64,000 nt of DNA from Malacoraja senta. Taxonomy: Eukaryota. The notes under the pieces were generated by a model, which had not been told where the DNA came from, ran no database searches, and saw only the letters and a program-made list of their open reading frames with translations. Positions 1-64,000 of this stretch are shown here, in pieces. Made by a program: the position numbers and the translations under genes. The first letter of the stretch is position 1. Every line of letters begins with the position of its first letter. The DNA lies in assembly GCA_038087875.1 (NCBI GenBank), contig CM075990.1, positions 17,300,001-17,364,000 on the forward strand. Direction: 5' to 3'.

Positions 1-1756
1 TCCCCATATCCCTTGATTCCCTTAACCCTAAGAGCTAAATCTAACTTCTCTCTTGAGAACATCCAGTGAATTGGCCTCAACTGCCTTCTGTGGCAGAGAA
101 TTCCACAGATTCACAACTCTCTGGGTGAAAATGTTTTTCCTCATCTCAGTCCCAAATGTCCTACATCATCAGGAAATTTTTTCCTGCATCTGGCCCGTCC
201 GATCCCTTAAACATTTTATATGTTCTGTTCTTTCTGAAGAACAGTCTGAAGAAGGGTCCCGACACAAAATGGCACCCCTTCATTTCCCTCCTCAGATGCT
301 GCCTGACCCGCTGAGTTACATTCAAACTTTCTTTAATTTTCCATTGACTTCCTTTCTGTAGGCCAATAAAGTGTTTCGGCATCAGCTTCAGATCACTCTA
401 ACTACGGGTGCTTTCTGTACGGAGTTTGCACGTTCTCCCTGTGACCTGTGTGGGTTTTCTCCGTGATCTCCAGTTTCCTCCCACACTCCAAAGACCATAT
501 AACCATATAACAATTACAGCACGGAAACAGGCCATCTCGGCCCTTCTAGTCCATGCCGAACACTTACTGACCTGCAGGTTTGTAGATAAACTGGCTTTGG
601 TAAAATTGTAAATTGTCCCTAGTGCATGTCGGACAGTGTTAATGTGTGGGGCAGACTCAGTGAGCCGATAGGCCTGTTTCCATGCTGTATCTCTTAACTA
701 AACTAAAGATAGGAAGGCTGTAATACTGAAGAGGTTGTCTTTAGCAGGAACGTTGCAGTGAGAGGTGTAGGTATAGAAAGGTTTGATGGACTATGCAGAA
801 CAGAATGATTTAATTTGAACACCAGCCACTCTTTAGTTTAACCAAGGTTGCATCTTGCTACCACAATACTAAAGGGCAGAGTGCTTCCTCTGCTACAGTT
901 TCAGGTGCCCACAATGGGAATGACAAATTAATGTCTATTACAGCTTTCAATGGAAAATGCCCGACATAATTTCACCGCAGACTGATAAAATTTTGTCATT
1001 ATTTCTTACATTGTTTAGCTGGCAGGGCTTTAACTGAAACACTCAGGACTGTCAGGTAATTGAATCATCCACGGTCTGTCATAGCCTGATAATCTTCACG
1101 TTAGAAATTTCATTTTTCAGAATGATGATTGATCATGCTGACGGGAGGAGATTATGACAAATTGTCCAGACAGAGACAATGGATTAATCAACCCAGGGTA
1201 GTGGAATCACAGGAGGGGAGGCAGAGGCTGCGGAGAGCTGCCTTATATTCTCCCCCTCACACCAGATCACTCTTACCTCCCCCATTAGACGATATTGGCC
1301 CGATTTGTGCGGGGTTACCTCTGAGAGACTTGCCCTCTCACCCGGGGCTGGAAGGACAGGCAGCACCCTGACCCAGAGAGGAATAGGCCCGACTGAACAA
1401 GACAAAGGTCACACTGTGGACTGAGCTAATGGGTAAACTGGACAAAATGCAGCCAAACTCTGGGACACTGACCCAAGAAATGGGTATTTCTGAAGACAGG
1501 AGCTGGCTGTATTCCTCGGGCCCTGCCTGTGTTCTGACCCGCAGTAAGTCACTGCCTCAAACTAGACACTGCCATTAATCGGCACTGAACTGTCTTATTG
1601 CCAGCACCATTACACAGATTATTCAGTGGATTTGACCACTAATTATTTACTGTGGACCAGGAGGTATTTGTAGAGTCAACAATATTTGTCACCAGTATGT
1701 TTCTGCCAAACACATAGTGGTTTTGCCACACTAAATGCCATGCAATTAGCCAATAA

Positions 1757-2052
1757 ACAATAGATAATAGACAATAGACAATAGGTGCAGGAGTAGGCCA
1801 TTTGGCCCTTCGAGCCAGCACCGCCACTCAATGTGATCATGGCTGATCATCCCCAATCAGTACCCCGTTCCTGCCTTCTCCCCATATCCCCTGACTCCGC
1901 TATCTTTAAGAGCCCTATCTAGCTCTCTCTTGAAAGTATCCAGAGAACCGGCCTCCACCGCCCTCTGAGGCAGAGAATTCCACAAATTCACAACTCTCTG
2001 TGAGAAAAAGTGTTTCCTCGTCTCCGTTCTAAATGGCTTACCCCTTATTCTT
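1757..2052 (-). mobile_element. CR1 3' end, young subfamily with (TGTCTAT)n tail
   Basis: Nearly identical to 41905-42192, 37938-38226 and 16555-16866. Confidence 0.85.
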
Positions 2053-2261
2053 ACTCATCATAATGTGACTAGCTCACCTGACAGATATTAAAGTGTGTCG
2101 GTGACACCAGCAATTGCAGTGAAACAGTTTCCCTGTAGTGTACGGAACCATCTTACATCCAGTACAGATTAAGCCACAATATATTTACTGCTATGATTTT
2201 ACATGATAGATTACCAGGGTTTTTAAATAACTAGTTTCAACAATATGGAATTTGGTAGAAA

Positions 2262-2468
2262 AATGCCTTAAAAATATCCACCGACTTGGCCTCCACAGCC
2301 GTTTGTGGCAAAGAATTCCACAGATTCACCACCCACTGACTAAAGAAATTCCTCCTCATCTCCTTCCTAAAGGAACGTCCTTTAATTCTGAGGCTGTGAC
2401 CTCTGGTCCGAGACTCTCCCAGGTGTGGAAACATCCTCTCCACACCCACTCTATCCAAGCCTTTCACA
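2262..2468 (-). mobile_element. CR1 ORF2 C-terminal fragment
   Basis: KGLDRVGVERMFP..ESRTRGHSLRIKG..WNSLPQ. Confidence 0.8.
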
Positions 2469-2949
2469 CAGGTAGGGTGGTCAGAAACAAACTGATTGGG
2501 GATCCCAGTGGAACTGCCAGCTACACCCACTGCTATCCGGCCCCACATATCCGCCTGCTTATCTTTCATCAGAAATGGGTGAGGTGGGTCAAAACCACAA
2601 CGACTGCTCCAGGAGGGAAAGTGGTTGCAGCTAAATGACAGTGGAGGCGGCATTAACTATCAGTGTCTGATATGTTGTTCCATAATCGCTGGAAGTTGTG
2701 ACGTCTCTCATAACGCTCGGAAAGAAGGAGGATGTTGGGACATTTTTCCGTACTGTACGCTCCTATATTTAATCCCTCAAATGAGAGGCTGGTGTAACCC
2801 GAGCTATCCCGTCTACTTCCTTTCCCACTTGCAGCTGTACAGGATTATCCCGGAGCAATCATCAGCAGTAGGTTTCCTGCACCCCAGATTATGCACCAGA
2901 AAATCCCAGATTTATGGAGGTTCAGAATGGTTCATCCAGAACATAGAAC

Positions 2950-3256
2950 AGGGGTCACACTTTAAGAATAAGGGGTGGGCCATTTGGGACTGAGATGAGG
3001 AAAAACATTTTCACCCAGAAAGTTGTGAATCTGTGAAATTATCTGCCACAGAAGGCAGTGGAGGCCAATTCACTGGATGTTTTCAAGAGAGAGTTAGATT
3101 TAGCTCTTCGGGCTAACAGAATCAAGGGATATGGGGAGAAAGCAGGAACGGGGTACTGATTGTGGATGATCAGCCATGATCATATTGAATGGTGGTGCTG
3201 GCTCGAAGGGCCAAATGGGCTACTCCTGCACCTATTTTCTATGTTTCTATATTTCT
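2950..3256 (+). mobile_element. CR1 3' end
   Basis: CR1 ORF2 end, 3' UTR and tttctat tail; similar to 58272-58513 and 1-150. Confidence 0.8.
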
Positions 3257-3679
3257 AGAACAGTACAGCACAGGAACCAGCCCTTCGGCCCTCAATGTCT
3301 GTGCCAAGATCAACATTTATCTGCCTACACATAATCGCTGCATATGCAAGTGGTAATTCAAAAGCCTCTTAAACGCCACGATCATATCTGCCTTCCTGAT
3401 CTTGAGTCTTACTCAGTTATGTGCTACTGATCGCAGGTGTGAAATAGCTGGGAGGTTTATCAATCTGAAACATTAGCGATGTAACTCTCCACAGATGCTG
3501 CTCCAATTCCCTGTACATTCAGATTTTCTGCTTTATTTTTCTGAATTTCTTGGTGTTTTCAGAATTTACTATACACACTATATCTTCCGCTAGCAATGCT
3601 TATCCCTCTGCTATGTCTCTGCACCCCCCTCCTGCCCAGCTGCTACATCATGCTCTCTTTCACACTCAAACCCCTCCCC

Positions 3680-3848
3680 CATCTCTCTTTCTCTCTCTCT
3701 CTCTCACACACACACTCTGCCTTTCCTTTTCACTAATGGACACAATCTTTCTCTCTCTTTTGCTCTCTCACTCTCTCCCCCCTCACCCTCCATCTCACAC
3801 ACATTCTCTCTCTAATTCTCTATCTCTCTCTCTCTCTCTCTCACACAT
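3680..3848. repeat. Imperfect (CT)n/(CA)n low-complexity tract
   Basis: Direct inspection. Confidence 0.85.
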
Positions 3849-4204
3849 AGATTGGGATAGATTAAGAATGGTTTGCACAGCTTTGTTACGGAGAGATGCT
3901 AGCTGATTAATATGACTGGATTTTTGAAGGTTGTGTTGATGTGGATAGCGTGCTTGATGTGGTCTATGTGGACTGAAGTAAGAGCTAGACAAAAAAACTG
4001 GTCCACAACGTAAAAGCCTAAGAGATTTATTTTAGATTATCGTCAGGTGTACCGAGGTACAGTGAAACGTTGTTGCGTGCTAACCAGTCAGCAGAAAGAC
4101 AATACATGATTACAATCGAGCCGTCCACAGTACAGATACTGGGCCAATGTGTTCTTACAGCCTGTAAGCTCCTAAACCAACATGCAGGCTACAGGCAGGG
4201 CTTT

Positions 4205-4505
4205 TAAATACAGAGATAATAGCGCAGAAACAGGCCCTTCGGCCCACCGAGTCCATGCCAATCAGCGATCCCCACATATTAACACTACCCTACACACATT
4301 AGGGACAATTTTACATTGATACAAAGCCAATTAACCTACAGACCTGCACGTCTTTGGAGTGTGGGAGGAAACCGAACATCTCGGAAAAAACCCAGACAGG
4401 TCACGGGGAGAACGTACAAACTCCGTACAGACAGCACCCGTAGTCAGGATCGAACCAGGGTCTCTGGCGCAGTGAGGCAGCAACTCTACCGCTGCACCAC
4501 CGTGC
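4205..4505 (-). mobile_element. tRNA-derived V-SINE (HE1-like)
   Basis: A/B box head, V-domain gtttgtacgttctccccgtgac..cctcccacactccaaagac, CR1-like tail gggccgaagggcctgtttc. Confidence 0.85.
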
Positions 4506-5804
4506 CGTGCCGTGCCAAGAGAATTTTACAAGAGGCTTATCTTCACATCAAGAATAAGCAATTCTTCCATTTCTAGATGTAGAACTCAGCATCCAACTGT
4601 GAAATGAATTAGTGTAAAACTGAGAAGGGAATGAATAACACAACGCAGGAGAGTTGACATCATTCTTGGGCATGTTACTGCTCTTAACAAAATGCTTGCT
4701 TCTGGTCTCATTCCACACACAATATTTTTCTCAGTGAATTAAACCTACACATGGATTAGTATAAACTAAACAAATTAAAGTAAAGTACCTATTAAACACT
4801 AATTAAGGAGGAGAGCTGGTGATAGGGTAATAAACTAACATAGTCTACTATATTTTCCTGCGCTGAAGATATATTGGTAGCAGGTTTTAATTCTTCTAGT
4901 CTATTAAACAAGCACTTAGTTAAAAATCTGTCAGACATATTCTGCTACTTAAGGGACTGCAGTGATTTATAGAACTATTAGGATTCATTATCATTGAATA
5001 TGATGCTATCGCGGGCTGCTTGTAGAGTTTGTGAGGAATATTTGTTGTTTTACTAAACTGCTCAACAATTACAAGAACGGGGCATTTTGGTGATTATCCC
5101 TGAAATGATAGATGGAGTTGACTTTGTTGGTTGGATGCAGAGCAACGCTGGTGTGGAAGGGGTGACAGTGCTTCTGTAAAAGATGGTGCAGGCAACTTCA
5201 CAGTTGATTAACATGTTCATCAGGGAGCAGAGGTTAAACATTCATCTACAACTTGCACTGCACCACTGCACACTAATTGCACTCCTGGATATAAAGAGGG
5301 AGCCACGTTTATATCTTGATCTTTCCGATGATGTCATCTATGCTCATCTACATTTTCCTTCAGCTTCATCCCCTTTGATGCCTCATTTTCACACCTTACC
5401 CTTCCACATCTCTATGTCTCTCACTCTCTCTCCCCTGACTCTCAGTCTGAAGAAGGGTCTCGACCCGAGTTGTCAACCATTCCTATCCAGAGATTCTGCC
5501 TGACCCGCAGAGTTGCTCCAGCATTTTGTGTCTATCTTCATTGTAAATCTGCAGTTCCTTCCTATACAGCCATATTGATGTGTTGCCTTTGATGATTTCA
5601 CCATGTTCCAACGTGTTATTGGGCCAGTTAGTTACAGAGCACACACTCTTTCCCCCCCAATTTGTCCGTGCCAACCAGGATGCCTCATTTAAGCTCGACC
5701 CATTTCCCTATTTTTAGTCCATATCTCTCCAAACATTTCCTATCTATGTACCTGTCCAAGTGTATTTTAAATGTAGTTATGTACCTGTCTCAACTACCCT
5801 GTCT

Positions 5805-6299
5805 GGGAGCTAGTGGGTTGCCAGGAGGTGGAAAGTTCTCGTAGGTTGGAGCCGGTGCTGACCGGTGAATTTCATTGGCTCATTGGGAAAAAAAAGGTAA
5901 GCAGTAGTTTTCAGAACCGAGGAACCGACCGGTTGTGTTAAATGTCCGTCGAGCTTCACAGCTGTGTATCCCTGGCTTCTTAAAAGTTGTCCCACCCCTT
6001 CTCCCCCCTTCACCCCCTCTCCCCCTCTTTTAAAGGACTTACCGTACACTGTGCTTTAGCCGTCTTAATTACAGCGCCAACCTTCCTGTTCATCGCGGTG
6101 TGTGTCTGTATCACCTTGGCTTTGCACCGTTTAATTTCAGACAGCGCTCCCCTGCTTGCCCTGGCACCCGCCATGTGTGTGTGTGTGTGTGTGTTCCACT
6201 CTGACAGTCGCCGTTCCAGTTCTCCGTTGTTTACGCGACTACCGGCAACTTGACAGTAGCCAGCAGTCCGCTGAAAACTTGCCTCAGTGGGACAGGCCC
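5805..6299. mobile_element. Truncated PIF/Harbinger-like non-autonomous element
   Basis: Right end AGTGGGACAGGCCC followed by ATAA matches the MITE TIR; left TIR not found; CpG-rich interior. Confidence 0.5.
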
Positions 6300-7379
6300 A
6301 TAAGTGTTAAGGGATTGGAGTGATTTATAGACCTGTTAGGATTCAATATCATTGACTATGATACTATTGAAGGCTGTTGTTAGAGTTGTGAGAAATATCT
6401 GTAGTTTTAGTGAACAGCTCAACAATTACAGCAAATAGTGAGTTGCTATGAGGGATCGTAAACTAGGTGGCAGCATAAGCTGTGAACTAGTCGGGTTTGA
6501 CATTCAATGATCTGCCTGACCTGTATATCTTTGCCATGCAATCACTGGCATCTTGCCTTTGTACCCATCTCTGATGGGAAGCCATGGGTTTATATGGCAG
6601 CAACGCATTGGTTGAAAGATTATAACCACAATCTGTGGTTAGGGATGAAACGTAGACAGCCAGCAACACCAAGACCCTAACCACACTCATGCCATTCTTA
6701 CCTTGGGAGAGAAGGTAGAGGAGTCTGCAAATCATGACCAACAAATTCAAGTCCAATTAAGCTCTTGAACATTACACAAAACACTAACCAATAAATTATA
6801 GGTAGACAAAAATGTTGGAGAAACTCAGCGGGTGAGGCAGCATTTATGGAGCGAAGGGTCCTCGACCCGAAACGTCACCTATTCCTTCACTCCATAGATG
6901 CTGCCTCACCTGCTGAGTTTCTCCAGCATTTTTGTCTACCTTCGATTTTTCCAGCATCTGGGACTTGAGGCTTGATTTTCTTTTGTTTATTATATATTCT
7001 CAGTGAGGATTGTGTTACAGGCCTGTTACGTTGCTGCAAGTAAGAATTCCATGGTTCCGTTGTTGATGCATATGACAATTATACTCTCTTGACTCTTGAA
7101 ATGTATTCCTTCAATTTCCCCATCTGTAGCCCGACATCTTACTTCTGGAGGAAGTGCTATGGTGGTGATCAATTCCCAAGGCCCTGACATTTGGCACCAG
7201 GAAGGAGTTGTTCACTCTTTAAGATATTTAATTTGCTTCAGGAATTTTAAGTGTCACGTTGGTTTTCCTGGCTCTGACTGAAACTAGGGACCACAGAGTC
7301 AAGTGGGAGCCACAGTTTGCCAAAGGAGATCTGGCCCTAGTGGCTGTACATCCGTCTGTTCCATCAGCCCAAACGCCTA

Positions 7380-7682
7380 CACAGCACCTCATATTTTACT
7401 TGGGTAGCTTGCACCCCAGCGGTATGAACATTGACTTCTCTAACTTCAAGTAGCCCTTGTTTTCCCTCTCTCCATCCCTTCCCAGTTCTCCCACCAGTCT
7501 TACTGTCTCCGACTACATTTTATCTCTGTGCCACCCACTCCCCTGTCATCAGTCTGAAGAAGGGTCTCGACCCGAAACGTCACCCACTCCTTCTACAGAA
7601 GATGCAGCTTGTCCCGCTGAGTTGCTCCAGCATTTTGTGTCTACCTTAGATTTAAACCAGCATCTGCAGTTTTTTCCTACAC
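7380..7682 (+). mobile_element. Penelope-like element 3' fragment with hammerhead-containing terminal repeat
   Basis: ORF end QHLIFYLGSLHPSGMNIDFSNFK* (Penelope GIY-YIG C-terminus type) followed by CTGAAGAAGGGTCTCGACCCGAAACGTC. Confidence 0.8.
7550..7586 (+). ncRNA. Minimal type I hammerhead ribozyme motif
   Basis: CUGAAGA-A-GGGU(CUCG)ACCC-GAAAC-GUC core at 7554-7581. Confidence 0.7.
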
Positions 7683-8586
7683 ATCTACACAGACGTTCGG
7701 TAAATGGATTGCTGCCTCTCTTGCTGGAGAGCAGCTGTGAAATGCAAGCTTGCAACAAGGTTTTTCTTTGTATATGGGCTGGTTTAACAGGCGAGCATGC
7801 GCACAAAGATGTATAACAAGAAACAATCCCTTGCCAGACATGATCACTGTTGCTGAGACCAAGGAAAGATGAGGAGATCGAAATCACCCATCTTAATATC
7901 ACCGAGTGAATGCTCCAACGTTTATTTATTTATGTTTTAATGAGGTAAAATTTTATTTTAAAAATAGAAATACAATACATATATAATTCATGTCAAAGTA
8001 TTAAAAACCCTAACACCAAGCCTGACATACCCGCAGAAGCAATAAAACATCAATGTTGAAACAGCCAATTCAACCATTATGCCACAGAGCAGCAAACCTC
8101 AGCACAACATCCAATGTTAAATCGATGATAAAGGTCATCTTGGTGGTGTTGTTGGGGTGAAAGAGAAACTTGATGTGACTTTAGCACAGTCACTGCTTTG
8201 TCCTGCTTTTGTCTTGAATGTTCAGTTTGAGTCCAGTTGCGACAGAGACCGGGCACTAATGGCAAACTGGAAATTAGGAACTCGAATGAGGCATTTCAGT
8301 TTAGTTTATTGTCACGTGTACCGAGGTGCAGTGAAAAGCTTTTGTTGCGTGCTATCCTGTCAGCAGAAAGACAATACATGATTACAATCGAGCCATTTAC
8401 GGTGTACAGATACATGATAAGGGAATAATATTTGGTGCAAGATAAAACCAGCAATGTCCGATCAAGGATAGTCTAAGGGTCACCAAAGAGGTAGATAATT
8501 TAATGAGGTAGATACATTAAAAACAGTGTGTCAGCCACAACATGGAGCAGATGCAGGAAGCCAGAAGATGAAGTGAAGGGAGCAAA

Positions 8587-8782
8587 GTGCTGGAGTAACT
8601 CAGCGGGTCAGGCAGCATCTGTGGAGAACATGGATAGGTGACGTTTCACAGAGTGCTGGAGTAACTCAGCGGGTCAGGCAGCATCTCTGGAGAACATGGA
8701 TAGGTGACGTTTCACAGAGTGCTGGAGTAACTCAGCGGGTCAGGCAGCATCTGTGAAGAACATGGATAGGTGACGTTTCGGG
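8587..8782 (-). repeat. Three tandem 66-bp units of the Penelope-like terminal repeat
   Basis: gagtgctggagtaactcagcgggtcaggcagcatct.tggagaacatggataggtgacgtttcaca repeated, period 66. Confidence 0.85.
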
Positions 8783-10414
8783 TTGAGCATGGAAACAAGC
8801 CTGTTGGTCCAATTTACCAACCAAGATGCCTCATCTATACTCGTCCCATCTGCCTGAAGTCAGCCCCTGAATGTTGTCCCCAGCATCTGCAGGTGCCAGC
8901 TTCTGACTGTATTTGGGGACTGGGTTTGGTGTCGACGGTGGGCACGGAAGGAACTCGGGATATTGGAATCAAGTTGGAGTGTAAGCTTGAAGCACAGGAA
9001 CAGTTTCACCCACACTGAAGAGTGGAGCAGGCTCGAGCGGACATGGTCACCTCTGCATGTTGCCCAGAAGATCATCAGTAGATATGTTCATAACGGGACA
9101 TTCGCATGTTTCTCTATTCAGTTCCTAATCGCAGGTCTCTGTCGCTGTGAGGCAGCAGCTCTACCCGCTGCGCCACTGTGCCGCTCTTGATTCTTGTTTC
9201 TTGTGGTGTTTACAGAGTACTATGTTTGCATATCCGTTATGCTGCCGCAAGTAAGAATTTTGTTGTTCCATTTCGGGACAAATGACAATAAAACACTCTT
9301 GACTCTTGTCATCTGTAGCCGCTGGTTATCTCCACCAATCCTGACCCAACTTGTCATGTCATCTCCACTCTCCTCCCCCATGCCTGACTTCTTCCCCCCC
9401 CCCCCCCCCCCACTTCACCTGGAACCACCTATCAATGCCAGCCCTTGCCCCACTCCGTCACCTCTTTATACTGGCTACCTCCCCATCCACTCTTTCAGTC
9501 TGAAGAAGGTTCCCAACCTGAAACATCCATTCCCTTCCACGGATGCTGCCTGACACATTGAGTTCCTCCAGCACTTTGCGTTTTGCCTAAATAAATACAT
9601 CACCAAAATCGCCATCAGAATATCCTTTCATTGATGAGTACAACAACTAATTCAGAATTAACAAAACATTTATTCCCAATCACTGCTGTACAGTTTAATT
9701 TGAAAAATAAATTATAAGCCGCTTAATCCCAATCTGATAAAACATCAAATCCCCGGCCTTTTCAATGAGTGATTTAATAATCAGGCTCGTGAGTCTGCAA
9801 GGTTTTCAAACCTCTAATCCTCGTACATCAACATGAAATATATTGATTTCCAATTGAGTACCTTGCTTTAAGACTGGAATTGTAGAACATAAATAATATG
9901 ATCAATTTCATCCACATTTAAAATCACTCGTTCTTCCATCAAATGGGAAATATTCTCGTGACTAATGGATGTTTGATGGCTGCATTTATTATCATCAAAA
10001 TGTTGAATGGCTTTAACATTAGTATTTTATATTGTTCTCATCATACCGCATGTACCTGTGACCGCGTGGGTTTCCTCCAGGAGCTCCGGTTTCCTCCCAC
10101 ATACCAAAGACGTGCAGGTTTGTAGGTTAATTGGCCCACTGTAGATTGCCCCTAGTGCGTAGGGAGTGGATGTGGAAGTGGGATAACATAGAACTAGTGT
10201 GAATGGGTGATCGATGGTCGGCGTGGACTTGGTGGGCCAAAGGGCCTGTTTCACTGCTGTATCTCTAAACTAAACTGAGCTAAACCCTCTAGTCAAGAAA
10301 AAATCTCCAGGAGTCCAACGTTCAAGCAACTAGGAGTTTCTCAATCTTGGACTGCACCCCACCCCTCGAGAAGCTCGAGATCAGGAACGATCCATTCTAA
10401 CAGGATTGCCATAG

Positions 10415-10710
10415 TTTAGTTTATAGATACAGGGTAGAAACAGGCCCTTCGGCCCACCGAACCCGCCCCGACAAGCGATCCCCGCACACTAACACTATCG
10501 CACTAGGGACAGTTTACAATCTTTACCAAAGCCAATTAACCTACAAACCTGTACGTCTTTGGAGTGTGGGAGGAAACCAGAGCACACGGGGAAAATCCAT
10601 GCAGTCACGGGGAGAACGTACAAACTATGTACAGACAACACCCGTGGTCAGGATCAAACACGGGTCTTGGGCGCTGTGAGGCAGCTACTCTACCGCTGTG
10701 CCTCCGTGCT
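10415..10710 (-). mobile_element. V-SINE (HE1-like)
   Basis: Full head, V-domain and ctaaac tail. Confidence 0.85.
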
Positions 10711-11525
10711 GTCAATATGCAATAAAAGGATCTGTGAAAATGTGGGTTTAAGCATAATAACTGCGAGTATGTAATCATTTGAGAGTTAAAAGGACATTGT
10801 AATTCTACTCCTGATTCTACATTACAATAGCCAACTATTACAGTTGGAAAGAACCTTCTAGTGGAACTGTGTAGGAAGGAACTGCAGATGTGGGTTTAAA
10901 CTGAAGAAAGACACAAAAAGCTGGAGTAACTCAGCGGGACAGTCTTTCTCTCCAGAGATGCTGCCTGTCCCGCTGAGTTACTCCAGCTTTTTGTATCTAT
11001 CTCGTTGTGGAGCTGTTGCAGTGAACACTGTAGGCTGCATAGAAGCAATGGCTGTGGACCAGACCTCTGCAGTAGATAGCGGTCAACGTTTGGTACAAGA
11101 CACAGTCTAACAAAGTGGGTCTCAGCAGTTGAAGATTAAACATATTAAGTTCCATCTAGCAGGTATACTACATTATCCAACAAGAATACAGAACAATATT
11201 GTACCAAATTAATCCAATTGGAAAGCATTTTTTTAACCCAGAAATGGAAGAGAATGTGGAACTGGGTACCAAGGGGATGGTCTAGACTCATTTAAAAGGA
11301 ATATAATAGAGCTGGGAATAGAGACGTGTAACAGGGATAGCTGGGGAAAAGTAGGAATGCATTGAAACATTAGTATTGGAATGATTCAATAACTTATTGC
11401 AACGCTGAATACATGTTGTATTCCATTTAATATCCGGTGATGAATCCTAACCAGTCCCGGGTGGCAATTGCAAACACAAACAATTCTCCTTCGGGGGGGG
11501 AGTGGGAGCTTTGTGAGTTAACGGC

Positions 11526-11578
11526 TCAATCACTGCCCTTGAGACCTTCGGTTCTAGGTAAGTCTGTGTCTCTCTTCC
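11526..11578 (-). CDS. TMEM273: TMEM273 terminal coding exon candidate (GKRDTDLPRTEGLKGSD*)
   Basis: Strong acceptor tcttattttatattgcag; phase 1 frame contains KRD as in the recalled human C-terminus; TGA at 11526-11528; ATTAAA at 11426-11431. Confidence 0.55.
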
Positions 11579-12818
11579 CTGCAATATAAAATAAGATCAA
11601 ATATCATTTAAAAAAAAATCAAAACTCATTTCAAGACTGCAAACGAACAATTCTCAATAAAACGACTTCTTGTTTAGCTTCAACTTAACAGGAAATACAA
11701 CACCAGTTACCTCTTCCTTTAAGTAACTGCGCAATGATGCTTGAATTCAGTTTGTGGCTATTGGGAATTTGATTCTGAGTCAGAGGCCTTAGTGTGTGTG
11801 CTTCATTAGATCTGGTGGTGGTTACACAAATTCAGAAGCCTTGAAGAATGCAAGACCATAGTTGCACAGGGTCTCAAATGTACAGGAACAGAATGGTCAA
11901 GAGACCAATAGTTAAGAGTGTTAACTATTAAGGCTAGTTAAAGCAATATTAGACAAAATAAATAAATAAACAATAGTCCAATAAATTAATATTCAGTAAT
12001 ACTTGGTAACCAGACCATAATATTGCAAAGCTGATGTCCATTGTGTAACCAAAACAAAGTCCATAGTAGACACAAAATGTTGGAGTAACTCAGCGGGCCA
12101 GGCAGCATCTCTGGAGAGAAGGAACAGATGACCTTTTGGGTCAGACCCCCTGTCTGAAGAAGGGCTCTGACCTGAAACATCACCTGTTCCTTTCCTCCAG
12201 AGATACCGCCTGACCCTTTGAGTTGGTCCAGCCATTTGTGCCTATCTATCTTCGGTGTAAGTCAGCCTCTGCAGCTCCTTGCCACAGAAGGAGAGTGGTA
12301 TTTAACTTCATGACATTCCGTCTGAGTTTTGGATTGACAATCTAAGAATAACCAGACTGCTTCATTGTAACTGGTATGTTAACAGCAATGTGAGATCCGT
12401 GGCCAGAGCAGCACTACATCTAATCCTTCTTCTGTATTGTCTTTCATTCTGCTCAGGTTTGTGTAAATAAAATAAGATGTGGTTTACTGGCTTGGGGCAA
12501 ACTGGTCATCGTCTGTCATAGAACAGGAATGGGAACAGTCCCTTCAGCCCACAATGCCCATGCCTAACATGATGCCGAGTTCAACCAATCTCCTCTGTCT
12601 GTACAAGATTCATATCCCTCCATTCCCTGCACATCCATGTGCCTATCTGGAAGCCTTGTGAATGGTACTTTTGTGTCTGCTTCCACCACCACCCCCAGCA
12701 GCGCGTTCCAGGCACCCACCACACTCGATGTAAAAAACTTTCCCTCACATCTCCTTTAAAATTTGCCCCTCTCACCGTATAACTATGGCCCCATTCACCC
12801 TTAATGCTGGTACGTTAC

Positions 12819-12851
12819 CTTTGTCCCTGACCAGTTTTGACAGATTAGATT
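12819..12851 (-). CDS. TMEM273: TMEM273 exon 6 candidate (ESNLSKLVRDK)
   Basis: Acceptor aatttcctag, donor AAG|GTAACG, 33 nt phase 1-1. Confidence 0.55.
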
Positions 12852-13579
12852 CTAGGAAATTCAATGTTCCAATAAAATCTAGCTGCTGTTCCACTTGAAT
12901 TTATCTCTTATTAAAATGTTGGCTAAATAAATAAAGATCGTCATTTGCTAAAGAAAGCTGCATAATATAGTGAATGCTGGTTGCTGGATTTATTTTGGCA
13001 GTGCAGCCAACATTACTGAAAACATTGGATTCATTTCCTGGCCCTGGGGATCTCCGCATCGCCCCACTTCCTCGTTACAACTTCTTGCCAAACATTCTCT
13101 TCAGACACTCTTAACTCTTAAACTTCGAGTCTGTGAAAGGTTGTACAGTCTCCTTTACGTGGCAAGCTTCTGCGATAACTTTGCAACAGGAGAGCTCCAA
13201 GAAAGAATCGTTCATGTCCAGGGGAGCTTGTATGTTGTAACCCCCACAAACTTCAACGTTATTGCTCCTGCCTTGTGGAGTCAGACGGAGTGCAGTGACA
13301 CCCTCATCATCCCAGGCCGACGATTGGCGATACAACCCCTTCCGCAATGAACGCCGACCCAATCATAACGCTACTGCAATGAGGAAATGTTGCAAATACT
13401 GTGGGAGCCTTGTTTCAGTGAGAAGTTAAAACAGCCTCTATCAGCTGGTAGAACTGCTGCCTCACAGCATCAGAGACCTAGGTTCAATCCTGACCTCGGG
13501 TGCTGCCAGTGTGGAGTTTGCACGTTCTCCCTGTGACCGCATGGGTTTCCTCAAATGCAATAATTAGAACAAAGGGTCA

Positions 13580-14010
13580 GTACTCATTGGAGTTTAGAAG
13601 GATGAAAGGGATGGGGGCACAGGGGTGAGGGGGTGGGGGGGATCTCATTGAAACCCACCAGATAATGAAAGGCTAGATTGAGTGGACATGGAAATGATAT
13701 TTCCCATAATGTGAGAGAATAGAACCAGAGGAGACAGCCTCAGAATTAAAGGAGATAACTTAAAAATGGAGACAAGGAGGAATTTCTTTAACCAGAGAGT
13801 GGTGGATCTGTGGAATTCATTGCCACAGACGGCTATGGAGGCCAAGACAGTGAGTATTTCTAAGGCAGAGATTGATAAGTTAATGATTAGGAAAGGTGTC
13901 AAAGGTTAAGGGGAGAAGGCAGAAGAATGGGGTTTAGAGGGAAAATAGTTCAGCCATGATTGAATGGTGAAGTAGACTCGATGGGCTGAATGGCCTAATT
14001 CTGCTCCTAT
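13580..14010 (+). mobile_element. CR1 LINE 3' end
   Basis: Same ORF2 C-terminus and 3' UTR as 29055-29513. Confidence 0.85.
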
Positions 14011-14419
14011 TCCTTTGCCTTAAGGTCAAAGGGGAAGAATATGGAATATAGTTCTCAGCATTATAGCGCATCAGTTCCAGAGTCCAATGTCCGCAATGGG
14101 GCAGAGGTGAGCCAGGCAGTACCATGGCTTATGGAAGGATGGTTCAGAAGCCTGATAACAGAGGGGAAGAAGCTGTTCCTGAGTCTGGGGGTGCGCATGG
14201 ACCTGAAATACCATTGTGTTCCTTGCATTAATCAATGTCTGGCCTCCGGGATGAGGCAGCTTGTTTCCCACAGTGGTGGCAGTGACCACTGTGTAGCAAC
14301 CTTCCCACATGCCACAGGCGTTGCAGAGAGTCCTCTTCTAACAAAGCTGAAGCAAGCTCACACTCGTTTCTGCAACCATGGTCCTTGTCACACATGGAAT
14401 GCACATGTCAAGTTCAGTC

Positions 14420-14838
14420 ATGATAGGAGTAGATTTAGGCCATTCGGCCCATCAAGTCAACTCCGCCATTCAATCATGGCTGATCTATCTCTCCCTCCTA
14501 ACCCCATTCTCCTGCCCTCCCCATATCCCCTGACACCCGAACTAATCAAGAATCTATCTATCTCTGCCTTAAAAATATCAATTGCCTCCACAGCCTCCTG
14601 TGGCAATGATTTCCACAGATTCACCACCCTCTGACTATAGAAATTCCTCCTCATCTCCTTCATCAAGGTATGTCCTTTTATTCTGAGGCTACAACCTCTG
14701 GTCCTAGACTCTCCCACGAGTAGAAACATCCTCTCCACATCCACTCTATCCAGGCCTTTCACTGTTCAGTAAGTTGCAATGAGGTCCCCCCTCAACCTTC
14801 TAAACTCCAGAGAGTACAGGCCCAGAGCCATCAAGCAT
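14420..14838 (-). mobile_element. CR1 LINE 3' end
   Basis: LGLYSLEFRRLRGDLI..ESRTRG..SQRVVNLW plus 3' UTR. Confidence 0.85.
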
Positions 14839-14951
14839 GTCCGAGCTTCTGCAGGAGGGGTTGTGACAGTTCCTCCAAGTGATACCATGACCACTGTGAA
14901 CTTGGAGTGAGAGTCAATAACCTTGTGAAACTTCAATAGTTCTCCAATCAC

Positions 14952-14977
14952 CTCCATTACATGTTTTTTTATTTTCA
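14952..14977 (-). CDS. TMEM273: TMEM273 exon 5 candidate (SENKKTCNG)
   Basis: Acceptor tttattatcag, donor GAG|GTGATT, 26 nt phase 2-1; restores frame between exons 4 and 6. Confidence 0.55.
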
Positions 14978-15064
14978 CTGATAATAAACTGTGCAGCACA
15001 TTTAAACATACAAGTTTTCAACCCAATATGTGGGCTGTATTCTGAGGTAATCTTCATTTCTTAC

Positions 15065-15095
15065 CTTACGGACTGACTTTGCTTGGATGGAGGAT
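15065..15095 (-). CDS. TMEM273: TMEM273 exon 4 (DPPSKQSQSV)
   Basis: Acceptor cttctattccag, donor AAG|GTAAGA, 31 nt phase 1-2. Confidence 0.7.
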
Positions 15096-15547
15096 CTGGA
15101 ATAGAAGCAGTGATGATATCAGAGTCATGTATTAGTACATTCCTGTTCATTATGATTGAGGCATTGTGCAATAATTGACAAAGACAAGCCAAACTCAACA
15201 GAAAACATTGCAGCTTGCCCTTTCAGCTCAAGGTATGTTTTTAATAGTGTGAAATATTAATTACTGACAAACAACCCCTCTGGCACTGAAAAGTTTATGG
15301 TGAAACTGCATGGTTTCATTCATTAGATGAGCATCGCCCGTTCTTTATTTGTAAATGCATATCCACGTGCCTACCCAACAACAAATGAAATAAAACAGAT
15401 ATGCAGGGAATTGAGGCATGTGGGTCGTGTGTGGCTTGTGTGGACATTAAGCCTGTCGTGTAACTGGACTTAAACACCTTCTGACTTAGTGACTCACTGA
15501 TGATTTTAGATTGGCCTCAGAGACTGCGGATATCCATGTTGTGATGC

Positions 15548-15885
15548 ATAGAGTTACAGAGTGATACAGTGTGGAAACAGGCCCTTCGGCCCAACTTGCC
15601 CACACCGGCCAACATGTCCCAGCTATACTAGTCCCACCTGCCTGCGCTTGGCACATATCCCTCCAAACTTGTCCTATCCATGTGAACTTGTCCTATCCAT
15701 GTCTTAAACATTGGGATAGTCCCAGCCTCAACTACCTCCTCTGGCAGCTTGTTCCATACACCCACCACCCTCGGTGTGGAAAAAGTTACCCCTCAGATTC
15801 CTATTATTTTTTTTCCCCTTCACCTTGAACCTATGTCCTCTGGTCCTCGATTCCCCTACTCTGGGCAAGAGACTCTGTGCATCTA
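15548..15885 (-). mobile_element. CR1 3' end (same subfamily as 56345-57686)
   Basis: gagtgatacagtgtggaaacaggcccttcggcccaacttgccc tail plus ORF2 end. Confidence 0.8.
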
Positions 15886-16554
15886 GTGCATCTCACTACC
15901 GACAGCCCCTGGCAGTAAGAGACGAATGAGCTCACTCTCTCATTACCACAAATAGATGAATGAACTAGCCTCAGGTAGACACAGAATGCTGGAGTAATTC
16001 AGCGGGTGATGCAGCATCTCTGGAGAGAAGGAATGGGCCACGTTTTGAAGAAGGGTCTCGACCCGAAACGTCGCATATTCCTTCTCTCCAGAGATGCTGC
16101 CTGTCCCATTGAGTTACTTCAACATTCTGTGTCTACCTTCGATTTAAACCAGCATCTGCAGCTCTTTCTTACAAATGCAGAAGCCTCAGTGTCTTGCGAA
16201 TGATTCAAGGTATGCTTCAGTGGTTTGTGGTGTGAGTGAGACTGCCAGACTTGTGCCTAACTCTAACCTTTTAGTCCCAACTGACTTCAGGATTAGTGTT
16301 TTGATTTGAGTTTGTCCATCAAGAGTCAAAGAAAGATTTAGATCAAACATGGAAGATAGAACAGTACATACAGCACGGGAACACACAGGTCCACAATGTC
16401 TGATCAACATCATGCCAAGTTAAACTAATCTCCTCTGCCCGCACATGATCCATATCCTTCCCTTCCCCACATCTGCATATCCACATCAAAAACCTTAAAC
16501 GTCACTATGGTATCTGCTTCCATCCCTGGCAGCATGTTCCAGGCACCCACCAGT

Positions 16555-16866
16555 CCAGAACCAGGGGCCACAGTTTAAGAATAAGGGGTAAGCCATTTAG
16601 AACGGAGATGAGGAAACACTTTTTCACACAGAGAGTTGTGAGTCTGTGGAATTCTCTGCCTCAGAGGGCGGTGGAGGCCGGTTCTCTCTGGATGCTTTCA
16701 AGAGAGAGTTAGATAGGGCTCTGAAAGATAGCGGAGTCAAGGGATATGGGGAGAAGGCAGGAACGGGGTACTGATTGGGGATGATCAGCCATGATCACAT
16801 TGAATGTCGGTGCTGGCTCGAAGGGCCGAATGGCCTACTCCTGCACAAATTGTCTATTGTGTATTG
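16555..16866 (+). mobile_element. CR1 3' end
   Basis: Matches the subfamily at 1757-2052. Confidence 0.85.
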
Positions 16867-17494
16867 TCCCACCACTTATTGTGTGAGAAACATACACCAC
16901 GCATCTCCTTTAAACTTACCCTCTCTCACCTTAAAGCCCTATGTGACATTTAAGCCCTGGGATAAATGTTTGGTGTTAGTGGATGATTGGGTGCAGACAT
17001 GGTGGTCTGTAGGTCCTGTTTCTGTGACGTATCTCTCTATGATTCTATGCATATGGCTCTGCAGGTAAAGGGCCCACTTGGGTGTAGAGAACATGGGATG
17101 TAGACGGATGTGACAAAGGCTACCTTGCACTTCTCCGGTTGATGGAAGTTAATCTAACTGGACCTTCACTCAGTGAATGGCCCCATTCACTAAAGCCAGC
17201 TTAAATTTAATCCCCAACAAGGGTTAAGAATCATAACGTTGGCTCTACATCTGAACTGCCTGAGGGAGCGCAGTTTTACGACGTGATTTCCAGCTTGCAT
17301 TAAAGGAAAGGGCATCAAAATTTGTATTCCCAAATATCAATTTTCAATGAGGGTGAATGTTATAACATGGCAGTGCATTAATTATTGATCAATATGTAAG
17401 GGTTAGTGTATTAGAGTTTCATTATCCTCTCAGTAAGAAGAGGGAAGAATATTCAATATTGCTTCAGCAAAGTAAAGACATTGAATGTACTAGC

Positions 17495-17945
17495 TAATTT
17501 GCATGCACCAATCTGCATATGCTTCTTTGCATATGTTTATTTACATGTACTGATTTGCATTTAAAAACGAGGAACTGCAGATGCTGGCTTACCCAAAAAA
17601 TGACACAAAGTGCTGGAGTAACTCAGCGGGTCATGCAGCATCTGTAGAGAACAGGTGACATTTTGGGTTGGAACTATTCTTCAGTGCATTTGCATGTGCT
17701 GATTTGCATGGTGCTGATTTGCAAGCTCTTATTTGCATGGTGCTGATTTGCATTACGCTGATTTGCATGATGCTGATTTGCACTGATTTGCATATGCCAA
17801 TTTGCATGGTGCTGATTTACATGGGGTTGATTTGCATGAGGTGATATGCATGCTCTGATGTGCATGCGGTGATTTGCATGTGCCAATTTGCATGGTGTCG
17901 ATTTGCATGCACTGATTTGCATATGTAGATTTGTATGAACTGACT
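17495..17945. repeat. Degenerate ~15-bp minisatellite (GCTGATTTGCATGGT)
   Basis: Direct inspection; interrupted by a Penelope-like fragment at ~17565-17683. Confidence 0.85.
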
Positions 17946-18252
17946 TGTATCAGCTAATTGTCACATGTTGATTGTAAATTGACTTGATCGCAGCTCATTC
18001 ACAGCTTTGGTTTGTACTTGCACTGAGGATGATGTTGGTGTGTTGGGAGGCTCACTCCACAACAGAGTGACAACTCTACATCACTGAGGATTAGAGGTTG
18101 AAGGGACATTGTGAATAGTAGAATGACATGCACACTCCCAATACTGGACGAAACTATAAAAATGGACATTGACACCAAACTAATCATATTCCATCAAGGT
18201 AACATTAGCACAAGGGGTGTCTTTAATTCTGTGAATTGTCATAACATCTTAC

Positions 18253-18363
18253 CCGTTAAATCGTTTTCATAGATATGCTTCTTAATCATGTAAATCTTAA
18301 TTAAGACAAATATGACAACTAGAAAAATTCCTATTCCCGCTCCCATCAGCGCATACTTGAGGT
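18253..18363 (-). CDS. TMEM273: TMEM273 exon 3, transmembrane exon (DLKYALMGAGIGIFLVVIFVLIKIYMIKKHIYENDLT)
   Basis: Acceptor ctttctcctcttttccag, donor CGG|GTAAGA, 111 nt phase 1-1; clear match to the TMEM273 DxKYALxG...KIxMIxxH motif. Confidence 0.93.
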
Positions 18364-18636
18364 CTGGAAAAGAGGAGAAAGCTGTGAGTGCTCATAAACT
18401 GTGAACCGGGAGACACTATTCCATTCACAGAGGGAGCTTTAAACGCACTGGTCACCAAAGAGACAGACATCTGTACAGCACAGAACAGGCCTTTCTGTCC
18501 ATCCTCTCCATGCCGACTGTTGGCACTTTGGGCAGCTCCCATTTACCCACATTTGGCCTATATCCCGAGAAAGCCTTCCTGTCCACATATCTGTCTTAAA
18601 ATGTCTTCAGAAAGTCATAATAGCATCCATTTCTAT

Positions 18637-18777
18637 GAGGTGGGAGATTGCAACTTTCACGTGGTCCGCCCTATTTCGACAAATGCAATTAACCTGGCGT
18701 GCACAATCAAATAAGATCAAATACAACAAGTTGTCCTCCAACTTTAGGCTGTGCACGCCATACACAAGAAGAAGAAG
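18637..18777 (+). mobile_element. ~140-bp HDV-ribozyme-headed short retroelement, copy A (degenerate)
   Basis: GAGGTGGGAGATTGCAAC...(AGA)n tail; TSD atccatttctat/atccacttctat. Confidence 0.8.
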
Positions 18778-19349
18778 ATCCACTTCTATAGCTTCCCCTG
18801 GCAGCTCATTGCAGATAAGGTCGACCCTCTGAGTGAAACATTCGCCCCTTACATCCCTCTTAATTCCGTACCCTCACCTTATGCCTCTGCCCTCTAGTTT
18901 TAGAACAAAGAACAAAGGATATTTATTGTCACATACACCATTTCTGGTGTCGTGAAATTTGAGTCCTCTACCCTGAGAAAAAGACTGTGAATGTTCACTT
19001 TATCTATGGCCCTCATAATCTTATACAGCTCAGTAAGGTCACCCCTCATCTGTAGGCTTGGAAGTTAATCAGCCTCTGTAAATTGTTCCTAGTTTATCGG
19101 GAGTGGAGGAGGAAGTAGGATACCATAGAGCTGGTGTGAGCAGGTAATCGATGGGAGACGTGGACTTGATGGGCTGAAGGGCCTGTTTCCATGCTGTATC
19201 TCCAAAACATAAACTGAAAACGTTTGTGCACGAATTTTGGACTCAGAAAGCCTCTGACCCTCGAACACTTGTACAAAATGCACAAACCCACAAAAGACCC
19301 GAGCGTTGGGGGTGCAGCTCGGAAGCTGAACAGATAACAATTTACCAAC

Positions 19350-19400
19350 CAATTTCATCTCCATCTGTTCCAGTGGCAGATACCTTTGTCGTAAAATAAT
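19350..19400 (-). CDS. TMEM273: TMEM273 exon 2 (DYFTTKVSATGTDGDEI)
   Basis: Acceptor tttgttttgcag, 51 nt, phase 1-1 using donor ATTG|GTTGGT; resembles human ..QVLATG..EI. Confidence 0.85.
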
Positions 19401-19834
19401 CTGCAAAACAAATGTGAAGACATTGATTGAATCACAGTGTAACACAGGCAGTAAGTACAAGGGCTAAAGATAGACACAGAGAGCTGGAGGAACACTGCAG
19501 CTCAGGTAACATCTCTAGAGAAAAATAATGTGTGACGTTTTGTATTGGGACCCTTCTACATAACCTGGGATGACATGAAAATCCAACGACACAAATTCTC
19601 CCTTACGTTTAAAAATCTTTATTCAAGCAGTAATATTAATAATAAAATGATTCCAGGTATTCTAGACTCCATTAGTTTAATTATAGATAGTTAGGATGAA
19701 TATTCAATGAGACATAAGAATGAGAGCGTGTATGTAGAATTATATGAAATGGACGGATGTTTCTGACTTACAGACAAAGCATGGATAAAGTGACAAAAAT
19801 GCTGGAGAAACGCAGCAGATGAGGCAGTATCTAT

Positions 19835-20142
19835 ACTTACTTACTTATTGCCTATTATGCCTCCTGGCATGTAGGGCAGCAACGAAGGTCCTCCACTCAG
19901 TAGTGTTGATTCCTTCAGTTGCTGTTTCTGTAACATATTTCTTTTACGAGACAGGGTTATTAGCCCTGTGCTCAACCTCCAACCTGGAGGACCAGTGGAT
20001 CGCTCTTCGTCTCGCCTCTACCCTTTGACCTGTCCAGCATGGGAGACCCTAACAGGAGACGAATCTCCCGCTGGCATAGCTCCAGGGGTCACTGAGACAC
20101 ACAAGCTCCCCGACCACGACAAGGTTGCAATCCAACGGGGCG
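19835..20142 (-). mobile_element. Non-autonomous RTE-clade element (5' UTR fused to 3' end)
   Basis: RTE/BovB-like head CCTTGTCGTGG..GCTTG, 3' end encoding WRTFVAALHARRH and (TAAG)n tail; 14-bp TSD gaggcagYatctat within a Penelope repeat. Confidence 0.75.
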
Positions 20143-20850
20143 GAGGCAGCATCTATGGAGCGAAGGAATGGGTGACGTTTCGGGAAAGGTCTCAACCAGA
20201 AACATCACCTAGTCCTTCGCTCCATACATGCTGCCTCACCCACTGAGTTTCTCCAGCATTTGTGTCTACCTTTGATTTTTCCAGCATCTGCAGTTCTTTC
20301 TTAAACATGGATAAAGTGACGCTCACAGTCTTTTTCCCATTGTAGATGATTCTAAACCTAGAGAGTGTAGGCTTCAGATACGACGGGAGAAATTTAAAAG
20401 GGAGTTCAAGGGCAACTTTTTCATTCAGAGGGTCATCTGTACCTGGAATGAGCTGGGAGAGGAAACTATAAAATGGATGGAATTATCACTTTGAAAAGAC
20501 ATGTGGACAGATGTATGGATGGGACGGGTTCAGAGGGAAGTTGGCCAAATACAGGCCCAAGGCCCTAGCCCATTGCACCAACTTGTTTGTGTGGACTAGG
20601 TGGGCCGAAGGGCCTGTTTCTGTGCTGTACAGCTCGATGACTATGATCCAAGTAAACTTATGGAGAGGAATCCGTTTCCAAGAAACTACTTGTATTCATT
20701 CATCATTTTCTTGAAAAAACGATAACACTGCAGCTTAAAGTCTCTAATGTGCGAGGTCATTGCACAGCACCAGGAAGTCTAAACAAGTATCCAATTTAAT
20801 GAGATTGAGAAATCCTCACAGGCAATCATCGGACCCACGGTCTGCATCGG

Positions 20851-21135
20851 ACGGCACGGTGACATGGCGGTAGAGTTGTAGCCTTACAGCGCTTACAGCA
20901 CCAGAGACCCATGTTCAATCCTGACACGTTTGTATGGAGTTTGTACCTTCTCCCCGTGACCGCGTGGGTTTTCTCAGAGATCTTCCGTTTCCTCCCACAA
21001 GGTTTGTAGGTCAATTGGCTTGGTATAAGTGTAATTTGTTCCAGGTGTGTTAATGTGCCGTGATCGCTGGTCGGTGTGGACTTGATGGGCCAAAGGGCCT
21101 GTTTCCTTGCTGTATCTCTAAACCAAACTAAACTA
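20851..21135 (+). mobile_element. V-SINE (HE1-like)
   Basis: Head, V-domain and taaac tail. Confidence 0.8.
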
Positions 21136-23749
21136 ATCTAGACCCCAAAAGAGTTCCACTCCTTTGTGTGTGTGTGATGTGCCCACGCGTGAGGGCGGTG
21201 GACAGCTCAACGGCACCGTCCACAATAACCCCAGTAACGTCGCTGTGGGAGCTGATAATGAAACAGTTGTCACAGAACAGTCAGACCTGCTTCACTGCTA
21301 CTCAAAGGAGACCAAACCAGACCAGTCTGAAATTCGGACCCTCCTGTAGTTACCCACCTTCAATATTCAGGGACAGTGTCTTCCCGGCTGTTATCAGGCA
21401 CCTGAACCATCCTATCACCAACTAGAGAGCAATCCTGAAATACTATCTACCTCAATGGAGACCTTCGGACTTCCTTTGATCGGACTTTACTGGCTTTATC
21501 TTGCACTAAACGTTATTCCCATTATTCCCATTATCATGTATCTGTACACTGTGGACGGCTTAATTGTAATCACGTATTGTCTTTCCGTTGACTGGTTAGC
21601 ACAGAACAGAAGCTTTCCACTGTACCTCGGTACATGTGACAATAAATTAAACCCAACCTCAAAAATGTTTCTGCTTACCCCTTGATCCTGAGAGCAACTG
21701 TGCCTGGCTTGTCATCTTCACCTGTCCCCACTGCTAAATCAAAACCTGAGGGCAAACCAGTCCCACCAGATGGACCTTATATTCCCACGTCCACAACCAG
21801 CAGATCACAGTCCATCCTCACACCTCTAACCTTCCACAGCAACTCTCGGTATCTTCATTTCACCCCACCTTTCATCGGTCGAAGCTCCAAGTCTATTTCT
21901 GCGTCTCACTGCCGTCAGACTTCGCCCGGGACTTGTGAGCCGTGTGATTTCTTCTGCTCATTCCGAGAGGAATGTTTTTGAACAAATATACCCCAGGTCT
22001 TGTTCTCAAAGCAGGAGCATTGTGCAGCTATGCGTTTAATGACAGTCAGATACAGGGCATTGTCCAAATCACCCCGAGAGCAGACAAGCATTCCTGGGCA
22101 CACTGGCCTCCCCTGATGTCATTCCGAGAGGATAAAGTACTTTGTTAAATATCTGCCAAAGTCACACATTGTTTGATTTAAATAGATGAAAGCAAACGTT
22201 GGTAGATGGGCTGGTTAGTAAGTTTGCAAACAATGCCACAATTGGAGGAATTACAGGTAGTGCGGTAGTCCGTCTAAGTATATAGTGAGAATGGGCCGAT
22301 GGATTATGTACGAGGCGTTGTACTTTGGAATGTATTTGGGAAATGACAAGACTGTTTACAAGTTGTTTAAGAAGGAACTGCAGATGCTGGAAAATCGAAG
22401 GTAGACAAAAATGTTGGAGAAACTCAGCGAGTGAGGCAGCATCTATGGAGCGAAGGAATAGGTGACGTTTCGGGCAGAAACCCAAAGGGTCTCGATCCAA
22501 AACGTTGTCTATGTCCTTTACTCCATAGATGCTGCCTCACCCGCTGAGTTTCTCCAGCAAGACTGTTAACAACATTGTTGTACAGAGGGGTCTTAGGGTC
22601 CAAGTCCATAACTCACGGTGGCGCAGTGGTACAGTTGCTGCCTTCCAGCAAAATGCAGCGCCAGAGACCCGGGTTCGATCCCGACTACGGGTGCTGTCTG
22701 TATGGAGTTTGTAAGTTCTCCCCGTGACCTGCGTGGGTTTGAGTTTGGTTTGGTTTCCTCCCACACTCCAAAGACATACAGGTTTGTAGGTTAATTGGCT
22801 TGTTTAATTGGCTTGATAAAATGTTAAATTGTCCAAGTTGGCGATATGCAGAGTACTGCCCTGCCGACTACAAAATTCAGAAAGTTCAGAAGGTTCACTG
22901 AAAGTGGAAGTACAGGTAAAGAAGGCATACGGTATACATGCCTTCATCAGTCAGGGTATTGAGTATAAGAAGGGTCTCGACCCGAAATGGCATTATCCTA
23001 GGTACACAAAAATGCTGGAGAAACTCAGCGGGTGCAGCAGCATCTATGGAGCGAAGGAAATAGGTAACGTTTCGGGCCGAAACCCTTCTTCAATGGCATT
23101 ATCCTATTTCTCCAGAGATGCTGCCTGACTCGTTGAGTTACTCCAGCACTTTGTGTCTATCTGCAGTTCCTTGCCTACACCGGTTCATTCTGCTAGTTTA
23201 CCAGTTCAGGCTCTGCAGAACACTCACGTCTTTTACTCAGAGAATGGCAACCAGTTGGAACCTTCCATGTCACCCCAACCCCCAACCATTATCCGACTGG
23301 CAACGCTCGGAAATCTGACTGAAGAATCAGTGGAAACTTTGGACACATTTTAATTCTCACCTCAGGTTAAATGTACTGAGATGTTTGTAGACTTCTAACA
23401 CAACATTACACCAGGGCTTTGTCTTGGGTCACAGCAGGAAACGTCACAGCAGGAGCGTGGCAGGGTGGCAGCTACTTTCCTATGCACTGACCTCTTTAGT
23501 GAGAACCCAGCATTGTTCGTAGTGCTGGCAACCAGAGATGAATGCTTCCTCAGGGGGACTCTATGCACTGGACAATTCCATGGCTTGAAGTGCAGATGCT
23601 GGACTCATGCTGGAACACCAAGTGCTGCAGTAACTGTATGTGCTGCCCCCAATCTGAGCCATAACCCAGAGGTTGACTTGGCCCCACGTGCAAGCCAGAG
23701 TCAGGGTGCAAGTCAAGCACTCGTTTCTCTCCTATACTCTCCATCATCT

Positions 23750-24625
23750 CGGGTGGGCGGCACGACTCACGTCGCAGTGGCCTCTGCAGTCCGTCTGTCT
23801 TTTTTTATTTTTTGTTTTTTGTCTCGTTTGAGTGTAGTTATAGTGAGTTTTTTTAACTGGGTATGTGTGTGGGGGGCGGGGGTGGGAGGGGGGGTGGAGA
23901 AACCTTTAAAATATTTTCCCTGTACGGAGGACCTGACCTTTTCTCTGTCGGGTCTCCGTTGTCGTTGGGGCCTAGCACCGTGGAGCGGCCTCCAACGGAA
24001 CGACCTGGGGCTCCAGTCGCGGAGCCGGCGGACTTACTCACCATCGTGGAGCTGGCCGAGTTCGGAACGGGAGGAGCTGTGGTGGCGCGCTGCTGCGGCC
24101 CGACCCCGGAGATTCAGAGGCTCCAGCCGCAGGCCCGGTGGACGGTGACATCGGGAGCCCGCGGGTCCCTGGTGGGAGACCGCTTTTTGGAGCTTCCACA
24201 ACGGCTAATTCTCCCGCCCGAGTTGCGGGGTTGAGGATGACCTGGAGCGGGGCCTTACATCGCCCGGCGCGGCCTTAAATGGCCGCGGGACTTGCTAGCG
24301 CCCGCCGGGGGCTCCAACATCAAGTCCCGGAGCGTGGCCTTGCATCGCCCGGCGCGGCTTTAATGGCCACGGGACTTATTTACCATCGCCCGCCGGGGGC
24401 TTTGACTTAGACATCGGGAGGAGAATGGGGAGTGCAGGGGAGAGACAAGACTTTGCCTTCCATCACAGCGAGGAGGAAATTCACTGTGATGGATGTTTGT
24501 GTAAATTGTGTTGTGTCTTGGTTCTTCTACTTGTTTGTATGACTGCAGAAACCAAATTTCGTTTGAACCTCAATGAGGTTCAAATGACAACAAATAAATT
24601 GTATCATTGTATCATTGTATCATCT
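23750..24625 (+). mobile_element. GC/CpG-rich non-autonomous retroelement-like insertion
   Basis: Abrupt CpG-rich block, internal ~85-bp direct repeat, hairpin tttgaacctc/gaggttcaaa before aataaa and (TGTATCAT)n tail. Confidence 0.6.
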
Positions 24626-25097
24626 TCACTTCACTTATTGCAGCAGCATCAGTTGTATGACCCTGGGATGGTCCGCAGTTGATTTCATAGTCAAGGTCAA
24701 CCAGGTCAAGGTTTAGTACTGTACTCTCAGTATACTTTCATAGCATGGAAACAGGCCCTTCGGCCCAACTTGCCCACACCGACCAACACGTCCCATCTGC
24801 CTGCTTTTGGCCCATATCCCTCTAAATCTGACCAAATATTTCTTAAATATTGTGATATTACCTTCCTCAACTACCTCCTCTGGCAGCTCATTCCATGCAC
24901 CCACCACCCATTTGTGTGAAAAAGTTACCCCTAAAGTTCGTATTAAATCTTCCCCCCTCCCCCCCACCTTAAACCTACGTCCTCTGGTTCTCGATTCCCC
25001 AACTCTGGTCAAGAGACTGTGCGTCTACAGAGTCTATTAATCTCATGATTTTGCTACAAGGACTGGTGCTGCAAGTATGGTCAAGTTCTTCTTCACT

Positions 25098-25312
25098 GTA
25101 GAAGGGTCCGAACCCAAGACGTCCCCTATCCATGTTCTCCACAGATGCTGCCTGACCCGCTGAGTTACTCCAGCACTCTGTGAAACGTCACCTACCCATG
25201 TTCTCCAGAGATGCTGCCTGACCCGCTGAGTTACTCCAGCACTCTGTGAAACGTCACCTATCCATGTTCTCCACAGATGCTGCCTGACCCACTGAGTTAT
25301 TCCAGCATTTTG
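25098..25312 (+). repeat. Three tandem 66-bp units of the Penelope-like terminal repeat
   Basis: Reverse complement of the unit at 8587-8782 with the same junction cactctgtgaaacgtc. Confidence 0.85.
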
Positions 25313-26194
25313 GGACTTTCCATGTCAAGAAGCTTGTGAGCTCTGAACAAGCTGAGTTTCTCAAATGTTATGAAATTCCTTTGCCAAATTGATTATCTTT
25401 AGTTTTCTTTTCCTAATTTGACCATCAATATCCTCTCCAGTTGCCAAAGTTAGGAAGCAACGCTAATTGGTTGTTTTCCACCTGAAGGTAATACAGGTGA
25501 GGTGACTGCACTCACCTCATCTGGAGATGATTCACCAGCAAGTCCATAGCACCACCGTATTCAGGAGCAGCTTCTACCCCACTGTTATCAGGCTACTGAA
25601 CCGTCCCCTCATAAGATATGGGTGTAGTTCCGATCTTCCAACCTCGGCTAGGGAGAGCCTGCCACAGCAACACGGGCATGAGAAGGCCATTCAACCCCTC
25701 ATGCCTGCTCTCCCATTCAATAAGAGCATGGATAATCTTTGACCTCCACACCACTTGGCTGCATAAACCCCATTTCCAAACTCCTACAGACGTCCATCTT
25801 GAGTGTACTCCAAGACCCGGGTCTCCACAGACGGAGCAGATAATTCTACAGGTTCCCCTTCCTCTGGGTCAGGACATCTTTTATTATCTCTGCTTTGATG
25901 AGCTATTTTGTGGATATCACAGCCGGGAGAAACATCATCCCAGTCAAAGCCCGTACAAAGTTTGTACATCCCAATGAGATCATATCTCATTCCTCTAAGC
26001 TCCAGAGGGTATAGACCTAGTCTGCTCAATCATTTCTCATTGGACAAACACACCACACCACAAATGAATCTGGTGAACTGTAGTTACGCAGCTTCTTTCA
26101 GAAGTATAATCTTCCTTAGCTTGGGTCACCAGGCTAGTATACAATATTATGAGACATTTTCACCAAGGTCTGATATAATTGCAATAAATTGTCT

Positions 26195-26480
26195 CTCTGC
26201 TGGTAGAGCTGCTGCCTCATAGCATCAGAGTTCCAGGTTCGATCCTGACCTCAGCTGTTGTCTGTGTGGCGTTTGCATGTTCTTTCTGTGGGTTTCCTCT
26301 GGGTAATCTGGTTTCCTCCCGCATCCCAAAGACGCATGGGATTGTAGCTTAACTGGCCTCTGTAAATTGTCCATAGTGTGTAGGCAGTGGATGCGAAAAT
26401 GAACATAGAACCAATATGAACGGGTGATCGATGGTCGGCATGGAGGTGGTTGGCCTGTATCCACTTTGTGTCTCTAAACT
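26195..26480 (+). mobile_element. V-SINE (HE1-like) with expanded tail
   Basis: Head and V-domain; tail continues into the pentamer array. Confidence 0.8.
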
Positions 26481-27237
26481 AGACCAGACTAGACTAGACT
26501 AGACTAGACTAGACTAGACTAGACTGGACTGGACTGGACTGGACTGGACTGGACTGGACTAGACTAGACTAGACTAGACTAGACTAGACTAGACTAGACT
26601 GGACTGGACTGGACTGGACTGGACTGGACTGGACTGGACTGACTGGACTGGACTGGACTGGACTGGACTGGACTGGACTGGACTGGACTGGACTGGACTG
26701 GACTGGACTGGACTGGACTGGACTGGACGGGACGGGACGGGACGGGACGGGACGGGACGGGACGGGACGGGACGGGACGGGACGGGACGGGACGGGACGG
26801 GACGGGACGGGACGGGACGGGACGGGACGGGACGGGACGGGACGGGACGGGACGGACGGGACGAGACGAGACGAGACGAGACGAGACGAGACGAGACGAG
26901 ACGAGACGAGACGAGACGAGACGAGACGAGACGAGACGAGACGAGACGAGACGAGACGAGACGAGACGAGACGAGACGAGACGAGACGAGACGAGACGAG
27001 ACGAGACGAGACGAGACGAGACGAGACGAGACGAGACGAGACGAGACGAGACGAGACGAGACGAGACGAGACGAGACGAGACGAGACGAGACGAGACGAG
27101 ACGAGACGAGACGAGACGAGACGAGACGAGACGAGACGAGACGAGACGAGACGAGACGAGACGAGACGAGACGAGACGAGACGAGACGAGACGAGACGAG
27201 ACGAGACGAAATTAAACTACTAAACTAAACTAAACTA
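26479..27237. repeat. Compound pentanucleotide microsatellite (CTAGA)n(CTGGA)n(CGGGA)n(CGAGA)n
   Basis: Direct inspection. Confidence 0.97.
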
Positions 27238-29054
27238 CTTTTACACTTAAATCTCCTTCAATAAATGAGTGATAACTTTCAGTGATTCGTCCCTCAAAAC
27301 ACTAACTCATTTCATTCCACATTTAAAAATAAAGAGGGTGGCAGCAAGTTCCAGGCACTCTGTGTGAAAACCTGCCCCACACATCTGTAAACTGTATGCC
27401 ATGCCCTCTGGTACTTGTCATTCCCACCCTGGGGATGCATCATGCAGTATGTTTCCTCACATATTCTGTGTTTTCATTTTCTTAAGTAATCTCTTGTGCG
27501 TCTCTTTAACAGAAGTCCCCACACACCACATGCACAGATTTCTCTCTTCAGCTGATTACAATCCCAAAGGTTTCACCTGCAATGCCATCCTAAATGTGTT
27601 CTTATTCATAATTCGCCTCACCTCTCCAATGAGCCATGGCCTCCGCATGAAGTCAGACCAAGACGTTCTTCCTTGTTGCAAACACACACACACATAGCTT
27701 CCTGGATTAATGCTGGGTTTCTTTTAACCATTTCAGAGAATGTCAAGCTGAAGTATTGCAAAACCATTGGAACTCGGAACATAGAACAACACAGTACAGG
27801 AGCAGGCCATTCGGCCCACGATGTTCGTGTTGAATGTAATGCCAAGTTAAACTAATCTCTTCTCCCTGCAAGTGATCCATCCCCATCCATTCACTACATT
27901 TCCAGGTGCCTATCCAAAAGCCTGTTAACACCACCATTATACCTGTCTCCACCACCAGCTCTAGCAGCACATTCCAGGCACCCACCACTCTCCTGCCCCA
28001 CCCAACTCATTCAACCCGTCTCACCTTGAAACTATGTCCACCAATTGTTGACATTTCTACCCTGAGAAAAAGGTTCTGACTGTCTACCCTATCTGTGGGA
28101 AGATGTTTCCCACTAGTGGGAGAGTCTAGGACCAGAGGGCAGAGCCTCAGAATAAAAGGATGTATCTTTAGAAAGGAGAAGGGATTTCTTTATAGTCAGA
28201 TGGCGGTGAATCTGTGGAGTTCATTGCCACAGAAGGCTGTGGAGGCCAAGTCAATGGATATTTTTAAGGCAGAGATTGATAGATTCTTGACCACCCATCT
28301 ACCTTTATAGAGACCTTTGGACTGTCTTTGATTAGACGATACTGGACTTTCTCATGCTCTAAATATCATTTCCTTTATCCTATGTGGATGTCTTGATTGA
28401 CACTGTGGATGTCTTGATTGTAATTATGTGTTGTCTTTCTGCTGACTGGATAGCACGCAACAAAAAAGTTTTTCACTCTACCTCATAGCAACTAAACTCA
28501 ACTAAACTAGCATCATATAACCTCAGATTTAAAAGACTATCTCTGTCACTTAGAAGACAAAGTTATTAAATAAATGAAATATTTTTTTTAAGTTAAATAA
28601 ATTAAATAAGGACATATAACAGAAAATACAATGTATGATGACTTGGATGCAAATTCCAGTATTCCAGACCAACATTTATCCTTCAGCTAATTCCACCAAA
28701 ATTAAAACCCTTGAATGGTTTAAAGAAATACAAATAGCTTCCATTGGTTGAAGGTCTAATGAGGAGGGATTTACTGTCCTTGGCAAAAGAACCTGAGGGG
28801 AGATGAGGAAAATATTCTTCACATAACCTGTGGTTAGGATTTGGAGTTAACTGCAAAATAGACCATGGCAGCAGATTTAAAACGAAGTCATTAAACAATT
28901 GTGATAACTACTTGGCAGAAACATAGCAGAGGTTTAGGAATGGACGGGAAGGCTTGTTGTGTGACTGGTCATTGAAAGAGTCAACAGACTCAGTAGGTTG
29001 AATGATTTTTCTCCATTGCTGTTCTTTGGTTCAATGGTTCAGACTCACTGGCTA

Positions 29055-29513
29055 AGGTCATAAGGTCATAAGGAATAGGAGTAGAATGAGGCCATTCGGC
29101 CCATCAAGTCTTCTCTGCCATTCAATCATAGCTGATCTATCTCTCCCTCCTAACCCCATTCTCCTGCCTTCTCCCCATAACCTCTGACACCCGTACTAAT
29201 CAAGAATCTATCTATCTTTGCCTTAAAAATATCCACTGACTTGGCCTCCACAGCCTTCTGTGGCAAAGAATTCCACAGATTCACCACTCTCTGACTAAAG
29301 AAATGTCTCCTCATCTCCTTCCTAAAAAAATGGCCTTTAATTCTGAGACTGTGGCCTCTGGTCCTAGACTCTCCCACGAGTGGAAACATCATCTCCACAT
29401 CCACTCTATCCAAGCCTTTCACTATTCTGTAGGTTTCAATTAGGTCCCCCCTCATTCTTCTAAACTTCAGCGAGTACAGGCCCAGTGCTGACAAACGCTC
29501 ATCATAGATTAAC
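29055..29513 (-). mobile_element. CR1 LINE 3' end
   Basis: LGLYSLKFRRMRGDLIETY..ESRTRGHSLRIKG..SQRVVNLWNSLPQ plus 3' UTR and (ATGACCTT)n tail. Confidence 0.9.
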
Positions 29514-30136
29514 CTAGGTTGCTGAAGGAATGGCTCCAGAAGTGATGCAGGCTGTACCCAATCTGTAAGGTATTCACCCCAACCAATGTCTGGCTCTTCT
29601 GGGCAATATTGTCCATCAGTGCAGATCCTGGGGCAACAATGTCCTAGTTCACTGTAATGTCCACTTTGCATTACAGCGCTGGTGATGAAAAGCCAGCTGT
29701 CAAAGTGCTGAGTCATCTCCCATTACCAGTCTGTTGCCTAAACAGGAAGTCCGAGCATTTAATTAGAGGCATGGCTGACCTTCAAGAGTCAATTCAAATT
29801 CCTGTCCACATGTCATTGCTAAACTACAAGGATTCCTGATTGGGAAAGCAGGTTCTGTTTTTAAAAGCAACAACAGGCCTTGTGTGTTTGTTGCAGGCTG
29901 TTGCTGTCATTATTTTAAGACTGCTCTTGCAATGATGCTGGGGATTCTGATAAATCATCACAAGATCTAGTTTCCACCCACTGGGCCCTGGTAGGAGAGA
30001 GACACAAAGTAGGTGCATGCTCACAGGAAGAATTATTTGCATTCCTGTTGCATTTTTCTCATTCCTTTCAATCACCTTTTAAAATCTTGAAGGGTCAAGT
30101 TGAGGTGAAACTATTTCCGCATTTAATAAGTAGGTC

Positions 30137-30190
30137 GGGGTGGGAGATTGCAACCTTCATGTGGTCCGCCCTGTTTCGACGAATGCAATC
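30137..30190 (+). ncRNA. Minimal HDV-like self-cleaving ribozyme motif
   Basis: P1 GGGGUGG/CCGCCCU, P2 GAUUGCA/UGCAAUC, P3 ACC/GGU, L3 UUCAUGU, minimal P4 region GUUUCGA, J4/2 CGAA. Confidence 0.8.
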
Positions 30191-30275
30191 AACCCGGACG
30201 TGCACAATCAAATAAGATCAAATACAACAAGTTGTCCTACAACTATAGGCTGTGCACGTCACAGGCAAGAAGAAG
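30137..30275 (+). mobile_element. ~140-bp HDV-ribozyme-headed short retroelement, copy B
   Basis: GGGGTGGGAGATTGCAACC... ending in AGAAGAAGA; TSD-like ataagtagg/ataactagg. Confidence 0.85.
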
Positions 30276-30289
30276 ATAACTAGGATTTA

Positions 30290-30655
30290 AAGAAGGTAGA
30301 CACAAAATGCTGGAGCAACTCAGCGGGTCAGGCAGCATCTCTGGAGAAAAGGAATAGGTGATCTTTTGGGTTGGAACCCTTCTTCAGACTGAAAGATAGG
30401 GGGGGGGGGGGAATTGGAAACAAGAACAGGCCAGGACATATCAGGGCCGGGCAACAGATGACCTATCAGGAGGGGTGAGGTCCATAATGGGCCATTGTTG
30501 GCTGGGGATGGTGTGCTATTGAGGAGACACCAGTGGAACATAGGAAGCTAGAGGGGGGGAGGGGTAGAGAAGGGGTAAGGAGGTACTTGATATTAGAGAA
30601 ATCAATGTTTATACCATTGGGTTGTGAGCTGTTCAAGTGAAATATGAGGTGAATA
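30290..30655 (-). mobile_element. Penelope-like element 3' fragment
   Basis: HLIFHLNSSQPNGINIDFSNIK followed by the hammerhead-type terminal repeat. Confidence 0.7.
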
Positions 30656-30673
30656 TTTAGTGCATTGTAAATA

Positions 30674-31104
30674 TTTTCCATGGATTGTCACCGTGTCGTG
30701 GTGGAGAAGCTTGTGTAGACCTGAGATCCTGAGAGCGATGCCGTCTGGAGCTATGCTCCTGGTAGGGCCACCCATGGCGGTAAGGTCAAGGGGGAGGTCT
30801 CTGACAAAGAGCAATCCAACCAAGACCTCAACGGTGGAACAGGCGGAGGACGATGGCTGACCTTAATGGACCGTCACAATGACTGGGAAGGCGGATGAAG
30901 GCTGCAGCAGAAAAGGGTCTCCGGTCATCTTGGACTCCATGCCACTGGATCCTGACCCAGATCTGTCGAGGACCGTGGGGTGGCTGTCTGTGCACCAGTC
31001 TCCCCACGTTAAACAAAGTCACGCACAGGCGTCCTCCATACAGAGAATAGCACCCTGGAGACACCCAAGGTCAGCCATGACCGAAGGGGGCCTAAGCTGA
31101 GCTA
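30674..31104 (+). mobile_element. RTE-clade 5' UTR-derived element
   Basis: Head CCATGGATTGTCACCGTGTCGTGGTGGAGAAGCTTG..GAGCTATGC related to the 19835-20142 element. Confidence 0.6.
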
Positions 31105-31312
31105 AATTAAGTGCATTCAAAAACTGCTCACACAATGCTTCTCATCGTCACATTTAATAAACTCACAAAGGGTTGGAATCCGTGCATGCACACTATAGGA
31201 TTCACATCATAGCTATTATTCTTATTTGCAAATCTGGACTTCCAATTAGCCACAAGTGGTTAGTAGCTAATATATTGAACATCACTGCATGCGGCAAGGT
31301 GGTGCAGCGGGT

Positions 31313-31600
31313 AGAGCTGCTGCCTCACAGGCCAGAGAACCGGGTTCAATCCTGACCTCGGGTACTGTCTGTGTGGAGTTTGCACGTTCTCCCTGTGACT
31401 GTATGGGTTTCCTCCGGGTGCTCCGGTTTCCTCCCACATCCCAAAGACGTGCGGGTTTGTAGGTTAATTGGCCCTCCGTGAACTGTGAGTTGATGAGAAA
31501 GTGGGAGAACATAGAATTAGTGTGATTGGCAGTCGGCGTGGACTCGTGGAATAAAGGGCCTGTTTCCATGCTGTATCGTTGAACCAAAACGAGACTAAAA
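31313..31600 (+). mobile_element. V-SINE (HE1-like)
   Basis: Full-length copy. Confidence 0.85.
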
Positions 31601-31792
31601 CACAAGGGAGGCTGTTGTTCAAAACCACATCGAGACCAGTCTGGTCATCCCAAGTTCTACAGGGCACATGCCGAAGGAAAGTGACAATAGGAAGAGGCCA
31701 AGCGGGAAATACGTGAGTAACAGGAACTGAAATGGATGTTCCACTGCCCGGCAGATCCATTGCACAAGAACAGCAACCAATGGGACCCACTG

Positions 31793-32225
31793 TCTTCTTC
31801 TTCTTGCGTATTGCGTGCACAGCCTAAAGTTGTAGGTCAACTTGTTCTATTAGATCTTTTGTTTCTGCACATCGGGTTGATTGCATAAAGGGCCTGTCCC
31901 ACTGTACGAGGTAATTCAAGAGCTCTCCCGAGTTTAAAAAAAAATCAACCTGGTGGTAAGCACGTAGAATGTACATAGCGGGTACGTCGGAGCTCGGGGA
32001 CGTCTCTTAGCGGCTCGTAACGCTAACGGCAGGTACTCGGGAAATGCAGTTGAAATGTTGAAAAATGTCCACGAGAGCCCCGAGTACCTACGAGCGGCTA
32101 TTACCGTAATTCTCCGAGTTCGAATCAGGGGAAACTCGGGAGAACTCTTGAATTAGCTCGTACAGTGGGACAGGCCCATTAGTCGAAACAGGGTGGACCA
32201 CATGAAGTTTGCAATCTCCCACCCC
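31793..32225 (-). mobile_element. HDV-ribozyme-headed short retroelement, copy C, interrupted by a MITE
   Basis: Both halves of the element flank the MITE at 31890-32177; TSD-like gggacccactgt/gggaccaaccgt. Confidence 0.8.
31890..32177. mobile_element. PIF/Harbinger-like MITE
   Basis: ~46-bp TIR GGGCCTGTCCCACTGTACGAG.TAATTCAAGAG.TCTCCCGAGTTT, flanked by TAA/TTA. Confidence 0.85.
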
Positions 32226-32349
32226 GGGACCAACCGTGTAATTAAAGGAGTCAAGGTCAGAGCTTTTTTAGTGGTTAAAAGCTGCCCGGGTACGTATCTA
32301 TTTTATAGAGTAAGCTACATTGTTCAACCATTTTTTTCCAGCTATAGGG

Positions 32350-32658
32350 CGACACTAACGCAGCGGTAGAGTTGCTGCCTCACAGCGCCAGAGACCCGGG
32401 TTTGATCCTGACTACAGGCGCTGTCTGTACCGAGTTTGTACGTTCTCCCCGTGACCGAGTGGGTTTTCTCCAAGATCTTCAGTTTCATTCCACACTCCAA
32501 AGACATGCAGGTATGTAGGTTAATTGGCTTGGTATAATTGTAAATTGTCCCTGGTGTGTGCTGGATAGTGTTAGTGTGTGGGGATCGCTGGTCGGTGCGG
32601 ACTCGGTGGGCCGAAGGGCCTGTTTCCACGCTGTATCTCTAAACTAAACTAAACTAAA
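32350..32658 (+). mobile_element. V-SINE (HE1-like)
   Basis: Full-length copy with (CTAAA)n tail. Confidence 0.85.
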
Positions 32659-32799
32659 TATACACAATGTTGGGGACACTTTAAGGTCATAAGGTCATAA
32701 AGAATAGGAGTAGAATTAGGCCATTCGGTCCATCAAGACTACACCGGTTGTTCTATCTTTCCCTCCTAACCCCATTCTCCTGCCCTCTCCCCAAAAGAG

Positions 32800-32869
32800 T
32801 GGAGGCCAGGGATTGAACCCAAGGCCTCATACATGCAAAGTATTCGCTCTACCACTGAGCTACATCCCC
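32800..32869 (-). pseudogene. tRNA-Ala(TGC)-derived pseudogene
   Basis: GGGGATGTAGCTCAGTGGTAGAGCGAATACTTTGCATGTATGAGGCCTTGGGTTCAATCCCTGGCCTCCA: intact A/B boxes and TGC anticodon, but ~2-nt deletion in the 3' acceptor strand and a mismatch atop the anticodon stem; TTTT follows. Confidence 0.8.
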
Positions 32870-35800
32870 TGCCCATAGCTTGCAATGTAATAACTGAACT
32901 CTAAGTTCAAACCAATACATTTTCTAATTCATTCACTTACGTTATTCATTAGCTAAGCACGATCAATAAGGATGAGCACAGAAGCTGAGCTTGATGAGGT
33001 GATGCTGTTGAACGCTGAGCTGTAGTCAATGACCAATAGGCTCACGTACTTGTTCCTCTTGTCCAAGTGGTCCAGCTGAAAGTGGAGGGCCAGCGAGATC
33101 GCACCCACTATTGGTGGTTGTCATGGTCAAGTCAAGAGTGTTTGATTGTCATATGTCCCAGATAGAACAAGGACATTCTGCTTGAAATGATAACTGAAGT
33201 GGATTCAGATCTTTAATAAGGCAAGAGTTGACTTGTGTTGTAACCAACCTCTCAAAGCACTTCATCACAGCGGAGATGAGTGGTCATTGAGGCATGTCAC
33301 CTTACTCCTGGCCACCGGTATTATCAATATCTTTTTAAAAGTAGGCAGGAACCTTGAACCGTTGCGGTAAGAGGTTGAAGAAGCCCGCAAAAACTCCAGA
33401 CCAATTGCTCTGCAAATATTTAACATTAGAATTTGGGAGATCCAAATATAACAAAAGTCTGCAGGAAACAGGAGGCCAAGATATAGATGGTTTGTCCAGA
33501 TGTTTTAAATGTATGTTCAGCCCCGACACAAAACTGCAAGAATTGGCATGGTAAAAGAAAACACAAAGTGCTGGAGTAACTCAACGAGTTAGGCAGCATC
33601 TCTGGAGAACATGCATAGATGACATTTTGGGTCGGGACCCTTCTTCATATTTGGCAGAGTCCTTCTCTAACCCAGTGGAGGTCTAGACTTTCAAATGTGC
33701 GAGGTTCCCCAGGAGTCCCCCGTTAATTCTAAACATGTTTGAGTACGACTACATCAAACTTTATTTTTTTTCTGTGCAAAAGTTCTCAATTAATCTCAGT
33801 CTGTTACTGGGCAGTAAGTGGCCGATTGTGGAAAGTGCTGAGCCATCAGAATAGTGTTACTGATCCCGAGAGGGTAATTAAGACCACGTGCCTGTACCCA
33901 GGACCGAGAGAATATTTGACTCTCGGCTGAATCCCGAGAGATTGCCATTTGGTGTTTTTCCTTTGTGCAGCGCTGATCGTAACGGAGTGAGCAGTGAACA
34001 TTTCTAGCCCTGCTGTTTAATTTGGCAAACTCCTTCAACTTAAACATCCAATTCTACAATTCCGTACAAAAGCCTCCTGTGATCATTTGACATCTGGTGA
34101 GGTTGCAAATCCCAGCATCAACTAAATCATACAAAATGTTCTCCACGATGCATGCCTTTTGACATGTCGATCCAGATTTATCTATTCCATGTGTACTGCC
34201 TAATTCCCATTCCCACACACAACAGCAATCACACATTTGGCAGCATAAATATTCTCAATGCAGCCCTCCCCCCCCCCCCCCCCTGCTCTCTGTCCCATAT
34301 GCACCAGGCGGCTGTGGAGGCCAAGTCAGTGGATATTTTTAAAGCAGAGAAAGATAGATTCTTGATTAGTACGGGTGTCAGAGGTTTTGGGCAGAAGGCA
34401 GGAGAATGGGGTTAGGAGGGAGAGATAGATCAGTCATGATTGAATGGCAGAGGAGACTTGATGGGCCGAATGGCCTAATTCTACTCCTATCACTTAGACC
34501 TTATGACCATTTGTAACAAAACCAACTCCTTAGCTCTCCGTCACATTATCAAAGCTTTCTTTAGCTAGATGAAATATATATTAAACTATTTGATTTGCTC
34601 AGGCTCTCTCTATTTTCTCATCGGTAGATTTCTAACATCCCCTAGTTACAGAATTCCTTTATATAGCATTCATGCAAATTTTGTATCTTGTCTGAAGCCT
34701 TAGTGTAATATTTCACCTGAAGAAACAGCACCTGGTATCTTCACAGCAAAGTGTTCAACATGGTTGTGAAGAGTTTGTTTAGGCACACAATATTACTTGT
34801 GGATAGGGCTGTGTAGGAAGGAACTGCAGATGCTGGTTTAAACTGAAGATAGACACAAAATGCTGGAGTAACTCAGCGGGACAGGCAGCATCTCTGGAAA
34901 GAAGGAATGGGTGACGTTTCAGGTCGAGACCCTTCTTCAGACTTGGTTGGTCAGCATGGGCAAGTTGGGCTGAAGGACCTGTTTCTGTTACTCCCCTTTG
35001 TAGTAAAGAGTTCTCCCCTTTACTACAATCAGTCTGAAGAAGTGTCCCGACCCGAAACATCGCCGCTGCACGTCCTCCAGAGATGCTTCCAGACTTGCTA
35101 AGTTACTACAGTGCTTTGTGTCTTTGTGGGTGATGCAGCTTCTGCTGTTCCTTGTGTCCACAATGATGACAGAGTTGAGTTTCCTAACAACTGTAGTCTA
35201 CACACCGCACACATGAAATAAATATATTCTAACTGCTGGTTAATTCCAAACCAATGACATTGAGTGCTACTTCATGAGTAAAAAATCCTTTATTTATCTA
35301 ACATCTTTCAGCACATTCCTCTTTCTTGTTCTTGGCTGTTATGTTTCTGCAAGGTATCTGCAGAAAAATTCCTCTCCACGTCATTGACATTTTGTTTGTT
35401 GACTAGGTGGTTCATCAAAGTGCCAGGCTTGCTTCCCTTAAAAACAACTTCTGTATTTACCCAAGCACTCTGCGAGATTTGCTCCAAGGTGTCAGGAATA
35501 TTCCTTTTTCAACATTTTATTTTTCGGTGAGATCTGTCAGGAGTATACTAGTTCCAAATAGAAGCAATGTCGTCTGGAGTTAGGGGTGTCTGCCAACATT
35601 CCGTGGTTTGGTTTAGTTGAGCCCAACCTAGACAAACTCAGCCAAACCAAATGATAGCAACATTGCTGGTCGATGAGAAGCGGCCGCATACTTGCAAGAA
35701 ATCCAATATGGGATCTTTTCCTTCAAGATTACAGGGCAAAGCGCCGGCAATGCATCGCTGAATGGCTTGCCTCTGCAAAAAATAGTCCTGGCTGAATTAT

Positions 35801-36317
35801 GGCTGTATCAGCAAACGTTCACCCTGACTAAGCTCCTCAAATCTGGGCTGGCTCTCTTTAGTTCTGAGTGCTGATTGTCAAGGATTAAAGGCCCAGACTT
35901 AATTCTGTCAGCAGCTTTTCATCACTTGGCAGGATCATACTAGTACTCCCCGAATAACGGCAGGATCAAGGCAAGCCCTATTCTACCTGCACTCATCTAA
36001 AAGTAACACTGAAAAGCTCTCATTTCTACGTTGTGTTTAGGACAACAGCTAAAGAACATTCATAGAGTAAATCACTGGTATAACATAGGACATGAAGCCA
36101 ACTGCGACTGCAAACCAAACTGCTCCAAGCAGTGGAGGTTGGCCCAGCGGTGAGACGATTTGCTGCGTTCTTCCTGCTATTCACAAGCAGCAGCATTTTG
36201 CTTCTTTAATCTTAAGGAACCATCGAGATATGTGAATGCAGCTGAGTTTACCCCAATACTGGAAGGATGTGGAGACATTGGAGAGGGTGCAGATAAGGTT
36301 TGCCAGAATGCTGTATG

Positions 36318-36517
36318 TGTAAGAAGGAACTGCAGATGCTGGTTAAACCGAAGATAGACACAAAATACAGGAGTAACTCAGCGGGTCAGGCAGCATCTCT
36401 GGAGAAAAGGAATAGGTGACGTTTCGGGTCGAAACCCTTCTGAAGAAGGGCCCTATTCCTTTTCTCCAGAGATGCTGTCTGACCCACTGGGTTACTCCAG
36501 TATTTTGTGTCTATCTT
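36318..36517. mobile_element. Inverted pair of Penelope-like terminal repeats (representative; similar at ~6800-6962, 10868-11003, 12066-12285, 15978-16172, 22368-22558, 44930-45135, 47525-47923)
   Basis: agacacaaaat..ggagtaactcagcgggtcaggcagcatctctggaga followed by its reverse complement. Confidence 0.75.
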
Positions 36518-37937
36518 TACCAGAATGCCATCTGGATTAGAGGGCATTAGCTGTAAGGAGAGGTTGGACAGACTTGGATTGTTTTCTTTGGTTAGTCAGA
36601 GGTTAAGGGAAGACGTGATAGAAGTATAAAGAGTCATGAGCAGCAGAGAGAGGGCAAACAGTCAGAACCTTTTTCTCAGGGTGGAAATAACAAAGACCAG
36701 AGGGCGTAGTTTTATAGTCAGAGCAGGAAAAGTAGAAAGAAAATGTGCACTGCAAGTTTTGTATACGGAGAGTGGTGGGTGCCAGGAGCATGGTGCCAGG
36801 GGTCATGGCAGAGACAGATGCAAGAGTGGTGTTTAAGAGGCTATTAGATAGGCACATGGATATGCAGGGTATGGAGGGATGTTGATTATAAGAGGCATGA
36901 TGAGGGTTGGTCTTGGCATTGTGTTCAACACAGACATTGTGGGCTGAAGGGCCTGTTCCTGTTGTACATTCTGGGTGATTTTGTCCGTCGTGCTGGAAGC
37001 ACAGGAGGTGGTGCTGTTTCCCTGATTTGTTTGTTGCCCGTGGGGATGAATGGATGGAACTCCAGAAAGGAGATGCGAATGTCCCCAAATGTTTCACACT
37101 TGCTGTCACTGTGCAGCGGGGCTCTTTGTGTGTGTGACTGGAAGCAAAGTCTAATGTGTCAAAGTAAGACCTGCTCACATCGGCAGAATGTTACATACAT
37201 GTTGTGCTAAAGAAAGAAGGCATGAAATGCTGGAGTAACACAGTGGATCAGGCAGCATCCCTGAAGAACATGGATAGGTGACGTTTCAGGTTGGGACCCT
37301 TCCTTGGATTTTGTGTTTTGTACATTTTATGTTGATCATTTAAACACAGACCTGCTATGCACTGACATATTTTCTCAGATGCTTTTATCCATATCATCTG
37401 TAACTCTCTCCAAGTTCATTGTTCATTCATTTAATTGGTTTGATTTTTTTGGTTTTACTTTTTTTTGTAGTAACTCTAACTATTGAACATCCACTAAACT
37501 GTGCACCTGGAATTTCCACTTGATTGTGCTGGTCTTTTACATAGGTACATAGATACAAGACAATAGGTGCAGGAGTAGGCCTTTCAGTCATTCGAGCCAG
37601 GACCTCCATTCAATGTGATCATGGCTGATCATCCACAATCTGTACCCCGTTCCTGCCTTCTCCCCATATCCCCTGACTCCGCTAGCTCCAAGACATGCAG
37701 GCTTGTAGGTAACTTGCCCTCTGAATTTGCCCTTGCGTTTAAGACAGAACTAATGTATGAGTGATCGCTGGTCGGCACGGACTTGGTGGGCCGGAGGGCT
37801 TGTTTCCATGCTGTATCTAAACTAAACTGAAATATGTTCTACCATGCACCTGGCTCTGGCTGGACTATGGACTTCAGTTTTGCACTATTATGGTCTGGTT
37901 ACTGAATATTGCTGATTATTAAGTGATTGTATTCTAG

Positions 37938-38226
37938 ATTAAGAATAAGGGGTAAGCCATTTAGAACGGAGATGAGGAAATACTTTTTCACACAGAGAGT
38001 TGTGAGTCTGTGGAATTCTCTGCCTCAGAGGGCGGTGGAGGCTGGTTCTCTGGATACTTTCAAGAGAGAGCTAGATAGGGCTCTTAAAGAAAGCGGAGTC
38101 AGGGGATATGGGGAGAACGCAGGAACGGGGTACTGATTGGGATGATCAGCCATGATCACAGTGAATGGCGGTGCTGGCTCGAAGGACCGAATGGCCTACT
38201 CCTGCACCTATTGTCTATTGTCTATT
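37938..38226 (+). mobile_element. CR1 3' end
   Basis: LRIRGKPFRTEMRK..QRVVSLWNSLPQ plus tgtctat tail. Confidence 0.85.
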
Positions 38227-39589
38227 ATTGTGTATGTATCTGTGTGTTATTTCATTAATGGCCCTGTAAAGATGCTGCAACCAAGAATATCATTGTTCCA
38301 CTCTCACTGCAAATGACAATTATACACTCTTGACTTTTGATCATTACAAAGCCATGCTCAGACACATTACAAAACTTTACTAAGACAGACCATATCAATT
38401 CAAATATCAACATTAAAAATTAAATTTCAAATTGCCGACTTCCTATATCAATTACACATAGATTTTGCATTTGGTGATGTGTGAACTGGAAAGAAAAAAC
38501 ATTTTTAAATTACAATTTAGAATTAAAAACCAAAGTACTGGAAGAACTCGCTGATCAGGCAGCATCTAGGGAGGGAGTGATGTCTATTCCCTCCACAGTT
38601 ACTGCCTGGTCCGCTGAGTTTCTCCAACACTTTGTTTTTTTGCTCAGGACTGCAACATCTGCGGGTGCTGTGTCTGCAGTGCAGATTTGCCCACTCCGAT
38701 CAAAGCAACCACATAATGTCCCACACCCCCGCCCACCCCGCCCACCCCATCTCAGGCTTCTCAGAAACCAGCTCACATTCATTGGTATATTATAGAACTC
38801 CATGGCATCTGGAAAAGCTCATGGTAATTAATAAGATGCCATTTTGATATATTTTTGTAATGTTCTGATACATTTCTAAACGGACATGATTTTATCTAAC
38901 CAATTGTGCCATTAAGATTGGTTTAATTGAGCTAACTACCTCCTTACAACTATTAAATGAAACTATTACAACTTTCCATTGCAATTCAAGCATGTAATCT
39001 GAAGCAGTAATCCACAGAAAATGTAGAAACATCATTATGATTGAATGAAGATTTAACAGCAATTGTTAATTTTGCTGTTGGCTTTATATCAACTTTACTA
39101 AATCAATCCTCGTCTCACAGCAGGGCTGTTGAACGTAAAGGTATGTTCAGAAGGCAAGAGAATTCTCCATGGTGTAGAGACCCAAATAATAGCTAACAAG
39201 CAATATTTAGTGTGTACCAAGGATTTCATCTAACCAATTCTACAATATGTTTCTTTTGAATTTGTATTTAATAATTTGAACTATACTGTGAGGGCCATGG
39301 TGGGTTTAGTTACATCAGAGAAACTTGATTGTTCATTTCACAAAGTGCTGGTGACATTTGAATTCAGAACGGCATAGCCTCTACACTGACTCTCTGTCTG
39401 AAGAAGGGTCTCGACCCAAAACGGCACCTATTCCTTTTGTCCAGAGATGCTGCCTGACACGCTGAGTTGCTCCAGCATTTTGTGTCTATCTTCGATGTAA
39501 ACCAGCATCTGTAGTTCCTTCCCACACATGCCAGAAAGTCAATAGGTTGTGCCCTGTAACTCTGATGAATCAATCTGATGAAGCAAGAT

Positions 39590-39975
39590 AAAGTCCGATT
39601 AAAGGTCCCCAATGAGGTAGATGGGAGGTCAGGACCAGATTCTAGCAGGTAAGAGGGTTCAGTTGCCTGATAACAGCTGGGAAGAAACTGTCCCTGAATC
39701 TGGAGGTGTGCGTTTTCACACCTCTGTACCTTTTGCCCAATGGGAGAGGGGAGAAGAGGGAGTGACCGGGGTGGGACTGGTCCTTGATTACGCTGCTGGC
39801 CTTGCTGAGGCAGCGTGAGGTATAGATGGAGTCAACGGAAGGGAGGATGCTTTGTGTGATGGTCTGGGCCGTGTCCACACACTCTATAATTACTTGTGGT
39901 CTTGGATGGAGCTGTTCCAAAACCATGTTGTGATGCATCCTGGTAAAATGCTTTCTACGACACATCTGTAGAAGA
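39590..39975 (-). mobile_element. Rex1/Babar-type LINE fragment
   Basis: DSIYTSRCLSKASSVIKDQSHPGHSLFSPLPLGKRYRGVKTHTSRFRDSFFPAVIRQLN. Confidence 0.75.
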
Positions 39976-41197
39976 TCTTTGGGTTGGGGTTGGGGGGAGT
40001 GGGGGTGGGGGGGGGGGTGGGGGGTGATGAGCAAACTGAGACGAGGTAGTCAGTGTCAGCCTGAGTCATTCTGAAAAACTTTCATCATCACATCACCAAA
40101 GCTGGTGAACCAATAGTAAGAGTCTCTTACCCAAGACTTTGTACAGACATTCCATAACCCTGTGCCAGGCAAGAACATGTTTAGTCGAGTTACAGCTGAC
40201 ATTTACATGAACACATCTGGGGGACTGTGCAGTTCTGGTTGCCCTGGTGTAGGAAGGATATCATTAAACTGGAAAGGGTGCAAGAAAGACTTCGAGGGAT
40301 GCCACCAGGTCTGGAGGGTTTGAGTTTTTGGAAGAGACTGGATAGGTTAGAACGATTTCCCTGGAGCATTGGAGCAGTGGTGTGACATTGTAGATGTTTA
40401 TGAATGGTCACATTCTTTTAACCATTGTAGGGGAGTCTAGAGCTGGAGGGGGTAGTGGTGAGACGGGAAAGATTTAAAAGGGAGCTGCGAGGCAACTTTT
40501 TCATACAGAGGATGGTGGGTATATGGAACAGGCTGTCAGAAGAGGCAGCGGCAATGGATACAGTTACGACATTTGGAAGATATTTGGGCAGGTACATGGT
40601 GGGAAAGGTTTGGAGTTAGTTGGACCAGACACAAGCAAGTGAGATGAGCACAGTTAGTTTGGGATGGGCGAGTTATACTGAAGGACTTGCGTCCATGCTG
40701 TATGACTATATGTTTGCATGTGTGAGCTTGTTGGGCTGGCGATAGGAACAGTGGGCATCTGGGAATTTGTTGGAGATGTTACTGCTGGTGGATGTAGCAG
40801 GTTTATTCCTCATTCTCAGACAGGGGGGAGGAACGTCAAACACGGAAACAGCTTGCCTCTCTAAACAAGAACCAAAGAGAGGTGGAAGAACCGACGGACT
40901 TTCTCCAGCAAACTCGGCGATATCAAGTCTCAAGACTCAGCTGATAGGAAACATTCAGGGCTTGAACAAAAAACTTTAATGATGCTCAAGAAGATACTGC
41001 TGCCAGAACCAGGAACCGACAAGAATATGTTTGCAGATTTGGGAGATCCTGCTCCTCACAAGGTTCTGTAGATCTCCCTGATGGTCACCAATTTACCAGG
41101 ACACTGTCCTATATCCTGCAAGGCACCGCATGAGGCCACCAACAGGCAAAGTAGAATGGACACTGTCCTGCGCTGGAGAATTGCTGAGCAAGACATA

Positions 41198-41525
41198 TTT
41201 AGTTCAGCTTAGAGATACAGCATGGACACAGGCCCTTCGCCCACCAGTTCCACACTGACCTTCGACGAACCCGTTCACACTAGTTCCATGTTATTCCACT
41301 TCCTCATCCACTCCCTATACACTAGGGGGCAATTTACAGAGGGCCAATTAACCTACAAACCCGCACGTCTTTGGGATGTGGGAGGAAAGTGGAACATGTG
41401 GAGGAATCCCACACGGTCACGGGGAGAACGTGCAAACTCCACACAGACAGTACCCGAGGTCAGGATCAAAGTCGGGTCCCTGGCGCAGTGAGGCAGCGGC
41501 TCCACCTGCTGCACCACTGTGCCGC
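41198..41525 (-). mobile_element. V-SINE (HE1-like)
   Basis: Full-length copy. Confidence 0.85.
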
Positions 41526-41904
41526 TCCATATAAACAGATTATTTCACAGATCATTGGGTGCTGGCACCTTCTTTTGCAAAGGGATTACCTGGCCTCTAA
41601 CAAAGATGGGGCTTGCAACAGAAAATAAGGTGTGAAATCCTCGGCCAACACTGGACCTTCCCTTGTGACACCCACTGCACTTCTCCTTCAATGATTCACA
41701 TCATCTAAGACGACTGATTATATTTAATTAATGGAAAGGCAATGCAGTTAAGCAAAGTTGCTGGCTGGACTGGGACTCAGTGGACTGCTACTACACACTT
41801 GTACTGTATCCGAGATGTTAATCTAATATGTATCTAAGTACCTATTTAAAGTGATACTTGTACTGAACTGTATACAAAAATGAATTTCACTGTACCTGTG
41901 ACAA

Positions 41905-42192
41905 ATAGACAATAGACAATAGGTACAGGAGTAGGCCATTTGGCCCTTCGAGCCAGCACCGCCATTCAATGTGATCATGGCTGATCATCCCCAATCAGTA
42001 CCCCGTTCCTGCCTTCTCCCCATATCCCCTGACTCCGCTATCTTTAAGAGCCCTATCTAGCTCTCTCTTGAAAGTATCCAGAGAACCGGCCTCCACCGCC
42101 CTCTGAGGCAGAGAATTCCACGGACTCACAACTCTCTGTGAGAAAAAGTGTTTCCTCATCTCCGTTCTAAATGGCTTACCCCTTATTCTTAA
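41905..42192 (-). mobile_element. CR1 3' end
   Basis: Reverse complement of the 37938-38226 type. Confidence 0.85.
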
Positions 42193-42860
42193 ATAAGGTA
42201 CAATACCTAATTTCTTCCATTCCAATGTTCAATATAAACTGTTCACCAAGAACTTAAACTTTATTTGAGGTGCGGTGGGAAAAGTCTCTCGGGTTATCAG
42301 AGACTCTGCTGAGTCAGCTTACAGGAGAGAGGGTGAACAGTTTATGCGACAACAACCTCTCACTCATTGTAAGGAACTAAGCATTGACTTCAGAAAGGGG
42401 AGGCTGGTTTTAATTGTTGGGTTAGTGGAGGAGAGAGTTAGCTGCTTCATATTGCTGGATGTTAACATCTCCGTTGACCTGTCCAGAGCCCAGCATAGAG
42501 AAGTAGAAGATATAACCGTGAAGTTGTATTCAGTCTCTCTACTTCCTTAAAGTTTAAAAATATCGTGTATGTCTCTGAATAACAAACTTGAACTGATTGA
42601 GTTTGCAGGTTAATTAGCCTCTGTAAATTGCCCCTGGTGTGTAGGGAGTGGATGCGTAAGTGAGATAGCATAGAACTAGTGGGTCAAAGGGTCTGTTTCC
42701 ATGCTGTATCTTTAAATCAAATCTAAATGTCTGAGTTACATGTTGGTGTGCAAACACGTCTTCCAAAAGAACTAGTAACCTACAGTTGTTCAACAAACCT
42801 GAATAGTTCCCAGCAGCAAACAGCATTTATTTATTTTATAAGAATATCTTTTGCACTTAC

Positions 42861-42915
42861 CAAGTGAGAGGATGATGGTTGGTAATATCTTAATCCAGCT
42901 GAAATCGTGAAGCAT
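42861..42915 (-). CDS. TMEM273: TMEM273 coding exon 1 (signal peptide MLHDFSWIKILPTIILSL)
   Basis: ATG in AAAATG context, hydrophobic leader, strong donor TTG|GTAAGT, phase 1 joins exon 2 in frame. Confidence 0.8.
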
Positions 42916-43020
42916 TTTCGTTGCACATTCGAGTAGCTGCCTGACAAGATGACTTTTAGACTTGCAGCGAAATATAACATACTCAAAAGGAAGCAGAACC
43001 CACATCCTGTAAAGAATCGA
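42916..43020 (-). promoter_or_regulatory. Putative TMEM273 5' UTR / proximal promoter
   Basis: Unique sequence directly upstream of the ATG, with an ETS-type AAAAGGAAG at ~42985-42993. Confidence 0.3.
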
Positions 43021-43694
43021 GCTGTTCCTTTTAATCTGGAACCAAGTAATTTGTTCATGATTAGTGAATAAGACACGTTATGACTCTTGAAAACATTTTA
43101 TTTGGAAAATAATATTTGACTGTTTTAATCTCATTCAATTAACCAGTCCTTGTTAATCTTTTCAGAAAAATGCTGCATACATTAGGTAGACAATGATTGC
43201 CTCTGCTGTGCAGTGCAGTGCAGTGCACCAGCACACTTTAGAGGCTATCTTTCTGGCTGATGTTGATGTTAACAGGAGCTTGGTACAATGTCCTTCATGT
43301 GCCAAGCAATGACAAGTGGTGTAATCAAACAAACGGGCTCCAATCTAAAGTTTCATTTTAGTTTTGTTTAGGCAAGATATTAGAAAACTGGCCCAGAAGT
43401 TATCTCGAATACGCTGGTTTGATGCAAACTCATAAAAGAGGGAAGATATATTGGAAAGTGTTGGTATTGGTTTATTATAGGCACCTGCTCCACAATGCAG
43501 TAAAACATTTTGTTTTGTGTACATTCTAGGCAAATCATACCATTGATGAGTGTGGCCATACAAGGCACAGTACATTGGTAGTACAAAACGATGAAAGGAA
43601 ACATAGTGTAGCGTACAATGCTACAGCGACAGAGACCACGCAGATGTGAAGGACTGCAACAATGTAGATTGGAAGATTGGGAATACATCTTTTG

Positions 43695-43965
43695 GGCGGC
43701 ACCATGGCACAGCGGTAGAGTTGCTACCTTACAGTGTCATGGACCCGGGTTCGATCCTGACAATGGGTGCTGTCTGTATGGAGTTTGCACATTCTCCCTG
43801 AGACCGCGTGGGTTTTCTCTGCGTGCTCCGGTTCCCACCCACATTCCAAAGACATGCAGGTTTGTAGGGTAATTGGTTTATGTAAATTGTGCCTAGTGTG
43901 TAAGATAGAACTAGTGTACGGGTGATTGTTGGTCAGCATGAACTCGAAGGGCCAAATGGCCTGTT
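43695..43965 (+). mobile_element. V-SINE (HE1-like)
   Basis: Head and V-domain. Confidence 0.8.
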
Positions 43966-45199
43966 AGGAATATGGGCCAAGTGCAGTCAACTGGGACTAG
44001 CTCAGTTAGGTAATTTGGCTGGCATGAGCGAGTTGGGCCGAAGGGCCTGTCTCTGTGTGGTATTTCTCATGTAGTATTGCATCTTGTCTATATTTTGAGG
44101 AGGAATTGTTCACCCCTGCACTCTTGGTAATGTCCTACAGTGAGAAGCAGCATTCCACTTTTCACTTCTCTGTCTGTACGGAGTTTGTAAGTCCTTCCTG
44201 TGATTGCGTGGGTGTCCTCCAGGTGCTCAGGTTTTCTCCCACACATCAAAGGTTTGTAGGTTAATTGGCTTCTGTAAATTGTAAATTGTCCCTAGCGTTT
44301 AGTGGGCAGGGTGTTAGTGGGCAGGGATTGCTGGTGGGTGCAGACTCGATGGGCTGAAGGGCCTGTTTCCGTGCTGTATGTCTAAACTAAACTAAATGAA
44401 ACTAAACATCCCAGCTTTGTATGCTCTCTCAATGTTTGCACGGCCTTATTTTTTTTATTTGTGTTGCTCACATCAGTAATAATTAATTTAATTTTCAAAA
44501 CATGTTATTTATAATATTAGAACATGTGCCTGAATGTGTATGAAAAGAAAGATGGCAAATTGGCCAACTGCAGTTCTAGCAATTACTCATTATTAAAATA
44601 AGTGATAAACTGCTCCATCATAGCCCACTCTTTAATTATTCCTGTTTAAGTGCCCCTGAACAGCGAGCTGTAATTAAAGGAGAGCCTGAAGGCTTGTGTG
44701 GAACTTATGGTTGAGTGCTTCAGGGGTACATACGGCTGTGGTATACAGCCTCCTTCTCTGGGAGAGCAGCTTCCTCACAACCCTTGGTAGCCTTGTTGGT
44801 TGGGAACACAAAGCAGCCTGAGGATTGCGAGGTGAAGAGGCATTTGCACTGTGGGACATCACAGAGAGATCTCCAAATTATTGATAGACGACTATCGAGT
44901 TTGATTGATGTCAGTTGTATAGGTGCAGGGAGGAACTGCAGATGCTGGTTTAAATCGGACAGGCACACAGTGCTGGAGTAACTCAGTGAGTCAGGCGGCA
45001 TCTCTGGGGATAGGAATAGGTGACGTTTCACATAGAGTTCCTTCTTCAGACCTATTCCTGATCGTCACCCATTCCTTTTCTCCAGAGATGCTGCCTGACC
45101 CGCTGAGTTACTCCAGCTTTTTGTGTCTGTCTTCAGTTGTATCGGTATTGGTTTATCATTGTCACATGTACTGAGATACCTAGAATGTTAAACACAGGA

Positions 45200-46130
45200 C
45201 ATCACTATCTCCTGATTTTATACACCTCCATAAAATCACCCCTCAACCTCCTGCCCTCCAGTCCTACCCTGCCCCAAGCTCCTGCTGTAGCTCAGCACCT
45301 CAAGTCTTGGCAACATTCTCATACATCTTCTCTGTACTCTTTCTAGTTTAAAGACATGCCTCTTATAGCAGGGTGACTGAAACTAAACACAGTATGTGTG
45401 CACTCACCAACATCTTGTAACTGTAACATAATGGCACAATTTCTGTACTCAATACCCTGACTAATGAAGACCAATGTACCAAAAGCCTTCTTGACCACCG
45501 TATCTTCTTGTGACACTACTTTCAGGGAACTCTGTACCTGCGTCCCTAGATCCCTCTGCTCTACAACACTCCCCAGAGTCATGTTGTTTATGTGAAGGCC
45601 CTGCCCTGGCTTGACTTACCAACATGCAACACCTCACACTTATCTGCATTAATGACCATTTACATTCCTCAGCACATTTATCCAACTGATCAAGAACCTG
45701 CTGTAATGTTTGATAACCAACTTCACCATCTACGATACCACCCACTTTAGTGTCATCTGCAAACTTACCAATCATGCCTTCTACATTCTCATCCAAATCA
45801 TTGATATAAACCACAAACAACAATGGGCCCAATCCCTGAGGCACACTACTAGTCACATGCCTCCTGTGTGTAAAACAACCTTTTCCATCAATGTAGTCAA
45901 TCCTCTATCCAGTCAGGTAGCTCCACTTGGATCCCATGCAATCTAACCTTCCAGAGCAGCCGACCATGTGGAACCTTATCAAAGATCTTGCTGAAGTTCT
46001 CATGGACAACATGTGCCCTCGTCAACCTTCTTGGTTACCTCTTGCAAAACCTCAATCAAATTTGTTACACAATCTCTCACGTGCAAATCCATGCTGACTG
46101 TTTTTAAACAGCCCGTCTATCCAAATGTAT
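45200..46130 (-). mobile_element. Decayed CR1 LINE RT fragment
   Basis: TSSVPQGLGPLLFVVYINDLDENVEGMIGKFADDTK and downstream CR1 motifs, broken frames. Confidence 0.85.
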
Positions 46131-47631
46131 AGGAAGGAACTGCAGATGCTGATTTACACCAAAGATTATACAAATTGCTGGAGTAACTCTGCGGGTCAGG
46201 CAGCATCTCTGGAGAGAAGGAATAGGTGATGTTTCAGGCTGAGACGCTTCTCATTCAGATGCATGTATGCCTAATCCCTCAGAATCCTTTAAACTTTCTC
46301 CTTCTGACCATATGCCTTCTGGTCTTTGGCATTTCCACCTTGGGGAAAAGGTTCTGACCGTCTACCCTAGATTAACTTTCTCTTGTGTAGGAAGGAACTG
46401 CAGATGCTGGTTTAAACTGAAGAGAGACACAAAATGCTGGAGTAACTCAGTGGGCCAGGCAGCATCTCTGTAGAAAAGGAATAGGTGACGTTTTGGGTCG
46501 AGACCTTTCCCTTGTTCCTTTACTATTCATTATCAGTTTCATCGCAGCAAATCATCTTGAATCATAGTACTTACAGCACAGTAGGTTATTATGTAAAATT
46601 CATCCATTTAAACAGATAGCCCACTATAGTTTACCTATTCTGTGATATTCAAGAAGTTAAATTGGTTTAGGATTTGCAGATACAAAGACAATAGAGCTAC
46701 CATAATTTGTCATCGTTATATTGTGAAATTAATAACAGCTCTGGAGTACAGTGAGATAGAGCGCAGAGTGTACGAGACAATGTTTATAACTAATAAAAAA
46801 TGATTCCATAATTAAAATTTGTGACGGTAAGCAATGGAAGGATATAGATCACGTGTAGGCAGGACTAGTTTATTTTGGCATTGGTTTGGCAGGGACTTAG
46901 TGGGTTGAATGGCGTGTTCCTATGCAGTACCGTTCTATGTTCTATGTTCCATGGTTTTGTTTTTGTTACATTTCCCGGAGTAATAACCAACAACCAAATA
47001 AATGACAAGAACGTCAGGACATAGTGCAATATTACTGCTGCAAAATCTCAGAAATCTTTCCATTTTGTTGCATTGAGCTGAAGTCACTGTTTAGTAGCAT
47101 GACCAACAACAAACACTGTGTCATCTCTAAATCCTCATCGTTACACTTCACTCTGACAGGGCTTGGTGTGTACGCAGGGACTGAAGGGCCTGCTTGACTC
47201 AAGAAAACTATTTTATACATGTACATTGTAATTCCACATGTAATAGATTGTAATAAATAAATATTTAAATTTACAAGGTATTGCAATTTTGTTCTTGTTA
47301 CGAAAGCATTTCATGCAATTTTCACACCAGTTTAAATGTTATCTTTACCTTGTGCTGAGTTGAATGTTTAACATATCCATTGGCAGCTACATATTTAAGA
47401 TATTACAATTAAGCATTTTTTTTAAATCATTCACCTAAAATAAAAAAAACACTAAGAGATAATTAAGAAATGTCACACTATAAAAGTATGTAAATTATCT
47501 AACAAGCTCCTCCTCCTAACCTTTGATAGACACAAAATGCTGGAGTAACTCAGTGGGACAGGCAGCAACTCTGGAGAGAAGGAAGGGGTGATGTTTCGGG
47601 TTGAGACCTTTCTTCAGACTGAGAACCCTTT

Positions 47632-47772
47632 GGGGTGGGAGATTGCAACCTTCATGTGGTCCGCCCTGTTTCGATGAATACAATCAACCCGGCGTGCACA
47701 ATCAAATAAGATCAAATAGAACAAGTTGTCCTCCAACTTTAGGCTGTGCACACCATATGTAGGAAGAAGAAG
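47632..47772 (+). mobile_element. HDV-ribozyme-headed short retroelement, copy D
   Basis: Same 5' end and GAA tail; J4/2 reads TGAA (putative catalytic C lost); TSD-like aacccttt/aacctttt. Confidence 0.8.
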
Positions 47773-48214
47773 TAACCTTTTGCAGGTTGAGAACTGTGCA
47801 GCAGATACCTGTCGGGCAGGTGATGCAGTCTGAAGAAGGGTCTCGACCCGAAACATCATCCCTTCCTTCTCTCCAGAGATGCTGCCTGTCCCACTGAGTT
47901 ACACCAGCATTTTGGTCTATCTTCGGGAAAGTAAAGTGCTTTGTGTTCACACATGACTCCTGAACATCCAGACACTTATACCATGAAAGACACAGAGTGC
48001 TGGAGTAACTCAAGGTCAGGCATCATCTCTGGAGAACATGGATAGTTCCGTTGGGTCCAGATCTACTGCCTGATCTGACAGCTCGTTCCACATACACACC
48101 ACCCTCTGTGTGAAAGAGTTGCCCCTCATGTACAAAGATGAGAGACCACCAATGTAATGGTGTGGGGGGTGGGGGGGCAGTTGTACCATGGTGAGTGGCC
48201 ATCAGTATAACACA

Positions 48215-48570
48215 GGGCGGCTGCAGAAGCAGATAGCAGCATCATTCTGCCGGGGAACTGTACCGGTTCATCCCGGGACAGGTTGACCGAGGTAGCATCC
48301 CGCCGGGATTGGCAGGGAAAAATCTCCTGCCCTCCCCCTCCCTCCCGCCCGCACCACGCTAGTCTCCGCTGCATCGCCGCAAGCCTGACGCGGGTGTACG
48401 AGGCGAGGCGAGCGGTTCCCGGGCGGTGGCTGCATGTACATCGGGCCGGCCCGGCCCCAGAGCAGCGGATCCCGGGGCTGCAGGTGAGCGACAACCGGGC
48501 TGGCTTTGCAGAATGTGTTGTTCCGTGCGGGGAAATACTCATTGCACCTGCGCCTGCCTACGCGAGAAAA
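48215..48570 (+). promoter_or_regulatory. Small CpG island with putative first exon ending at donor 48483
   Basis: GC- and CpG-rich non-repeat stretch, GC-box-like CCCGCCC, donor CAG|GTGAGC at 48483/48484. Confidence 0.55.
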
Positions 48571-50469
48571 ATATATATTGCGGTGTTTATTTGCAGAGGT
48601 GATAATAATATTATGGTTGCATTTTTCTTCGAGCTGCGCCAGATTATGTGGTAATTGTGCAAATTGTTGAAACGGTCTCCGTGCAGAAGGTGTTTAAGAA
48701 AGAACTGCAGATGCTGGAAAAATCGAAGGTAGACAAAAATGCTGGAGAAACTCAGCGGGTGAGGCAGCATCTATGGAGAGAGGAATAGGTGACGTTTCAG
48801 GTTGAGACCCTTCTTCAGACAGAAGATGTGAAGATCTCTCACCATGGTACCACTGTCCCCATTGAAGAAGATGTGTCGGGAAGAACTACAGATGCTGGTT
48901 TAAACCAAGTCAGTGTGAAGAAGGGTCTCGACCCGAAACGTCACCCATTCCTTCTCTCCAGAGATGCTGCCTGACCCGCTGAGTTGCTCCAGCTTTTTGT
49001 GTCAATCCGTGCAGAAGATGACCGGTTTGTGGCACATTGTTGTTGGGTTAGTCTCGGTGCAAGGTCAATAGACAATAGGTGCAGGAGTAGGCTATTCGGC
49101 CCTTCGGGCCAGCACCAGTCACAAGCGCTGGAGCTGCTCAAAGGACCAAACCTTATCTGAACCTTATCGAGGGCTGGCATGGAGCCAGTCAGTAACGCCT
49201 CGGGGACCACAGGGTTAATGTTTTCCAGGTGACCCCCCCCCCCCACCCCCACCTCACCCCCAATCCCAAGAGGCTGGAAGGTTAAAAACACAGTGTGCTG
49301 GAAGATCTCAGTGGGTCAGGCAGCATCTGTGGTGGGACTGGTGTCAGGGGTTACGGGGAGAAGGCAGGAGAATGGGGTCGAGAGGGAAAGATAGATCAGC
49401 CATGATTGAATGGTGGAGTAGATTTGATGGGCCGAATGGTCTAATTCTGCTCCTATCCCTTATGAACGTTTCAGGCCTGGACCCTTCTTCGGACTGATGT
49501 CCATTCCCTTCACAGATGCTGCCTGGCCTCCTCCAGCACTTTGTATTTTGTTCCAGATTGCAGCATCTGCAGTTCCTTGTGCCTCCTGAACAGACCCTCC
49601 ATAAGCTAGGGTACTGTCCGATTCACCTCTACCCCATTGTGGACATTGGACTTTGTCTGTGGAACTGATGTGCTACAATGCTGAGAACTATATTCTGCAC
49701 TCTGTATCTTCCCCTTTGCTCTACCTGTTGTATGAGTTTGACGATTGTATTTATGTATAGTATTATCTGATTTGAATGGACAGCGTGCAAAACAAAGCTT
49801 TACACCATACCTCTGCACAGCTGATAGTACGAAACCTAAACCTCTACTTCCCTGTCAACTGATGCCTGGATTAGCGGGTATTAGCTACAGGGAGAGGTTG
49901 GACTGGCTTGGATTGTTTTCTCTTGAACACCAGAGGTTGCAGAGAGACCTGATAAAAGTATACAAAATTATATGAGGCATAGATGGGGTAGACAGTCCCA
50001 TGGTAGAACAGTGCAATACTAGAGGCCACATCTTTAAGGTGAGAGGAGCAAAGTTTAAAGATGTATGGTGCATGTTTTTTTACGCAGAGGGTGGTGAGTC
50101 CTTGGAACGTGCTGCGAGGGGTGGTGGTGGAGGAGGACTTGTTGGTGGCATTTAATAGATTTTTGGATAGGCTTATGTAGGGGATGGAGGGTTATGGCTA
50201 ATGTGCAGGTGGATGTGATGGTCTTGGCATCATGTTTGGTACAGAGATGGTGGGCTGAAGGGCCTGTTCTATGTTCTAAATGTTGACCAGTCTCACCCCT
50301 CCTCCACTCTTTCTTCATGTCTACAGTTTCCAGCGCTTTTATCCTCTGGTTTGTTTACATGTGTCCAACCTGGCTGAGCTTGCATTGCACTAAGGCTTGT
50401 GTGCCTTGCTCCTGTTGCTAATATTATTCTGCACCGGGATACAGAGAGGACCAGACCAGCAACGCCTTC

Positions 50470-50945
50470 CAGCACAGTGGAGCAGCTGGTAGAGCCACTG
50501 CCTCATGGCACCAGAGACCCTGGTTCGATCCTGACCTCGGGTACTGCCTGTGTGGAGTTAGCATGTTCTCCCTGTTTCTCCCTGCGCAGATTTCTTCTGG
50601 GTGCTCTGGTTCCTCTTGCATCACAAAGATGTGCATGTTTGTAGGCTAATTGACACTCTGTAAATTGCCCCTAGTGTGTAGGGAGTGGATCTGCTTCATT
50701 TTGCATATGGCGTGCACAGCCTAAAGTTGCAGGACAACGTTCTATTTGATCTTATTTGATTGTGCACGCCGGGTTGATTGCATTCGTCAAAACAGGGCGG
50801 ACCACGTGATGGTTGCAATCTCCCACCCCAAGGAGTGGATGAGAAAGTGGGATAACAGAACTAGTGTGAATGGGTGATCGATGGTTGACATGGACTCGGT
50901 GGGCCGAAGGGCCTGTTTCCATTCTGTTTTTCTGAAACTAATTCT
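50470..50945 (+). mobile_element. V-SINE (HE1-like) interrupted by HDV-headed element copy E
   Basis: SINE sequence resumes after 50829. Confidence 0.8.
50691..50829 (-). mobile_element. HDV-ribozyme-headed short retroelement, copy E, nested in a V-SINE
   Basis: Same 5' end; TSD agggagtggat/aaggagtggat duplicates host SINE sequence. Confidence 0.85.
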
Positions 50946-52079
50946 GAACCCATGAGAAAGGTAACACACCAAGGTTCGCGTATGTTGTGCTGTCTGGAAC
51001 AGGTTTCTGTACGTGACTGCTAGCAAGTACAGGAAGCTGATGAAACAGTACTGATAGGTTTCATCTTTGGTAAAATCTCCACAGTGGTTAGTGATGAATG
51101 AATGAACGAGAAGGGCAACAGGTTGGAGAACAAAGGCACAAGGAACTGCAAAGGCTGCACTCTTGAGCAGAAAACAAAGTGCAGAGGAGCTCAGTGGGTC
51201 TGCAGCATCTGTGGAGCGAATGGACAGTTGACGTTTTGGGTTGGGACCGTTCTTCAGACTGTCGGAGAGTGAATTTGCCCGGAGCGATGCTGGTGGATTG
51301 TGTTGGCATTCAGATGTTTAGCTGCATTGACCAGGATAGTCATAGAGCTGTACTGCACAGAACCAGGCCCTTTGGCCCATCTTGTCCATGCCAACCAAGT
51401 TGGCATATTGGGCTAGTCCCACTTGTCTTTATTTGGCCCACAGAACTTTATGTTTCCTATCCATAGATCTGTCCAAATGTCTACTTATTTATCATAATTG
51501 TATCCACTTATATAGCTTCATCTGGCAGCTCATTCCAGATACAGACTTTCCTCTGAGTGAAAAAGGTGCCTCAGGGGAAGTGGAATTGGAAGTGCTGGGG
51601 GAGGCAGGGGAGTGGTGGAATCTTACGTTGGGGAATGGGTTGCGTTGGGGGACCAGGCCTCCCGTGGGGCTATGGGTGAGTGGTGGAATATTACGTTGGG
51701 GGAACGGGTGAGTGGTGGAATGTTCCGTTGGGGGAATGGGCAACGGGTCCCACTTGGGCTAGTGCATTTATAAAAAGCACCAACATGTGGCAATAATAAT
51801 AAATCAAACAAAACTTCCAGTAATCCGTTGACTTGCTTAAAGCTGCCTGTCATCAGAGCTCGGGTCTACTCTCCACAGATGCTGCCTGACCCACTGAGTT
51901 CCTCCAGCACTTTGTGTTTTACTCAAGATTCCGGCATCTGCTGTTTCATGTGTCTTGGGCCATGCTCCTTCAGTAAATATTTCCCCCGTTCCTTGACAAA
52001 GGCCCTCGGGACATATTTCCAAAGATGTTGCTATGTAAATGCCCGTATTGTTTAATATTATCACCCACTCGATCTTTGA

Positions 52080-52375
52080 CTTTAGTCTTTAGACTTTGAA
52101 GATGCAGGCTGGAAACAGGTCCTTCAGTCCAATGGGTCCATGCCAAACAGCAATCAACCTGTACATTCTCTTACGCACATTAGGGACAATTTTACAACTT
52201 ACCAAAGCCAATTAATCTACAAACCGGCACGTCTTTGGAGTGAGGGAAGAAACTGGAGAAAACCAACATGGTCAAGGGGAGAACGTACAAACTCTGTACA
52301 GACAGCACCCATAGTCAGGATTGAACCCAGGTCTCTGGCGCTGTGAGGTAGCAACTCTACCGCTGCACCACCCTG
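52080..52375 (-). mobile_element. V-SINE (HE1-like)
   Basis: Full-length, diverged. Confidence 0.8.
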
Positions 52376-52974
52376 CCTGCAACGGACCCTGAGCAGCTAT
52401 CAATGTTGTGAAGACCAAGCTGCCCGTGATTCTGTGGTGTGGCAGTGCACTGGTTAATGTCTGTCTTCCTTCCTGATTCAGTAGCTGGAGTCTGATCCTT
52501 TCCCCGTCACCTCCCTCCCTCCCTCCCTCCAGTCCCAAACCCACCGCATGTGTTAATGTCCATCACACACAACTGTGAGGTCACTGTGCAGAAGGCTCCT
52601 GGGAACCTCGCCACAGAATCCATCACCTATTATAGTATTGCTTGCATGTAAGCCTGGAGGGGTTTACTCCACTAAGCAGAGGGCTGGGAAACCTGCTGTT
52701 CTCTTGCTAGAGATATCCTCAACTCATCTTCTGACGTTCTTTATCGAGAAGCAAGTGTCTGGATTTCTTAAAAGAGAAATGCCCCATAAATATTTTCCTG
52801 GCCCAGTTGCCAGCAGTTACGGTGGCAAATTGCCTTGAGGTCCAAATCTGAAGAACAGGGACGGTTCATGACGGAAAACAGCTTTCTGTAATTGAAAATA
52901 CATGTTTGTTCTTTTGCTTGAAAGCCAGGGCCTTTAAACTGCAGTGACTTGTTACTGGAGTTAGTGGAAGACTG

Positions 52975-53411
52975 AACTTCCCTTCCATCTACACTTCACG
53001 CTGCCTCGGCAAGGCCAGCAGCATAATTAAGGACCAGTCTCACCCTAGTCACTCCCTCATCTCCCCTCTCCCATCAGGCAAGAGGTACAGAAGTGTGAAA
53101 ACGCACACCTGCAGATTCAGGGACAGTTTCTTCCCAGCTGTTATCAGGCAACTGAACCATCCTACCAATAACTAGCGAGCGGTCCTGAGCTACTATCTAC
53201 CTCATTGGAGACCCTCGGACTACCTTCGATCGGACTGTATTAGCTTTATCTTGCACTAATAACATTATTTACGTAATTCCCTTTCTCATGTATCTGTACA
53301 CTGTGGACGGCTCGACTGCATTCATGTATTGTCTTTCTGCTGACTGGTTAGTACGCAACAAGAGCTTTTCACTGTACCTCGGTACACGTGACAATAAACT
53401 AAACTGAACTA
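52975..53411 (+). mobile_element. Rex1/Babar-type LINE 3' end
   Basis: PSGKRYRSVKTHTCRFRDSFFPAVIRQLN, then 3' UTR ending gtgacaataaactaaac; related pieces at ~4025-4140, 8297-8500, 21365-21650. Confidence 0.7.
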
Positions 53412-53739
53412 AAGACTTGGAGCATCTGGAAGAGCACAAGCCCCTTGCATTCACTCAGCGAGGTGACGAGATGGTGTACTGTACTGGAAAGCTCAGACCT
53501 TGTCTCGGCTGATGACTGGCAAACTTATTTTGACCCGATGATGCAAGCGTTCTATTTATGGCGCAGAGATGTGCCCAAGGATCATGTGTGGGAAGCCTGG
53601 GCTCACTTTAAAGAGCACAAAAACAAATTATTAGGAAAGAAACCACGTCTCAGGCAGGGATTTTCCACGCCTCAGAGTGGTTTAATGTTTGATTGAATCC
53701 GAGGCTTTCATTCTAATAGGGTAAGTAGGTCGTCAAAAT

Positions 53740-54149
53740 AGTTATCCAAATATAAAAATAGCTGACCATGGTGTTTGTTTCATCTGTGTGATACTCAATA
53801 CCTACAGCACTGCCCGCTCGCATTGGCTCCCGCATCTGATCAACTCTTTTTGGTTTCTGCTTTCAGGAGATCTATTTCGGTTCCCTTTCCTGAAGTTACC
53901 TCCCCCTTGCAATCTTTCACTCCGTTCTGCTAGATCACCCAAGAACTTCGAGAAGTTTGGCAAGCACCTTCCTTTCAAATTGTCTTTAGTGTGATAAGAT
54001 GGCACAGCCAGAGTAACAAGAAATCGCTTGCTTTCAACACAGTCGCTCCGAACTGAATGAAAAGTCAAACAACACCCCAGAAAACCAATGGCGAGGAAGG
54101 ATTAGGAATGAAGGCACTTTAACTATTAATGGGAAGGGAGCTCTGATGG
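53740..54149 (+). promoter_or_regulatory. Putative TATA/MEF2-like promoter and first exon ending at donor 54149
   Basis: TATAAAAATAG at 53751-53761, unique sequence, strong donor ATGG|GTAAGT at 54149/54150. Confidence 0.35.
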
Positions 54150-56344
54150 GTAAGTTTCTCTCTCAGTCATTTTTAGGTACAATTTTATTTTTGAAATTCC
54201 AATTCTCCACAAGACTTTGGCACTCGTGCATAAACCTTTCACTGCAGATAGAAAACAAAATACTCCACTGCAAGTAATCTGATTTCTAATCTGTCGTGGA
54301 CTATTTTGGATTAGGTTTGGTATTTAAGATGAATTTGCTTAAAACGTTTCCCTTCACCGTGGGACTGGAGGGTCAGTGTACAGCAGGATGTAACACAAGA
54401 GCTCACAATCGCACAGATTGAGGCAAGAACAGGAATGATCGTAGCAGCAGGTGGCAGCTACAGTAGGTGCTGGTTAGCTGAAGTAATCTTTGTGACATTT
54501 GATTAAATATTGTGCGTTTGTGTAATTATTTTGGTGTATTTGTGTTGGTGTCAGTTATGCTATTACATTGAGGTATGAGTACTTTAAAACAGGTTTTCAG
54601 TTTGTACTAAGCTATTCTGTGGCAAAGAATGTGAGGTGCAGGCTAACTAACGACAGGGTTTACTCTGGGATGAAGAACACTCAGGGTGATGTTGGACTTT
54701 GATAGAAACATGTGTGAGCTCTCATTAGACTCAAGCTTTGCTGCAAACTCAAAACTGTTGCTTTGACAAGTGATGAAGAATTCCTGCTGTCATAAATTTT
54801 ACTCAAAGCGCCTGAATTAGGTCAAATCGCAGAAAATTCTCCTTGTGGCTTGGTGCCAGACGGCAATGTTGGACCAAGAGGTGCATGGCCACGTGGCGTA
54901 GTCGGAAGTGGAGGACAAGGATACACCCTGACCTCCACCATCTGCATGTTAGTCCACAACATACGTAACATTAGACAAGTCTCCATGTATCTGTCTTTAT
55001 CCCACAATGGGCTTGTATCCACTTGAGTCCAGAGGAGAGAAAGGAGGCTTGATTGAAACATAGAATCCTACATGGTTCTGTCATTGCCGGTGTGGGGAGG
55101 ATGTTCCTCTTGTTGGGGAAGTCTCGAACTTGATGTCATTGCTTGAAAATAAGGGTCTGTCCATTTAAGAACAAGATTAAACTTTTTATTTTCTCTCTGA
55201 GGGTCACGAGTCTTCAGAACTCCCTTCCCAAAGGGTTGTGGAATACTTTAAAGAAAAATGGTAATCACCAAGTATGTAGAAGATTACTGTGATAGAGAAG
55301 GATAGAGTGTTTAAATTATATTGGGAATAACCATGATCTTAATAAATAGTCGAGGAATCTCGATGAGCTGCATATTCTCTCGCTCTATATATTTGTACAT
55401 TGATACACCCTATGGCCTCACTGACTGTAATGGAACCTTTTGCAATTTTAAGTGATTATTATGTTTTTATTTACTTTCCTCGTCTACATGATAGGTCCTT
55501 GATTGTATGGTTACCTATCTCACAGTGGTATATTGTTCCCATGGAAGTGTCTGGGACATGAGTTAAATGTCAGTGATAATGTCCTGAGTTTCAATGATTC
55601 CATGATCCTTTATTGTCACGTGTACCTACTGTAGGGACAGTGAAATGCTTTGTTTTACGTACAACCCGGTAAGATCATACAGCAAACTCACCTAGGCAGT
55701 ACACCAGAGTCACCACGTGTCCGATGCCGACAATGTTGCAAAATGGCCAACAAAATTCCCATCACTTCCTCTGTGATGATGTCCCTTGAATGTTCGCAGT
55801 CTGGACGTGAGCGAGGTCAATTACTCCAGAGTTTTAAAGCTGAACAGGAATTATAACCTCTGCCTCTGACTTTTATGCCTAGCAGCCAACTGCAAAGGCC
55901 GAGCAAAATCATTACATGTTGGGAACAAGTCCAAGGCCACGTTGGTTGAATAACGCTCGCTGTCCTGTTTTGGTTGGAGTCGAGAGTCCTTTTATTCACC
56001 TGCCGTGAGTGGTCTGTTGATCAGGAAGTTAAGATCTGGTGTCAGACCTGTTGGTCAAGGTGACAACAGGGCAGTGGATGTAATGTCTAATTTTGTCATT
56101 AATTTTTAGGATCTACGTTAGATACACAATCACAAGGGGGACATTGTTTGAAATGTCATTTTTTAATACGATGGAATTGATTGCTTTGAAGATACAGCAA
56201 TTGTATACATTCAACAGTTGAATCTAATGCTATAATATGACAAACATATTAAATCCATGCATGTGTCAGAACAATGAGCACCTCAAACTAAAAGCAGTAA
56301 ATCTAGAGTTTGTGGTTGGTGCTCCATGTTCTTGTTGTTATCAT

Positions 56345-57686
56345 TAGAGTCATAGAGTGATACAGTGTGGAAACAGGCCCTTCGGCCCAACTTGCCCACA
56401 CCAGCCAATATGTCCCAGCTACACTAGTCATAGAGTGATACAGTGTGGAAACAGGCCCTTTGGGCCCAACTTGCCCATACTAGCCAACATGTCCCAGCGA
56501 CACTAGTCATAGAATGATACAGTGTGGAAACAGGCCCTTCGGCCCAACTTGCCCACACTGGCCAACATGTCCCAGCTACACTAGTCATAGAATGATACAG
56601 TGTGGAAACAGGCCCTTCGGCCCAACTTGCCCATACCAGCCAACATGTCCCATCTACACTAGTCATAGAGTGATACAGTGTGGAAACAGGCCCTTCGGCC
56701 CAACTTGCCCACACTGGCCAACATGTCCCAGCTACACTAGTCATAGAATGATACAGTGTGGAAACAGGCCCTTCAGCCCAACTTGCCCACACCGGCCAAC
56801 ATGTCCCAGCTACACTAGTCCCACCTGCCAGCATTTGGTCCATATCCCTCCAAACCTGTCCTATCCATGTACCTGTTTAACTGCTTATCAAATGTTGGGA
56901 TAGCCCCAGCCTTAACTACCTCCTCTGGCAGCTTGTTCCATACACCCACCACCCTTTGTGTGAGAAAGTTACCCCTCAGATTCCTATTAAATCTTTTCCC
57001 CTTCACCTTAAATCTATGTCCTCTGGTCCTCGATTCACCTACTCTGGGCGAGAGACTCTCTATAAGATCACCCCTCATTCACCTGCGCTCCAAGGAATAG
57101 AGACCCAGCCTCCTCGACCTCTGCCTATAGCTCAGACCCTCTAGTTCTGACCACATCCTCGTAAATCTTCTCTGTACCCTTTCAGCTTGACAACATCTTT
57201 CCTATAACACAGTGCCCATAACTGAACTCACCAACACCTTATACAACTGCAACATGACTTCCCAACTTCTATACTCAAAACTCTGGCTGATGAAAGACAA
57301 TGTGCCAAAAGCTTTTTTGACCACCCGATCTACTGCACCTGTGACTCCACCTTCAAGGAACCATGCACCTGTACTCCTAAATCCCTCTGCTCTATAACAC
57401 TACCCAGAGTCCTACCATTCACTGTGTAGGTCCTGCCCATGTCAGACTTCCCAAAATGCAACACCTCACATTTTTCTGCATTAAATTCCATCAACCATTC
57501 CTCTTCCCACTTGGCTAATTGATCAAAATCCTGCTGCAATGTTTCACAACCATCTTCACTATCTGCAAAACCACCCACTTTTGTATCATCTGCAAACTTG
57601 CTAATCTTGGCCTGTATGTTCTCATCCAAATGATTGATAAAGATGACAAACAGTAATGGGCCCAGCACCGAACCCTGAGGCACACC
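56345..57686 (-). mobile_element. 5'-truncated CR1 LINE with RT remnant and tandemly amplified 3' tail
   Basis: VPQGSVLGPLLF...FADDTK, RGDLIE..ESRTRGH..QRVVGVWNKLP; frameshifts and deletions. Confidence 0.9.
56348..56816. repeat. Six tandem 78-bp copies of the CR1 3' end
   Basis: agtcataga.tgatacagtgtggaaacaggccc... starts at 56348, 56426, 56505, 56583, 56661, 56739. Confidence 0.95.
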
Positions 57687-58271
57687 AGATTATTTAGACT
57701 TTAGAGGTACTGTAAGGAAACATGCGCTTCGGCTCATCGAGTCCGCGCCGACCAGTGATCACCCCGTACACGAACGCTATCCGACACACTTGGGAGAATT
57801 TATAATTTTACCGAAGCCATTAATCTACAAACCTGTGTGGCTTTGGAGTGTGGGTGGAAACTGGAGGACCGAAGAAAATAGGTGACGATTCGGGTTAGGA
57901 CCCTTCTACAGACTTCCAGGACCTCACTTGTCAGGTTTTCTTCAACCCCTCCCCTCACTTCCATTTTCCAGCTTTCTCTCCCGCTCCATCAGTCAGAAGA
58001 ATGATCCTGACCTGAAACATCGCCTCCACATTACCTACAGAGATGCTGCCTGACCTGCTGAGTTCCTCCAGTACTTTGTGTTTTGCTCAAGTTTCCAGCA
58101 TCTGCAGTTTGTTGTGTCTCCATTCCTTGAACCCATATGAGTTCTCGTAGCCAAACCTTTGATGCAGCGTGTATCTGAAGGTGAACTTGTTCAGTATCAG
58201 AATAAGTTCACCCAGGCAATGGTTGAATGGACCTTTGCTCAATGTGATTGATTGACCCAAAGAGGTGATTA

Positions 58272-58513
58272 TTTTCACCCAGAGAGTTGTGAATCTGTGG
58301 AATTCTCTGCCACGGAAGGCAGTGGAGGCCAATTCACTGGATGTATTCAAGAGAGAATTAGATAGAGCTAGAGAGCTAACGGAATCAAGGGATATGGGGA
58401 GAAAGCAGGAACGGGGTACTGATTCTGGATGATCAGCCATGATCATATTGAATGGTGGTGCTGGCTCGAAGGGCCGAATGGCCAACTCCTGCACCTACTT
58501 TCTATGTTTCTAT
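58272..58513 (+). mobile_element. CR1 3' end
   Basis: Same as 2950-3256. Confidence 0.8.
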
Positions 58514-60923
58514 GATTGATACTTTATTGTCACTGGTCACTTGGTACAGTGAGGTTCTTTGTTTGCAAGTAAAGGGTGCCAACAACATTACAAAAGTGTT
58601 AAATATAGTCCCTCTTCCTTCCCCCCCCCCCACCCCACCAGCAATCCCTCTTTGTTCCCTCTGCGCCCCCCCCCCCCCCCCCCCCCCCGTGCCGGGTCCC
58701 TCTTTGTTCTTTGTTCAAGGAAGAGTCCTCAGACAATCTGGTGTGGAATAGAATCTCGTGGGTCTAACTAAACCGCGGCAAAAATAAGTGAGTTTGTTTT
58801 ATCAATGTTGGTTAAAAGATAACAGACCAGGGAGTACTGGCATGGGCTTTTATATGCAGAGGGCTTTGCCTTAATGTCTCAATATTGGAAGAGATAGGGT
58901 GAATGCAGTCTTTGACCTAGGCTAGGAGAAATCAAGAACCAGAGGTCATAGGTTTAAGGTGAGTGGGGAAAGTTTTAATAAGAACCTGAGGGGCAACTTT
59001 TTCACACAGAGGGTGGTGGGTATATGGAACGAGTTTCCAGAAGAGGTAGTTGAGGCAGGTACTATTACTGTTTCTAGAAGACACTTGGACAGGTACATGG
59101 ATAGGGAAGGTTTAGAGGGATGGGAATGCAGGAAGGTGCGAATTGTGTAGATGGAGCATCATGGGTGAGTTGGGCTGAAGGGCCTGTTTCCATGCTGGAT
59201 GACTATGGCCCCTCAAAAAACAGCAAAAATACACAAGGGGCCCCTCTTCCGAAATGATGAATCGTTCAAATCTCCTAAATGTTTTTGTCATTGTAAATTG
59301 TTCTGTAGATATATAGAGTATCGGTTGACTAATTGTCCAAATTTAGGCCAGGCAGCTGCCTCACCCGCTGTGCATGAATCTGTCTCTCTCATAGCTCAGA
59401 TGGTCGCATTCTCACCTCTCAGTCGAAAGTCGCAGAGACTTGTTTTTCAGCCGGTCTTGTCTTGTCCGTGTTGCATTTGACGCACTGGGCTTCAGCAGAC
59501 AGGGAATTGAGTACAGAAGGGATGTGATGTTTATTATACAAGATACTGGCGAGGCTGCACGTGGAGTATTGCCTTCAGTTCTGGTCACCCTGCTACAGCA
59601 AGGATTGCAGAGAAGATTTACGAGGATGTTGCCAAGAGACGAGACCATGAACTATAGCAGGAGTTTGGGTTAGGCTGGAACTTTATTCCTTGGGGCACAG
59701 GAGGATGAGGGGTGATCTTATAGAAGGGTTTAAAATCTGAAAGGAAATGCCTGGAGCGAATGTAGTGTCTTTTTCCTAAGGTAGGGGAATCATAAACTAT
59801 AGAGAATAGTTTAAGGTGAGGGTAATAAACCAATGCCAATACACTTCAGTACCAACTTGAGGGAATTGGAAGCACCACCTCTTCATTTAGCAGAGAGCAA
59901 GTGTTCCCACAGATTATTGTGAAAGATTAGAGGAGTCATAGTCATAGAGTCTCACTGGAAATTCCTCAATTATTCAATACTGTATCAGTCATCATGCAGT
60001 GTGGTGTATCTGTATACCTATTGGCTGTCTGAGGAAGGGTCTCGACCTGAAACGTCACCCATTCCTTCTCTCCAGAGATGCTGCCTGTCCCGCTGAGTTA
60101 CTCCAGCTTTTTGTTGATACTTAGTGGCTGCAGTGCTTCAACTGTACATTCGTCAGTACTCCAGTGGACATCTTGAGGTCGTGGTTAGGTATTAAGTCTT
60201 TGTACGTCACCCTGCACAGAGGGAGAGCGTGGCTGGCCTTCTGCGATGAGTTAGTGAGTGTAGCTGTGTGGGATTTCCACCCTGGATTGTCCTCACTAAG
60301 TGTTCTGCTCTTGCTGCAGAGAGTTTGCCATGGCAACTGGTGTCTCTCCCTCAGCTCCACATCAGGAAGAACATAAGTGAAACTAATAAATGTTACAATT
60401 CAATCCAATTTGATTATGATTTAAATAATTGAGGAGATTAGCTCATGGAAACGCGATCATAATAGAACGGGATTGATTTTCTTTCTCTTGATCTTCTCCT
60501 GGGCTGTGTTCCAGAATTCTACACACCATTGGATTTTGTCTCTGGAACTGATGCGCTACAATGCTGAGAACTATATTCTGCACTCTGTATCCTCCCCTCT
60601 GCCCTACCTATTGTACTTGTGTTTGTCTCAGAGATATCAGAGATATCAGTGATAGATACTGTAGATTCTTGATTAGTGGAGGTGTCAGAGGTTATGGGGA
60701 GAAGGCAGCAGAATGGGGTTAGGAGGGAGAGATCGATCCGCCATGATTGAGCCATGATCAGACTTGATGGGCTGAATAGCCTAATTCTACTCCTATCCCT
60801 TATGACATGACTTGGTTATATTTATATACAGTATTATCTGATTTCTTTGGATAGCGTGCGAAGCAAAGCTTTTGACTGCAGCTCGGTACACGTGACAATA
60901 ATAAACCTAAACATAAACCTTAA

Positions 60924-61158
60924 GGGCCTGTCCCACTTAGGCGACTCTTTAGGCGACTGCCAGGGACTAATTTTAATGGAATTCACCTACGACACCTGGC
61001 GACAACCTACGACAGCCCCATATGACAACCTATGACACCTACGCCAACCTACGACAGCAAAAATTGTTGCCACTGTCGCCAGAAAATGTTCAACATGTTG
61101 AAAATTTTGCAGCAGTCGCCTGTAGTCGCCCAAAAAATCGCCTAAGTGGGACGGGCCC
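60924..61158. mobile_element. PIF/Harbinger-like MITE
   Basis: TIR GGGCCTGTCCCACTTAGGCGA / TCGCCTAAGTGGGACGGGCCC, TTA/TAA flanks, internal ACCTACGAC repeats. Confidence 0.85.
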
Positions 61159-61589
61159 ATAAACTTAAGCCAGACACTGCATCTCTCTCACCGGTTGCAA
61201 TGCCTGAGGTGGTGACCTCCTGGAGCTGTGCATTAACCGGACTTCTGACCTCGAGCAGCTTTACCACTCCAGCCGAAAGTGCCGGCTATTTTTTCATTTC
61301 TTCTCCTCCAGTTGCTTGTGGTTGGGTCATTTTCTAGGTCACTGACTGTGCAGCTGATAGTACTTTAGGCAGGTGTACGGCACCTGCCTAACAACACGCT
61401 GCACATCGGCCGATTTCTCTCACAAAACCACATTTGCAAGCACACAATCTAGAGTACTGCCCATGGAGCCATTGTGGATTGAATAGATGTGGATTGAAGA
61501 AAAATTAGCCTGGGAATGATTAACTTTTGGGAAGTAAGTCTTTAACAAAACCACTGCCATCTACAGTTACGTCCATATTTATAGTTATG

Positions 61590-61885
61590 GGTGGCATGGT
61601 GGCGCAGCGGTAGAGTTGCTGCCTTACAGCATCATTGACCCAGGTTCAATCCTGACTACGGGTGCTGTCTGTACGGAGTTTGTACATTTTCCCCGTGACC
61701 ATGTGGGTTTTCTCCAGGATCTCCAGTTTCCTCCCACAAAGACGTACTGGTTTGTCGGCTTAATGGCTTTGGTAAAATTGTAAATTGTCCCCAGTGTGTA
61801 TAGGATGGTGTTAGTGTGCGGGGATCACTGGTCAGCATGGACCCTGTGGGCCAAAGGGCCTGTATCCGCGCTGTATCTCTAAAAC
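61590..61885 (+). mobile_element. V-SINE (HE1-like)
   Basis: Full-length copy. Confidence 0.85.
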
Positions 61886-63877
61886 TATAGTTAACTACTT
61901 TGTCTAAATGTCAGTCCGCTTTGATACAAATATAGTTGGAAGACGTTGCTGTAATGAGGCCATTGTGATTCTGCTATAGGATGGAGATAGATGGAGTGAC
62001 TGGGCAAAAAGCTGACAATTTATGGTGATAAAATAAATCAAAAGCTGGATGATTATCAAAGTGGAGAGAGACTGCAGATTTGTGATGATCAGAAGGATTG
62101 AGATGTTCCAATACATGAATCACCAGATGTTAGCAGGCAGGGGCACCAAAGCAGAAGTGTCCACGTCGCGGGGCTGGAAGCTGGAAGTATCCTGAGCTAA
62201 TTCTGCTGCCACCATCATCTATTGCAACAAGTGATGGCTTCCACTGATTGTCGCCGGAAGCTTGCGTCCTTTTCAGGATGGACGATGTCAACATTTGAAA
62301 CATGGAAGGTGGACACGAAAGAAGTAGCAAGCAGGTCCAACAAGTAGTTTGGAGGGAAAGGAGCATGTTGACGTTAATTGTAGAGGATGGAGTTGAAGCA
62401 TGGGGAAGGTTAGTTCCAGTTGTATGTAGCGTTGGTGAGGCCACACCTGGAATACCGTGCACAGTAAGGTGCCTTTACCTAAGACAATACAGTAACATGA
62501 GGCAGTCCAAGGGAGAATCCCCACGTTAATTCCTGGGATCACAGGGTTGTCCGATCAAGAGAGGCACTTTGTATTTCTTGTAGTTTAGAAGAATGAGGGG
62601 TGACCTATTCAAATGTATAAGATCCCAAGGAGGCTTGACAAGGTATTTACATTGAACAACTCTGACGGTCGACTCTATCTTTGCCTCTCATAATTTGATA
62701 CACTTCTCCTCGCAACCTCCAGTATTCCAGAGAAAACAATCCAAGTCTGTCCAACTTCTCCCTGAAGTTAGCAGCTTTGCGTCTGTCTAAACTTTGAAGT
62801 AAAGAAAGACACAGAGTGCTGGAGTAACTCAGCGGGTCAGGCAGCATCTGTGGAGAACATGGATAGGTGACGTTTCAGATCGGGACTCTTCTTCAGATTG
62901 TGGTGGTGGGTCGGAGTGGTGGTGGTGGGGGGGGGGGGGATTAAGCTGGAAGAGAGGTGAGTCAGGACAAAGCCTGGAGAGTGATAGTTGGATACAGGTG
63001 AGGGGTGTGTTTGATAGGCAGATGGTTGGACAGAAGCCAGAGAAGTGTGAGAAAAGGCTAGAAAAGTTGGGATTTGTGAAGCCTGAGGAAGGAATAGAGG
63101 TGGAAGGGAAGAAATGAGAGCAACACGTTGAAGTGATTTGTTCATCCCCGGGTACTGTCTTCTCTCTGTTCTCGCCTGCACCAATCAGGTGTTGATGGAT
63201 TGGCACAGCTTCAAGTTCCAGAGCTTTGCTGCACTTCAACAACTCTTTACACTCATTCACTAATCCTAATTTATCCTCTTCACCAGAATCCCTCCGTCCC
63301 ACACGATGGTCCTCTGCCCTTCACCTTGGATTCTCAATTAATATAGCAGATGCCATGCCAGAGATGCTGCAAATAGCGGCAATGAAATCATCTGCTCTGT
63401 CGAGCTGCAACATCTCACTCTTTCCAGCCCTTGGTGATCAGAGCTGCGGCTCGCTTTTTGCTTCAAGGACTCCATTTAGAGCTCTCTCCTGCGTAGCTCT
63501 GCGGATCTGAGACACCCAACCTTTTCAAATGTCCTGATTATTTATTTTAATAATAATCTGGCCACTCACCTGAACTCATGGGGAACTGAGCTGAATGTTA
63601 TAATCAATAACAGAATAGGACCTCTCTTTGATATAGTTATACCCTAACCCATTACATACCTTGAAAATTAGTGCCTGCATAGTGTCTGCCTTAATTGAGA
63701 CACTTTCCTAATTAAGTGTTCAAGAGTCTCGAGTGTTTAAATGATCATACACACCAGTTATTGGACAATTAAATCATTTTTTGCTACATCTTTACTGGCC
63801 TTTAAGCACAAGAACACAAACAACTAAATGTATAATAATCAGTTAAATAATAAGTAAATATTCAGCAATGCGAGATA

Positions 63878-64000
63878 ACTTCGCTCAGTCCGCCTGGGCC
63901 TATCATGATCTCCCAGTTGCCAAACACTTTAAGTCTCCCTCCCATTCCCACACTGACCTTTCTGTCCTGGGCCTCCTCCATTGTCAGTGAGGCCAAATGC
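63878..64000 (+). mobile_element. Penelope-like GIY-YIG endonuclease C-terminal fragment (runs off window)
   Basis: Translates DLPVAKHFKSPSHSHTDLSVLGLLHCQ. Confidence 0.7.

Follow-up and report, generated by a model that had tools for sequence, protein, structure and literature searches.

The window analysed here, a 64,000-nt stretch of the Malacoraja senta genome (contig CM075990.1 of assembly GCA_038087875.1, positions 17,300,001 to 17,364,000), holds five copies of an element of about 139 bp, four of them colinear and full-length and one split, as aligned by blastn. A 22-nt probe from the head of the element, with up to three mismatches allowed, finds these five sites only (18638+, 30138+, 32224-, 47633+ and 50828-), for a chance expectation of 0.00 in 100 shuffles of the window. 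The five dispersed copies of the original prediction are thus borne out, including the interrupted one that starts at 32225 on the reverse strand. The copies had further been described as beginning with a common G, carrying target-site duplications and ending in (GAA)n. The start, hereafter G1, and the duplications are found in all five; the tail is present in four, but that of the copy starting at 50829 is degenerate.

The main copy occupies positions 30137..30275 of the forward strand and is 139 bp long; compared with the family, it has one extra base, inserted at 30198. Its first 54 nt (30137..30190, forward strand) constitute a putative minimal HDV-like ribozyme, with predicted cleavage 5' of 30137. 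In this copy, P1 is formed by 30137-43 and 30166-72, J1/2 by 30144-45, P2 by 30146-52 and 30184-90, and P3 by 30153-55 and 30163-65, which enclose L3 (30156-62). G37 lies at 30173 and is followed by the linker (30174-79) and by J4/2 (30180-83), whose first base, at 30180, is the putative catalytic C44. Downstream, the 3' body (30193..30264) can be drawn as a long imperfect hairpin (GCGUGCACA.../...UGUGCACGC); within it, the minimum-energy fold contains a small hairpin, AAGUUGU CCU ACAACU, and the minimum-energy fold of the whole element reaches -35.2 kcal/mol. These modelled hairpins are probably the part recognised by a reverse transcriptase. A (GAA)n-type tail (CAAGAAGAAG) at 30265..30275 closes the element on the forward strand, and a target-site duplication, identical by eye at 8 of 9 positions, flanks it at 30126-34 and 30276-84, with two extra bases (TC, 30135-36) between the duplication and G1.

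Two other copies are in the same orientation. The one at 18637..18774 differs in the head by G2>A, C19>U and G37>A, has CAAA at J4/2, and lies between duplications at 18625-36 and 18775-86 (11/12, by eye); that at 47632..47772 has C44>U, by CpG decay, as well as G49>A, and is flanked at 47624-31 and 47774-81 (7/8, by eye). On the reverse strand, the copy at 50691..50829 has a predicted fold that is intact by the criteria applied, with U20>A as well as the degenerate tail, and its duplications are at 50840-30 and 50690-80 (10/11, by eye). The split copy, also on the reverse strand, spans 31794..32225, its head lying at 32225-32177 and the rest at 31886-31794, between duplications at 32237-26 and 31793-82 (10/12, by eye). 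It is interrupted by an element of about 290 bp with terminal inverted repeats (31887..32176, reverse strand), which breaks the copy after position 49 and thereby parts J4/2 from the 3' strand of P2. This later insertion does not belong to the family.

In the family consensus, the predicted head runs from the 5' strand of P1 (positions 1-7, GGGGUGG) through J1/2 (8-9, GA), the 5' strands of P2 (10-16, GAUUGCA) and P3 (17-19, ACC), L3 (20-26, UUCACGU), P3' (27-29, GGU) and P1' (30-36, CCGCCCU) to G37 and its UUUCGA linker (together 37-43), J4/2 (44-47, CGAA) and P2' (48-54, UGCAAUC). The pairing originally given for P1, P2 and P3 is correct: all 17 pairs are standard in the consensus, giving an HDV-like nested double pseudoknot without a broken pair. 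P1 contributes seven of these, including the wobbles G1.U36 and U5.G32, and P2 seven Watson-Crick pairs, while P3 ACC/GGU encloses an L3 in which C22, the cytosine for P1.1, and the pair partners U20 and G25 are in place. For P1.1, the C22-G37 pair is present; the second pair would be U21.U38, as modelled for CPEB3, or would be absent if U38 closes the UUCG loop. A linker of 5-6 nt (UUUCGA or UUCGA) stands in place of P4, and C44 G45 A46 A47 fits the C-N-A-A pattern of J4/2, with C44 as the putative catalytic base. As read from its sequence, then, the head conforms, in its bases as in its pairs, to what is required of an HDV-like ribozyme whose P4 is reduced to a UUCG-containing linker. Since P1 and P2 cannot nest together, this fold is a pseudoknot; the nested folds of the consensus come to -12.4 kcal/mol for P1+P3, which is the minimum-energy one, and -7.3 kcal/mol for P2+P3.

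Of the 38 full copies that were examined, 26 keep this pairing intact: 24 come from the 29 best hits in the genome, and 2 from the nine copies found in the 264 contiguous kb made up of the window and its flanks. The UUCACGU loop of the original prediction is that of the family majority (92 and 90 of the first 100 listed genome matches in two pattern searches), but not that of the main copy at 30137, which reads UUCAUGU and whose loop is, judging from its sequence, a CpG-decay variant or a minor lineage.

Beyond the window, the element belongs to a large family. In the 1.94-Gb assembly (6,182 contigs), to which all genome counts refer, a DNA search for the element gave 1,304 first-look candidates, of which the 40 scored are 94-100% identical to the query and cover it to within 3 bases of both ends. 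Exact matches number 3,995 for a 28-nt segment of the head, 4,703 for a 20-nt anchor and 5,694 for a 19-nt anchor, with none for the reversed control patterns. As only four of the nine copies in the 264 kb keep the 19-nt anchor, the genome total, at least 5,694 by the exact-anchor count, is probably on the order of 10^4. Copy density around the window is about 4-5 times the genome average.

The 5' ends of these copies are sharp. GGGGTGG follows directly upon six unrelated bases in 71 of the first 100 listed anchored matches, as read by eye; five more have this start together with one extra base in J1/2, and the remainder carry substitutions within the first seven bases. No common sequence upstream of G1 was seen by eye among these 100. 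The base preceding G1 is a T in 42 of the 71 copies with a GGGGTGG start. An automatic search with thresholds stricter than those of the reading by eye flagged duplications in 25 of the 38 copies examined in full, i.e., those of the window and its flanks and the 29 genome hits, and in 18 of these 25 the duplication adjoins G1 without offset; duplications in the family are 8-13 bp long. The expectation of a high genome-wide copy number with uniform 5' ends at G1 is therefore confirmed.

The element is also present in public runs labelled as at least three other organisms. The contigs of four runs, labelled as four organisms, carry thousands of copies; being contigs, they are uninformative on RNA starts, ends and expression. 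Their cover begins in the bin that contains G1 and stops at the tail: a depth of 0-82 in bin 30121-32 gives way to one of about 700 to 330,000 in bin 30133-44. The uniform G1 starts, the duplications and the cover of these runs thus mark the element as a retroposon, common to several species, whose RNA has a sharply set 5' end. Its insertion anatomy is typical of target-primed reverse transcription, with an RNA 5' end that the genomic copies place at G1.

Variation among the copies was tallied by eye over 92 in-register rows of one anchored pattern search, out of the at least 5,694 matches that exist. It is dominated by CpG decay, for which C24, C31/G32, C41/G42 and C44/G45 are the main sites: C31>T occurs in 11 rows, G32>A in 27, C41>T in 5 and G42>A in 13. 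The approximately 92 rows include 6 in which C44 is altered; in five the change is C>U, found only where G45 follows and completes a CpG. T36 is kept in nearly all of these rows. Position 45 is G in 50 rows, U in 26 and A in 16; in the contigs of the public runs, U at this position is in the majority (about half) in three of the four runs and in the minority in run X3. Among 100 listed copies, J1/2 reads GA (about 60), AA (about 29) or GAA (6). The variants that are frequent enough to characterise subfamilies or other species lie, without exception, where the predicted fold tolerates change.

Covariation in P1 and P2 had been proposed as a check of the fold. No compensatory double change in P1 was seen among about 100 listed copies, and the pairing-neutral changes of P1 are one-sided, consisting of G32>A, which turns U5.G into U5-A, and of U5>C in 3 rows. 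Because the variation reflects CpG decay of uniform, neutrally decaying copies, covariation speaks neither for nor against the fold.

The distinctiveness of the motif was assessed with a generic HDV-like descriptor of our own, specifying G1, a P1 of 7 pairs, a P2 of 6-8 and a P3 of 3, an L3 of 7-8 nt with its C and G placed, a G following P1, 3-40 nt of linker or P4, and C-N-A-A. On both strands of the 264 kb it matches two sites, both of which are family copies starting at G1, and it matches none in 104 (12 + 92) dinucleotide-preserving shuffles of the same DNA. When A, G or U takes the place of the catalytic C, the descriptor likewise returns 0 sites. Of the descriptor or Infernal-type searches suggested earlier, this one thus singles out the family, but the HDV-type models of Rfam gave no match at E up to 10 in head stretches of 201 and 66 nt. 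Rfam release 15 holds HDV, CPEB3 and other drz families, and its HDV-type models include P4 and cannot encode the pseudoknot.

Covariance models were also built from theta ribozymes, the P4-less HDV-like ribozymes of phages to which we return below. Eighty phage loci with the commonest theta core were fetched; 72 were parsed as full folds, of which 53 were unique, and one odd J4/2 parse, ten sequences with a six-pair P1 and four misaligned ones were left out, leaving 38. With the P1+P3 model of these 38 sequences, the five heads of the window are the top five hits, with model position 1 at G1; they score 15.9, 15.9, 15.5, 9.4 and 8.1 bits, and E ranges from 0.09 to 6.7. Two other hits in the window, which are unrelated, have 7.8 and 7.7 bits. 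The same model matches 27 of the 29 heads of the genome loci, and five heads with an intact consensus core reach 21.8-22.3 bits (E 0.004-0.005), to be read beside a chance hit of 19 bits on an AT-rich hairpin. With a nested P2+P3 model (21 sequences), the heads again come first but at 13-13.5 bits (E 1.1-1.6), with noise at 12.1-12.5 bits. The P1+P3 score is inflated, because the pattern used to fetch the phage loci, ACC..ACGT..GGT, occurs in the element too; support for the head from covariance models of these sequences is hence modest and partly circular.

Taken together, the sequence features make it likely, in our judgement, that the element, a non-LTR retroposon of about 139 bp, non-autonomous and without a protein, has an RNA 5' end made by its own 54-nt, P4-less HDV-like ribozyme. 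According to this proposal, a sense-oriented copy located in any transcribed region would be read through, and the head would then fold into P1, P2, P3 and P1.1 and cut directly 5' of G1, with C44 as the catalytic base. The freed RNA, carrying the 3' hairpins and the (GAA)n tail, would be copied by the reverse transcriptase of a LINE in a target-primed reaction. The outcome would be insertions that extend from an exact G1 to (GAA)n between duplications of 8-13 bp, and most genomic copies would be dead on arrival and left to neutral decay. A putative ribozyme in the head would also explain how an element without a promoter comes to have an exact start.

A fixed transcription start site would predict uniform 5' ends and duplications just as well. 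The element could then be an ordinary SINE-like retroposon whose 5' end is the start of transcription from an internal promoter, of the Pol III type or, like the Pr77 of L1Tc, of the Pol II type, and whose fold is inactive, vestigial or coincidental. The 77 nt of L1Tc and NARTc are indeed promoter and ribozyme at once (PMC3383444, PMC3185411), and such a promoter could co-exist with a ribozyme here, as in L1Tc Pr77. Since the consensus lacks a run of four T, Pol III could read through the element, and a weak P1.1 together with a very short linker could leave the ribozyme slow or dead. The anatomy of a classical SINE insertion is present as well, with its 8-13-bp duplications and (GAA)n tail, whereas the small-RNA-derived head is absent. 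A tRNA-, 5S-, 7SL- or snRNA-derived head was rejected, as Rfam gave no match to the heads at E up to 10; ARAGORN found no tRNA in them, its only hit being one unrelated tRNA-Ala, and no A or B box could be read in the head by eye. The original prediction that there is no tRNA head holds on these grounds. An internal promoter behind a meaningless fold would moreover require a large coincidence, in which all 17 pairs form, L3 is identical to that of CPEB3, the linker is that of minimal phage ribozymes, and the predicted cut falls exactly on the first base of the element, with no descriptor site in 104 shuffles of 264 kb. We consider this explanation unlikely.

Another possibility is that the fold is real and that its main role is not 5' processing, the pseudoknot serving instead in the binding of a partner protein, in second-strand synthesis or in integration, or that the element is a SIDE-type derivative of a LINE with the same ribozyme. 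A pseudoknot within the 5' ribozyme region of R2 is bound by the R2 protein, and a role in second-strand synthesis or integration has been proposed for the R2 5' pseudoknot. R2 SIDEs and NARTc, furthermore, keep the head of their autonomous partner (PMC6765202). Against such a descent, no longer element sharing the head, body or tail was found with four junction patterns applied genome-wide, using exact anchors of 18-25 nt that a diverged partner would escape, and hence no SIDE- or NARTc-type autonomous partner sharing both the 5' head and the 3' end. The 41, 43, 57 and 22 matches to these patterns are, by eye, family copies with internal deletions or truncations, without a recurrent foreign flank. 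Nor does the 264 kb hold 3'-only fragments of the element. Among its 17 (GAA)3+ sites, 7 belong to family tails, and the 3' region is absent from all the others. An intact-looking CR1-like LINE nearby was rejected as partner, as it ends in a different repeat. The protein clusters matching the ORF of a neighbouring LINE place the genome, by their taxa, in Chordata. A genome search with PF00078 gave 159,856 first-look candidates. The picture of a self-excising, SINE-like retroposon that borrows a LINE reverse transcriptase is therefore upheld as to retroposon anatomy and uniform G1 ends, but no LINE sharing either end was found. A main role other than 5' processing, or a SIDE-type origin, seems to us quite improbable.

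HDV-like descriptors are, finally, prone to false positives, and in the theta study fewer than 50% of the first-pass hits reportedly had the active motif (PMC10879173); the head of a GC-rich repeat might simply match a permissive motif by chance. Yet the descriptor gave no site in the 104 shuffles and none once the catalytic C was replaced, the numbering is colinear with that of CPEB3, and the predicted cut coincides with the first base of the element. A chance match is very improbable indeed.

Considered as a ribozyme-headed non-autonomous retroposon, which it probably is, the element illustrates a concept that is already known from NARTc and R2 SIDEs. What would be new is its particular combination of features. 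One is a natural eukaryotic HDV-like ribozyme without P4, nearly all minimal forms being placed in gut phages by the theta study (PMC10879173). A second is a high-copy, SINE-like chordate family that can do without its own promoter and lacks any recognisable autonomous relative. The third is a mobile element with exact CPEB3-type active-site loops, which bears on the unsolved origin of the CPEB3 ribozyme, the only HDV-like ribozyme known to be conserved in mammals. Among the papers searched, none was found to describe a eukaryotic element with a P4-less form, an HDV-like ribozyme in a SINE of fishes or cartilaginous fishes, or the sequence of the element, and no main text carries strings of the element or of the neighbouring repeats. 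Our boldest proposal, to which we give a little less than an even chance, is that no theta-type ribozyme lacking P4 had been found at work in a eukaryote before this one, which would head an orphan chordate-lineage retroposon of about 10^4 copies. If active, so minimal a fold would launch promoterless retroposons in vertebrates, and the family would be a concrete candidate for the kind of mobile element ancestral to the CPEB3 ribozyme. Its thousands of decayed copies also amount to a natural mutation library for a very small putative ribozyme.

The presence of HDV-like ribozymes at the 5' ends of retroelements, R2 SIDEs included, which the original prediction invoked, is in print already. Such ribozymes head the R2, RTE, Baggins and L1Tc non-LTR retrotransposons (PMC6765202, PMC3414825, PMC3185411, PMC4035085) and the non-autonomous NARTc and R2 SIDEs (PMC6765202, PMC3185411), and some SINEs use them according to a review (PMC6765202). 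The logic proposed here is that of these elements, non-autonomous ones included, in which a ribozyme at the 5' terminus cuts the RNA out of a co-transcript and fixes an exact 5' end. The ribozymes of L1Tc (77 nt) and R2 (about 184 nt) are larger, however, and are shared with an autonomous partner, in contrast to the 54 nt without P4 of the present element. Schistosome hammerhead SINEs and plant retrozymes are likewise short, non-autonomous elements with a self-cleaving motif, but differ in that this motif is a hammerhead and in their tandem or circular-RNA mechanisms (PMC6765202, PMC4918200); the schistosome SINEs depend in addition on a Pol III promoter (PMC6765202).

Among individual ribozymes, that of CPEB3 offers a close comparison, since positions 1-38 are colinear in numbering with those of the element. 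Its 7-nt L3 is U20 U21 C22 A23 C24 G25 U26, its P1.1 consists of C22-G37 and U21.U38, without J1.1/4, and its catalytic C57 is followed by G58, with two adenines in J4/2 (PMC4836649, bioRxiv 10.1101/2022.09.22.508989, PMC10274809); a primer for the mouse ribozyme in the CPEB3 papers reads GUUCACGUCGC. The element has the same L3, UUCACGU with its ACGU palindrome, the same G37-U38 and the same C-G-A-A at J4/2, where its C44 G45 A46 A47 correspond to C57-G58 and the two adenines, and it resembles CPEB3 in its putative, weak P1.1 and lack of J1.1/4. The likeness in L3 and J4/2 of the original prediction thus agrees with the published residue numbering. The CPEB3 ribozyme differs by a real P4 hairpin, a length of 67 nt and other helix sequences (P3' is CGC in mouse), and it occupies one conserved intronic locus, which is known from no animals other than mammals, whereas the element is a repeat.

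The predicted architecture as a whole is that of the minimal drzs, which comprise the metagenomic drz-Mtgn and the theta ribozymes of gut Caudoviricetes phages and have no P4 (PMC10879173). They share with the element the order and sizes of its parts (P1 of 6-7, J1/2 of 1-3, P2 of 7, P3 of 3 and L3 of 7), a linker of 5-8 nt replacing P4, and a C-N-A-A J4/2, whose second position, equivalent to position 45, varies in theta ribozymes as it does in the element. In supplementary file 6 of PMC10879173, the linker TTTCGA occurs in 317 of 7,704 rows and TTCGA in 1; the TTTCGA rows almost always have cores of the type ACC|T|TC|NCGY|GGT, P1.1' GA, and CTAA, CGAA or CAGA at J4/2. The original view of P4 as reduced to a UUCG-containing loop has its published counterpart in this linker, and because the TTTCGA core recurs among published theta ribozymes, the UUCG-containing linker is a recurrent natural solution. 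In one theta subclass the letters are identical to those of the element in P3 (ACC/GGT), L3 (T|TC|ACGT), the linker (TTTCGA) and J4/2 (CGAA or CTAA). The opposite strand of P1.1 is GA or GG in theta ribozymes, whereas the element has G-U or G alone, with one A missing. Self-scission in vitro has been confirmed for the four selected theta ribozymes, which were not matched to the TTTCGA type (PMC10879173). Nearly 99% of theta ribozymes are found in phages, often at the 3' ends of tRNA genes, and a scan of human, mouse and protist genomes in the same study reportedly yielded only 12 hits, all of them in bacterial genomes (PMC10879173). The theta motif is in this sense a phage motif, whereas the head described here forms the first 54 nt of a dispersed, vertebrate-type retroposon present in thousands of copies.

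In the skate genome itself, among the first 100 listed matches to an exact-anchor pattern for the ribozyme-like head of the SINE-like element, 42 of the 71 in-register copies (GGGGTGG at the first base, G1) carry a T directly before G1. This base is the final base of the target-site duplication, and its T excess suggests that the endonuclease inserting the element prefers certain target sites. A CR1-like LINE, whose RT-coding ORF lies at L037:2034-3011(+) in the same genome and has RVT_1 clusters of Chordata as its nearest protein-atlas neighbors, was considered as the partner sharing the (GAA)n tail. It is ruled out in this role because its own tail, in the approximately 100 bp downstream of the ORF, is of the (TGTTTCTA)n type.

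Two further copies of the SINE-like element, located in the flank of the window (L031:5026-5180 and L033:9740-9890), have variant heads of the form GGG(G)GUGAAGGGAGAUUGCA, in which additional bases separate P1 from J1/2. They may represent a subfamily in which P1 has six pairs and J1/2 is lengthened; heads of this type are absent from the first 100 matches listed for the anchored pattern in this genome. As for the covariance model trained on phage minimal ribozymes (R1), an AT-rich hairpin at L015:368-416(-), elsewhere in the genome, scores 19 bits although it lacks the P3/L3 core, which shows the noise level of this model.

Other repeats are present in the window. Positions 30292-30373 hold a fragment of a different, far more abundant family, which in the contigs of four runs exceeds the SINE-like element approximately 10-70-fold in summed depth and shows numerous internal rearrangement joints. 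A minisatellite with a 15-bp period (26584-27228) is free of stop codons in all six frames over about 200 codons. A tRNA-Ala(TGC)-like sequence at 32797-32869(-), recognized by Rfam (41.9 bits) and also by ARAGORN, may represent a gene or, alternatively, the head region of a SINE derived from a tRNA; it lies a few hundred bases away from the split SINE-like copy 32225(-). The latter is interrupted by an element of about 290 bp (31887-32176, minus strand), which, with its terminal inverted repeats of about 21 bp and a target duplication of 3-5 bp (ATG or TAATG-like), looks like a MITE.
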